Part shown: positions 1 through 64,000 of the stretch, one piece after another
How the letters are laid out: each line of letters opens with the position of its first letter
How positions within the stretch are numbered: the stretch's first letter is position 1
Assembly: GCF_000150275.1 (NCBI RefSeq)
Contig: NW_002060944.1
Coordinates: 7,702,735 to 7,766,734, forward strand
From: Trichoplax adhaerens
Taxonomy: Eukaryota; Animalia; Placozoa
Reading direction: 5' to 3'
DNA length: 64,000 nt
Program-made: the position numbers and the translations under genes
The notes under the pieces: generated by a model
Told to the model about the DNA's origin: nothing
The model's database searches: none
The model's input: the letters and a program-made list of their open reading frames with translations, nothing else

Positions 1-3000
1 GATAGCTTTCAATTTAGTCAGTTGTTAACTAATACTGACTATGAAATTCGAATTCAAGCGCGGAATAGCCGTGGAGGTGGAGTATTTAGTCGTCAAATCA
101 TAGCTCGTACTCGTGAAAGAGCTCCATCTCAGGCTCCATCTCCGATTACAACAAAGTCAATTAATGCGACTGCGATAGAAGTGAAATGGGGGCTTATTCC
201 TGATGGTGCTGCACGTGGTATTATTATGGGATACAAGGTATGATAGTATTTAATTTAGTAATAACTGTGCCTGGTTATGGACTAATTAGTCATAGAGTGT
301 TAGTAATTACCTTTTCTGTGATATGAATTAGCTTAGCAGAACGTATTTTAACTACAAGAATATCTGATTTAGTGAATCGATTGATGAGTATGTTCCCAGA
401 TAACTTACTTAATTACTAAACAGATTCGATATTGGCGAGAGATAGTCGCTGGCATATCCATCAGAAACGTTAATAACGCCACAGCAACTTCTACAATAAT
501 AAGTGGTTTAGTCAGTGAGCGGTCGTACTATGTACAAGTTTTAGGCTATACGTCTCGAGGAGACGGTCCGGCAAGTTCACCACCAAATTACGTCTACGTA
601 TCTCCCTTAAGTATGTCATGGTATTACATTAATTATCAATTCACTTGTTTTGGCTTAGCCTCATGTGTGATAACACACCCAGAGAGGATTTATAAGATAA
701 AATAAGGAAAGTAATAGCGGTCCTAACTGATAATTTCTTTTGTTAACATAGTTCCATCAGCTCCACAAGGCATTACCTTCAGTTCGATTTCGTCTAATTC
801 TCTTCGAATTAATTGGGTTATGCCATACCGACCTAATAAACCAATTCTTCAATTTCGAATTGGTTTTGCTCTTAATTCTGCCACGCAGCTACAAAATATT
901 TACATTGCTGGAAATAGTACATTTAACTTTCGTCATAACAATTTGCTATCCCGGCGTGATTACAAATACCAAGTTTGTGCAGAAAATGCTGCTGGATGGG
1001 GATGTAGTCTTTTCTACATTGTTAGAACTGAATCTACTATCGGATGTAAGTACTGCAAATTCATAGATAATTTAATGGAAATATGTATGTAGCAAATATT
1101 GAACTAGAACTATCCAAGGGAAAGGATTTTTGTAGCGAATTTTTTAATTAATTCGTAATTGATTTCACTGATTGAATTGCTGTAATTAGTATGAAGCGTA
1201 CGATATAAATTGTAAGCTAGAGTTTTGTAAGACTTCAGTCGGTTGCGGTCGTCATTATCTTATTATGTTATAACTTTCCAATTTCAATAGTTTATGTTGC
1301 TTTGGTAGTTTATCTAATTCATATTTTCAATCACATTGTAGCAATCCCAGCTCTAGCTCAATCAATACGATATCCGGCAGAGACTATTGGAGCTCAATCA
1401 TTTGTTATGTTATGGAATAATCCAGCAGGTACTTATCCAATCCGTTATTACAGAGTTCGCTATAGTAGTGATGGAAGTACATGGTTCGTTTTGGATGAGC
1501 TCATTCCTCCATCCCCTACAAGTTTTATACTACGTGGTTTTCAGCCTAATACCCGCTATTTTCTGCAAGTTATTTCAACTAATGATTATAATAATGGATT
1601 TTGGAGTAGCTCAATCCAAGCACAAACTTTACCAACTTGGCCAAGTCAGGTTCCATCTAACGTTTTAGCGCAAGTTGATAATTCAACGACTATCCTCGTT
1701 ACGTGGACAGGCATTTCTACAACCGGCTTTAATGGTGTTCCACTTGGTTATCGCTTGCGATATCGAATTGTCGATAATGCTAATGTTTACACAGTTCTTC
1801 AATCAGCAAATACAACAGCATTTCGTTATTATATACAAGGTTTATTACAATATTCTACTTATGGGGTCTCTGTTGCCGCATACAACAGTAATGGTACTGG
1901 GCCTTATAGCAATGAAGTGACTGTTCAAACTCAAGCTTCCGGTAAAGTATTTCTTGCTTCGCGTTATCCGGAGATTTATTTATCGCTTTTCTATTATATA
2001 ATATCAGCCTATTATATAATTTATATTAATTCATTATTACTAATTCTTTTATAATGCTCTGTAGCTCCATCAGCAGCCCCAACTGAATTAAATATAGTAT
2101 CCAAAACGGCTACGAGCGTAACCCTAAGTTGGACAGCACCACCATCTAATACGCATAACGGAGTACTAAGGGGATATTTGGTTAGTGATTTGAGTATTTT
2201 CCGACATTTATAAAACTAATTGCTTATTCTAATCATTTTTATAACGCTTTTATGCTCTTATTCGACAGATTGACTTCTGGCTTGTACAGAATAATTCAAC
2301 AAAGAAGCAAGTTAACACCAATTCTATCATTACACAATACACTATCAACAATTTAAGGAGTTTTGCTGAGTATGCTGTATTAGTTAAGGCTTTTAATGGA
2401 TTTGAAGGACCTGCAAGCGTCACTGTTCGAGTTACTACTTCGCAGTCAGGTAATGAAGGATGTAATAATAACTGTGATAGCTCAGTTAAATGAACAATAT
2501 ATCTCGTATTTATTTTGATTTGATATTGTATTGCCAGTACATAAAACACAATAGATATTGCAGTTACTGCACTACCCTAGCTATTAATTATGTAAATATT
2601 CGATGATATGCATGATTTAGCATGTCTAATATCGTATTGGTACGTTTTGGATTTATTTTTTAACCTGATATTATAGTACCTGGAGCGCCTTTCGACATTG
2701 CAGCCGATAATGTCGAACGGACAACTGTTGCAGTGACATGGTTACCACCTGATCGACCCAATGGTGAAATTACAAGTTATGAAGTTCAATTTGGTTTAAA
2801 TACCGCTCGAGAACTAAATACTCAAGTCGTGCCAGACCCTAATCAACGTCGGTTGAATATCGCTATGTCATGGAATAGTACTTCTATTATTTCTATACGA
2901 GCTAGGAATAGCATTGGCTTTGGAGTGAAATTAACCAAATACTTTGTTAATGTTTATCAATATGGTAAAGTAGATATACTTTTACAATCATTAATTTTAT

Positions 3001-5852
3001 AGATATTTACTTTTCTCCATTAAACTACCATTTTCTAGAAATTGATCTACATGAGAAATTTACTATCATTTTTTATCTTTTAAAATTGTTATTGTAGTGC
3101 GTCTCCAATACAGCGGTACATCAGTTGGCAGCGTTACATTGACGTGGACACCAGCGATACCAAGACTAATGCCTAATCAGACAAACTATATCGAATATCA
3201 AGACATAGGTATGTCAGAGCAATTTTTAGGACACGCATAGTATAAAGCAAAGCATAAACTATGGTATAAACGTTGGTAATGAAATACGAGCACATAAAAT
3301 TCTACATATAATTATCTACATCTTAACAATATTCTTGTACTGATATCTGCAAGAATTAATGAGTTTTAGCTAACGTAATAAGATATTGAATGCATATTGT
3401 TTACTTACCATTTAGCTAATAATTCCAATTGGATATCAGCCGCAAATGAAATTCCAGTTGCTTCGACATCATTTCAGCTAACTGGTTTAAAGTTGAACAC
3501 AAAATATCGATGTAGACTTATTGTGAAAAGTGCAGATAAAGCTTATATTAAATCTGTGATTGGGATTGCACAGGGTGAAACAATAACGGGTAAATACAGT
3601 TACAAGCTGTACCACTATTAATCATATCATCCATGCTTGTTTTTAGAGTTTTACCTATGAAATAGTGAGAAGCACTCATTATTTTCCATTAAATCTACTT
3701 TATTATACGTATTAAAAATATACTTAAAGGTTGTAACACTTATTCATGGTAATAATTATACATTTTCTATTGAAATTGTAGGTAGTGGTAGTCAGCAATT
3801 TTATCAACAATGGTGGTTTATTGTCATCATAGCTGTGATCTGCTTAATTGTCCTCATTTTGTTAATTGCTACATTATATTGGCGAGGAAAATCAGAACCT
3901 AATAAAAATACTGGTATTCAAGAGCTGATTTTAATAGCTTATACTATATTGCATATTGCAGCTATTCTAAGAGTATTTAGAGTGCTATTTACTTTCGTAT
4001 TAATCACACTTCTATCCTATTTGTAGTAATCTTTAGACATCCAGAGGCAAGAAATTCACAAATATCTGAGGTTCGTACAGGACCAGTTGGCGATATGGAT
4101 TTAAATGGATCAATGAATGGGATTCCATTGACAGCGAGAAGTTCGTATCAAGGTAGTGGTTATGATATCAGAAGTACAATTCCATCCGAAATGCCTTCCT
4201 CTAGGTGAGAATACTATGGATATTTTACAGTGTTAGCTACATTTAAGTTATTGTTGCGTCTTGACTGCGGCTCCTTATTAACAGTAAATTGATTACTTGA
4301 TAACTTTAGGCCACCTTCAACTGGACTTCCGTCTCATATCAACGATGGATTTAGTGATGAAGAAGATGAACGGTCTATGAGCCATCATCCATTGACTGAT
4401 GACGATCATTACCAGAGACCCCCAATTGATGTTCGCCAGAATGGACTAATTCAACGAACTACTATGAATCGTTTCAATGAATTGGTTATCGATGAAACTT
4501 CTGAAGAAAACGATGATGGTGATGAAACTGACTATCAACAGAATCGTAGTTTCTTTGTGACAAGACGTCAAGTTGATAGACCTAACAATGCTGTAAATAA
4601 TTATAATAATCGATCACAAGGACAACATTCAAATCAATTACCTCCTCATTTAAGATCGAATGGATTTCTTGTATCTAATCAGACCACTGCTCCATCGTAT
4701 AGCAATAGCAATAATGGCACTAATGGCAGTAATGGCAATAGAGTAACCGTAAATAATAATCGAATTGATCCACCGCCTTTTACAATCACGAAATTAAGTG
4801 CTCCTAGAGCAACTGTAACAACTGACGATGATAGTGAATTCGACGATCCTCAACGGTTAAGATCACGTTTTAACCAACCACCTTCTAGCCTATCAGAATT
4901 ACCTTCTCGTCGGCCAAATCGTCTATTGACTTCTCACTCACCATCTAGCCAATCTCGTGATGCTATAGCTTCTGATTCGCTGCCACAATCACCTCGTGGC
5001 CATTTAATTTCCCGTTCACCACCTCGTTCACCTCCTCGTTCACCTACTCGCGGTGTACCTCGTTCACCAGTACGTTCTCCGACACGCTCGCCACCGAGGC
5101 GTGGAAGAAATACCAATGTTGTACCTAACGGAAGGGAGAATCCATTATATAGGCAAGAATCACCTCCACCGAGAGGTAGAGGAATGCCAATGAGAGGTAG
5201 AACAAATGGCGTTCATCAACCACCTATTATGCAACGTAGTAATGGACAACCGCATTTCAACGATTCTCCATCACTATCTGAAAGTGATGGCGATCAATTA
5301 GATGATGAAAGAGTAACTGGTGCAATTCCACAGCGCAATCAGCCTTTGCCGATTCCACCGCAACGTACGGAATCGTTAAGGGGCAAAAAATCAACTCTTG
5401 CTAATGTATCTAGAGGTCGAGGTCGAAACAGCCGTGGTAGCAATCTTCGTGATCGATTAAAGCGATTGCCTCAAAAGCGGTCATCGTTTCCATATCGTAT
5501 AGAACATTTACGTCACGATAACGAAAGCGTTCAAAGTACTGATAGTTCTATACCTTCAATGTTAGAAGAGCCGAGAAATGTGCGAAGTCCACGCCAATTT
5601 ACTCAACGTGATATTGTACAAAACTATCGTGATAATGTTGTTCGCGCATCTATGAGACTGAAAGGGCTAAAGCATCAAAATGGAAATATTCGTTCTAACC
5701 TAAATAAAAATCCCCCACGTACGAATGGAAATCTTCGAACGAATGGAAATGTACGCGGTGGTGGTAGGGCAACGGGTATTCCCTCTGTTTACTATCACAG
5801 CGAGCAAGGTCGTGTTAAACCAGGATTACCAGATCCTTCGTATTTTATATAA
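1..5852 (+). CDS. sdk: Sidekick-like cell adhesion receptor (FN3 repeats, TM, long cytoplasmic tail); 5'-truncated, multi-exon
   Basis: About 8 successive FN3 domains over phase-compatible GT-AG exons (e.g. ..237, 424-610, 752-1045, 1342-1941). TM segment QQFYQQWWFIVIIAVICLIVLILLIATLYW resembles Sidekick FYEEWWFL. The tail has a GFSDEED motif. C-terminal PSYFI* resembles the Sidekick PDZ-binding end FSSFV. Confidence 0.8.
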
Positions 5853-6989
5853 TGCATGTTAACTTTATGAGGCTAGAAGGATTTTATTTATTTTATGGAA
5901 ACATTTCGACCGTAATTGTTTTTATAGATCATATGAGATTTGTTATATAGATTAAGATGGAAATATATTGGATGTTTTTTCTAATTCATTGTACTGTTGT
6001 AACAGTATTTTGTATCATACATTATAACATAGAAATGCTATCAGCTGAAGAGAATAATAAATAGTGATATTAACTGAAAGCTATCCGCTGTCCTATGGTA
6101 CTGTATTATTAAATCTACTTTATACAAAATAACTAGGGGCTTTTTAAGCTACTTTAGATAGAATTCTATTGGATCCAATTTATATTTTGATTCTCTAATT
6201 ATTCTTATCATCAACGCCTGTTGTGGATAAAGCGTTCTATTTTGAATAAAAATTTATAACACTCTTGTTAACTTTAAAATTAATCTTGTGTGATGATTCG
6301 AGTACGGTTTGGCTACACTGTAGTCTATACAAATATGATAAGGTATATTGCTTTCAAGTTTTAGAATCTGTACAGGGCAAAAGGCAATTGGTTATCTACT
6401 TTTAAGAATGAAAATTAATTGCCCGGATATGATTTACAATGGTATTTTATATTAGCATTTCTTAATAATTACTAAATTGTATTTTACTTTCCCATATACG
6501 AAGGTAGGTTAGAGTTAACCTCCAATGTACACGTACGTATGTTCAAGTTATTAAAAATAGCAGCACAAAATACACAAATGAATGCTATAACTAAAACTAG
6601 CTTTATTTCGTTTCAATATACCTGTACCACAGGCATTTGCAACACTAAAATACGCTCAATGCAGAGCGTTGTTTATGAACCAAAAATGCTATCATAAAAA
6701 ACATCTTTTTTCATACAGATACTTATATTGCTGTAGCTGACTATAGTATGAACATTTATGTAGGATAGACTTAATCAATTACTAGATTTTATCATTCAAG
6801 ATATTAGCTTCGATTTCCTAACTGTGCGCTCTATAATGAACGAAAATTGACTAGGAAATTCTATTGATAAAATGCTATCATACTGCAAAATAGGCAACGT
6901 CAATACGCAATTGCATATGTCATGGACTAGAATAGCTTCGATATTAATTTTAATAAGATTATGTCAGCAAACGGTGCTATTTGGCTACT

Positions 6990-7604
6990 CTACGATTTAT
7001 AAGGTGGAGGGCAAACGTGAACATCGCCCTTTGAAGGTAATCCAGCTTTCTCCAGCAACCCAGGTAATGCATCGGCTTGTAGGATAATGTATTGAGGTTC
7101 TTGGCGTTGCATTCGTCGCAGAATTATACAAGCCATCAACCCAAAAAACATGAGTACCAAGAATCCCAAGCATCCCCTAATTATGGTCATTAATATCCAA
7201 AAATTCGATATTATTATTACATGTTTGTCTGATACGAAAACATTCGATTATGCTGCAGTCATGGATATCACTAGAACAATCTGTTTTTATGAATTAGCTA
7301 ACGATAATAATAAGTGTAGAAACTTTAAATTGAAATTGGATAACTTACCAGAAATACACTGCTTTGGCTAATATAAAGCAGCACTTGTGAGGGCCACAGC
7401 ATTGTGTCATCATAGGACATTCGTTACCTTGACTATATCATTGAAAGACAAGTTTATTATCGAGTAATCAACGAAACGATGGTGGTTAGAAAGATCATTT
7501 AGCCGTAAACATCGACTTTAAAATCCGAAATGTTTATTTCTAATGATAGAGTGCATTTATTAGTTAATTAATCACTATTTGATGTGTTCTTACCATGGAT
7601 CCAT
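6990..7604 (-). CDS. Small single-pass six-cysteine (STMC6; WBP1/VOPP1/TMEM92-like) protein with C-terminal PPxY motif
   Basis: Minus-strand exons 7594-7604 (ATG), 7349-7432 and 6990-7176 have canonical GT-AG ends and splice in frame: MDPCQGNECPMMTQCCGPHKCCFILAKAVYFWGCLGFLVLMFFGLMACIILRRMQRQ...VCPPPYKS*. The true start may lie further upstream. Confidence 0.8.
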
Positions 7605-8419
7605 ATTGATTTGCCTAAAATGATGAAAGGAAAGAGGTGAAAATTAGTCACTGGATAAGCTATATACCGAATAACAATACGAATTAAGACAATAATATAT
7701 GTCAGAAAATGGAGTGCAAATGAATAGGCCAAATAAAGTGATGGTATACGAGGATACATCTTCAATTACCGGAAACTTAAACTGTGTAACCCTTATAAAG
7801 TAAAATATTGTTAAAGCCAATTTCTATTTCTTCTAGTAATGATTTATTAATTCATTTTCGGTCTTTTACAGTCGTAGCATTCGACATTGAACACTAGTAC
7901 GGTGCTTATTCAGCTCTCCAACGAGACTGAATACCGACTATCAGCACTAACTTTACAATCAGCAACTGCTAGAATTGAAGAAATTGTCAGCAATAGGTTT
8001 ACTTCCAGTCTTGATGTTTATACGAGTAATATAATTTTTTTAAGAAATCGTAATTGTAGGGTAAATGTTACGTTAAGATTTGAATCTATTTACCACATCA
8101 TACCGTAATCGCTATCACTATTAAATACGTCATTTTTAAAAGATAATTATGATTTTCTAAAGCATATAAAACGCGATAATATGCAAATTTCTTACAGTAA
8201 TTGCAGATTTTAAATCACCGTTAGACTATGATGCAGTTGTTGATTATATTCACGGAAAGTCTATTTCATTCTTTGATCATTCGCAAACCGTTTAAGCTAT
8301 TACTACGATTCACTAATGAGGAGTTCGTGTGGTCGATTAGCTGTAGGTTTTGTAGAAAGATGAGATATACAGTTTACTGATGATTACCAGCTTAATTCTA
8401 AAGCGTTGGTGAGACAACA

Positions 8420-9200
8420 AAAAAGAAAGCGATAGCAATTGGATTCAATCCGATGATAGAGTATCTTTATATACAGTAAGACGAGTTGAAATATTGTAGA
8501 ATGCAAATCTAGTACAGTTATTTTTCGTGTGTTTTATGGTGCAAGGGATAGACAACAAGAAAGAAAATAACAGCAATTGGATCTAATTCGACGATGGAAC
8601 ATCTTCATAAATGATGAATTGGAGTATTATAGGATGCAAAACTAGTATAGTTATTTTTTGTATGTGTTATGATGCGAGCGATTAACGACAAGAAAGAAAG
8701 CGATAGCAGTTGGATCTAATCCGATGATGGAATATCCTCAAATATAGTGTATTAGAGTATGATAGAATACAAATCTGGAGCAGGTATTTTTTTTGTGTGT
8801 GAGTGTGTTATAATGTAAGAAATAGACACATAAAAGCAAACGATAGCAATTAGATCTAATCCGATGATGCAACATCTTTCTATGTGATGTGTCAATAATG
8901 TAAAATACAAATCTGATGTGTCAATAATGTAAAATACAAATCTGGTATAGCTATTTTTTGTGTATGTGCTATGGTGCAAGGATATAAAGAAAACGATAGT
9001 AATCGAGTCTAATCTGTGATGGAACATCTTTACATATAGTGTATTAGAGTATTATAGAATACAGCGTGTGCTAAGGTGCAACGGTATAAAAGAAAATGAT
9101 AGTTATTGAATCTAATCCGATGATGAAACATTTTTACGTATAGTGTGTTGGAGTATTATAGAATGCAAACCTGATTTTTTTTTGTGAGTGTGATGGTGCG
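8420..9200. repeat. Degenerate tandem repeat A, unit about 135 bp, about 6 copies
   Basis: Core gatagcaattggatctaatccgatgatggaacatc recurs near 8431, 8568, 8702, 8842, 8995, 9098. Confidence 0.9.
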
Positions 9201-9304
9201 AGGAAGAGATAAATATAAAATTAAATCTATAAAAAGCTATGATAAAAGCATAAGCTTGTATAAACTCAATATCTTTTCAGGTGCTATCACTATGTTATCA
9301 GATC

Positions 9305-10065
9305 GAAGCTTATCAGAAAATAATCAAGCGCAACAATTGATTAGTCTGTTTAATAAAGAATCGTAATCGATCATCAACGAGATTGACTTATTAGAAATAA
9401 TCAAAATGCAACAGTTAGCTAGAGTGTTTAATAAAGAATCGTCATCAATTATCAACAAGCTTAACTTATCAGAAATAATCAAATAAATCAAATGCAATAG
9501 TTAACTAGACTGTTTAATAAAGGATCGTAATTGATCATCAGCGAGATTAATCAAAAGTAGCAATTAGCTAGAGTCTAGACTGGTTTAATAAAAATATATA
9601 TGAATCGTAATTAATCATCAATAAGCTTAATGAACTTATCAGAAATAATCAAATACAATCAAGTTCAACAATTAATTAGAATGTTTAATGAAGAATTGTA
9701 ATAAATTATCAACAAGATTAACTTATCAGAAAGAATCAAATGCCACAGTTAACTAGACTGTTGATAATGAATCGCACGGTAATTAAACCTCAATATGCTT
9801 AGATTAACTTATCAGAAAGAATCAAATGCCACAGTTAACTAGACTGTCGATAATGAATCATATCGTAATTAATCCTCAATATGCTTAAATTAACTTATCA
9901 GAAAGAATCAAATGCAACTAGACTGTTGATAATGAATCGTATCGTATGTAATCCTCAATAAGCTTAATTTATCAGAAATAATTTAATATTATCAAGTGCT
10001 ATAGTGAACTAGATTGCTTAATTATGAATCCTAATTAATCATCAATCAGATTAAATTGATAATTT
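9305..10065. repeat. Degenerate tandem repeat B, unit about 75-90 bp, about 9-10 copies
   Basis: Recurrent aacttatcagaaa(t/g)aatcaaatgc(a/c)acagttaactagactgtt...gaatcgtaatt. Confidence 0.9.
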
Positions 10066-10514
10066 TATCAAGATTAGATTCGATGTTCATGGTTACTAAA
10101 TTAGCGAAAATTTACCCAAGATCAGATTGGAGAGATCAAAACGAGTATAAGTAAACCAAATTGGGAAAATTCTGCCTGACTTTGAACGCAAACACAACAA
10201 AAATGTTTATCTTGAAGAAAAAATTCCTTTATAAGCTCTTCAAGTCCGTTTCAATACGCCTGTTAAATGGCCCAACAAGTAGATGACAGAGAAGATACTG
10301 CCGTTGCAATTTTATTACACTACCCTATCAGATGTGATGGTCTGTCCAAGTATTTCCACTAGGTAGAATCCAAGTATTGTCTGAGCACTGTATTTAAGCA
10401 AGTAATAGCGGTGCTCACAAGTTCTCCACGAGTCCAGAGTCCAAAATTTTACTAACAATAGCTAAGACTAGCCTGGTCGTAGATACTCTTGTAAGACTAT
10501 GAGAAAAGCGACTT

Positions 10515-10902
10515 CGACTAGACATGGCGTAAGCCGCACCTTTACACCCAAAACTCTCAAGTCTAGTATTTACTGAGTCCTATATCGCATACCAACTTAT
10601 TGCAATGGAAGCCTGCTTTGGCAGAGTTTTGTCAGGCAATCTCTTACTCGGATTAGAATGGCGTAAGGCGCATCTTAATCTCAAATAAGTTGATTATTGC
10701 TTACTGAGTACTGTATCGCATAGCAACACGTTGCAATGGAGGCCTACTTTGATCGAGTTTTGTCAGGCAATCTCTTACTCAGACTAGATATGGCGTAAGC
10801 CACATCTTTATCCCAAATAGATCGATTAATATTTACTGAGTCTTGTGTCGCATACCGACGCGTTGCAATGGAGGCCTGTTGTGACAGTTTTTGTCTGGCA
10901 AG
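10515..10902. repeat. Tandem repeat C, unit about 133 bp, 3 copies
   Basis: atggcgtaag at 10524, 10658 and 10790, each followed by tactgagt...ttgcaatgga.gcct...ttttgtc.ggcaa. Confidence 0.9.
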
Positions 10903-13900
10903 TTAATTAACAAAATCAATTAAATTTACTTCAGGCAATAATACCATCAGTTTGAATCACAATAAACATTAGAAATGGTAGATATTTGATTTACCAGTAA
11001 TTTACTTTCCTGCAGAAATTCTATGTTGGAATTCTTTATATATATATATATAAAGTTATTTAATTTTTTAATATCAGATAAAGAATTTATAGGACAGAAA
11101 TGATCACATTTGATTATATGATGTCTTAGATAGTGATAATCTCAAAGATCGTTTTTGCTGTTTTACTTTTGCCGTAATTAATGCTTGAAATATAATTCAA
11201 TTTCTTTTGGAAATAAACTGGCAAGCTGGTCATAAAACGACATTTCATGTTATGTAAATATGATCTTAGTTGTTAAAATACTCTAGCATCATCATCTATG
11301 CAACATCTTCTAACTTTTGATCTTGGGTTCAATGGTATCTAACTGAATAGTATAGTACATAGTAGATATTTACTGTAGTTTCCCGAGATTAAGAACTTCA
11401 GCTCAAAAATAATTGTATTGCAATTACTTATATCTATGATTTGACAAAACTTCTCTCTCTATAAAATACGCGTATAAGACATATGAATTGACTAATGGTT
11501 ATATCTTAAAAGTTTCAAAGTTACAGTTTTAATTGCTATTAGATATTAGTGCCTAGTGGCTAAAGTTTGACACGATTTAATCCTTTGACTTTGGAATCTC
11601 TGGGCTACGGTGCTCAACTGTAAATTGACAGTAAATCAGTTTTGAATAAAAACTAGTGAATATTTAACCCTAACCATCATAGCTAGTTCCTCCAGAAATC
11701 TACGCGTATAAATAAAATTACATTTTTTAGCAAAATCAAACGGCCTATCATATAAGTGTTGATGTTACTCATTAGTTCAATATTAAGCAAAGTACGCTAA
11801 CAATATTGAAAATATTGTTATATTTCCAGTTGCTTTATATAATCAAATATAATTATTTTTACGTGAAATAACGACACATGTTTTTATTAATTAACTCATG
11901 TAAGCTAGCACCTAAGTCATCATAGGTCAAAGTGAAAGGCTTAACAAGGAGGAATCAAAATGATTCTATTGGTTGGACTATATATGAAATATTAGATTGA
12001 ATATGATCTGTATCAGAATACATTGATTAAATTCTCATTTATTTGATCTGAAATGTTATACTAGAATACGTCTTTCACCTATTATGATATTCATCATTTT
12101 AACAATACTGCCAACGTTTAAAGATCTACTTATTAAATTTATGTTTCTAAGAGTTTCACGCCATGGTCGGTAAGATAAACATAATAGAGTGTAAGGTTTT
12201 GCCTTCCGGATTTGTCTTGAAATCAAGTTTATTCAGGACCAATCTCTTATATAGAGTTCTTTCTGGTTTAGCTGTTTCCTATCCTTTATAACAGATTGAT
12301 GCTCTATTACAATATATAATTCTATAAATTAATTTATTAAGGAATTGATATCCATTGACATAATTTAATTTTCAAGTGGCATGTACTGATTAATATCACT
12401 TTGACTTATTTAAAACATGTTATTTTCTTTATTTATTGTAATCTTTTAAACCACTACCTAAGATTGAATTTGTCCCTTCCAATTGGATCAATAAATGCAA
12501 TATATATATTACATTAAGTTCTGTCAGGGCAGGGGAAATCATAAAATATTCGATTAACTTATAAACATGGTGATTTTGCACAGTCGGCGGCGCAATCATA
12601 TCGTAAAAATAGTACGTAAAAGGAAGCTTAGTTTTTGATTCAAATATTGCTCTTATCTCACGTTATTTGGTTATATCTTCTGTCTGAAAAAGGATAACGT
12701 AAACAAATATTAATAGGTTACTAAGAGAAAGAAGTGATCCATAAACGACAGGTGCAAAAAATAGTAATGACTATTATAACTACAAGTATCATTAACAAGG
12801 CTATGGGAAATAAACAACTCCACCAGAATAGACCATTTTAATTTGTAAAGAGGAACTCTATTTTTCCTTGAAAGATCTATACCAAGGCAATAAAATAATC
12901 TTTCTATTACCAATCGACTGTGAAATGGTTTCGTAGAATGTAGGATAGCAAGAATTAACTATATGAACAGTAATCTCTTCAACAGTGACCTAACGGTGCC
13001 TGAGGCATCTGTTCCTCTAAAATGAATACGCTAAACCAAGAAAAAATTCGTTGATATGCATGTAATTATAAACGTTAATAAATGTAAAGCTAACACTCTC
13101 TAGCTAGATTGATTATCGTAATAAAGAAATCTTTTATTCCTTATTATTACCCACAGTTTAGTAATCCTTTTTTTACTATTATAGATTGAAAAGTGAAAAG
13201 AAAAGGGTAAATTGATTTATTTAAGATTCATATATTGAATATGCATAGCTTAGCTTATAAAATTGCATATCTAGGAGTTGGTTTTCTCAATTTTACGCGA
13301 GTTATTCCATTTAATTTTATCTTGTGATAAACATAATATGCTGCTGATCAGCTTTGTTCAATTGATTTCCATATTAGGGATTATTACTGGTTATGTTCAC
13401 CATTTTACAATACTTTATGTTATGTTCAACTGATTTCCATATTATGGTATAAAAAGGAGATACGATAGAGAAAAAAGAGGAGACTTCGGCTTAAATTTGA
13501 ATAAGTCATTAAGTTGCTCATTGGCTGTTTGCTATTTGTTGTTACTCGTTTAACTTGTAGTCATAACAAGCATCGCCAAGGTTTTTCTTTACTGCGGTTG
13601 TTCTATTGGCATTTATATTACTATTTCTATCAGCAACCACCGCAGTTATTGTATTTACGTAGATCTTACAAAATTTTATTCATAATTTTATTCATAATTG
13701 CTGTGATGATATTTTATACTAATAGAAATCTCTTGCCTTGTCTACATATTCTACTAAATCTTGACTGCAGGTAACGAAATAAACAAGTTCATTTTTATGC
13801 GCTTGCAATGCTTTTAACTAACTATTGATAAATATTAGGTGCAGTAAGTTCTTAACGTTAGTCTCTTTTCATGTTTACTTATCTATTTATCTATATTACT

Positions 13901-16900
13901 CCGATTTTGATGATCGGTCGCATGATACTACCTGCAGGAGTTCCCTTATATAGAAGATTTAAAAAATAAATAAAGTAATACCGTTTCAAATTATAATCAA
14001 TTACTGGTATCACATTTTGATGACATTGAAATGAAAGTTTTAATCTCATTACCGTTAAACAAGCTTGACTTCTATCATGTTATCATGACCTTCCCGCCAT
14101 TGTGACCTATTAATTTGTTTGTGGAGGCCTAAACGTCTGATTATACAACTGCTAGCTTATTCCGGTTATCTTCATTTAAATTAAATTATATCAATTCCTA
14201 TTGGTAGTTGATATAGCAATAAACGGCATTACTGGCCGTGTTTAACAGAACTAATTAGTGCTAATTAAGGTTATTCCTGATTTACTGTGATGATTCAATA
14301 TATATATTACATAGCGACTATCATAGTAATCAAAGAGGATGACAAACGGTCATTGATGAATTACATTTCCATTTCTCAATCTTTCAATGATGTTTATGTG
14401 ACTAATACAAATGGAATCACATTTTCATTGTATCTCACAGCTATAACTATAACGTATAAGCAGGATATCTATTTATTCTTGCAATCGTCCATCTGAATTT
14501 CACAACATTATCCTACTTCATAATTTCGTAAAGATTTTACTTTAGCTACCGGCCAATTGAGTTATGAGTTCATTCAGATGATGGTCAATCACTAATACCT
14601 TTGACTAGATTCTACGTTATATATGAAAGATCAATATTGTTGATATTCCATTGAAAGTCTTGTCAATCATTAATATTAGTGCAAAAATATTATATGTATT
14701 TTAATCTGTCACCTTAATAAATTATTCTTTTCAAAAAGTAGCTTTTATTCTAGTCTGTTTCACCTAAAATTTGTTGTTGTACATTGCATCATTAAAATAT
14801 CAGCGTAAAAGTAAAAATTTTTTTTATATGATAGTCAACGGCATGCTAGACCAATCTGGTATATGAAAAAAACGGTCATTTTTATCTTATTAACATATTA
14901 CAGAATCTTTACTAATCCTTTTTATAGTAACAAAAATTAGTCGTAGAATTAAACTAGGCCTTTATCTTCTATTTTTCATCGTATTTGTCTTAATCATCCA
15001 AGTTTTACTTGATCTTTTTTAAATTATTTAGCAATTTTAAATTTTTACTGAGTAAGAAGGTTATGTTATAAAGATAAACAACGCTAAAGAATAGGTGGAG
15101 ACAGGTGCCATAGCTAATGCTTCTAGATGCCAACTCATATTATATTATCTGTCAATTCTTATACTGCACCACTAGGGATAGATATCATTCATCATCTACA
15201 GATAGATATTCATGTGTAAGAGTACTTACATCTCGAAATCCCACCTTTATTTTCTTATCCTAAAATAGATTGAAAATAAAATCATTTAAGCAATAATTTA
15301 TATTAGAGATTTTCGGTTTATTATTGATATCATTATTTCATTAGCAACAGCAAGACCATATTTCACTTGATAGCTTAATTCTTCCTTACCAGTCAATAAC
15401 AGTAACCCAACTATATGTAAACATGATCAAGAATTTTTGAGTGTCATTAACTTAGTAATTGTAAACTTACATTATTTCTTCTACCACGGCTCGGCAGGTT
15501 CATTGAACAAAGAATGTACTGACGTAATGATCGATTTAGGAAGAGTCAATATTGAAGTATTTCTAAATGGTAGCCATTACCAATGAATCTCGAATACAAT
15601 TTTTGATTACTATATCAATGTTATATTGAGTAGTAGAGTTCAAATTGATTACTAGTTCACTGTTTATTTCTTAAGACTAAGATTAACAAATCATTCTATT
15701 CTACTCACAATTCTATTTTCTTTCGTTTTTGTTAGGAAGGTGATCATTTGTTTGCATACATGCGGTTACAGGATTTGCGTTATAAAAAATCAATATTGAT
15801 GACAAAAAGCTATCGGAGACCCTATGTTGAAGTAAAATGCAATACTGCTCATCCATATCCTGTACGAAATTACAAATGACGGTAGCGAGATTAATGCTAT
15901 TACTTTTTAATATACATAAATTAATAATAATAAAAAATAAATGGATAGCGTGTTCTTACTAAATATTGTACGTGAATGATGATCATAAATTTATAGGTAG
16001 CATGTTGCTTCTGAATGTAATACGATAAGTATATCAAAGGATTCACCGAATATCTCTCCTATCTTTATAATAGTTATTTTGTCATGATCTATTTTATATA
16101 GGGTGAAAGTTTGAATCAACTTTATCACGTTAAATTATACAGTAGAAACGATTTGTTTTTTAATTCATTCTTTTGATTGAGCAACGATTTCATTGATCTT
16201 ATTTTACATTAATTTAGGACAATAAATGAAAACAGTGAATTTGTGAAAGTATATAACTCCTTTCAACCGACACATATTAAGCTTAAGTTCTGTTCAGTCA
16301 AGGTGATATTTCCTATTCTAAAATAGATAATCTATTTTTACCCTTTAATCCATTGATTTCATTTTATGAATTTTTACTTGAAATAAATGGTTAAAAGTTT
16401 TTCATAGAATAGAATAGCACAGAGTAGATTCCTTATCATTTGAGTTTGCTGGGACAATATTGTCATTTCGTATTAACAACATAATGATAACATTCTCACG
16501 TTCATAATAAAAACAAGAATGTTCAGTTGTGCTGTTGATTGATTGGAATGATGGTAGACATGGTATCGATTTGACTTTGATGTCATCTATCAATGATAGT
16601 TTCATTGTATAGGCTATTGAAATTTAGAATTTGTTTTCAGGAAGAAATATGACTGGTATTTCCATGGTTTCTGTCGTCATTCCCTTCTATAATGTATACT
16701 ATTTAATTCCGCTAAATGAATTAATCGAATGAATAGAGGATTGTTATTTGTGCCTTAGATACACGTATATCTATATCTGTAGTTTCATTTTGATAAATTA
16801 GATTTATCAGTGTTTCACAGGTCTCAAGTTACATGTTTTTTAATATCAGTGACAATTTCTATGTCCTTGTATGTTAGAATAAATGAATTTACGCTAAATA

Positions 16901-17724
16901 TTAAACTTTGCTTGATAGAACTCGTCACTTTTATCGTTATTTATCATTACAACATTTCTATAGATTTATCAGTAGACCGTATTGTTTAGTAGATGGTGAT
17001 CTATTTGCCTTTATTATTATTATCTATTCAAGTTATTATTTATTTTTACATCATTGGATTATTATCATTAGCATGGTGTTATTGGATCAATTTATATTTA
17101 ATCGCTTTCTATTCAAACGCATTTATTCGTATCATTCCCCTCCTCTCTTTCTCTCTGTCGAAAGCTATTTATAAACTATGGTAGCACCTTGATGCAATAT
17201 TTTAATCTTATCTTTCGATTCCTACCATATGAATTAAAAAAACACTTTAAGATTGATCATTCTTTCATTCATGTTGGTTGCGACAACTTCATTTCAATTC
17301 CTCTAAGTTTTTTCAATATTAACTTACCTTTTCATTTCGTCTTATTCATATCCTTAATTTGTCACGTTCTACTCTAATCCAATGGTGTTCCATTCCATTC
17401 TTTTTTAACTTAACCGTAGATTAACGATTCATAACAACGCCAAGTTTTTATTAGCAGGGCTGATTTGATTTCATCATTTCCTCATTTAATTTTAAAGTGT
17501 TGATGTTGACGTCTCTTTTTAAGAGATTTATCTACCTATTCTATATAAAATTGAATTCTTGTTAAGTACATAAAGCTACATACTGGTTGTCATTTGGCTG
17601 TTTATCAAGAACGTCGAATCTATACCTTACCAGTTTTAGTCTATCACAAGAGAAGAATTGAATATTAAAATCACTCTTTCATACCATTTAATCGCGAAAA
17701 TTGAAAAAAAGACACTGTACCAAA

Positions 17725-18744
17725 ATGAATATGAGCAACGGCTCTTCTGGTGTTAACGGTAGCACAAGTTCACCACCAATACCAGTGCCATCGCCACCGC
17801 CTATCCATATACAGTGGCTAGTTATTGGTATTATCACAGGCATTACAAATGCAAGCCTACTCCTTTTTATCATATTTAATCGAAAATTACACAGTATAAC
17901 CAATTTTATTCTATGTAGTAAATTAGTCATTGGATTCTGTTTTGGTATTATTTACGTTATACCACGGCAAGCAATACCATTTATTAGTAGCGTTGCTATT
18001 CTATGCGATTTTATACCACAACTTGGAACTGGATTGATGATTAACTTAAATCTACATGTCTGTTTGATTAGTTTTCATCGTTACTTCCTAATTATTAATC
18101 CTTTCCGTTACAAGGAGCGTGCCACATCTAGAAACGTCGTTATAGTCCTTACTAGCACTTGGTTACTGTCTATTTTTATCGCAGCAATTCCCTTATTCAC
18201 GTTTCGCCCTATTCATGGTATCCAATGTATTACACTGGGAGATATTAATGCCGAAACCGTTTATCTATCTTCTGTATTTATTATACTGTTCCTTGTTCCC
18301 TTGGTTGTTTTAGTCGCAACTTATGGTAAAATTTTAGTGATTGTCTTGACTCTTCACAAAAATCATGTCTATCCTGCTGGAGATAAATCAGCAAATATCA
18401 GTATAAAAACGAATCGTAAAGCGTTAATCCAAGCAGCTGTAATGATTGGTATATTTTTTTGTTTATTTGTCCCTTTTGTTGTTGGTGTGATTATCTTTTT
18501 CTTTGCGCTAAGAGCTGGCAAAGTTGGTCCACTCGTTCCTGTACTTACGGCAACTCAATACCCGGCATTCTGCTACCCGGCCTTAAGTCCAATTTTAAAT
18601 ATTCTGTTTATGAGCGATATTCGCGTCGAAGTTGTAAACTTCGTAAGGGCTAGTTATTCGAATATTTCTGGTGATAATAATAGCTATACGTACGAATCAT
18701 CACAAGCTCAACGCCGTCGAAAAACTCTAACTTCGAATTTTTGA
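17725..18744 (+). CDS. Intronless class A (rhodopsin-family) orphan GPCR
   Basis: Seven hydrophobic segments, N-terminal N-glycosylation sites, RKLHSITNF in ICL1, HRY..I..PFRY at TM3/ICL2, a TM4 Trp and the TM3-ECL2 Cys pair. First ATG is at 17725. Confidence 0.92.
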   Translation: MNMSNGSSGVNGSTSSPPIPVPSPPPIHIQWLVIGIITGITNASLLLFIIFNRKLHSITNFILCSKLVIGFCFGIIYVIPRQAIPFISSVAILCDFIPQLGTGLMINLNLHVCLISFHRYFLIINPFRYKERATSRNVVIVLTSTWLLSIFIAAIPLFTFRPIHGIQCITLGDINAETVYLSSVFIILFLVPLVVLVATYGKILVIVLTLHKNHVYPAGDKSANISIKTNRKALIQAAVMIGIFFCLFVPFVVGVIIFFFALRAGKVGPLVPVLTATQYPAFCYPALSPILNILFMSDIRVEVVNFVRASYSNISGDNNSYTYESSQAQRRRKTLTSNF

Positions 18745-20143
18745 AAATCCTAATCAAGTTGACTATTAAACTATCATGACTAGTATCAATTGCATTGCTT
18801 AAAACAGTTAAAGTATTGATATCGGTATAATAACTATCGAATGCTCTTTAAAAACAATGTAAATGTATAGCTAGTGCATTCTGTATGGTACTTCAAAAAT
18901 TATCCTCATTTGACGAGCATTTCATTAGAAGTTTATCATGCCATTTATTAATCATTAGAAGTGTATTAGAGAACTGATTTTTTATTGAAAGAATATTGTA
19001 ATTTTAATGATTTCAGTATTGAATAGACAACGATGGGATTATAGACGATCGTCTCTAGTTGTTGTGTGCTAGTCCATAATAATAATATACTTGCGGTATG
19101 GAATGAAAACAAGCATATTTCTTACTTTGCAAAGGAAATGATGAAAAAAAATTGAAATAAAAATGTAGCCTTAACGACTGGTGTCATCTTTTGATGATGA
19201 AGCCCTCAAAGTATTTCTACATTAAACTATGTTAACCCTTTTACTAGAGAGTATACGCATGGGTTATAGACCAATTTGCTATAAGATAGGATGAGCGTAT
19301 CGATCATGAGTGTTTACTGCAATTGTGGTAAAATTGCGGTACTTTTTCTGGTAGTAATTTATATATTGTAGCTTATAAAACTGGCAATGCTAGCGGTGAT
19401 TTAAATATTTCCATAAAAGTAAGAGAATTGTTTATTATACTTCTTTGCGTATGTAAGGCTATGGTCTTCCACTATTTGTAATCTACGATAAATAATATCC
19501 ATGATTATTATTATAATAATTCTCGGAAGTTGTTGGCGAAACTCATAGTACCAAGAAAATTACTTCAACCTTGAAAATCTTTCAGACAATATACATTTAT
19601 TAATAAACGGTATATGACCATTCTCTCGTGGTTTTGACTAGGTATACTTAAAAAGCTATTTTGAAAATAATACGTAACATACTAAGAATAAGATAGCTAG
19701 AATCAAGAATTTCTAGGTCTTTAGTACTAACATTGTCATTTCCTAGCTTAATTGGAAATAAATGGTTTGATATTGATTTACATAAAAAATAATTTCTCAT
19801 TCTACCGTAAAGTTACAGATATTAACGTAGGTTATCAAATTATTACATATACGATCTTGATCATGTTATAAATCTCCGATGTGAACGATTAAATTACAGT
19901 ATGGTATACCAGTGATGACGTATGGCTACATTACGTTATCTGTTATTAATTTTATGGTATCTTATAACCAATAGCTATCATTTTTCGAAAAATAAACTTC
20001 TCTTCCAAGTCAATTTTCAACTTAGAGAAGAATCTCACTGTTCCCTTAGCGACAGTAATATACGAGTTTATTTATTTGTTGTTCAATATTTACGAACCAT
20101 CGCATTTTATCTCGATTATCTGGCTTATACTTATACATGTCAG

Positions 20144-21755
20144 TGATTATGCACTTTGGCTACTATTTCAACGTTGTGAATTGGATGGTCTATATAGCTT
20201 TATTTTATACTGTATAATTTCTACTTACTCAGTATGGACAGCTTATCTAGTGTAATATCCGCAATTACTGTAAATTGAATACTGAATTTTGCACAATATG
20301 TATATAATTTCTTCCTTAGTGAAGAAAGAGTGAATATGAATACCAATTTAGTCTAGCTATCATTTCTTTGTTATCATTATTAATTTCTTTCTAGGCCATC
20401 ATGCTGTGGATGTATATTGTAGATCTGCACCTATGTTTATTTAGTGGAATCATTGATTATGATTTGAACAGTACCGCAATAATATCAAATAATTATTTGA
20501 TTACTTGACTATAGTTCTAAATCAAGTTTAAAGATTGTTATTACTCTTTTATCCAATCGAGATGATTCTACCAGGAAGAGGGTAATTACAGTAAGCTAGA
20601 ATAACCTTGGTTACGTAAAGGATATGGTATAGAATGCGTAATATACGTAGTTCTTCTAATTTGATGTTGAAAGATTATAATTTCATGCTATAATAAACAA
20701 GTATACCACTATTCAATAATAAATAATTCTGGCGTAAACTTTGAATAATACAAAAGAAATCAATTTTCTATTAAATAAGGGTAAATACTTCACAAGTATC
20801 TTTCTCTTAAAGATTTCATCAACATATGGAATATAATATAAAGGATGGAAATTTATCCAATAAATCTATAAACTATTATGTATGGGGTATGTGCGTAAGA
20901 CAGATCCAAGTTTACTTGCATTAAGCTATTACCTTCCATATCTCAAATAAACTACTTCCAAAAATACTACATTGGGTCAATTCATAATACTCTAATCACT
21001 TGTAAAGTACGGCTAATTTACCAATGCTTATAGAATTGATATACCGTATTAATTCTAAATTGTCGAGTAAAAGATAGATCATAGTTATGGCTGTGTTTAG
21101 TAAAGGTTCGGCAGATACCAACTTTTGTTGGATATACGAGTAAATGTTGCTCAACTATTTTTGGCGTAGATTAATTGTTGCTTGGTTTCTCATTGAATTA
21201 AAAAATTACAATTAGACGACTCATACTTGGCGCACCAAATGGATTTTCTATGCTATAATAATTCCTATTAATCATATAATTAGACAAATTCATTAATTCT
21301 GGTAGGGATTACTACGGTATAAATGCTTTTGGAGCCCGTGGTAAAAGGCAAATATGGCTTATTTTTATAAATTAGTTGTTAGGCGAAGCAATGCGTAATC
21401 AAATAAATGATTTCAGCAATATTTATGGAATAAAAAATTCATATCTAGCGAATCTTACTGTATGTAGTAAGATTGGCCAATTCCATAATGACCGAGACTT
21501 ATTGTACATCATGGTGTTATTGATAGGTTAGATAAGTGCGATCGTAAACTTAGCTCAGCTCTTTTTATAATTGATCAGGCGAACTACATTAATGAGTGGA
21601 AACTGTAGCAAAATACGAATTGTAGGCATTCTTGGCTGCTAGGGTATGGAATTCATTTTGTCAAGGCAGAGATTTGGCAATACCGAGGCTTATTTGATTA
21701 TCCCGGCCACGCTCCATTCCATCCAAGGGGTCCATCACTTCGTATGAGGCTTTGA
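20144..21755 (+). CDS. Hypothetical multi-exon protein of unknown family; 5' exons unresolved (probably from about 19300)
   Basis: Eight consecutive GT-AG-bounded exons are phase-compatible and stop-free: 20144-20187, 20395-20434, 20534-20581, 20813-20886, 21101-21139, 21284-21340, 21468-21513, 21626-21755. Product: DYALWLLFQRCELDGHHAVDVYCRSAPILLLLFYPIEMILPGRGFHQHMEY...WHSWLLGYGIHFVKAEIWQYRGLFDYPGHAPFHPRG. Confidence 0.72.
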
Positions 21756-22764
21756 TGGTATGTTTTATGTCATTAAAATAGAATTTATACTCCTCTTGCA
21801 ATGGAAAGTTACTTAATGCAAGTAGTTTCTACATTGCTTGTACTTCAGGCCCGGTGAACGTTCTATTTTCTCTTCATTCATAATTACATCAATTATATAA
21901 TTATTGGGAGAGTAGTGAGTTTCATTTTAGATAGGAGAGGGAGCGTTTGTTTAGTCCAGGAATATACTAAAAGAGAAAATGATTAGGTGTGGCAGTTGCA
22001 ATAGTAGTACGGTACTTATTTGGCATATGGTGTTAGCGTTTTAGACTGCAATAGAATGATCCATAACGGTGGAGAAGAGCTTTATCTTTTACCTTGATGA
22101 GACACTAGTAGTTTATGATTGAGCTCATCATGTGCTCCGTAAAGTTGCTTGACTAAAAACGAAAGAGAGGGACAGAAAACGGTCATTCGGTATACTAAAA
22201 ATGTAGGGGTTGACTAGTCGTTGATCATCTCAATTGAAGCGTATGTCCAAAACGATGCCGTACACTACGGCTATTTCTGCATATTGTGCAATGTAATGGT
22301 GGCACATTACAACACTGACTCTTGTTATCCTATTTGCATGCAGGCAAGAAGCAATAAAATTCCCAATCAATGAGATCAATGAAGGGAGTGGTTTGAAATT
22401 CTAACATATAATAAATAATTTTATTATTCTATTGAAAAATATTTCATAGTGTAGTCCTTCATTGAGGTATCAGTTCCTCAGCAGCGCTGGCTGGCTCGGC
22501 CAACAAACCAAGCCGAAATCGTAAATACAGAATGGCAATGCTTGCTTCCCCAATGCGATCCAATACTATTACTGACATACGAGTCTATTATTATGATTAT
22601 TTTTAGTCAATGTGATTTAAAGGCAGCGTGAAATAAAGAAGACTTTACACCCCTACCAATCCCTTTCGTCGCCGAAAGCACGCTGATGTAGTGTACACCC
22701 TACAGGTGAATGGGTAATGTTATGACTGGTGTAGATTCCTTCCGCAGCAGGGTCACTTCATTCA

Positions 22765-23140
22765 TTTCTAGTACTAGATTTACTGCCAGTACACTACTGC
22801 CTTTCCTGGATCAAGAATCAAATAGAGGCAATAATTTCTAATACTTGATTTACTGCCAGTACATTACTGCCTTTCCTGGACCGAGAATCAAATAGAGGCA
22901 ATAATTAATTTCTAATACTTGATTTACTGCCTTTCCTGGACCAAGAATCAAATAGAGGCAATAATTTCTAATACTTGATTTACTGCCTTTCCTGGACCGA
23001 GAATCAAATAGAGACAATAATTTCTAATACTTGATTTACTGAACCAAGAATCAAATAGAGGCAGTAATTTCTAATACTTGATTTACTGCCAGTACATTAC
23101 TGCCTTTCCTGGACTAAGAATCAAATAGAGGCAATACTTG
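22765..23140. repeat. Tandem repeat D, unit 47-70 bp, 6 copies
   Basis: gaatcaaatagag(g/a)ca at about 22815, 22885, 22945, 23001, 23048, 23118, with near-identical flanks. Confidence 0.95.
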
Positions 23141-23711
23141 TATCTTGGACCAATCATGTGGCCGACTCAACTGCAGTCAATTTAAATGACTAATCACGTC
23201 CAATTTGGTATGGGGATATAGTGAACTAACTCTTCCTTTTACCGTGCAGTATATAGTTCATGTAGGATTGGTTGTTCATATTATTGACTGCGTTAATGTA
23301 CTGTGTAGTAATTTATTACGACGATTCTTATTTAGCCGGTCACGTATTCAAGGTAATTTACCTCGGCCATTGCCAAGTCTGGTTGCATCTGAGTCTTGTA
23401 GTACTGTCTAGTAAGTACATAGGAAAGTCGTGGCAAATTCCCTGTCAAGCACGTCTATAGACAGTACAGTACATTGCAGTCATGACACTGTCTTGATAAT
23501 ACCAATACGCAAACATGGCATTGTATTACATACTGTAACACATGGGCTTGCACCAGAACTGAATGATACAGGATCATACTGTAATCTACAGTACAATGTA
23601 TTCTAGACTACAGTACTTTGGCCCAATTGCTTACGCCATCCAGACTGCTGTACAATCCTCTCTTCTCTGGCTGCGGTTTCTGTACTCGGTAGATCGTGCA
23701 AAATTGCAAAG

Positions 23712-26700
23712 ATGGCGCTGACTCCGGCACAGTTACTGGACGAATTGATGGGACCCAACAGAAATGCCCTACCCAATGAGGCAAAAAGTGAATTACACTG
23801 GTCCGACGATAATGTAATGCTATTATAAATGGATATTGATAACGTAATTAGATTGCATTGCAGGGTATACAGTACTTCTATGTACTTGTTAGTACACGTT
23901 AGTGTGGACTTGCATGACAAGGTAGCGCCAAATGCAACGCTTACTGGATCGCATGCACTCCTCTCCCGACGATGTTGCTATCGATTCTATGTGGATTCCA
24001 TCTATTTTAAATTCGGTTCTAAATACCGTACAGTCCAAATGCTATACTGCTGTATATTGAGTAAGACTACATTAGTAAACTTATAAAATGAACCGTTAGT
24101 AGGGGAAAAGACTGCATTACAACTGACAATGCATAATACTGTACTTATTAGGCATAGAAACAAAGACGCATACTTGAGTAGTATGCGAGGGATGGTAGGA
24201 ATTTTTTTTCAAAGGCTGTACTACTGTATCATTATTAAGACAGTATTGGATATGGATCGATTGACTGCAAATGAGGCCGTTGAGAATGGATAGTTTTTTA
24301 ATCTGTTAGAATGCGTAAATATCGTTGAAGATGACAGGACGATATATCAATTCAGAGAGTTTTGTTCATTGTAATTGCTGTCATTATTATTTTTACAAAA
24401 GTGTCCGAAATGAATTTGACCCGTACCTCCTAAGAAATTCATGATCCATTCTCAGTTGTTCAATGGTCTAATATCTGTATGACGTTTTTCTTAATAGGTT
24501 TGTAAACGATTTTTATGTGGATTTTGCCCTTCTCAGCTGTTTACCAATACTCGTTCCGATCTAGGTAAGTTATAAAAATTCAGCTTTCTAGATACAGTTA
24601 CAACCGTTGCCTAGAGCAAAGTGCTCAGTATCCCCTTACTATATATTTAAAGGTGCAAACACTTGTTTCTTCAAGTTTTCACGTATAGTATACTGTACTG
24701 AAATTCAATTTTTCCCCATTACTGCTACTCTATTAATGTAAACATGTGATATGCTGATATCGTAATCAAACTCCTTTCACGATTTAGTACTGTACTGCAT
24801 GTAGTACAGTACTTGGCTATACTGCACGCGTATTCTTACGATGTCAGAATCTCGTCAAAATTGCAATGGAAGTAAGACTATTTGATCCGACTTTTTGAAG
24901 CTACAATATTCTATCAGATTTGTACAGCAATTCTTATCCATACTGCAAGTACACGTGCACATTGTCATGATTGGTTGATTATATATATATATTATTATTG
25001 TCACCCAATCAGTATGTTATGTCTTATAATTGCTATTAACGTAATTTTGTTGAAGTGCATTAGCCAGAGATAAAGATTTAAATACTGTATATCAGATGAT
25101 AAATCACACAGTGTTATTGATACTTTCTCTTCCTTCCACTTAATGAAGTGCGTGTACTGTATGACAGTACAGTAATGGGCCAACAACGGATAAAGGAGAA
25201 ATCTAGTATGAGTACCTTTTGAGCATCAGTATTGAAATCTTACTTAAATGTGGTGTAATACCTCATAGATTGCGATACTAATTGCAGCAATCTATAATCA
25301 GTATTATAACTCTCAGAGTCGATTTCTGTCATTTTCTTGCAGTGAACTACCCGTCCAATAAATCTACACCTTTAATGCCCTAGATGCATTCTATCGACTA
25401 CTAGTATTGATAGTTATTTAATATGCTGTTTAGACGCGTCATTGAGCTCCTAATCTTTATTCATATAATTATAGGTCCTTGCGAAAAAATTCACGATGAA
25501 AATTTACGACAATTGTAAGTGCTGTGACCTTCAGTGAAATCCTCCCGGCTCTGTATTTAAATTTTTTATTTTAAATACTCTCAACGGATATTTTGCTTGT
25601 AGAAGAGAGCTCTTTTTTAATTTATTAGCTGATAGCGGTTAATTTTCACCAGATATACGCGTATATTTTTAGCTGCATACTCTATCGTGCAATGGCATAC
25701 TTTGCAGTTCGTAAGTGATATTAATGGCTGTTTTATTGTATTTCTTGAATAGATATAAGAAAAGTAAAAGAAATGGTAAAATGCAGTATGAAGAAGACTT
25801 TTTGCGCTACTTACAAAGTATTATGGCTGACGTAGAGAGGAGAATCCGTCGTGGTCATCAGCGTCTAAGTTTGAATGCTAAAACGAAAGAAAATGTAAGT
25901 TTAACATAAACTTTCACCGAAAATAACTAAATGCAACGGATTTCGCGTGTTACTGTTAGATGTTACTCTATTAGCTACAGTATATGATACTGTACTGTAC
26001 ATAAGATTCCGGATATGTGTTGCTACATCTTGTGGTGTTTACTTATGTAAATGCCTCTATTTTAAAGTTATTATTTACGTCCATTTTTATGTATGATTTC
26101 GTAGAAGGATATTAGTCAAGAAGATGAAGAAAAAGTTATGGAGATCAGTCGGGACATTAATGCTCTAATACCTCAGGTACGTAAATTGGTATATAATTTC
26201 TTATCTTATCAGCTTCCAAATAATCTCTAACCAGTACATTACGTCTTGAGAAAGTATTTATTCCTCTATTAAGCGTGAAAATCTCACGCTAGACGTGAAT
26301 TAACATTAGTGACTATTACATTATATTATTTGATGTAAATGCTTATCAAAACTGGTTGCATTGAAAAGAAACTAAACTCAGTGACGAAGAATTTTGACCA
26401 CATCTTAGGTAGAAGAACTCGGTTCTGAAGGTCGCGTTGATGAAGCACAAGCTTTGACAGAACAGATCGACAAATTAAAAGAACAACGGGAGCGTATTCA
26501 AGCGGTAGTGATTTCTATCGTTGTACCTATTTACATTTCTGCCTCTAATATAAAATGTACTACTTGACTAAACGATATCGTTTTCTCCTGCTTAGCAAGC
26601 AAGAACGGATAAATCATGGGTACGAGTAAATTAGTTGGTGTAATTACAAACGGTCGAATAAGTACCGTAGGTCTTTGTTTTAGGTGGATACTAAGTTGAG

Positions 26701-28485
26701 ATTATTTTATTGTCAACGAAACAGATCAAAGATCCAATGTCAAATCAAGATAAGCAAATGGAGGTTTGTGAAACTTGCGGTGCCTTTTTAATTGTGGGAG
26801 ATGCACAGTCTCGTGTTGATGATCACCTAATGGGCAAGCAACATATGGGTTATGCTAAAATTAAGTTAACCATTGAAGAATTATTGGTAATTTTTGTGCA
26901 TCATTTCCTTTTTATGTGTATGTATTATTGGTGAACTGTTAGTGATTTTCGCGTTGTCACTTATGCTTAAAGGTGACATCAATTTTTAGTTAAGTAGTTG
27001 AAGGAATACGAAACTTTATACACTACCTATGTATGCATTACATCTCTAAATTTATTGATGAGGTACATTACAAGCAATTATTATTTACGCACTCTAGATT
27101 AAAAAGGATGGTGAAAATGAATCTCGTAGAAATAGAGACATGGATACCCGTGATAGAGATGGCCGTAGAAATCGCGATAACGACAGAGGTCGAGATCGGG
27201 ACAGAGATAGAGAACGAGAACGAGATCGAGATCGAGATCAGGATAGAAATCGGGATCGCAAAGATCGACGTGAGAGGTATGATAAAGATAACGATCGTCA
27301 TCGTTCCAGTCGTCATGACGACAGTGATCGCAGAAGAAGAGAGCGTGATGAATATAGTCGTCATAAAGCACGTAGCAGGTGAGTGTAAGTAAACTTTTTA
27401 CCAGTTTTGCAGTAGCTCGCTAAGGTGTAACATTAAGTGGCTATCTGGGCTGACAAGAGGGAAAATGAAGAGTAGAGCTTTCAATGATTGGAGGTGAAGG
27501 ATTTTGTAAATCATTTATACTCATACACGAAATATAAACAAATTAGTGCACGTTCGCATATAGTATTGTTGGTCAGCGATTGCCTTCTTGTCATGGCTGG
27601 TAATACCAATCTCTACTAAAATGAGCAACAGAAAACAGGTGCATTTATTCCGTATTGTATTTAGGCTAAATATGTGGTGTATTTGCTGCTGTATTGCAGT
27701 AGGCTACGTATTGGTCATGTTTCATGCAACAGAATACGGTAGTTTCCTTTTTGTACTATTTCAATCAGTAGACTAGCGTATTTGAAGAACATTTTGGATC
27801 ACTCTTTTTGCTGTCGATGGTGTTACTGTCATTAAATTATTTCCATATGACGTCCTAATTAATGTAGCTGCTCTTAGCAGTTTTTCAATATGCCACGTTA
27901 TTCCGCTTTAAGACATCCGAATAATTGCAGTTCTGAGGTTTCATCTTCTTTGCTGTGTAAATCAATTGATTTTGTGTAGTTATATTTTACTTCGTCCGTT
28001 ACCGTCAGGGTTTCTATAGTTTACCAATAAAAATTAACTTGACGTAGAAAAGCCAATAACATACAGTATCCCTTAAGGGTATAACACATTGCAAGCTTTT
28101 GCGTTATAATGTTATGCAAGATTTATATCTGCGTTGTTATTCAACAGCTAAGTGACTTTGGGCAATATACCCATATTAGTTATTGATTATGTACGTCCGC
28201 TGTCGTATACAGTGAAGCTTTTCTATCGACTTGTAGTAATGTAGCATGTAGACTTTGTAACTTGAACTACTGTACTGTACATATCTACATACTCGTATCT
28301 GGTTAGTTATTCCTATCATTTTCGTATAATCTATAGTTTATGTTCGATAACAGTTTACCCCTTATATGATTTATGCTATCAGGTCAAGAGAAAGACATGG
28401 ACGCAGTAGACATGATGAAAGAGACCGTCGTAGGTCACGTTCTCCTCGTCGACGCTCTAGGTCAAATTCTCCGCGTAGTAAATAA
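23712..28485 (+). CDS. LUC7L3: Luc7-like protein 3 (U1 snRNP-associated splicing factor)
   Basis: MALTPAQLLDELMGPNRN..., ZnF1 VCKRFLCGFCPSQLFTNTRSDLGPCEKIHDE, ZnF2 MEVCETCGAFLIVGDAQSRVDDHLMGKQHMGY, and an RD/RS-rich tail. Last exon 28383-28485. Confidence 0.95.
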
Positions 28486-29970
28486 AGGTTGAATTATACA
28501 AGATATATTTTCTAGTATATGTCCCTAGCTGTATTAGGTATACGCGTGTATCTATGCTTACGTTGACAAAAAGTTGCTCGGTGTACTCTGTCTGCTTTTG
28601 GTGAAGTCTGCTAACTTTGTGCTAATTTGGCTAATGATTTACAACCTCCCATCTTCTACGTATGTGATCATGCCTTCTTCTTGTGCGTTATCTCCTAGGT
28701 AATAATATTTAATAACTAGGATACGACACTTGACTTGTTTATCAATTTACCTTACGCGTAAGACATCTCAATTAAGGTGCTGTTGATCATTCTTCTGCCG
28801 TCGAATTAATGAAGGTATTTGTAGATAAGTACTAGCTTATTCGTGATCTATGCAGCCCACTAGTCTTTGATAGACTTGCAAATATAAAATAATGACTGCA
28901 TGGATTAGTTCAATATATATTGCTTTAAAGTTACAGTAGAGTTGAGACCGTTAACGTATTGTATCCTAGACAATTTCCTTTGTAATAAAAACGTTTATTT
29001 TCGAAAATGTTGTATGGCTACAATAAAATTTTAACATTGTAAGCAAAATATGAATGGATACAATCAGCTTACTTTGTTGAGATTTTTTGTCTAGAAAGTT
29101 CCTCAACAAGATTGCATGCTACTATACTCATCATATATGCGTATCGCTACGAAGTCAGCTTATGTACGAATTGTGTGCTGTACTTATCACTCACCGGTGA
29201 TAACTCGTACGCTTACAAACAACCAAATGCGAGATAAAGCCGCACTTGTCTGCGTATAGCTACCGCCAGCTCTACGATGTATTTGGCAAGTGATGTAGTA
29301 CAAACCAATAAAAGGCTACGTTATAAATTAACCAAGTCAACACTACCTAAATTTCAATACAATCACTGCATACTTGTCATGTAAGTGATATACTATCTAT
29401 TGAGTTACGTTTAAATATTGATAACTCAAATTCATTTAGCATAGTTCTATATATCTTAGTTTTACAATATAATAATACATTAGTCAAGACACGTAAAAAT
29501 TTCATAAACGTTATATTAATCATATGACGTATCTAAAAATTTATCGCATTACAATCTCAAAATAATAGTACGTACTAGGATCAGTTTGTGATAATCTCTT
29601 TAATTAGTGTAAAGTAAATCCCCCAAAAATAACAAGACTGTCTTTACACGTGTGCAATACAGTATGTTTCGTGCTTATCTCTAAAAATGGAAAGTGAAAC
29701 TATGAAATTCGCGATGTCATAGAAATATTATTACTATTGGTTAATTATTAAGTTTGTCAACATGGGATTCGTATACTGTAGAGGAATTGAAATACTATAA
29801 TTAAGATTAACTGATAATTCCAGGGATAAGACGCCATGGTATTATTAGCGCCGTAGGAATTGCATTAAATACAGTACAATACGTTAAACAAGTACTATCA
29901 ATATTACATAGCTTAGCTTTCTACTGGCACGTGATGACATAATTGTACTGGAAGTAAACCATATTATAGA

Positions 29971-32409
29971 TTAATAGTAACTAACATCAAGAGCATTCGG
30001 TTGCAGTCTATTTAGTAAAACCACTTCCAACTCCTGATTGTCAGTTAATCTTTGCAAATCTTTATCCTTACGAATAAGGATATTAGGTAACTTGCGAATC
30101 TTTTTTACAGCTGATTTCGATAGATCTAGTTCTTCGCAACATCGATCAAATAATGATTCGTATGTTAAATTAAATCGATCCAGTTCAACTTCTACGAAAT
30201 CTTCTTCACCAGAATTTGCAATACGAACTTTAACCAATAATTCCCCTATATTGAATAAGAGGTTATAGAAAGAAATTGCAATAAAAAAAATTGAGAAATA
30301 ATGATAAATTGAAGATTTTACGTTTTCCCATAGGGTTGAATGATTTGCCATGTGGTGAAGCCACAATGGTTGCTTGAGTTGAGATAGTTCGACTTTGAAT
30401 AGACAGCTCTTTTACATCACCTCCAACCGTGACGATAGACTTTGGAGGTGAAGTACTACGTCCATTTTGGGAGACAGTAGTTTCCGTAACTGTAGTATTT
30501 GAGTATGGAAAGGGAGGATTTTGCATGTAGTTTGGAGTGATAGGCAGTTCAGTTTTGTTTGTTTTTGGAGAGTTATTAGGAGACGCACCTATATCGCTTA
30601 CTCCCGCTAGTATAGAAAAAATTCACTAATGTTATACAGTATTAATGATTGTAGGGTATAAAAAGGCAATGCATTCCCAAGATTATTAATTGTTCTTGCC
30701 CAACTCAATCCTTAGCTTAAGATAATATTTGTAAGGAGATTGTAATCTAGTAAAAGTACAGTACATAAAGAGCTACTTACTATTTGCATGCATTACTTAA
30801 GCTTACTATTGGAAAATCAGTCTACACTAATATAACAAATACGTATAATGCCATGCTGTTATGAACATACACTGTACATACAGTGTACACTGAATGCATA
30901 GCAGGAATTACTGTATAATTAAGTATTAATATTTACAGCGTCTTTCAGTCTTGTAGTAATACTGTGTCATAGAATGTACTTATATCTAGAAGCTTCAACA
31001 GAGCTATACATCATTCTAAACATGACATAATATTACCTGCATTATTTAACATCACTTTAATTTCCTCACTGCTGGATAACTGAGCTGCAGTTTCACCGGA
31101 TTTAGTTAAAAGTGATGGTTCTGCACCCTCGCTTAGCAGGTAGGCTACAATATCATTATGCCCGCGGCAAGCAGCCCAATGTAAGGCGGTCCTGTCCAAT
31201 TACAAAATATGTCAATATAGTAGTTACATTAGTTCTTCTTCTTATTATTGAAATCAATGTTTGCACGATCAATAAAACTAATGATGAGATATAGTTAGAT
31301 TGAGTCAAGATCGATTGATCTTGACATCTCTATACCGCCATTTAAATACTTATACACTGCCATGCCAGTTGTAGTTATATTTATTGTTACGGTATTTTGA
31401 ATAATGAATGTACTAATATACAATATTACTGCTGAATACCTACAGAACAGTGTACAGTGCTTGTATACGTGCATTACTGTAGGCGCATTATCTCAAGATA
31501 TAAGTGCGAACAATACTCTAAGAATGTGATTAGAAAGTAATCAGAATAGAAGAGTTGCTTCATAACATTTAGAAAGTTATAGCCTAAGAAATGATTTAGT
31601 TATAGTAAAGTAGTGAAAGAAAGTGGTTGCTAATCTTGTTTGATGGACAAATTTTTTGTTATGAAAAGGAGCTTACTACAATGATTGTTCTCTAGACTGT
31701 AATTAACAACGTGATGAGATAAAAGAGAAAATTGTAGCTATTAAATTCGAATTCTTTACTGTTATTTGCCTATTTTGCTTAGTGCGAAGTTTTAAGTGTG
31801 GAACTACGGTATCAACGACTTTAACTCAATGGAAGTATTTCTACAGTTTGTTCATTTTATTCGTATTGCTAACGGTCTGATGACAATTTAATAGTATGGT
31901 GGTTCGGTATCACTGTGTCACAAGTGTTATTAAATTACACTGTACATTGTTGTCTTGTCATTAAATATACTCCTGTGCCATGTCAGTAAGGTTCATTATG
32001 TTGCTCTCCTTTATTGCGCGTAGTAATTACGCCGATTTAACGAATACGTGAACTCTATGCTTTAGAATATAATATAATCTACTGTATCTTAACTGTTAGA
32101 TAAACAAAGCTCAAGTTGGACGGTAATCGAAGGACGAATAGCAAAGTCAATCTCGATGACAACTTTGTTCTCTTATCATGACTAAAAGGTACAATAAGCC
32201 ATAAGAGATCGACTTGATCATGAGAAATTTTTGCTAGTGTCCATTCAACTTTATGGTCTATTGTATCTAGGCGTAAATAATTACCATCCATTGATTTTGT
32301 GTTGGGAATTGATGTTGACGCCTCGTTGTACTAATAACTGGACAGTATCTTTCTCACCAAGACAAGCGCATTCGCGAAGTCTTTCTTCGATTCCATGAAC
32401 GGGATTCAT
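29971..32409 (-). CDS. ANKRD40: Ankyrin repeat domain-containing protein 40
   Basis: Exons 32285-32409, 31037-31191, 30322-30606, 29971-30245. Motifs: EERLRECACLG...NGWTALHWA ankyrin pair, PNYMQNPPFPY, and the C-terminal ELLVKVRI...KIRKLPNILIRKDKDLQRL domain. Confidence 0.93.
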
Positions 32410-32969
32410 GTGTGATTAATTTCAGGCAATAATTTAAGATTTTTATGGAGGAAAATGATCGATTTCAATGTCGAATAGCCCACCAATTTAGTAAGAGTAG
32501 GTAATTTTTTTTCTCACCAATCCTAGAGATGAAATGAAAGTTTTTTTCAGATTGCAAAATCATAACAATAGTCTTGTTACGTTTAAACGAAGCGTAAAAT
32601 TCTGAATAGAATGCAGGAATGGAGGATGAACTACCTTCTTCTATCTTGGTATCTTGGTGTAATAATTTTGATGTTGTCAATTTCAATGTAATTGATGAAG
32701 ATGACGAGTAAGATCGAGTCGAAAATGGTGGTAGATTGGCCTTTGGATAGAAAATGGTATGAAAGTAATGAGACGCATTAGCTTGAATATCATGAATTAT
32801 ACAAGATAGGAGTATACTGCTCTGGCTTATTGTTCTGGCTTTGTTATGATTGGCTTTTGGGCTATTGATCGTGTTTGAAAACGATCAATAACGTTTCAAC
32901 TTTCTTTTGTGATGGGCATCTGTGGTGACGCGCATCGCTAAGCACCAAGCCAGTGTGTCGCTAGGTGCT

Positions 32970-34235
32970 CTCCTGCAGTACAGTGTATAGTACTGTACTT
33001 GATGGAGTATCATCCAGTAGAGTACTGTACAGTACGTAGAGGTATAGTATTTGCTAATTAACGATTCTCAATTAAACCGACTACCCATTACCACGAATAG
33101 ATCTGAGAAGGTTCGATTCGGTTCGGTTCGGTTCAATACTTTTATGATCTGTACAGTACAATACAGTACTGTATGTCCACCAACATAACAGTACTGTACA
33201 ATACACAACAGTGCCTCTACCAGTCTACCAGCATTGCTTGCATGCTGGACTATTCTGGAAGGCACTGGTTGGACTACCTAAAAGTCCAATGGATATTCTG
33301 CTGTAAAATATGCTTTTAGTTGGTTTCAGTAGGACAGTCGTATTCTAGATAGTATACTGTTCTATGACTGCAGCAGGGACTACTAAACTGCTGTGTACAG
33401 TCAGTATTTGCTTATTCAGATCGCTGGTTGATGCTTTTCAAAGTGACAAAATACTTTGATACACACTGTACATTGTCGAATACAGTGCTGTGCAAGTGAA
33501 ATTCAAGGTTGAAGGCCGTGAAGATCTTGACAGTTGAAAAAGTCTTCTCTTTATTGTACCGTACAGCACTACTTTGGTAGCAGTTTGATGGAGAAGAGCT
33601 GTTACTGATATTCACAAGCAGTACTCCTACTGTATTTGAATGATTAACATGGCCACTTGGCGAGTAAAATAGTCGGTTTGCGCGTTTCCAGTGTAGTAAA
33701 GAATTGCCTGTGCTCTCCGTCTTTTATTAATAACAGTCCACATAATAAATAAATAAAAAAAAAAATAGCAGATCCAGTGTACTGTAGAGGACGGACCCAG
33801 TCAATTCTGATACTGTACTGTACAGTAGAATGTACAGTACAGTACTGTACTGCAGTCATCGTGGTAGGTTGAAAAACCTCGATGACGGAAGTGAGTCACA
33901 GTACGGCACGGAACGGAACGGCACGCTAAATACCAGTACACTGCCACTGACCAATAGTACTGTACAGTACTGTATGACCATGCTCTACTGTACAGTACTG
34001 TACAGTCTACAGTACAGCCATTACGAGTTGTACTGTACTGTACAGTACTGTAGACTGAGTACAGTACAGTTATGGCATTCGTTCACCCTACTGTCCTATT
34101 CTGTACACTGTACTGTATGAGAAGTGATAGTAATAGAATCATATGGAAAACGACTACGTACTGTACTGTACTGTACCGCACTGGACTGGACTGGACCGAT
34201 CCGGACCAAACTCGACCAAACTCGACTGCACTTTC
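32970..34235. repeat. CAGTA/TACTG pentamer-rich low-complexity island in the divergent ANKRD40-U2AF2 promoter region
   Basis: Dense tactgtacagta-type runs at 32975-33035, 33145-33200, 33810-33855, 33955-34170, plus GGTTC, GGAAC and CTGGA pentamer runs. Confidence 0.85.
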
Positions 34236-34606
34236 ACTACTGTAGTGTTGAAGCACTGGCTGAACTGCAGTCTGTCACTAGACGTGAGAACGAAACTCGC
34301 CTGTCTGACGCGTCTGTCGGTCAATCAGACAATGCTGTTTGACAGCCAAAGCCTCGCAGCTGCGTATTGCCTGCTGAGGAATCAGCGGCAAGCTTCATGT
34401 GATTCCCAAGCTGTTGTGTCTTACATCGTTTCAAGCTAGAGTAGAAGAGAATCCAATTGGAATTGACAAGTATCTCGATCATTCCAATTGTAACTTGACA
34501 TCGTATTTGAACAGAATTTGCTGTAACGTGTAGCCAAGCCATTGGGATACCTCATCGAGCATTCAACGACAACTTGAATTCTATCCTTGACGAATAGACC
34601 GAAAGT

Positions 34607-39105
<4,499 letters not shown>

Positions 39106-40252
39106 GAGCATTTCGAGCACATTATTAGTAATTATATAATTGTACCATTTTCTGTTTTAGCTTTTCTTGAAATTAGAAGGATACTAACCTTTGTACAATT
39201 AATCAGTTTCCTTATAATATGCCTTTCAATAGAAAACCAATCTGTCTCCTGATAATAATCGTCTAATATATAAGCATATGTAGCACTCTAATCCGGTGTA
39301 TTTTTCGTTTATATTGTTGGGATTACGATTAATCGTTGACAGCTCACCATTCAATATCATGAGTCTAGCATGATTATATCAAGTATCACTTGACTTTTGT
39401 TCTGTACATGCTTGATTGCCAGATAAGTTGATGACTGAATATTAATTAATAGTTTTTTAGTGTTTAATGATGATAAGGCTCATATTAACGTTGTTTATTT
39501 GGCAGGAAGCTTATCGATCGTTTGTACAGTGAGATTATAACATGCGGTAAAGAAGTTTACTGCAAATTATAGCTGAAATTTGAAATAAATGCAGTACAAA
39601 TATTGTAGCATTAACACTAGTTTAATTGAGATCAGCAAGATACGCATGAACTTCGATATGAACAGTAGTATTATCTTTCTATAATTAAATGTAATTATTT
39701 ACATACACACTATGAGATACACATGATATCAATTAGAATACAATAAATTTATTACATTACCCATTCGGTAGTGAAAGTTGTACATTGCAGTACCAGAAGC
39801 TTTTAATGTATAGTTGCAAATACAAAATTTGAGCATAGCCAGGATGATAAATAATAATTAGGGTTTAAGGTTTTCGTAGCATACACTGTAAAATGCGAAA
39901 ATTTTGAAGGTCATAGTATACTTATTACAAGTAACATCAATCTAAAACCAAAAAAGGGTTTACAGAGAGGCTCCATTTCATGCAATCATTAGTAAAGATA
40001 GTTATGTAATCACAGGATTTACTCAAGATAATTTAAATTGATTATACACGATAGAAATATTTTTGGTTATCATCTACTTTCCGCCTCTGGATAATCACTG
40101 AAAAAGACCAATTACGTACGCTAATATAAAGGGGATTGTTATACTCTATTGATCCTACTTTCATCATACAAGTACAGTACATTATTAAAGACATTGGCAA
40201 TTATAATTTCCAGATCACACGACGACGGTAGATTTTAGTGATATCAGAGTTG

Positions 40253-43200
40253 CTATTCGCCTGGCTTGTAAGGATTTTTTTGCTCGGGGTTTATTGAGGC
40301 CAATGTATGATTAACTAGTCGATGATGTGCTTCATCTGCTCGTATGGCCAAGATAACATCACGCATTTTGGCATCAGGCTGGCATCATGAAATGGATAAA
40401 TATAATTAAAATCCAACATACGCTTAAGTAAACTCTTGATTTACTAGTTTATCCTTACCTTGAGTTGCCAATAAGTTCTTGCGATATCTGGGGCATCCAT
40501 CTTGGCCCACATAGGTAAATATCCTCGGTCAATTTGCTAATGTAAGGTAAGAATTAAGTTTTTATAATTGTTAATCATTTGTAGCAATAACGATCCATTC
40601 AATAATAGCATAAATTTGCAATGGTGTACTAATTCCAGTACGAGTCCTATTTAATAGGCTTACATTGAGACACTTGGTATAGGTTATTACAGCTTCTTCT
40701 TCAAGGTAACCAACAAAACGATGGCAAAATCTGGGACTTATGAGATAGGAAAGGATGAAGAAGTTCACAAAAATACCTACAGCAATTTAATTGAAGAACA
40801 CGCAAAATCTAAAGTTAGGACTAATTTGAAAAAGTACAATTTTAAATTTATTATGAACTATTGTATTGAAATAGCAAAAGAGTAAGAGGCGTTCTTACAG
40901 TCAAGGTGTTCACATATAAAAGTAAATTTAAGCAAAGTAATTATGATTGCATAATAGATCATATCTCATTACCTTGACCTAAAATTACGCACGCTCTGAA
41001 AAATGGGCCAGGTCTTTTAAGATGTAATGCAGTTAAAAGATGCATCCTTTCATTTTCTGCCTCCTCTATAACACGCGTAAATTAAGCAATGTAAGAACAT
41101 TAAATTGCTTTAAGGCTATGGTCGTGAAAGCGATCTTGAGTAAATAGTAAGAAAAGCTATCGCTTTATCTAAAATTTGCAACAGCAGAAACTACTGAAGA
41201 AGTATTCCTGCTAGCGATTACGCCTATCGTAAAAATTCAGAGTTACTAATTGAATAACAAACAAACCAAGCAATGTATGGATCCATCCATAGTCTCGTCG
41301 CATCCTACGCAATGAATGCAGATGACGAGTCATTGCTGCAACCATTCCAGGAACGCCAGCAACAGTCTCTAAGAAAATAATGCGCCTGCAAATCGAATAC
41401 ATTACATATCATTATTGAATTTATGGCTAAGTTATTATTGCTGATACATAATGATACCATATTCGATGCATATAAAGGGAAAAAGACGGACCTTAACCAT
41501 TTGTTTTCGTTCATAGAGCCAAACCAATAGCCAGAAAATAAATCAAAGCCAAATCTCAATAGTTGCACAGAGAAGTACGCAGCCTGTGACACAATGAAGT
41601 GAGGTACCTCAAGTATTTGACCAATATCAGAACTTAATAAAGAAAGATATTTTACCACACCTTTTCGGTTTTATCTCGTGGTTTTTCATGGGTAACTGTA
41701 ATATTGTTGGCTTCCTCTTCACTCCTAAAAATGTATAAAATCTTAATTGAAGTCCAGTAAGAGCCAAATTGTACGCTTACAGTATTAAGCTAGGATCATA
41801 CAAATATATCGTATGGTTTAACATAGGTTGCCAAAACTATTTTTAACGGTACTACAGTAGACAAATAGGTAGACATGCATAAGCAATAGCTACTTTTAAC
41901 TAATGTTTTACCATATCGGATGTGGCAACAAGTAATCATTTTCTTGAATTTGTTGTTCTCCTTCCTTAGGTCGAAATTCTGGGCCTAATGGATGTTTCTT
42001 GCTCTGACTGGCTACTCGGAAATGAGGAGAATTTGCTAGAGCTATAGGGCAACAGGACAGTAACCGTGATCTAATCTAAAAATAAAAGTGGGTAGTAGGG
42101 ATTTAGAAGTCTGCGTAAAATATATATGTGGCACTCGATTACGGACTAGTACCATTAAACTACTAATTAAAGTAGGGTGCTTGTAATTCGCTGATCAATT
42201 TATAATTGCAGATTTTCATCGATTGGCAGTCTTGCCATAAGTGACTGGACATGATGATATATCCACGATCACGTAAACGAGGCAGTAAGTTTAGAGTAGA
42301 CTCCTTAATTTTTCAATTTTAATTAGCATACATAAGAGTGTGACGAATTTATATCAGGTTGCGAGCATAACTATCGTCAAGTGCTATTGCTCTACCGAAC
42401 CGGTTGTATAACAACTGAAGTTAGTAGAGTAATGGTGAGGATATATAGTATGATCAATGATCATTGGCAGTACCAGTGGGGACTTGTACGAGAAATTCTC
42501 TAAATGTACCTTAAGAAGTCCCTGCACTAGTACACTATATTTTGTAAGTCTAGACATGGACTACTTGAAGAAGTCTATGATCTAGTATAGCGATGCTATG
42601 AGGATTATCTGAAAAAGTGGTAAGTCAATACTTCCACTGGACTATAAATTTTATTAGAGCGAGTGTGTAGGATCAACAGTGTAGTAATTAATTGATACAA
42701 GTCATTACAGCTTTATGCCTGTTCTATTTCCTCGCTACCAGCTTAGGAGCTACGTATTAAAAGTAGGAGAAGCTGACGGAGAAATAACATAACATGGAAT
42801 GTACCTTCTTTTATAATAGTTCATTAATTAAATATAATTGATGGATATTTATTGACCATTTGTTATTGCTAGAGGGCTATAAGATATACGAGTATATGAC
42901 GTTGATCCATCCTATCTGGTACAGTATCCACAGCGCACAACAGTACAAAGGGGTCTATAAATCGCTGCCAAACGCTAATTTAATTTGAAAGAGCGATTCT
43001 AGGTAAGGTTAGGTAGGCAAGGCGTAAATGCATGTATCGTTGTTATTTGCAAGTCACATCCTACTCTATAGACCTAGGCTACATGGTTGTGAGATGATGA
43101 TTGACTATCCATTTTTTGGGGGCAATTCATTAAGCTTAGAGTATCCTCGTATTTAGGTGCTAAACATAGTGGATGTATTCATGCCATGCAATCATTACAG

Positions 43201-43580
43201 TATATTGAGGGATGTACGGTAGCAAAAGAAGTGGCTGCTACGTGTTTTTTTTTTATCAATCAATTAAGCATGGCAGGCATTCCATCAGCCAGCAATAAGA
43301 TATTATCAAAATTGAATCATTACTGCCTAAAATACAAAAAAATTTCTCTGGTACAACCATACTGCTACGACTGGGCAGATCGATGAAATTGATCAATGCA
43401 GTTTGCATCTTTTTAATCGTAATACATAAAATTTCAAGATAATGTAAAACTTACTCCGATCATTGAACCGGCATGTGAGGAACGTGGAAGATTATGCCGG
43501 ACCAAGTCAAGGCCAAATTGTGCTGTTTTGTGCCAACGTTGTGTTTGGCTGAATGCTTTTGTAGATAACTGTAATGCCAT
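40253..43580 (-). CDS. AOX: Mitochondrial alternative oxidase
   Basis: Di-iron motifs [25 protein letters not shown] and RADEAHH. Animal-type C-terminus NPYKPGE*. First exon 43455-43580 resembles a mitochondrial presequence. Confidence 0.95.
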
Positions 43581-45060
43581 TTTAGAGAACTCGTATAATA
43601 ACGTTGATTGAATCAAGAGGATGAGATCGGTAATTTTACGATAGGAAAATTAAATTTGGAGTCTGTGTTGCGGTTAACGTAAATAAAAAACCAATATTCC
43701 AAATCAGCAATTGATGATGATATATCCACAACGATGAAGAAGAAGTCGTTGTTGACGATCGAATTCGCTGTAATAATGATATCTTGTAATCTAGTTACTT
43801 ATATACCGATAGACTGCTAGCAGCGATTCACTTAATCCTAATATACAATGATGAAAAGAATCGTCGGTTCTTCTTCCAGGTAGTACAGTACACTGAGTTG
43901 GTGGCGTCTAATGGCGAATCCGTTTACAATCACTCCAATCGATGTTGGTCTCGATTGAAAATGTTGTTCTTGGCGATCGAATACAGTAGGCTGTAGTCAA
44001 TAATGATAATGAATTAATAATGAAGATTGATTGTATCCCAGTAGAACTGTTCACAGTTATTAACTTGGACTAGATCTACAAGGAAGAGAAGAATTATTCT
44101 TCCAAATTTAGCCTAACGAATACGAATACAATCCACTATCTACGTCTAACCGTAGATTTTTAGCAACGATAGCAGGCGATATGCAAGGGCAACGTTGGTT
44201 GTGATCGCAATCCTTCTCCGGATAACCTTGATGTCTAGCAAGTAATTGGATGATGAAATGATTTTCCAGTCCAGCGATGAATGGAAAAGTTCAAAGGAAT
44301 TTCGCCGATCTAAGATTTGAACCTCCTTGTCAGCAATGCTAATAATGAATTAATCAACGCTGTAATTAGTCATCTGATGTTGTCGGTATGATTTACTGGT
44401 CGATAATGCCGCTAGCCGATAGTAAATGATTTTGAAGTTAGCGCAGCGTTGGCGTCCTGCCTGCTGATGCAATATGAAATCATCGATTGACTGGCGGCAA
44501 TCTGAGCGAATATTGCATAGTCGACGCATGAGCTAGATTGGACGTTGGGTCTACGATACCCCTAGTCTAGTGTGATCTGGTGTAGCGCCAAGTACAACAA
44601 GTTGAATCGTTGTGTTTTCTATGGATTTTCTACTACTGTTACAGTGGTTATCTGGCAATTCTATTGCAGTACTCTACCGATAATGGCCACAGAAAATTAA
44701 ATTTGTAAAATCTTAGTCGAAAAGTGGTTCAAAGCTTAAAAATAAAAACACTTCTTATTTAGTATCCATAGAAAGAAGTTCTAGCTTTATGATGTATGAT
44801 TATTATTAGAAGTCCCAGCTTTATTATCCTGTTTCTATAGGATAGATGGGAGATATTGAACAGGTTATACCACACATAGATTATTGTATGTTGGCAAATA
44901 AATCAATTAATATCCCCTTTAATGAATTATTATTATTTTTATTGAAACATTTTTCTGCAATAATTACCAAGATGAATCAATGTTTCTACATTATCTCCTA
45001 TTGCGTATGCTCTTTAGCGATATATATTGGGGTAGAACTACTACAGTAAATCCCTCTTCT

Positions 45061-45350
45061 TAATCTAGCTAGCGCTTGATATACCCAAAACAAAAATGAT
45101 GTCGCCCCTGCATCGTGTCATTGGTATCGCTTTCGATATTCTGTTTTCTTCTAGGCTATACCTGAACTCTACCCCTAGGAATAAAAATAATGTCGTCAAT
45201 TCCTCTTATTAGTCTAGCTGCCGCTTGATGTACCTAAAACAAAAATGATGTCACTCCTGCATAGTGTCATTGGCATCGCTTTCGACATTCTATTTTCTTC
45301 TGCACTATACTGAACTCTACTACACCTTGGAACAAAAAAATATAATATCG
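45061..45350. repeat. Diverged direct duplication, about 150 bp x2
   Basis: tctagct..cgcttgat.tacc.aaaacaaaaatgatgtc...cattgg.atcgctttcga at about 45064 and 45213. Confidence 0.9.
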
Positions 45351-45544
45351 TGCCCGCTGGAGTGTAATTAATGCGAACGATTCCGGACAGCATTTTAGTT
45401 CCAGATTTGTACCTTTGCCCAACAGCAGTCTTGAAAAGAAAAGGATCAGTTTGAAGGACAGTCCATAACTGCCCAGAAATTGCACAAAAATTGATAGATG
45501 ATACTCAGTCATCCATAGATAGCTTTACATTTACCAGACGCCTG

Positions 45545-45841
45545 TGTCCTCCATTAATTTCCTCTAGACTACATAATACTGTAAACTCTAGCTATTATCT
45601 ATCAATATAGAATTTAGAAAGCCTCATTGATCTCATGGACTACAAAATACCACCAACTTAGCAGTCCATGATCAATGCGTCTTCAATTCGTTTACTGTCC
45701 TCCATTAACTTCCTCTAGACTACATAATACTGTAAACCCTAGCTATTATCTATCAATATAGAATTTAGAAAGCCTCATTGATCTCATGGACTACAAAATA
45801 CCACCAACTTAGCAGTCCATGATGAATAAGTCTTCAATTCG
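45545..45841. repeat. Near-perfect direct duplication, 151 bp x2
   Basis: tgtcctccattaa...cttcaattcg starts at 45545 and 45696. Confidence 0.95.
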
Positions 45842-46027
45842 AATACAGAGTATTAAAATAAGTCAAGCTGATTGCATGGAGGGTGGATAGAGAGAGGGAG
45901 AGAGATGGATTGATTTCGACTTGTCCTGGACAAAGTCCAGGAATTCATGGCAGCAAAACAGACAGACACACGAACGGACGCACTCTTGATGTTGCTTAAG
46001 TTTGCGCACGCGTGATGCCACCCCTCG

Positions 46028-46041
46028 GTTCCCTTGGAAAT
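46028..46041 (+). promoter_or_regulatory. RFX X-box-like motif upstream of WDR60
   Basis: GTTCCCTTGGAAAT fits RTHNYYWTRRNRAC except the last base; about 190 bp before the ATG of a ciliary gene. Confidence 0.5.
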
Positions 46042-46232
46042 ATCTCTCGCAAACGAATGCCACAACTGAAGAGAGTAAGCACTAACAGCATTAACTATAC
46101 TATTTTATACTACCGGAGAATAGCATAAATTGCCTTCGAGTTAATATCAGAGTTAGCATTATCGACTGGTTAGAGGTATACAAAAACCAGTAAACACCGC
46201 TTAGAGTACATTGTGACATATCGGTTATAAGG

Positions 46233-49200
46233 ATGCCGTCGGGAAAGGTAAATATAGGAATAATAAAAATGATCTGCTAGTAATAATCACAAATAGTAAT
46301 AATACGGGTAGAGGATATTGAAAATAGCTAGATAGTCTTAATTTTATCATGGATCGAATAGAACATCGAATAAAGATTACTTGATGACTTCATGTCCTTA
46401 CCCGTTCTATAGACAAGGACTAAAGAAGATACCTGGAAGGAAGATGATTTAAAAAGAGCTATTAAGGTAAGATGCCGCGATACGGCTATCCTATGCTTTG
46501 CTTTTTACTACTACCTTAGAAATCTTTTGCTTTTAGATAGAAGAACATGGTGGTAAAACTTTTATTGTTTACAGTGATGTTAGCTTTTTCTGCTAGAATT
46601 GATTCTAATACGGTACCTGTATAGTCGTAGGGTACATGTATAGGAACGCATTCTGCGGTATTGCAATAATGAGAGAGAATAGTATAAGACTTGATGATAG
46701 TACTGGAATAGTCAAACTTTTATCATTAATTTATGACATAATATTACTTTCATATCTTTATATTAGGGTAAAGATGAAGGAAGACATCGAAGTGAAAGGA
46801 GGTAATTTCAGTAAATTAGTTTTCTAATGGTATTTATGTTTTGCCGGATATACAGCACATAACTTACTCAATACTATCTCTTGAGTTTACATGTTATAAT
46901 TATCGATGATGATAATGAGTAAATAATAAGAGAAATACATCATCACTGACTATATTCACAATATTACCGTATACTTCTAAAAGCAATAATATCTACATTT
47001 GTTTCTATCTTATAATCTGCGAATATCAACATGTAATAGACTACGACAGCTTATTGATTAAACAGGTCGTGTATTTTCCGCTTATACATTGGCACTTCAT
47101 GGAATTATCAAGTCTCGCTGTCTCTTAACTAACCCATAAAATAACAAATATCATTGAACTTCAATGCACATATCTTACCATTATCTACTTAATACCAACA
47201 TTAAGCTAAATATTGAATGCCAACGTGTTTATACTGTATTACATAAGAAGTCGTCTACATAAAAATGTAAAAATGTTATGAAATTATACAGGATGATGGA
47301 CCATCAATTGACAACTGATACCACTTATAAGCAATATTTTTTTTTAATAAACAGGAGAAATCATGACGATGATAAGGGTTCCAGCAGACATGCTAGAAAA
47401 GAAGAAGGTGGCCAAGTAGGAGATGATAAAAGAAAAGAGCGACATGATCGACCTGAGCATAGAGATAAACACAGGGAAGCACGTGAAGGACGAGAGCATG
47501 AATCGAAGAAGGATAGAGATGAAAGACATCGAAGTAGAGAAAATAGACATGATCGTAAGATTCGTCAAACTAAGGATGATTACGGTGAGGATGCGAAACA
47601 TGATCGAGATCGAAAAAAGAAAGATGATAATGAAGAACGGCATCGAGAAAGAAAAAGAGATGGCAAAGATGCTGATAGAGAGAGGAAACACCGTGACGAT
47701 AAAGGCGATAGCCACGATAGGCATAGGTCTTCCAGATCAACCGCTAATAATCAAGATGATTCAGAAAGGAAATTAGAATCCAGTCGTAGACATAAGGAAG
47801 ATAATCATTCTATTGAGCGCCCAGAGAGGCATCCCCGTCCTTCTGAAGATAAAGAAGCACGAGATCGGCGCCGTGATAGGGATAGAAAATATCGTGAGAA
47901 AGAGCAGAAAAAACAAAGTGAGGAATTGAAAGACGATCATCGACCAAGACACAGAATAGAGCGACCGTCACATGAGGGTGTTGATAGACAGGATAAAGAT
48001 CGAAGTAGAGATCGTAGACGACATCACAGCAAAGAGGGTGGTTCTGAAATACAGGACAAGGAAAATCGCGTAAGTTTTAGAATTGGAATAGAGTTTACCC
48101 ATTCAAAATAGTCATAGTCTAAGTACTATCGATAGGAATAGCGATTAATTAATTACTCCCCTTTCGAATAAGTGTTTTGCTGTTATTTAGAAATAAAAGT
48201 CAGTTTTGTCAATTTACATAAAGACTTTATACAATCTTGGTCAAGCATGCACTAAGTTATTAAAAGGGAATGATAGCTACTAAAAGATCACGTCCAATGT
48301 TGAAGTACCATATAACCTTAAATCATGCAGGAACTAGGCTACAAGCAAATACTGTAGGAACTTTGCTCTCATTAATGTCTATTAATTTAAAATCATTATA
48401 TAATGTATGGTATTCAGTCTAGAGTAAAGTTTTAATCAACTAGTACTTGAATTATCAAATACACCTCCCACATGTATAAATCAATATTTGATTTTATACG
48501 GATACTATGAGTATTAAACGTAAATTAATACCAGTTATGTTAATTTGAACATTTGGAAATTGATATGTTTGTGACTCAGCGCTCTATGAAGTTTTAATAA
48601 GACCAGTGCTAATACTATGTATATCGATGATATACAGCGACTTCGTGATGCAGTATGAGAATAAATAAATACCTCAAGATAGTACTTTAATCATTATATT
48701 GCTACCTTTTACTAGGATGAAGATAAAGAAAGACATAGAAGACATGAGGTAGGAATTTTAATGTTAAAATTTTTCGCTATTGTATGAGCATATCATAGTT
48801 AATATAAAAGGATTGCACAGTATATCAAACCGTTAACTTATTTTCAACAGACGGAGGAAGAAAGAGAAGAACATCGACGTAGAAGAAAGGAAGAGGTTGA
48901 TTGTGACGTTAATTAGACTATGCTATAAATAATGAAATAAGAATTAAGGATAGATATATTATTTTAACAAAGACCGAGGAAGAGAAAGAAGAGCGCCGAC
49001 GTCGACGAAAGGAAGAGGTTAATTGCAATTTTAACTAGACTATGTTAATAAAAATGAAATAAGAATTAAGGGCAGATTTACTATTTTAACGAAGACCGAG
49101 GAAGAAAGAGCTGAACGAAGGAGAAGACGGCATGAACGAGAGCAGGTATAAAAAATTTTGATATCATCAAAATGTCTGCAGTGATGGCTAATATTTGATA

Positions 49201-52200
49201 CATTGATAGGCTGATGAGGAGAAGGATGAACATAGAAGACGAAGAAAAGATGAGGTTTATATGAAAATGTTAAATTTGCCTTTATCTCAATCAGAATCTA
49301 TTATATAATCATGAAATTCTAAAAATTTATTATTAGACTGAAGAGGAAAGAGAAGAACGTAGGAGAAAACGACGAGAAGAAAGAGAAAGAGAAAAGGTCT
49401 AGGATGTTTCTATGATTTAGAATAGACAAATTATTGACAAACTATTATAGTTCATCTATTTATTGCATAACCATATGAGCTACTAGATTTAGAATTAAAG
49501 CGCTCAAACTTATCTTCTATGATATACCTAATATATACGCAACATTATAGGAACACATTCATGAGGGAGAAGATCACCGACATCGAAACAGAAACGAACA
49601 ACCAGAAGGGTAATATAAATGAAATTAAATTCAGTCATGATCATGATTAAAATATAAGGCAATATATTTACGTCCTCCAAAAATTTCAATTCTAATTTAA
49701 AAGTGAAGCAATCGAAGATTATACGAAGCACAAAGATCGTCCCGATAGACCAAAAGTATTTCTTTCTTTAAATTGCTTCATCGTCTTTATTTCAGTCAAA
49801 GTTGAGCTCATTATTTTTATAATACGTCTCTAGAATCAACTTGACATCGCTTATTTTACTTCTTAATCTAGGAGGCAGGGTCTAAACGGACAATTATAAC
49901 TGAAAAAGAAAGGTAATGAGCCATAAATTCAGTTGTATTTGAAATTATTTTTACACATTTGATAGACAAATTATCATTTCTTATCAAGATCGAATGATAA
50001 AAGACTTGATTTAATTCTATTATTATGTCTATATGCAACAAGTATTTAAGTATATCCATAACAGATTTGATCGGAATACATATGTCTGCAGACTTGTAAT
50101 AGCATAAAACGACGTCAATATCGTACATTTCGGTTTCTAACCGTAAATTATATTGAAATTTGGACGTAAAATATTAAATGTTCAACACTAATTATTAGGA
50201 GAGCGTATATGGCATTAAATGACAGCGATGATCAGAAAACTGATAAAGAGAAAGAATTAAGGATTAAGGAGAGAGAAAAGGCCATGCTAAAACAACTCAA
50301 AAAGGAGGTTGTCAATCAATACGAATAAATATGATAGCTTTATTTTAAAGGATAATTAACTCAATATACCCGCTTTGCCTATTATTTGAGAATTGAAAAA
50401 TTTAAGCTGTAATTCATTATCAATTACGACAGCAATTTTAATATTTTGGCGTAATTTTCTTAATAACAGGAACGCAAGAAAGACATTTTAACTACTGATC
50501 TAAAGTTCCATACTACAAGTGCAGAGAGTGCAGTAAGTGATTCGATTTTGTTGTAGATTACTGTCATGGGATTGGAGTTATCAGCAGGCAGACAGGCGAG
50601 ATATTAATTAAATCTTTATTGGATTATATGAAATAGGATGTAGTAGATGACGAAGAATCGGCACCGAAAGCTGCTTCGGCAGTTAGTGCTGCGGAAGCTA
50701 AAAATCTATTACAAGATAGTGATCTACAGACATTTGGTAAAAATGGCCAGCAAGAACCACAGGATAATTATGAAGACGATTTTGAGGTATTCAAACTGCA
50801 ATTTTCTTTAAACGATCTGTCAAGATAGAATTTGGTGAAGGAAAAATTACTTCTAGCTCAAGCATTACGCTGTTAATTACTGCCGTTCATCCTTTACAGG
50901 ATTACGAAGATGATTTTGAAGAAGATGGTGACGAAGACGTCGATGAGGTAAATTTTCGACATTAGTAAGATATGGAAAATAGTCAAAAGAAATGTTATAA
51001 TGGCTTATTTTTCAATCAATCATGTTTCATGCTTGCCTATTTTATAATTCCTAGGACCTACGCGAGGTAAATTTAGCATGATTCAAAGTTATATAATCCT
51101 ATATTATTTGATATAAAACAAGAAATAGAAGGTTTATCAATATAAATCAATACATCATACAATCTGATACCTTCATATTTTAGGTAATGCAAGCCATGAG
51201 AAAAGAAAATGAAAGCTTAAACAGAACAACAGCGGATGAAATAATAGGTAAAATCGGGAAATTATGATTCGGATCGATAACTTTAATAGTCCTATAGTAA
51301 ATTAAAGAATGAATTTAACTTGCCTTGCCACTTTAAACTTCAGAATCTAAAACAACGGAGAAAGAAGCACGACCAACTAAGGGATTTATTAATTTTACCG
51401 CTGCAAAACAACGAACATTAAATGCGAAAGTAGCTGAAAAAACTAAAAAAAGAGGAAAGGTAGGGAACTTCCGATACTTTTACATACTATTTAGTTTATG
51501 TTCTTATCTATTAAAATTATTTTAGTTCATTAGCTAAAATTAATGCTGTACGATTAATCGAAATTTCTTTAGGAATTATTAAAGTTAATTGATTTGGATA
51601 GCGTTGGATTTAATATGTTTGAACTTGAGCCCTTGAATGAGTATTCCCTATATATGAAAAGTTTTGGTCGGACCAACACCGATCAAGCTTATGTCCAATG
51701 CGGTGATGATAATCTTGATCAAGAAATTCAAACTGAGGACATTACTACTACGGATAGATGGGTTCAATTTCCAGCTGAAGGAACCCTTAGTCACGGCGCC
51801 AGTCAAACTAGAAATAGTAAGTTTATACAGAGACTCCGTATTCTTTTAATTTTCATAGCAAATTTATACTCGTCGATCTTCATTATCATCTGATGAATGA
51901 AATGAACAGTAAATTTAAAATTAAATATTTCTTGATATCTAATTTTATAGATGACGATTTATTCAGCGATTCTGAAGCTATAGTAATGCAAAATGATTCA
52001 TTAAAATTGTCGCAGTTTCTTCAATCTGCTGGTCATGTTTGTGCCGCACTGTTAGAGGAAGAAGATGCATACCGACAAGGTAAACGGGTTCAAACTACAA
52101 ATATAGGTAGTCAAGTCCAGACTCAAGTCAGTGGTGATATCTTCACTTGCGGTAGTAAATTATCATTTTTACAAGGTAAGAACTAATCGAGGTTTACGTA

Positions 52201-55200
52201 GTTGCATACGTGACAATAAATCCATTTTCCTTTGGTAAAGTCAAACAAATAGTGATACATTTATAATTAATTTTAGGTCGGCCAATCTCTCGTATGCAAT
52301 TTTTGCATAATCAAACTCATCTACTGTTGACTCTCCACCAACCAGCAGCTAATCCAGTTTCGGTTAGATAGACTAACTCATTTTCGTCGAAATTACATAT
52401 AGAAATAGAAGCTAAAATTGGGTTACTCCAGTCTGATACTATTAGCTAAGAATCTTTTTACTGTATTAATCTATCATTTATATTATCATTTATGTAAAAG
52501 GTTAAATCCGCCATCACCAGTGATATGTCATTTATATGCTTATGGAATATCAACGAACCATCGCAGCCCCAAAAGTATATTCCATAAAATACCGATTTAA
52601 TGACTTATCATAATTAAAAGAATATCTTTGGATTAAAAATATTAAGGTTACAAATACATTTACTCTTATAATTTAATTAGAGTACTTATTAGTGACGATA
52701 TGCCAAATTGTTGCTGTATGTCACCCCAAAAAGCATCGTTGGCGTTCGCTGGAACGGTAAGTTATAATGCTTGCGATGATATAACTTGTTAGCCCTTTAT
52801 TAATAACATTTCTACTGTATGGATTTGATTTTTATGATTACGTTATCTTGGTGTTCTAATCTCAGATGGATGGTGCGGTACTGGTTTGGGATCTTCGTGA
52901 AACGTCTTCACTCCATAAATCTTTCACTATCGATGGTGTCGACTGGTATTTAAGACATCCAACTTATTCTACAAGTAAGTAAAAGGATATAAAATTTTCA
53001 TAAATAAAAATTTAAGCTTTATTTATGAAAAATTTAATATCAATGCTTAGAATATAATTGGGATAGTAAATCTGATACCATATATATTTAATCATCTAAT
53101 CTCATTGCCTTAAATTAATAGATGGCACTTTACAAGATACTAATCATCACAGTCCTGTCGTATCTATACTACCTTTGGTATCTCTTGATAAGTATGCTCA
53201 TAGATGGAGCCATTGCTAATTATTTTAGGCAAATAGCTCCTAAAATACACCAAATTTTTTCCTGCCATATGAACAAGTAATATCATCGAAACTAAATTTT
53301 AGATTTTTCTTATTGATTTATCAGCAATGTCAAAAACAGTAATGCCACCTCTAAGAATAATGGTAGGAATGAAATAAATGATAATTTTTATCTTACGATA
53401 GTTGATCAGTAAATAGAGAATCGAGAATTACTACATTACATCCATTAATAGTAATGACAATTAACTGGTCTTAGATATAATTAAAATATTATTAGATAGT
53501 AAGTGTACTGTATTTAATGATATCGTTAGAGCGATATTGCCGTATTGGATAGATAAACCAAAGCCTATTTGTTATAAATTTCACTAATGTTACTTTCTTA
53601 ATTAATATTTAGATGAATCATCGGGTTTATCATTTCAACTAGCATCATTAGAGAGAGAAGGAACAATAAATATTTGGGTTTGTTCTTTACTTTGATTGAT
53701 GTCAACGATTACTTTACTTCAGTACGGACGGATCTCGTTTTAGGCTACTATTATTCTTAGATTCAATTTATTTTCAACTAGGTCGTAGTGGAAATTTCTC
53801 GACCAGATCTCGCCGGATCTACAGTAGATCTTGGTAAGCTAAAAATAAAACAATTATTTTGTCTTATAGCAAAAGCGAATTTAATTTTCATCAATATCTA
53901 TAGGATTATTACCTGGAGGCCGCGTTAAATTATTAAAAACCTCTTGGATAAATATAAAAATTCCACTCACACAGTGCGTAATTGCTCAAAAGCTTCGCAT
54001 GATTAACAGATGATGATTTAAATGTTAAGCTTAACAAAGTTGAATGTTCTACTTTAAGGAGCCTCGTAATGCCTACAAGTATTTCAACATTGGGCTTGCA
54101 GTTGGCACCAAGTGATCCTAATCACTTTTACATTGTCACCGATATGGTAAATATAACTGAAATAGCTCTATCATAATTGAAAAGCTCTATACACATTATG
54201 TAGTATCAGATTTATTCTTTGACGCTTTTGAGAAATTATATTTACAACATTTTTTTAATTGGCTTTGTGTGTTATATTCGATTTAACTATAATTTTTAGG
54301 TGTATTATGATTAACATACGTACTTGTCTGTAGGGTACAGTAATACATGATGTTCGTTCCGGTAGCCGGCCAAGTATTCGATTACATAGATCTAAATACG
54401 GTTTGTAAAGCAATGGAATGCTGATATTTTTGCTATAGATGAATATGGCAGAGCAAATATCTCACTTAAATATAATTCTTGACATCTTTTGCTTTAGCAT
54501 CTCCATGTGAAGTGGTCTCGATTGAATTCTCTCCATTTTTACAATCCTTTTTTATTGTTAGTTTTAATAGCTGTGTTTGCATTCTTGTAGACATTTGAAG
54601 CCCTTTATACACTAACCTATTTTAATCTAACTTATACTTATGGATGATCAAAATTATTAATTATAATCATTTCAATCAGATTGGATGCAATGACTGTACG
54701 GTTCGACTATATAATACAGCGACAGGTAGCTATAGTTATAGCTTTTAAGATAGATAAATATTTCGCTTTGCCATTTATAGATGAGCTAGCTTATTATGAT
54801 CGTTTGCGGTGTATAGACCTTCCTTTGCTTACGTTACGTACGAAGAAGGCTGTAGTTAATGCTTCATGGTCTCGTAGTCGACCAAGTGTAATCTATGCCG
54901 TAGATGAAAACTCAACATTTTATGTTTGGTATGTTGAAATTAACTATTTCATAAATATACATGGAATAATATTATTTTACGTGTCCTTTCATTCACAATT
55001 TTTTCCATAGGTCACTTCTGGAAACTGCTGCTGAGCCAGCTATAGTTGATAAATTCACAAATAGCAAGTAAATTGATAAAGAAATAATTTAATTCATGTC
55101 TGTCTTTATTGTTTTTAATTAATAACTATAATATCCATAGTAAACGAATAATATAATTAATATTTTAATTAGGATAACGACATTTGTATTGTCGAACGAT

Positions 55201-55441
55201 GTTGCAGCTTTGGGTTTAGGGACTCCTGGCAGACCACCACAAATGGTCAGTATTTTTGTGCCATTATTGCTACGATTTTATTCTTTATACATCTAACTGA
55301 TATATATCGGTTATTTTATATCAGGCTATTTCATATGACAGTGGTCGAATGGAAATTCACACTTTCAACACACGATTTGGATCGCCTGTAGAAAATGAGC
55401 TTCAAAATCTAGAAAGTTATTTTAATAAGATTGTAATATAA
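46233..55441 (+). CDS. DYNC2I1: Cytoplasmic dynein 2 intermediate chain 1 (WDR60)
   Basis: N-terminus MPSGKTRTKEDTWKEDDLKRA matches WDR60. Charged N-terminal half, YEDDFE motifs, YMKSFGRTNTDQAYVQC, and WD40 region with VWDLRE, LRHPTYST and DLGLLPGGRVKL. Many small exons. Confidence 0.92.
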
Positions 55442-56694
55442 GTTTCATCTGCAAAATTAGCGTCTTCATTTATCTTAGCAGTCAGAACTTGATAATCCAG
55501 CATTTGTATCTGCATTTCGCTATACATGAATATACACACAAATCACTTCAAAATTAATTACGAATGTACTCTTTACTTCGGCATTACAATTAGATATCAA
55601 ATGAGCATATCTTGAACATTCTTAATAAGAAGATTGTTATTAAGGACAATGTTTATAACGCGATAATAGAATCTTCTAGAACTAGCATGTTTAAATCTAA
55701 ATATATTCAGGCCAACATAGCAACTTAACTATGTGAAATTTTAAATTTATGACAATATCTTGTGATTGATGTGAACATTTGCCTATATCTTTCTGTAATC
55801 TATTTTAATGCGTAAATCATTAACTGTTTGACCTAGAACATGATGTGTACTATAGTAGATCACCGGTTAGGTTCTTGCTATTGAAAGTTTTATCTCTACG
55901 TTGATAAACTAATTTATTCCAGATCGATAGTTTCGACCGCAGTTATCAAGTTTATGATCACATTCAAGTTTTTTAAATTCTGTTTATATCTAGTAAATTA
56001 TTTTAATGTCAGTACTTCAGAAAAAAATAATAATTATATTCGACTAGGGCATTATAATCAAGATACGAAGATATGTCATAAATTGATTATATATATACTC
56101 TGATAAACAATTGTCTAGAGTTTCATTGATTAAAATAATTTATCTCTGTACATTTAAGCTATTATAATAAATTTATAAATACTGCCAGAAAAATTGTGTA
56201 GCTAACATTATAAGATAAATTCAAGAAAACTAACATCTATATGGATACAGCATCTTAGTTATCATTTTAAATAATTAATATATACTTAATTGGCTACATC
56301 TATTACCCTATTGCAGTCAAGCACAAGCACCTTCGTAGCTTAAAACATGGTTAGACTTGGTATACGTTTGAATGTACGGTATGTGTAAATAAATGATATT
56401 CTAAAATGCCGTTATACCGAATGTGTACAATATTTTTGCTTGGTACGGTATACACTTTTATACAAATATACTGATCACTGATCAGTATACGTATCTTTAG
56501 TTGATCAAATTTGTTTTATTGCAGAATACCTCAAATTAAACTTTAAAGCGTATGCCTGGTTTATGAATGTGTATTGAAATGATATCATAAAAATATGCTT
56601 GAGATCTGTATATCTTGAGCCAGACTGTATGGCTTAGGTTAATTATATTTTGTTTGAGCTTGCGCGTTGGTTACTAAAGGGAAGCTTGCCTCAA

Positions 56695-56708
56695 GTTACC
56701 ATGACAAT
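56695..56708 (+). promoter_or_regulatory. RFX X-box-like motif upstream of the tau-like repeat gene
   Basis: GTTACCATGACAAT fits RTHNYYWTRRNRAC except the last base; about 220 bp before ATG 56926. Confidence 0.5.
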
Positions 56709-56925
56709 AAGCGATGAATAATGGATTGCAGTTTGTCTTCTTTATCCATTGCCACATATTCATCATAATTAAAGAAAATTTTATAACGGAGGAGTGAGAA
56801 ATAGTAGGATAAAATTATTGAAGGTTCCGCAGAGCTATACTGGATTATGGTTGTGTAGTTAAAATAGTTCATTTACTCAGTATTCTTGTTACTGATATTG
56901 GGTGAAGTGTAACCGCTTTTACAAT

Positions 56926-58878
56926 ATGAACAGCTCAAGGAATAATAATTCAGCGGACTTAGAGGATGGTATCGTAGCTTCTAGGGTAAATTTGTATCGG
57001 AATAGACCCAAAAAGAAAATAAACAAGACATCGTGCCGTGGCAAGAAGCATCAAATAATTAAGAAATGTAACACGACGCCAAAGATAATAACAAGTAACG
57101 TTGATAGTAAATCACTAAGATCGAAGACAGCTCCGGCTAAAGTTAAAATCCAACCCAAATCCTCAATAAAGGTTAATTCGAAGATAGACAGCTATAATCT
57201 AAATTGCAATGTAAATAGTAGCAATGCTCAGATTAGTCCACGAACAAGAACTCCTAATATTACAGCGAAATCAACTATCGACTGTTATAATCCTAATCGA
57301 ATATCGATTAGCAAGGGAGTTAAGATCAATTTTGGCAAGAAGATTATTACTGGCGATGTAAGCGTTCGAGTTGATTGTCACAAAATGGACTATAGGCCAC
57401 CTAGGACTGACATTAAATTGAGCCCTCGAAAGGAAAGAATGGATTTAAGTAAGGTGAAAAGCTTAGTAGACTGCCATAATAAAGTACCTCAATCCACCCT
57501 TGAATGTAAAGCAAAGATTAGTAAAATACGAACTAAAATCAACCTGGAAAGTGTATGTAGCAAGATTGATAATTACAACGATAAGAGTTTAACGTTAAGC
57601 TCAAGAAAAGCTAAAGTTATCAGTAATAAATCAAGACCCAACGAAGTCCAAAGTAGTCGTATTGACTGTCGAAATAGCAGTTATAATCATTCAGCTAGCA
57701 GTGTTCAAATCTTGAATGAACCATCCGTAAAAGTCGAAGCTCATTCCCGTCTTCCTATGGATTACGCTGTAACTAAAAATCATTCTAAAGATCATGTAAC
57801 TATATTTCAAAATTCTGTTGATTTTAATCCGGTTACTGCGAAGGTTGATAGCTGTAACTATAACTTTAACAATTCAGCAAACAGTAAAGAGAAAGTGATT
57901 GTTTATCACCGTTCTAATGATATTGATATAGATGATATTGGTCCGGCGATAGATTGCCATAACAGGTCATTTGCTAATTCTACTAAAGAAGATACGAGTA
58001 CTTTGGTCTATGATAGTCCATTAGATATAAGTAAAGCGAATACAAGTAAAATTGATCATCACAATATTACATATCATCCAAAGGAGAGCTATGCTAATAT
58101 TAAGCAAGACGCAATTTGCTACCACGTCGATGCAATAGTTAGTTCGATAAATCATTCGTATCGTCACAATGAAAATAATGACATTAGTGTTGTCAGTAGT
58201 ACTGCTAACTTTAACGAAATTAAAAGTAAGATAGATCATGAAAATAAGAATTTAAATCAGGATAAGAAAGATTTGGCAAGGATTAAATCGAGTTTGATAT
58301 CCTATAAAGATATTCCGGCGAAAGTCAGCAATATTAATCCAAGTTATATTTTATCCTCTTCTAATGTAAATATCTGTAATTCCAAAGTTGAATGTGATCA
58401 AGTTGTACCTAAAATCGATTGCCATTTAACACAATATCCTACTCGGTGTAATATTTCATCCATTATTAGCGATAAATTAGATTATTCTAATATTCCAGGC
58501 AAAGTGGATCACAGTAATATCAAGTGTCGAAAAACAAAAACGAGAGCTGAAATTGTACAAGTGCAAGAGAATCGACAATATTACACTAGACCAGAGATGA
58601 ATAAACGTAGATATAACCGTCATTACGATAGTGTCAAGTATACGTCTACATCAGATGTTGATACTTTAACGAAATATCATGATCCAACGAATGTTCAATT
58701 TGTAAGCCGAGGCAAAAAAGCTATTTCTTCAACATATCAGGCTAATATTTTGACTTGTCCAAATGATCATTATAGTAATGTAAAGCCTAAGGTTGATTGT
58801 TTTAATTTTATTAGTGATAATTATCATCGAAAGCAGTACGATAGTGCGCGTTATACAACGATGGTTGAGGTACTTTAA
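56926..58878 (+). CDS. Intronless 650-aa protein with about 16 divergent tau/MAP2-like repeats of about 31 aa (putative microtubule-associated protein)
   Basis: Long ORF in AT-rich DNA with a periodic (S/P/A)K(I/V)D(C/H/S)xN core. DLSKVKSLVDCHN and KLDYSNIPGKVDHSN resemble tau DLSKVTSKCGSLGN and KLDLSNVQSKCGSKDN. Confidence 0.75.
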   Translation: MNSSRNNNSADLEDGIVASRVNLYRNRPKKKINKTSCRGKKHQIIKKCNTTPKIITSNVDSKSLRSKTAPAKVKIQPKSSIKVNSKIDSYNLNCNVNSSNAQISPRTRTPNITAKSTIDCYNPNRISISKGVKINFGKKIITGDVSVRVDCHKMDYRPPRTDIKLSPRKERMDLSKVKSLVDCHNKVPQSTLECKAKISKIRTKINLESVCSKIDNYNDKSLTLSSRKAKVISNKSRPNEVQSSRIDCRNSSYNHSASSVQILNEPSVKVEAHSRLPMDYAVTKNHSKDHVTIFQNSVDFNPVTAKVDSCNYNFNNSANSKEKVIVYHRSNDIDIDDIGPAIDCHNRSFANSTKEDTSTLVYDSPLDISKANTSKIDHHNITYHPKESYANIKQDAICYHVDAIVSSINHSYRHNENNDISVVSSTANFNEIKSKIDHENKNLNQDKKDLARIKSSLISYKDIPAKVSNINPSYILSSSNVNICNSKVECDQVVPKIDCHLTQYPTRCNISSIISDKLDYSNIPGKVDHSNIKCRKTKTRAEIVQVQENRQYYTRPEMNKRRYNRHYDSVKYTSTSDVDTLTKYHDPTNVQFVSRGKKAISSTYQANILTCPNDHYSNVKPKVDCFNFISDNYHRKQYDSARYTTMVEVL

Positions 58879-60080
58879 GCTAGATTTTGATAACTATTCA
58901 TACATTCGACATGATATGAATCTTCTAACTGTATATTTGTATGCTGGTGTTTATGCATGTCCCCTTGTCCATGTATATTAGCGAATGCTGTGTCATATTA
59001 AATATTTTATTAATGGCTTGATAATATGAATTTATTGTTGCATATTAATTATCCAATTTAATTTAGTATTTAGAATATGTTAGGATTAGATGCAATAAAG
59101 AAGATGAACAGTTTTACCATGCTATTCTGAGATTGTACTTGCATGGAGTTTTGCATGTATATCAGTATACTCATACTGAAGTGAACTAGGACAGTCATGA
59201 AAGAGTATAAGTTCTGCTTTATCGGTTGGATATCTGTGATCATTTCAGGTAGTCGGCATGTGCAACTAGGCGTACAAAAAATAGGATATGTATAGAAGTG
59301 ATCCGGTGATCCAAAGAGTAGCATCATGTTTAGGAGAGAAATCTCCATATTTTGTGATTCGGAATTTCAAGGTATTTTATTATTACTACAATACGATGAA
59401 ATAGAGAGAGAAATTTCAGTTATCCTTGATTGAATAAGGAGATTCCTGGTTTGGCTATCCAGTTACTCCTTAGCTGACTGAAAGGAGTGCAATCGATAAA
59501 AAATCGATTAAAATCATTAAGGATGGACGCATGAAACTTTTAAAATACTTGCTGTACTTCCTGAACTTCTCTCAATTCGTTATTGCTGCATGCAACCAGT
59601 ACACTAGTACAATACTGCGTTTTTTATTTTAAAGTTTAATATCTCTAAAAGTACAAAACCTACAGCTTTAAAGTTTTCAGATTATGATAGGTTATTTATT
59701 TATTATTACTCTACTCGGTTTGATATCAATTACATTAGCAATATTTTATCTGCATGAAGGCAGTCCATGTTGAATTAAACAATAAGATGCCGGTATCTTC
59801 TAAGCATTTTTATTTTATTTCTTTTGTTCTAAACTTTTGACTTTAAATCCAATTTCCTCCGTGATGCGATATCAAATCTTATTCCCGATTTTTACAATCT
59901 AATCGTTCAACTATTCAGCAATGTACTTAAATAGTCTGTTTTTAAGGATTTTACCTAGTTTTACTCGAAATTTAGTATTTTTTCGTAGCTAAACATTCCA
60001 TACACCCTCATTTCGGTACATTTTTTTGGCAAATTGCTGTACGATTTGGCAATACTAATTTTAAATTTGTGCGCTGGGAT

Positions 60081-60099
60081 AATTTTTGGACACCCTGTA
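60081..60099 (-). mobile_element. Possible solo Tc1/mariner-type terminal inverted repeat remnant
   Basis: Reverse complement reads TA-CAGGGTGTCCAAAAATT, a typical Tc1/mariner-superfamily end with a TA target. No partner end or transposase found. Confidence 0.4.
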
Positions 60100-60719
60100 C
60101 CTAGACTGGATCCTCCCTTGGACGGACAGACATGTGGTTATATTTGGTCAACAAATTGTGTCAAACACTTCAATTTGACAGTACTTTAGTATGCACACGA
60201 TACCCTTGCGCAGTTCAAGGATAGTAACAAAAAAAAAATAAATCGGCGAGATTCGCAGTTTTCTGATGAAAATTATAACGTTATCTCGCGTTGCGCACAG
60301 CTTAAATCTAGTTTAATTTGCTTGATTTAAGCGAGAATGACTTGGAAAAGACTTCAAAAAACCTACAAAGCAAGCACTGTGAACGACGTGTTCAAATAAT
60401 TGCGATCAATCCCAGATGACCTAATGCACACTCATTATTGTACTGCAGACAATCGATTCTGAATTCACAGATTTTTTCTAAATGGAGTAATATTACATTG
60501 TATTCCATTACCTGTTAATTAACTAAGCTCTGCTTGCAGGCAGTAACTTTAGATCCTAAAGTGTTCTTTAACTTAAATGAGTACAAGTGATTTAGAAAAC
60601 AGATACAAAAGATCCATACTGAGTAACTATTTTTCGGCCTTGTCTGGTATGAAAAGTCCGTCCACCCAAAGTCCATGTGTTTTTCTAGTGGTCCCTGACC
60701 ATAGAAGAAAGAAAAAATC

Positions 60720-60875
60720 ATATAGTACAGTATTACAGTATGGCGCTAACTTACTGTACTGTACAGTGTACAGTACCAGTACCAGTACTCAAATAGTACT
60801 GTATTAGTGTATTGTACAGTACTTTACACACATGTGCTTTACAGTACAGTATACTGTACAACTGTACAATACTGT
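60720..60875. repeat. CAGTA/TACTG pentamer-rich island upstream of the BAG gene
   Basis: tactgtactgtacagtgtacagtaccagtaccagtac and related runs. Confidence 0.8.
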
Positions 60876-60881
60876 GGTAAA

Positions 60882-60901
60882 GTTCTAGATTGATCCAGAA
60901 A
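60882..60901 (+). promoter_or_regulatory. Degenerate heat shock element candidate
   Basis: gTTCt aGATt gATCc aGAAa: four alternating nTTCn/nGAAn units, two with a mismatch, upstream of a BAG co-chaperone. Confidence 0.4.
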
Positions 60902-61268
60902 ACGAGTGCAGTAGAGAGCTATTGATACACAAAGCCAAGCATTGTCTCTATTAATAAGTACTACAATAGCTGTTATTGTTCATTGTAATCTGGAAAAGTC
61001 CTGATTGTTCTCATCTCAAGAGCAGGTAAAATATATAAGCTTTGCGAAATGAATTAATTTGCAAGTTTGCAGTAAAATTTCAAAAGTTATTCCGAAATTA
61101 TCGTATTCTGCAGGAAATTACTGTATTGTAGTGAATTTTCATTAAACTTGATCACAGTTGACAACTTCTTTACTCTATCTCAACTTGAAACTGTACCGCC
61201 GTATTTCAAAGTTGAAATTAAATCATTATCTGGAATATTTTGTTGACAAAATCTAACTATTGCAAGCA

Positions 61269-62749
61269 ATGTTACGTTTCAGTCATCCGTGGTTCGATTC
61301 TGTTATGCCCTTGAATAGAGGTTTTGCTGGAAGATACGTCAATCAACCCCAAAGAAGAGGTAAACAATATATAGATACTTGAACCAGCTATCCAACTACA
61401 GTACGAGAATGATGAATCGATGCATGCAGTACATTAGTAGTAGCATACTGGCTGGCGTGTTATTTAATTGAAGCCAGATTGACTTCATTATACAGTAATT
61501 ACTAATTTAGATATTTTTCAATAGTGTCAATTAATAATCAGAACATTAATATCATACTCGCATAGACTTACCAGCATCTAAACTACTGCTTTTATCCCCC
61601 ATAGGCTATATCAACCCCTTAATGGATGATTATCATGATGAAGAAATGGAATACGGGCCCAGAGGTTATCAGACTTCGGAGCCCGAGCAATCATTTCTAG
61701 CGTTTTCCCCATTTGAAAATCGATGGCCGATGTATTCATCTCATTCTACTGAAAGCCGATATTGTAGCGAATTTCCTAATCGCTCGACGAGCAATAATTC
61801 GATACCTCGACAAAGAAGGAGGCCTACAACAAAGTCTAGAAATACGTCTCATACAACATCATCACCTCGGTCATCAGCAGCTGATCATAAGCGCGATACC
61901 ATTGAATCTCGATTCGATCCATTTGGAATTTTTCCATGGTTTTCTAATCGTTATGATGAAAAAAGTGATAATATGCAAGAAGATAGTGATCCAAAACTAG
62001 AAGAAAATGAAACTTATGGTGCCTGTGAGAAAAATTTAGCAAATATTAATGAGCAGCCATTAAAGAATGCAGCTTCGGTATCGTCCGACGAAGATATATC
62101 AAGTGGCTCAGACGACGATCAAGCAATGGAGAAAGAGGTAAACAAAGATGCAATGGTTGAGCAACATAGGTCACTTAATACCGAGAGCACCCAACAGAAT
62201 TCTTCCTCTCTTCCAAATAATGACCAAGTTATCACCTCGTTGACTTCTGAAGAGGGATACGAAGCTGACAAATCATCATCATGCAGTGATGAAGACGGTA
62301 TTCATAAATCAGATGTACCTCACAACTGCCAAAGTAGTATGGTAAAAGAAAGTAACGACGTTTCTTCCGATGAAAACCATGAAGAAAGTGAAGACCAATC
62401 TAAAACTACAGATGAAGAAATGACAACAGAGATAGTAGACTCCAATGATACTAGTAGTGATAAAGAATCCGCTGAATATTGTACTATGCAATTGGAAAAG
62501 GTTAAATCTCTAGAAGATACCGTTCAAGAGTTAGCATTAAAAGTTGAAACATTTTACGGAAGCAAAAAGGATAAGGAATACCTCTATATTGATGAATCGC
62601 TCACTCGAGTACTCTTAGAGTTAGATCAGGTTGAAACACGCGGAATACAGCAAATTAGAGATGCTCGTAAGTTAGTTGCAACCTTTGTGAACAATATTAT
62701 TGACGAATTGGAATTTCGAGTTAATTCACATAAAAACGATTCGTCATAG
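61269..62749 (+). CDS. BAG-domain Hsp70 co-chaperone (BAG3/BAG4-like)
   Basis: Exons 61269-61359 and 61605-62749 join in frame. C-terminal BAG domain FYGSKKDKEYLYIDESLTRVLLELDQVETRGIQQIRDARK follows an acidic disordered middle. Confidence 0.88.
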
Positions 62750-64000
62750 TCATAGATGATATTAAGATTCCATTTTGTGATAACTGTTTATAAGATTTTT
62801 AATGTGTATATAATTAGTATCAAGGTATTGCTCTATTGTATGGTAATGGATGCATATGTTTGAAATGCGCTGTATATCTAAATTATATGTCAAATCATGC
62901 AGCTAGGATCATTTTCGGCATCGTTCGAATTAAGAAATGTTAAATTATTATGATTATTCTATTTGTAATGTAATTAGATAAATATTTATTCATCGTCTTA
63001 CAATTGGTTATTATTAGATATGGTGTATGAAGATTACTCTTTCACCAATAAATATCATTATTATCCAAAAAATGGCCTATTAGCTTGCTAAAATAGAAAT
63101 TTATTAAGAGCCTGACTACCGTAGTAATCGATATCCGATAAATCAGACCTTTAGACTGGAATATGTTAACAACCTTAAATTTTTACTTACGCGTATGTTA
63201 TATACAGCAGGATTTCTTGCCAATTATGTTATCGTGCTCTTCCCCGTATGAAACAAGAATAGTTATGCTGTTTAAGTTAAAGGATAAATAATATCTACTA
63301 GTTAGCACCTTTACATTGGGAATTTTACTAGAACGAGACTAATATCTAGGAATTTGCTATCAGATCGATTTCAGAAGTTATTCAATTTATAGGTACCATC
63401 GTTTATTATATATTAAACGTTATTCTTACTGGAATAGCAAGAACTAGTTTAATAGATTTCAGAGTACTGTAGCTGAATATAATGCAGCAGTAAATTGTTA
63501 GAGGGTATGGCCACGGGCCTATGACTGCAGACTTGTAGTTTATGATAGGGTACTAGACTAGCCTAGTTTTATTATATAATTATTGCGGCACAGTAGAATG
63601 CTGCCATTTCAGATTTACCAACTGTGAATAGTTTACAATGCATTTTACCGTGTTGTGATAACGTAAGAAGTTTGAAGTACCTAGATGTTGGTGATTATCT
63701 TTTTTTAAGTTATTGTAATGAATGTTAAGACCTGAAAAATTAACTCCATGCAAAAGCTTCTAATAATTGGAATTGGAGATAATCAACCTTAGTTTATTAC
63801 AAGATTTGAATTCATTCATTCATTAATTAATTAATCGATCAACTTGAACACAAGTAACCACAACTAAATCATAGTTAACTATAACAGTCAAAAATAAGGG
63901 TATTAGAATGAGCCACTGCTAACCGTAGCTATGATATTGCAATATATAATGTCCAGATTGGCAATGGCTTGTACCCGCCAAGTTACAACTTCAATTGAAT

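What the first reader, a model, noticed from the sequence alone, without database searches (positions are those of the whole stretch)
56926..58878. Giant tau/MAP2-like repeat protein with about 16 repeats and a rewritten core; candidate ciliary microtubule-binding protein
Seen: repeats at about 30-35 aa spacing with cores SKIDSYN, STIDCYN, VRVDCHK, SLVDCHN, SKIDNYN, SRIDCRN, AKVDSCN, PAIDCHN, SKIDHHN, SKIDHEN, AKVSNIN, PKIDCHL, GKVDHSN and PKVDCFN. Many are preceded by (L/I)D(L/Y/F)S.V and followed by V.I, the layout of tau repeats. Known: tau/MAP2/MAP4 have 3-5 such repeats, each spanning about one tubulin dimer, regulated through KXGS and PGGG. Here KXGS becomes K(I/V)D(C/H), placing a fixed acid in the MARK motif plus possible metal or redox ligands, and PGGG is lost. 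Inference: with the X-box-like motif and WDR60 next door, it could be an undescribed axonemal MAP or ruler spanning many dimers, and informative on tau origins.
Basis: partly seen in the sequence, partly recalled or inferred. Interest (0 to 1): 0.82.

Follow-up and report, generated by a model that had tools for sequence, protein, structure and literature searches.

The report
Divergent tau-like repeat protein in Trichoplax
A neuron-less animal (the placozoan Trichoplax) carries a single-exon gene for a disordered, basic 650-residue protein. It is built of 14 clear and about 4 decayed 31-residue units whose first half matches the microtubule-binding repeat of tau/MAP2/MAP4. The two hallmark tau motifs (KXGS and PGGG) have been replaced, and the proposed link to cilia has no real support.

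Summary
ORF 56926..58878 (+) encodes 650 aa, and all 14 listed K(I/V)D..N cores are present. They sit on a ~31.5-aa lattice of about 18 periods. Held-out units score above shuffles in 13 of 14 cases.

The genome is Trichoplax adhaerens. A 99%-identical protein is annotated "hypothetical protein" in Trichoplax sp. H2, and one 47%-identical orthologue (708 aa) exists in a Logan assembly.

The tau reading is supported as remote homology, not as family membership.
- Pfam PF00418 is the only family hit, but it is sub-threshold (12.4 vs 27 bits).
- A full-length profile search of 1.84 billion proteins found one outside hit (E 1.5e-5). It is a tunicate tau-family protein with 11 PF00418 repeats.
- Profile-profile comparison gives P about 1e-5, and 0 of 400 column shuffles reach the real score.
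- Only the first 17 columns of the unit match. G-S of KXGS is D-(C/H), and PGGG is absent.

AlphaFold2 gives mean pLDDT 25 and pI is 9.5, so the protein looks disordered and basic, like tau's repeat region.

Two reader claims need correcting. Canonical family members reach 10-11 repeats, not 3-5. The ciliary inference rests on a one-mismatch X-box no commoner than chance and on adjacency to WDR60.

Verdict: a new variant of a known kind, of moderate interest.

The parts
56926..58878 (+). Single-exon coding sequence, 650 aa plus stop (P0001). It is basic (pI 9.5), rich in S, K and N, and predicted fully disordered.
   Evidence: ORF. The identical 650-aa protein is in public collections, and a 7-substitution variant is annotated as hypothetical protein TrispH2_006261 in Trichoplax sp. 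H2. A 708-aa orthologue at 47% identity ends in the same VEVL. AF2 mean pLDDT is 25.5 with all residues below 50. The ESM Atlas model has mean pLDDT 0.46.
57133..58833 (+). Repeat array of about 18 periods of ~31.5 aa. Fourteen have the core (S/A/P)(K/R)(I/V)D(C/H/S)(H/Y)N and about four are decayed.
   Evidence: Column frequencies are V/I 86% at col 14, K/R 79% at col 17, V/I 100% at col 18, D 82% at col 19, C/H 75% at col 20 and N 82% at col 22.
57796..57852 (+). The most tau-like unit (VTIFQNSVDFNPVTAKVDS). It is the stretch picked by Pfam PF00418 profile positions 1-19.
   Evidence: ORF residues 299-317, E 0.16. (7.6 bits against a tau-family repeat HMM built here).
56926..57132 (+). N-terminal basic, non-repeat region of 69 aa.
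   Evidence: Translation. It aligns with the orthologue from its internal Met.
58546..58740 (+). Decayed part of the array. About two periods have no recognisable core, but VQ(I/F)V-type unit starts remain (EIVQVQ, NVQFVSRGKK).
   Evidence: the 96-aa gap between the cores at ORF residues 535 and 631, of which this stretch is the part outside the two flanking units. No unit was called here by the repeat HMM.
56695..56708 (.). X-box-like palindrome GTTACCATGACAAT, 218 bp upstream of the ATG. It has one mismatch to GTHNYYATRRNAAC. It is a candidate only.
   Evidence: There are 13 such sites in the window against 17.9 expected from shuffles, so the site alone is not evidence of RFX control.
59094..59099 (+). 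AATAAA, a possible polyadenylation signal about 215 nt after the stop codon.
   Evidence: Read from the sequence. This is inference only.

Best explanation
This is a real, placozoan-restricted, intrinsically disordered basic protein. Its tandem ~31-aa units descend from the same ancestral repeat as the tubulin-binding repeat of tau/MAP2/MAP4.

Shown: the first 17 positions of each unit, (V/I)-x-(I/V)-x4-(L/I/V)-(D/N)-(L/F/Y)-(S/N)-x-(V/I)-x-(S/A/P)-(K/R)-(I/V), keep the order and spacing of the tau residues. The cryo-EM study of microtubule-bound tau places those residues on the microtubule surface:
- V275, I277, L282 and L284 are buried against the lattice.
- I260/C291 sits in a hydrophobic pocket at the inter-dimer interface.

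Inferred: the protein lies extended along a protofilament, one unit per tubulin dimer (about 8 nm). With 14-18 units it could tie together roughly 110-145 nm of lattice and stabilise it.

The second half of the unit is rewritten.
- The Gly-Ser of KXGS is Asp-(Cys/His). In tau that Ser hydrogen-bonds alpha-tubulin E434 and is the MARK phospho-switch.
- The turn before the conserved Asn is one residue shorter.
- PGGG is replaced by an S/N/K-rich linker that keeps the period.

If the protein is regulated, it must be by other means. Conserved SPR/TP sites in the early units or the Cys/His pair are candidates, but both are speculation.
For: Real gene:
- A 658-codon open frame in 33% G+C DNA.
- An intact orthologue at 47% identity.
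- A near-identical copy in Trichoplax sp. H2.

Real repeats.

Tau relationship:
- PF00418 is the only Pfam family hit by the protein or by any single unit.
- Tau is the best PDB sequence hit for both the unit profile and the full-length profile. For the full-length profile the top chain is the microtubule-bound R2x4 construct 6cvn_D.
- An exhaustive HMMER search of 1.84e9 proteins returned exactly one non-placozoan protein at E <= 0.001. That protein, P0004 (E 1.5e-5), scores 1.1e-141 on PF00418 with 11 repeats.
- BLASTP of either placozoan protein against P0004 gives 1e-5, with multi-repeat alignments in register.
- hhalign unit against unit gives P 9.6e-6 and score 19.2. 400 column shuffles average 6.4 and reach at most 12.3.
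- hhalign full-length gives P 2.3e-5 over 175 columns.

Other support:
- Mapping of conserved columns onto tau contact residues uses with the text of bioRxiv 10.1101/267153.
- Disorder and basic charge resemble tau's repeat region.
- Two bona fide tunicate tau-family units already carry K(I/V)DS, so Gly to Asp at that position occurs within the family.
Against: - The protein fails Pfam's gathering threshold (12.4 vs 27 bits; the orthologue scores only 7.6 bits).
- A tau-family repeat HMM built here scores the protein no better than its shuffles. Tau-side queries (PF00418, P0004, alignment A3) do not recover the gene in the genome.
- The unit profile hits ATAD2 bromodomains in the PDB at the same E-value as tau.
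- Only 17 of 31 columns carry signal. A global unit alignment scores lower than the local one.
- The E-values of 1e-5 come from repeat-on-repeat alignments, whose statistics may be optimistic.
- The family profile rests on only two diverged sequences.
- An Asp next to the residue that in tau contacts alpha-tubulin E434 could weaken the canonical binding mode.
- No experiment or expression datum was available. Microtubule binding is entirely inferred.
Confidence: 0.6

Rival explanations
1. It is a lineage-specific disordered repeat protein unrelated to tau. The shared half-motif would be convergence or chance between two S/K/V/I-rich 31-aa repeats, and the protein would do something else, for example bind nucleic acid, bind metal through D-C-H, or act as a scaffold.
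For: - Sub-threshold Pfam score.
- A tau HMM does not separate the protein from its shuffles.
- An equally good chance hit to ATAD2 bromodomains.
- The most conserved tau positions (G18, S19, P27-G30) are all absent.
- The invariant feature of the placozoan unit, (I/V)D(C/H)(H/Y)N, has no tau counterpart.
Against: - Out of 1.84e9 proteins the single outside hit is a tau-family protein, the family predicted beforehand, and no low-complexity noise appears at similar E-values.
- The column order matters: 0 of 400 column shuffles reach the real hhalign score.
- The period is the same (31-32 aa), and 11 conserved positions are in the same order.
Confidence: 0.25
2. One reading: it is an axonemal or ciliary microtubule-associated protein or 'ruler', under RFX/X-box control and functionally linked to the neighbouring dynein-2 gene WDR60.
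For: - An X-box-like palindrome lies 218 bp upstream of the ATG.
- The upstream neighbour is a true WDR60/DYNC2I1 orthologue (E 1.5e-19).
- Trichoplax epithelia are ciliated (general knowledge).
- An earlier unchecked note in this scan reports RFX-type sites at cilia genes in this genome.
- A multi-dimer-spanning array would suit a ruler.
Against: - The site has a mismatch in the second half-site, and such sites are not enriched over shuffles (13 against 17.9).
- A 300-bp promoter would hold one by chance about 8% of the time (my estimate).
- WDR60 lies tail-to-head, so no promoter is shared.
- Adjacency is not functional evidence in animals.
- No match to any known ciliary or microtubule-inner-protein family.
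Confidence: 0.12
3. It is not a functional gene, only a fortuitous or decaying open reading frame.
For:
- The only annotation is 'hypothetical protein'.
Against: - With about 7.5% stop codons expected per random codon at this base composition, 658 open codons have a chance of the order of 1e-22 (my calculation).
- The frame is intact at full length in a relative with only 47% identity, and motif positions are preserved.
Confidence: 0.02

Closest known systems
Tau/MAP2/MAP4 tubulin-binding repeat family (Pfam PF00418), in particular the many-repeat invertebrate forms such as the tunicate protein P0004 (nearest named relatives: Clavelina lepadiformis LOC143466172 and Ciona savignyi H2YK32)
   Same: - Tandem 31-32-aa units in a disordered, basic protein.
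- The first 17 unit positions, V-x-I-x4-(L/V/I)-D-(F/L/Y)-S-x-V-x-S-K-(C/I/V), are shared in the same order.
- A conserved Asn follows the core, with an aromatic or His three residues later.
- The array sits at the C-terminal end of the protein.
- Large repeat numbers exist in the family, 11 in tunicates.
   Different: - KXGS is K(I/V)D(C/H): Gly is 97% and Ser 100% in 311 family units, against Asp 82% and Cys/His 75% here.
- The turn is one residue shorter.
- PGGG is absent.
- There are 14-18 units against at most 11.
- There is no long acidic projection domain, only a 69-aa basic N-terminus.
- It is a single exon, whereas vertebrate tau repeats are one per exon (general knowledge).
- It scores below the Pfam threshold.
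Human tau repeat R2 bound to microtubules (PDB 6CVN; Kellogg et al., bioRxiv 10.1101/267153)
   Same: - It is the best PDB sequence hit of the full-length placozoan profile.
- The placozoan columns that are conserved coincide with the R2 residues described as buried on, or salt-bridged to, the lattice.
   Different: - The Ser that hydrogen-bonds alpha-tubulin E434 and acts as the phospho-switch is missing.
- His299 is replaced mostly by Tyr or Phe.
- Binding of the placozoan protein is untested.
Fungal PF00418 proteins (Rhizopus, Gigaspora; P0018, P0059, P0091)
   Same: They show that tau-type repeat arrays of about 8-10 units occur outside animals with nervous systems. A placozoan relative is therefore not phylogenetically odd.
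   Different: The fungal repeats keep KXGS and PGGG and pass the Pfam threshold. The placozoan repeats do not.

Membership tests
Tau/MAP2/MAP4 tubulin-binding repeat (Pfam PF00418) | Score at or above Pfam's gathering threshold (27 bits) | tested here: not met
   12.4 bits, E 0.16 for the window protein, and 7.6 bits for the orthologue. One of 14 single units matches at E 0.14.
Tau/MAP2/MAP4 tubulin-binding repeat (Pfam PF00418) | Tandem units with a 31-32-residue period | tested here: met
   Core-to-core spacing is 30-35 aa, and 17 intervals of ~31.5 aa separate the first and last core.
Tau/MAP2/MAP4 tubulin-binding repeat (Pfam PF00418) | N-terminal half of the unit: V-x-I-x4-L-D-(L/F)-S-x-V-x-S-K-(C/I) | tested here: met
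   hhalign maps query columns 2-18 onto family columns 1-17 with P 9.6e-6. 0 of 400 column shuffles are as good.
Tau/MAP2/MAP4 tubulin-binding repeat (Pfam PF00418) | KXGS motif (the Ser is the MARK/PAR-1 site and a tubulin contact) | tested here: not met
   The Gly position is Asp in 82% of units. The Ser position is Cys in 50%, His in 25% and Ser in only 11%. In 311 family units Gly is 97% and Ser 100%.
Tau/MAP2/MAP4 tubulin-binding repeat (Pfam PF00418) | PGGG at the end of each unit | tested here: not met
   No Gly-rich columns are present, and the whole protein has 8 Gly. Global unit alignment gains nothing in the second half.
Tau/MAP2/MAP4 tubulin-binding repeat (Pfam PF00418) | Conserved Asn of the beta-turn and His three residues later (N-I-x-H) | tested here: inconclusive
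   Asn is present in 82% of units but one residue closer to the Lys. Position +3 is Tyr in 36% and Phe in 11%. It contributes no score in hhalign.
Tau/MAP2/MAP4 tubulin-binding repeat (Pfam PF00418) | Significant sequence relationship to recognised members | tested here: met
   The only outside hit in 1.84e9 proteins is an 11-repeat PF00418 protein at E 1.5e-5. BLASTP gives 1e-5. hhalign gives P 2.3e-5. The match is one-directional: tau-side queries do not recover it.
Tau/MAP2/MAP4 tubulin-binding repeat (Pfam PF00418) | Intrinsic disorder and net positive charge of the repeat region | tested here: met
   AF2 mean pLDDT is 25.5 with no residue above 50. pI is 9.5, with 105 K+R against 65 D+E.
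Tau/MAP2/MAP4 tubulin-binding repeat (Pfam PF00418) | Binds and stabilises microtubules | not testable with these tools
   This needs co-sedimentation, TIRF or cryo-EM, or at least a complex prediction with tubulin. None of these is offered here.
RFX/X-box-regulated ciliary gene | Consensus X-box in the proximal promoter, conserved in orthologues | tested here: inconclusive
   There is a one-mismatch site at 56695-56708. Such sites are not above chance in the window.

The most novel reading that the evidence does not exclude
A tau-superfamily protein in an animal without neurons in which the KXGS phospho-switch has been replaced by an Asp-Cys/His-His/Tyr triad repeated 14 times. Attachment of a ~110-145 nm protofilament 'staple' to microtubules (possibly ciliary ones) would then be set by metal ions or redox state instead of MARK-type kinases. 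If so, the hydrophobic/Lys first half of the tau repeat would be the ancestral tubulin-binding module, and KXGS and PGGG would be regulatory parts of the repeat that this lineage has been able to replace.
Probability: 0.15. Interest if true: 0.8.

Novelty: new variant of a known kind. Interest (0 to 1): 0.55.

Why it matters
Tau biology centres on two motifs, KXGS and PGGG, that are almost invariant across the recognised family. In the 311 units sampled here the Ser of KXGS is present in all but one, and every unit keeps at least two Gly of the Gly triplet. The role of PGGG is still unsolved (stated in bioRxiv 10.1101/267153).

A natural relative that keeps the lattice-contacting first half and the 31-residue period but has replaced both motifs would be a ready-made experiment. 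It would show which parts of the repeat are needed for microtubule binding.

It would also place a tau-type array in Placozoa, a phylum without neurons. The evolutionary survey of the family read here (PMC4815063) does not mention that phylum. Two text searches that combined Trichoplax or Placozoa with tau, MAP2 and MAP4 listed no paper making the link.

It also corrects the common statement that these proteins have 3-5 repeats. Databases already hold 10-11-repeat forms in tunicates, a gastropod and Mucorales fungi.

Tried and rejected
- Sequence search of the whole protein against the PDB found nothing.
- The ESM Atlas had no usable feature hit, and its structure hits were meaningless bacterial proteins at TM <= 0.4.
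- PF00418, the tunicate protein P0004 and the tau-family alignment A3 were each searched against the whole Trichoplax genome and found nothing. They did not even recover this gene, so these blanks do not show that a canonical tau gene is absent.
- A tau-family repeat HMM built here from 311 units did not score the placozoan proteins above their shuffles. I read this as the HMM's information sitting in G18, S19 and PGGG.
- An iterated placozoan repeat HMM shrank to 27 columns and was dropped in favour of a core-anchored ungapped alignment.
- I first guessed a tunicate genome. The Ciona spliced-leader word occurs only twice and the guess was wrong. Genome identity came from the Trichoplax sp. 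H2 cluster member.
- The bacterial promoter/terminator scan is irrelevant for an animal genome.
- The WD-like ORF 54681..55010 gave no PDB hit.
- Conservation between orthologous units is only slightly higher in the motif columns than in the linkers (54% against 46%, p 0.12), so it gives no strong selection argument.
- The gene identifier TrispH2_006261 occurs in no searchable paper.
The orthologue's DNA, promoter, host sample and dN/dS could therefore not be examined.
- The contig is not human. The gene is a single exon, so no joined exon model was needed.
Full report
**What is there**

The window is AT-rich animal DNA, about 33% G+C. The assembly has 105.6 Mb in 1414 contigs. The protein encoded at 56926..58878 is in public collections. 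It clusters at over 90% identity with 'hypothetical protein TrispH2_006261 [Trichoplax sp. H2]', from which it differs at 7 of 650 residues. Earlier notes of this scan had also called the genome Trichoplax. The organism is therefore the placozoan Trichoplax adhaerens, not human. The gene is one uninterrupted exon, so no exon joining was needed.

The frame is open from 56902, and the first ATG is at 56926. At this base composition a random frame would carry about 7.5% stop codons, so 658 open codons are not chance (my calculation). One orthologue is known: P0002, 708 aa, from a Logan assembly with no source name. It is 47% identical over the full length and ends in the same VEVL.

**The repeats**

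Spacings between successive cores are 30-35 aa. Three larger gaps of 60-61 aa and one of 96 aa correspond to two and three periods. The lattice from first to last core therefore has 17 intervals of about 31.5 aa, about 18 periods in all. Fourteen have an intact core and about four are decayed.

An HMM built from the 13 regex-found cores detects 15 units in the protein and 16 in the orthologue. In a split-half test, 13 of 14 held-out units beat the 99th percentile of their own shuffles. Units are only 13-30% identical to each other, and there is no tandem repeat at the DNA level, so the array is old. The orthologue has one extra unit.

The unit consensus, is:
- V/I at columns 2 and 4, and a tendency to K at column 8.
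- I/V/M at column 9, D/N at 10, L/Y at 11, and S/N at 12.
- V/I at column 14 (86%), S/A/P at 16, K/R at 17 (79%), and V/I at 18 (100%).
- D at column 19 (82%), C/H at 20 (75%), H/Y at 21, N at 22 (82%), and Y/F at 25.

**Is it tau-like?**

Sequence-to-profile searches are marginal.
- PF00418 is the only Pfam family touched by the protein (12.4 bits against a 27-bit cut-off, E 0.16).
- It is also the only family touched by the orthologue at a comparable weak level (7.6 bits) or by any single unit (1 of 14).
- The unit profile's best PDB hit is tau (E 0.07), but ATAD2 bromodomains score the same (E 0.12).
- The full-length profile's best PDB hit is the microtubule-bound tau R2x4 construct 6cvn_D (E 0.03), with the next hit at 0.5.

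Because these left the question open, I spent the exhaustive search. The two-sequence full-length profile was run against 1.84 billion proteins. It returned the two placozoan proteins and exactly one other protein at E <= 0.001: P0004, E 1.5e-5, 40 bits. P0004 is an unmistakable tau-family protein, scoring E 1.1e-141 on PF00418 with 11 repeats. Its nearest named relatives are tunicate (Clavelina lepadiformis, Ciona savignyi), followed by fish and reptile tau.

Further comparisons agree.
- BLASTP of either placozoan protein against P0004 gives 1e-5, with alignments running through several units in register.
- I collected 311 distinct tau-family units from the 120 proteins and built a family profile.
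- hhalign of the 28 placozoan units against it gives P 9.6e-6 and score 19.2, with placozoan columns 2-18 on family columns 1-17.
- Four hundred column shuffles of the placozoan alignment average 6.4 and never exceed 12.3. The reversed alignment scores 8.1.
- The tool's own hhalign of the full-length alignments gives P 2.3e-5 over 175 columns, about six units.

Evidence on the other side:
- The family HMM does not separate the placozoan proteins from their shuffles.
- Tau-side searches of the genome recover nothing.
- A global unit alignment adds no score in the second half.

My reading is as follows. The similarity is real and ordered, and it is confined to the first 17 positions. It is best explained by common descent. 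The protein nevertheless fails three defining features of PF00418: the threshold, KXGS and PGGG. I therefore call it a remote relative or new variant, not a member.

**Mapping to the tau-microtubule structure**

The preprint on microtubule-bound tau (bioRxiv 10.1101/267153, read) makes these statements:
- V275, I277, L282 and L284 are buried against the lattice.
- K259 faces an acidic patch of alpha-tubulin.
- I260/C291 sits in a hydrophobic pocket at the inter-dimer interface.
- S262 hydrogen-bonds E434, and its phosphorylation detaches tau.
- N265 stabilises a beta-turn.
- H299 is buried between beta-tubulin F395 and F399.
- PGGG is not visible in the maps and its role is unsolved.

In the hhalign register the first group corresponds to placozoan columns 2, 4, 9, 11, 17 and 18, which are among the conserved ones. 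The positions of G261 and S262 are Asp and Cys/His. The Asn is kept one residue earlier. The His position is mostly Tyr or Phe.

The protein is predicted disordered throughout: AF2 gives mean pLDDT 25.5, with the caveat of a two-sequence alignment, and the ESM Atlas model gives 0.46. It is basic, with pI 9.5.

From this I infer, without direct evidence, an extended protofilament-binding mode with one unit per dimer, covering about 110-145 nm for 14-18 units. I also infer that MARK-type control at KXGS is absent. Two tunicate units carry K(I/V)DS, so Gly to Asp at that position occurs inside the recognised family.

**The ciliary idea**

The upstream neighbour on the same strand is indeed WDR60/DYNC2I1. 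Its exon 51594..51893 matches residues 503-574 of chain 6rlb_C at E 1.5e-19. The site GTTACCATGACAAT at 56695-56708 resembles an X-box with one mismatch. The window holds 13 such sites against 17.9 expected from shuffles. Neither fact is evidence for an axonemal role. It remains possible, because Trichoplax epithelia are ciliated, but I give it about 0.12.

**What is known**

The evolutionary survey of the family (PMC4815063) traces non-vertebrate homologues 'from Platyhelminthes to marine chordates' and notes odd architectures in Ciona and the fungus Rhizopus. It does not mention Placozoa, Cnidaria or sponges. Two text searches that combined Trichoplax or Placozoa with tau, MAP2 and MAP4 listed no paper making the link. 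The gene identifier appears in no searchable paper.

By Pfam, P0004 has 11 repeats. By my HMM count, a gastropod protein and Rhizopus proteins have about 10.

**Verdict**

The tau-like reading is supported as remote homology with a rewritten second half. The ciliary reading is unsupported. Novelty: a new variant of a known kind. Interest is moderate at 0.55. It could matter to tau biologists as a natural KXGS-less, PGGG-less array, but everything beyond sequence is inference.

Noticed in passing
window 61622-62749 (+): A 375-aa single-exon ORF with a C-terminal BAG domain (PF02179, E 9.8e-13) and a long acidic, Ser-rich N-terminus. It is probably a BAG-family Hsp70 co-chaperone gene.
   Followed up: partly
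window 47278-55010 (+): A WDR60/DYNC2I1 (dynein-2 intermediate chain) orthologue. Exon 51594-51893 matches human WDR60 residues 503-574 (E 1.5e-19). An 834-bp exon at 47278-48111 encodes an extremely R/D/E/K/H-rich stretch.
   Followed up: partly
P0004, P0005, P0019, P0021, P0059, P0091 (proteins): Recognised tau-family proteins with 8-11 repeats exist in tunicates (11, and 8 in Ciona savignyi), the gastropod Nucella lapillus (about 10) and Rhizopus (about 10). This contradicts the usual '3-5 repeats'. The Rhizopus proteins also carry precomputed PF02652 (lactate permease) and PF00293 (NUDIX) hits, which is either an odd fusion or a mis-merged gene model.
   Followed up: no
P0004 residues 358-388; P0019 residues 544-574: Two tunicate tau-family units have K(I/V)DS in place of KXGS. 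This is the same Gly-to-Asp change that is fixed in the placozoan protein.
   Followed up: partly
The reversed control word occurs zero times. This is probably chance and was not examined.
   Followed up: no
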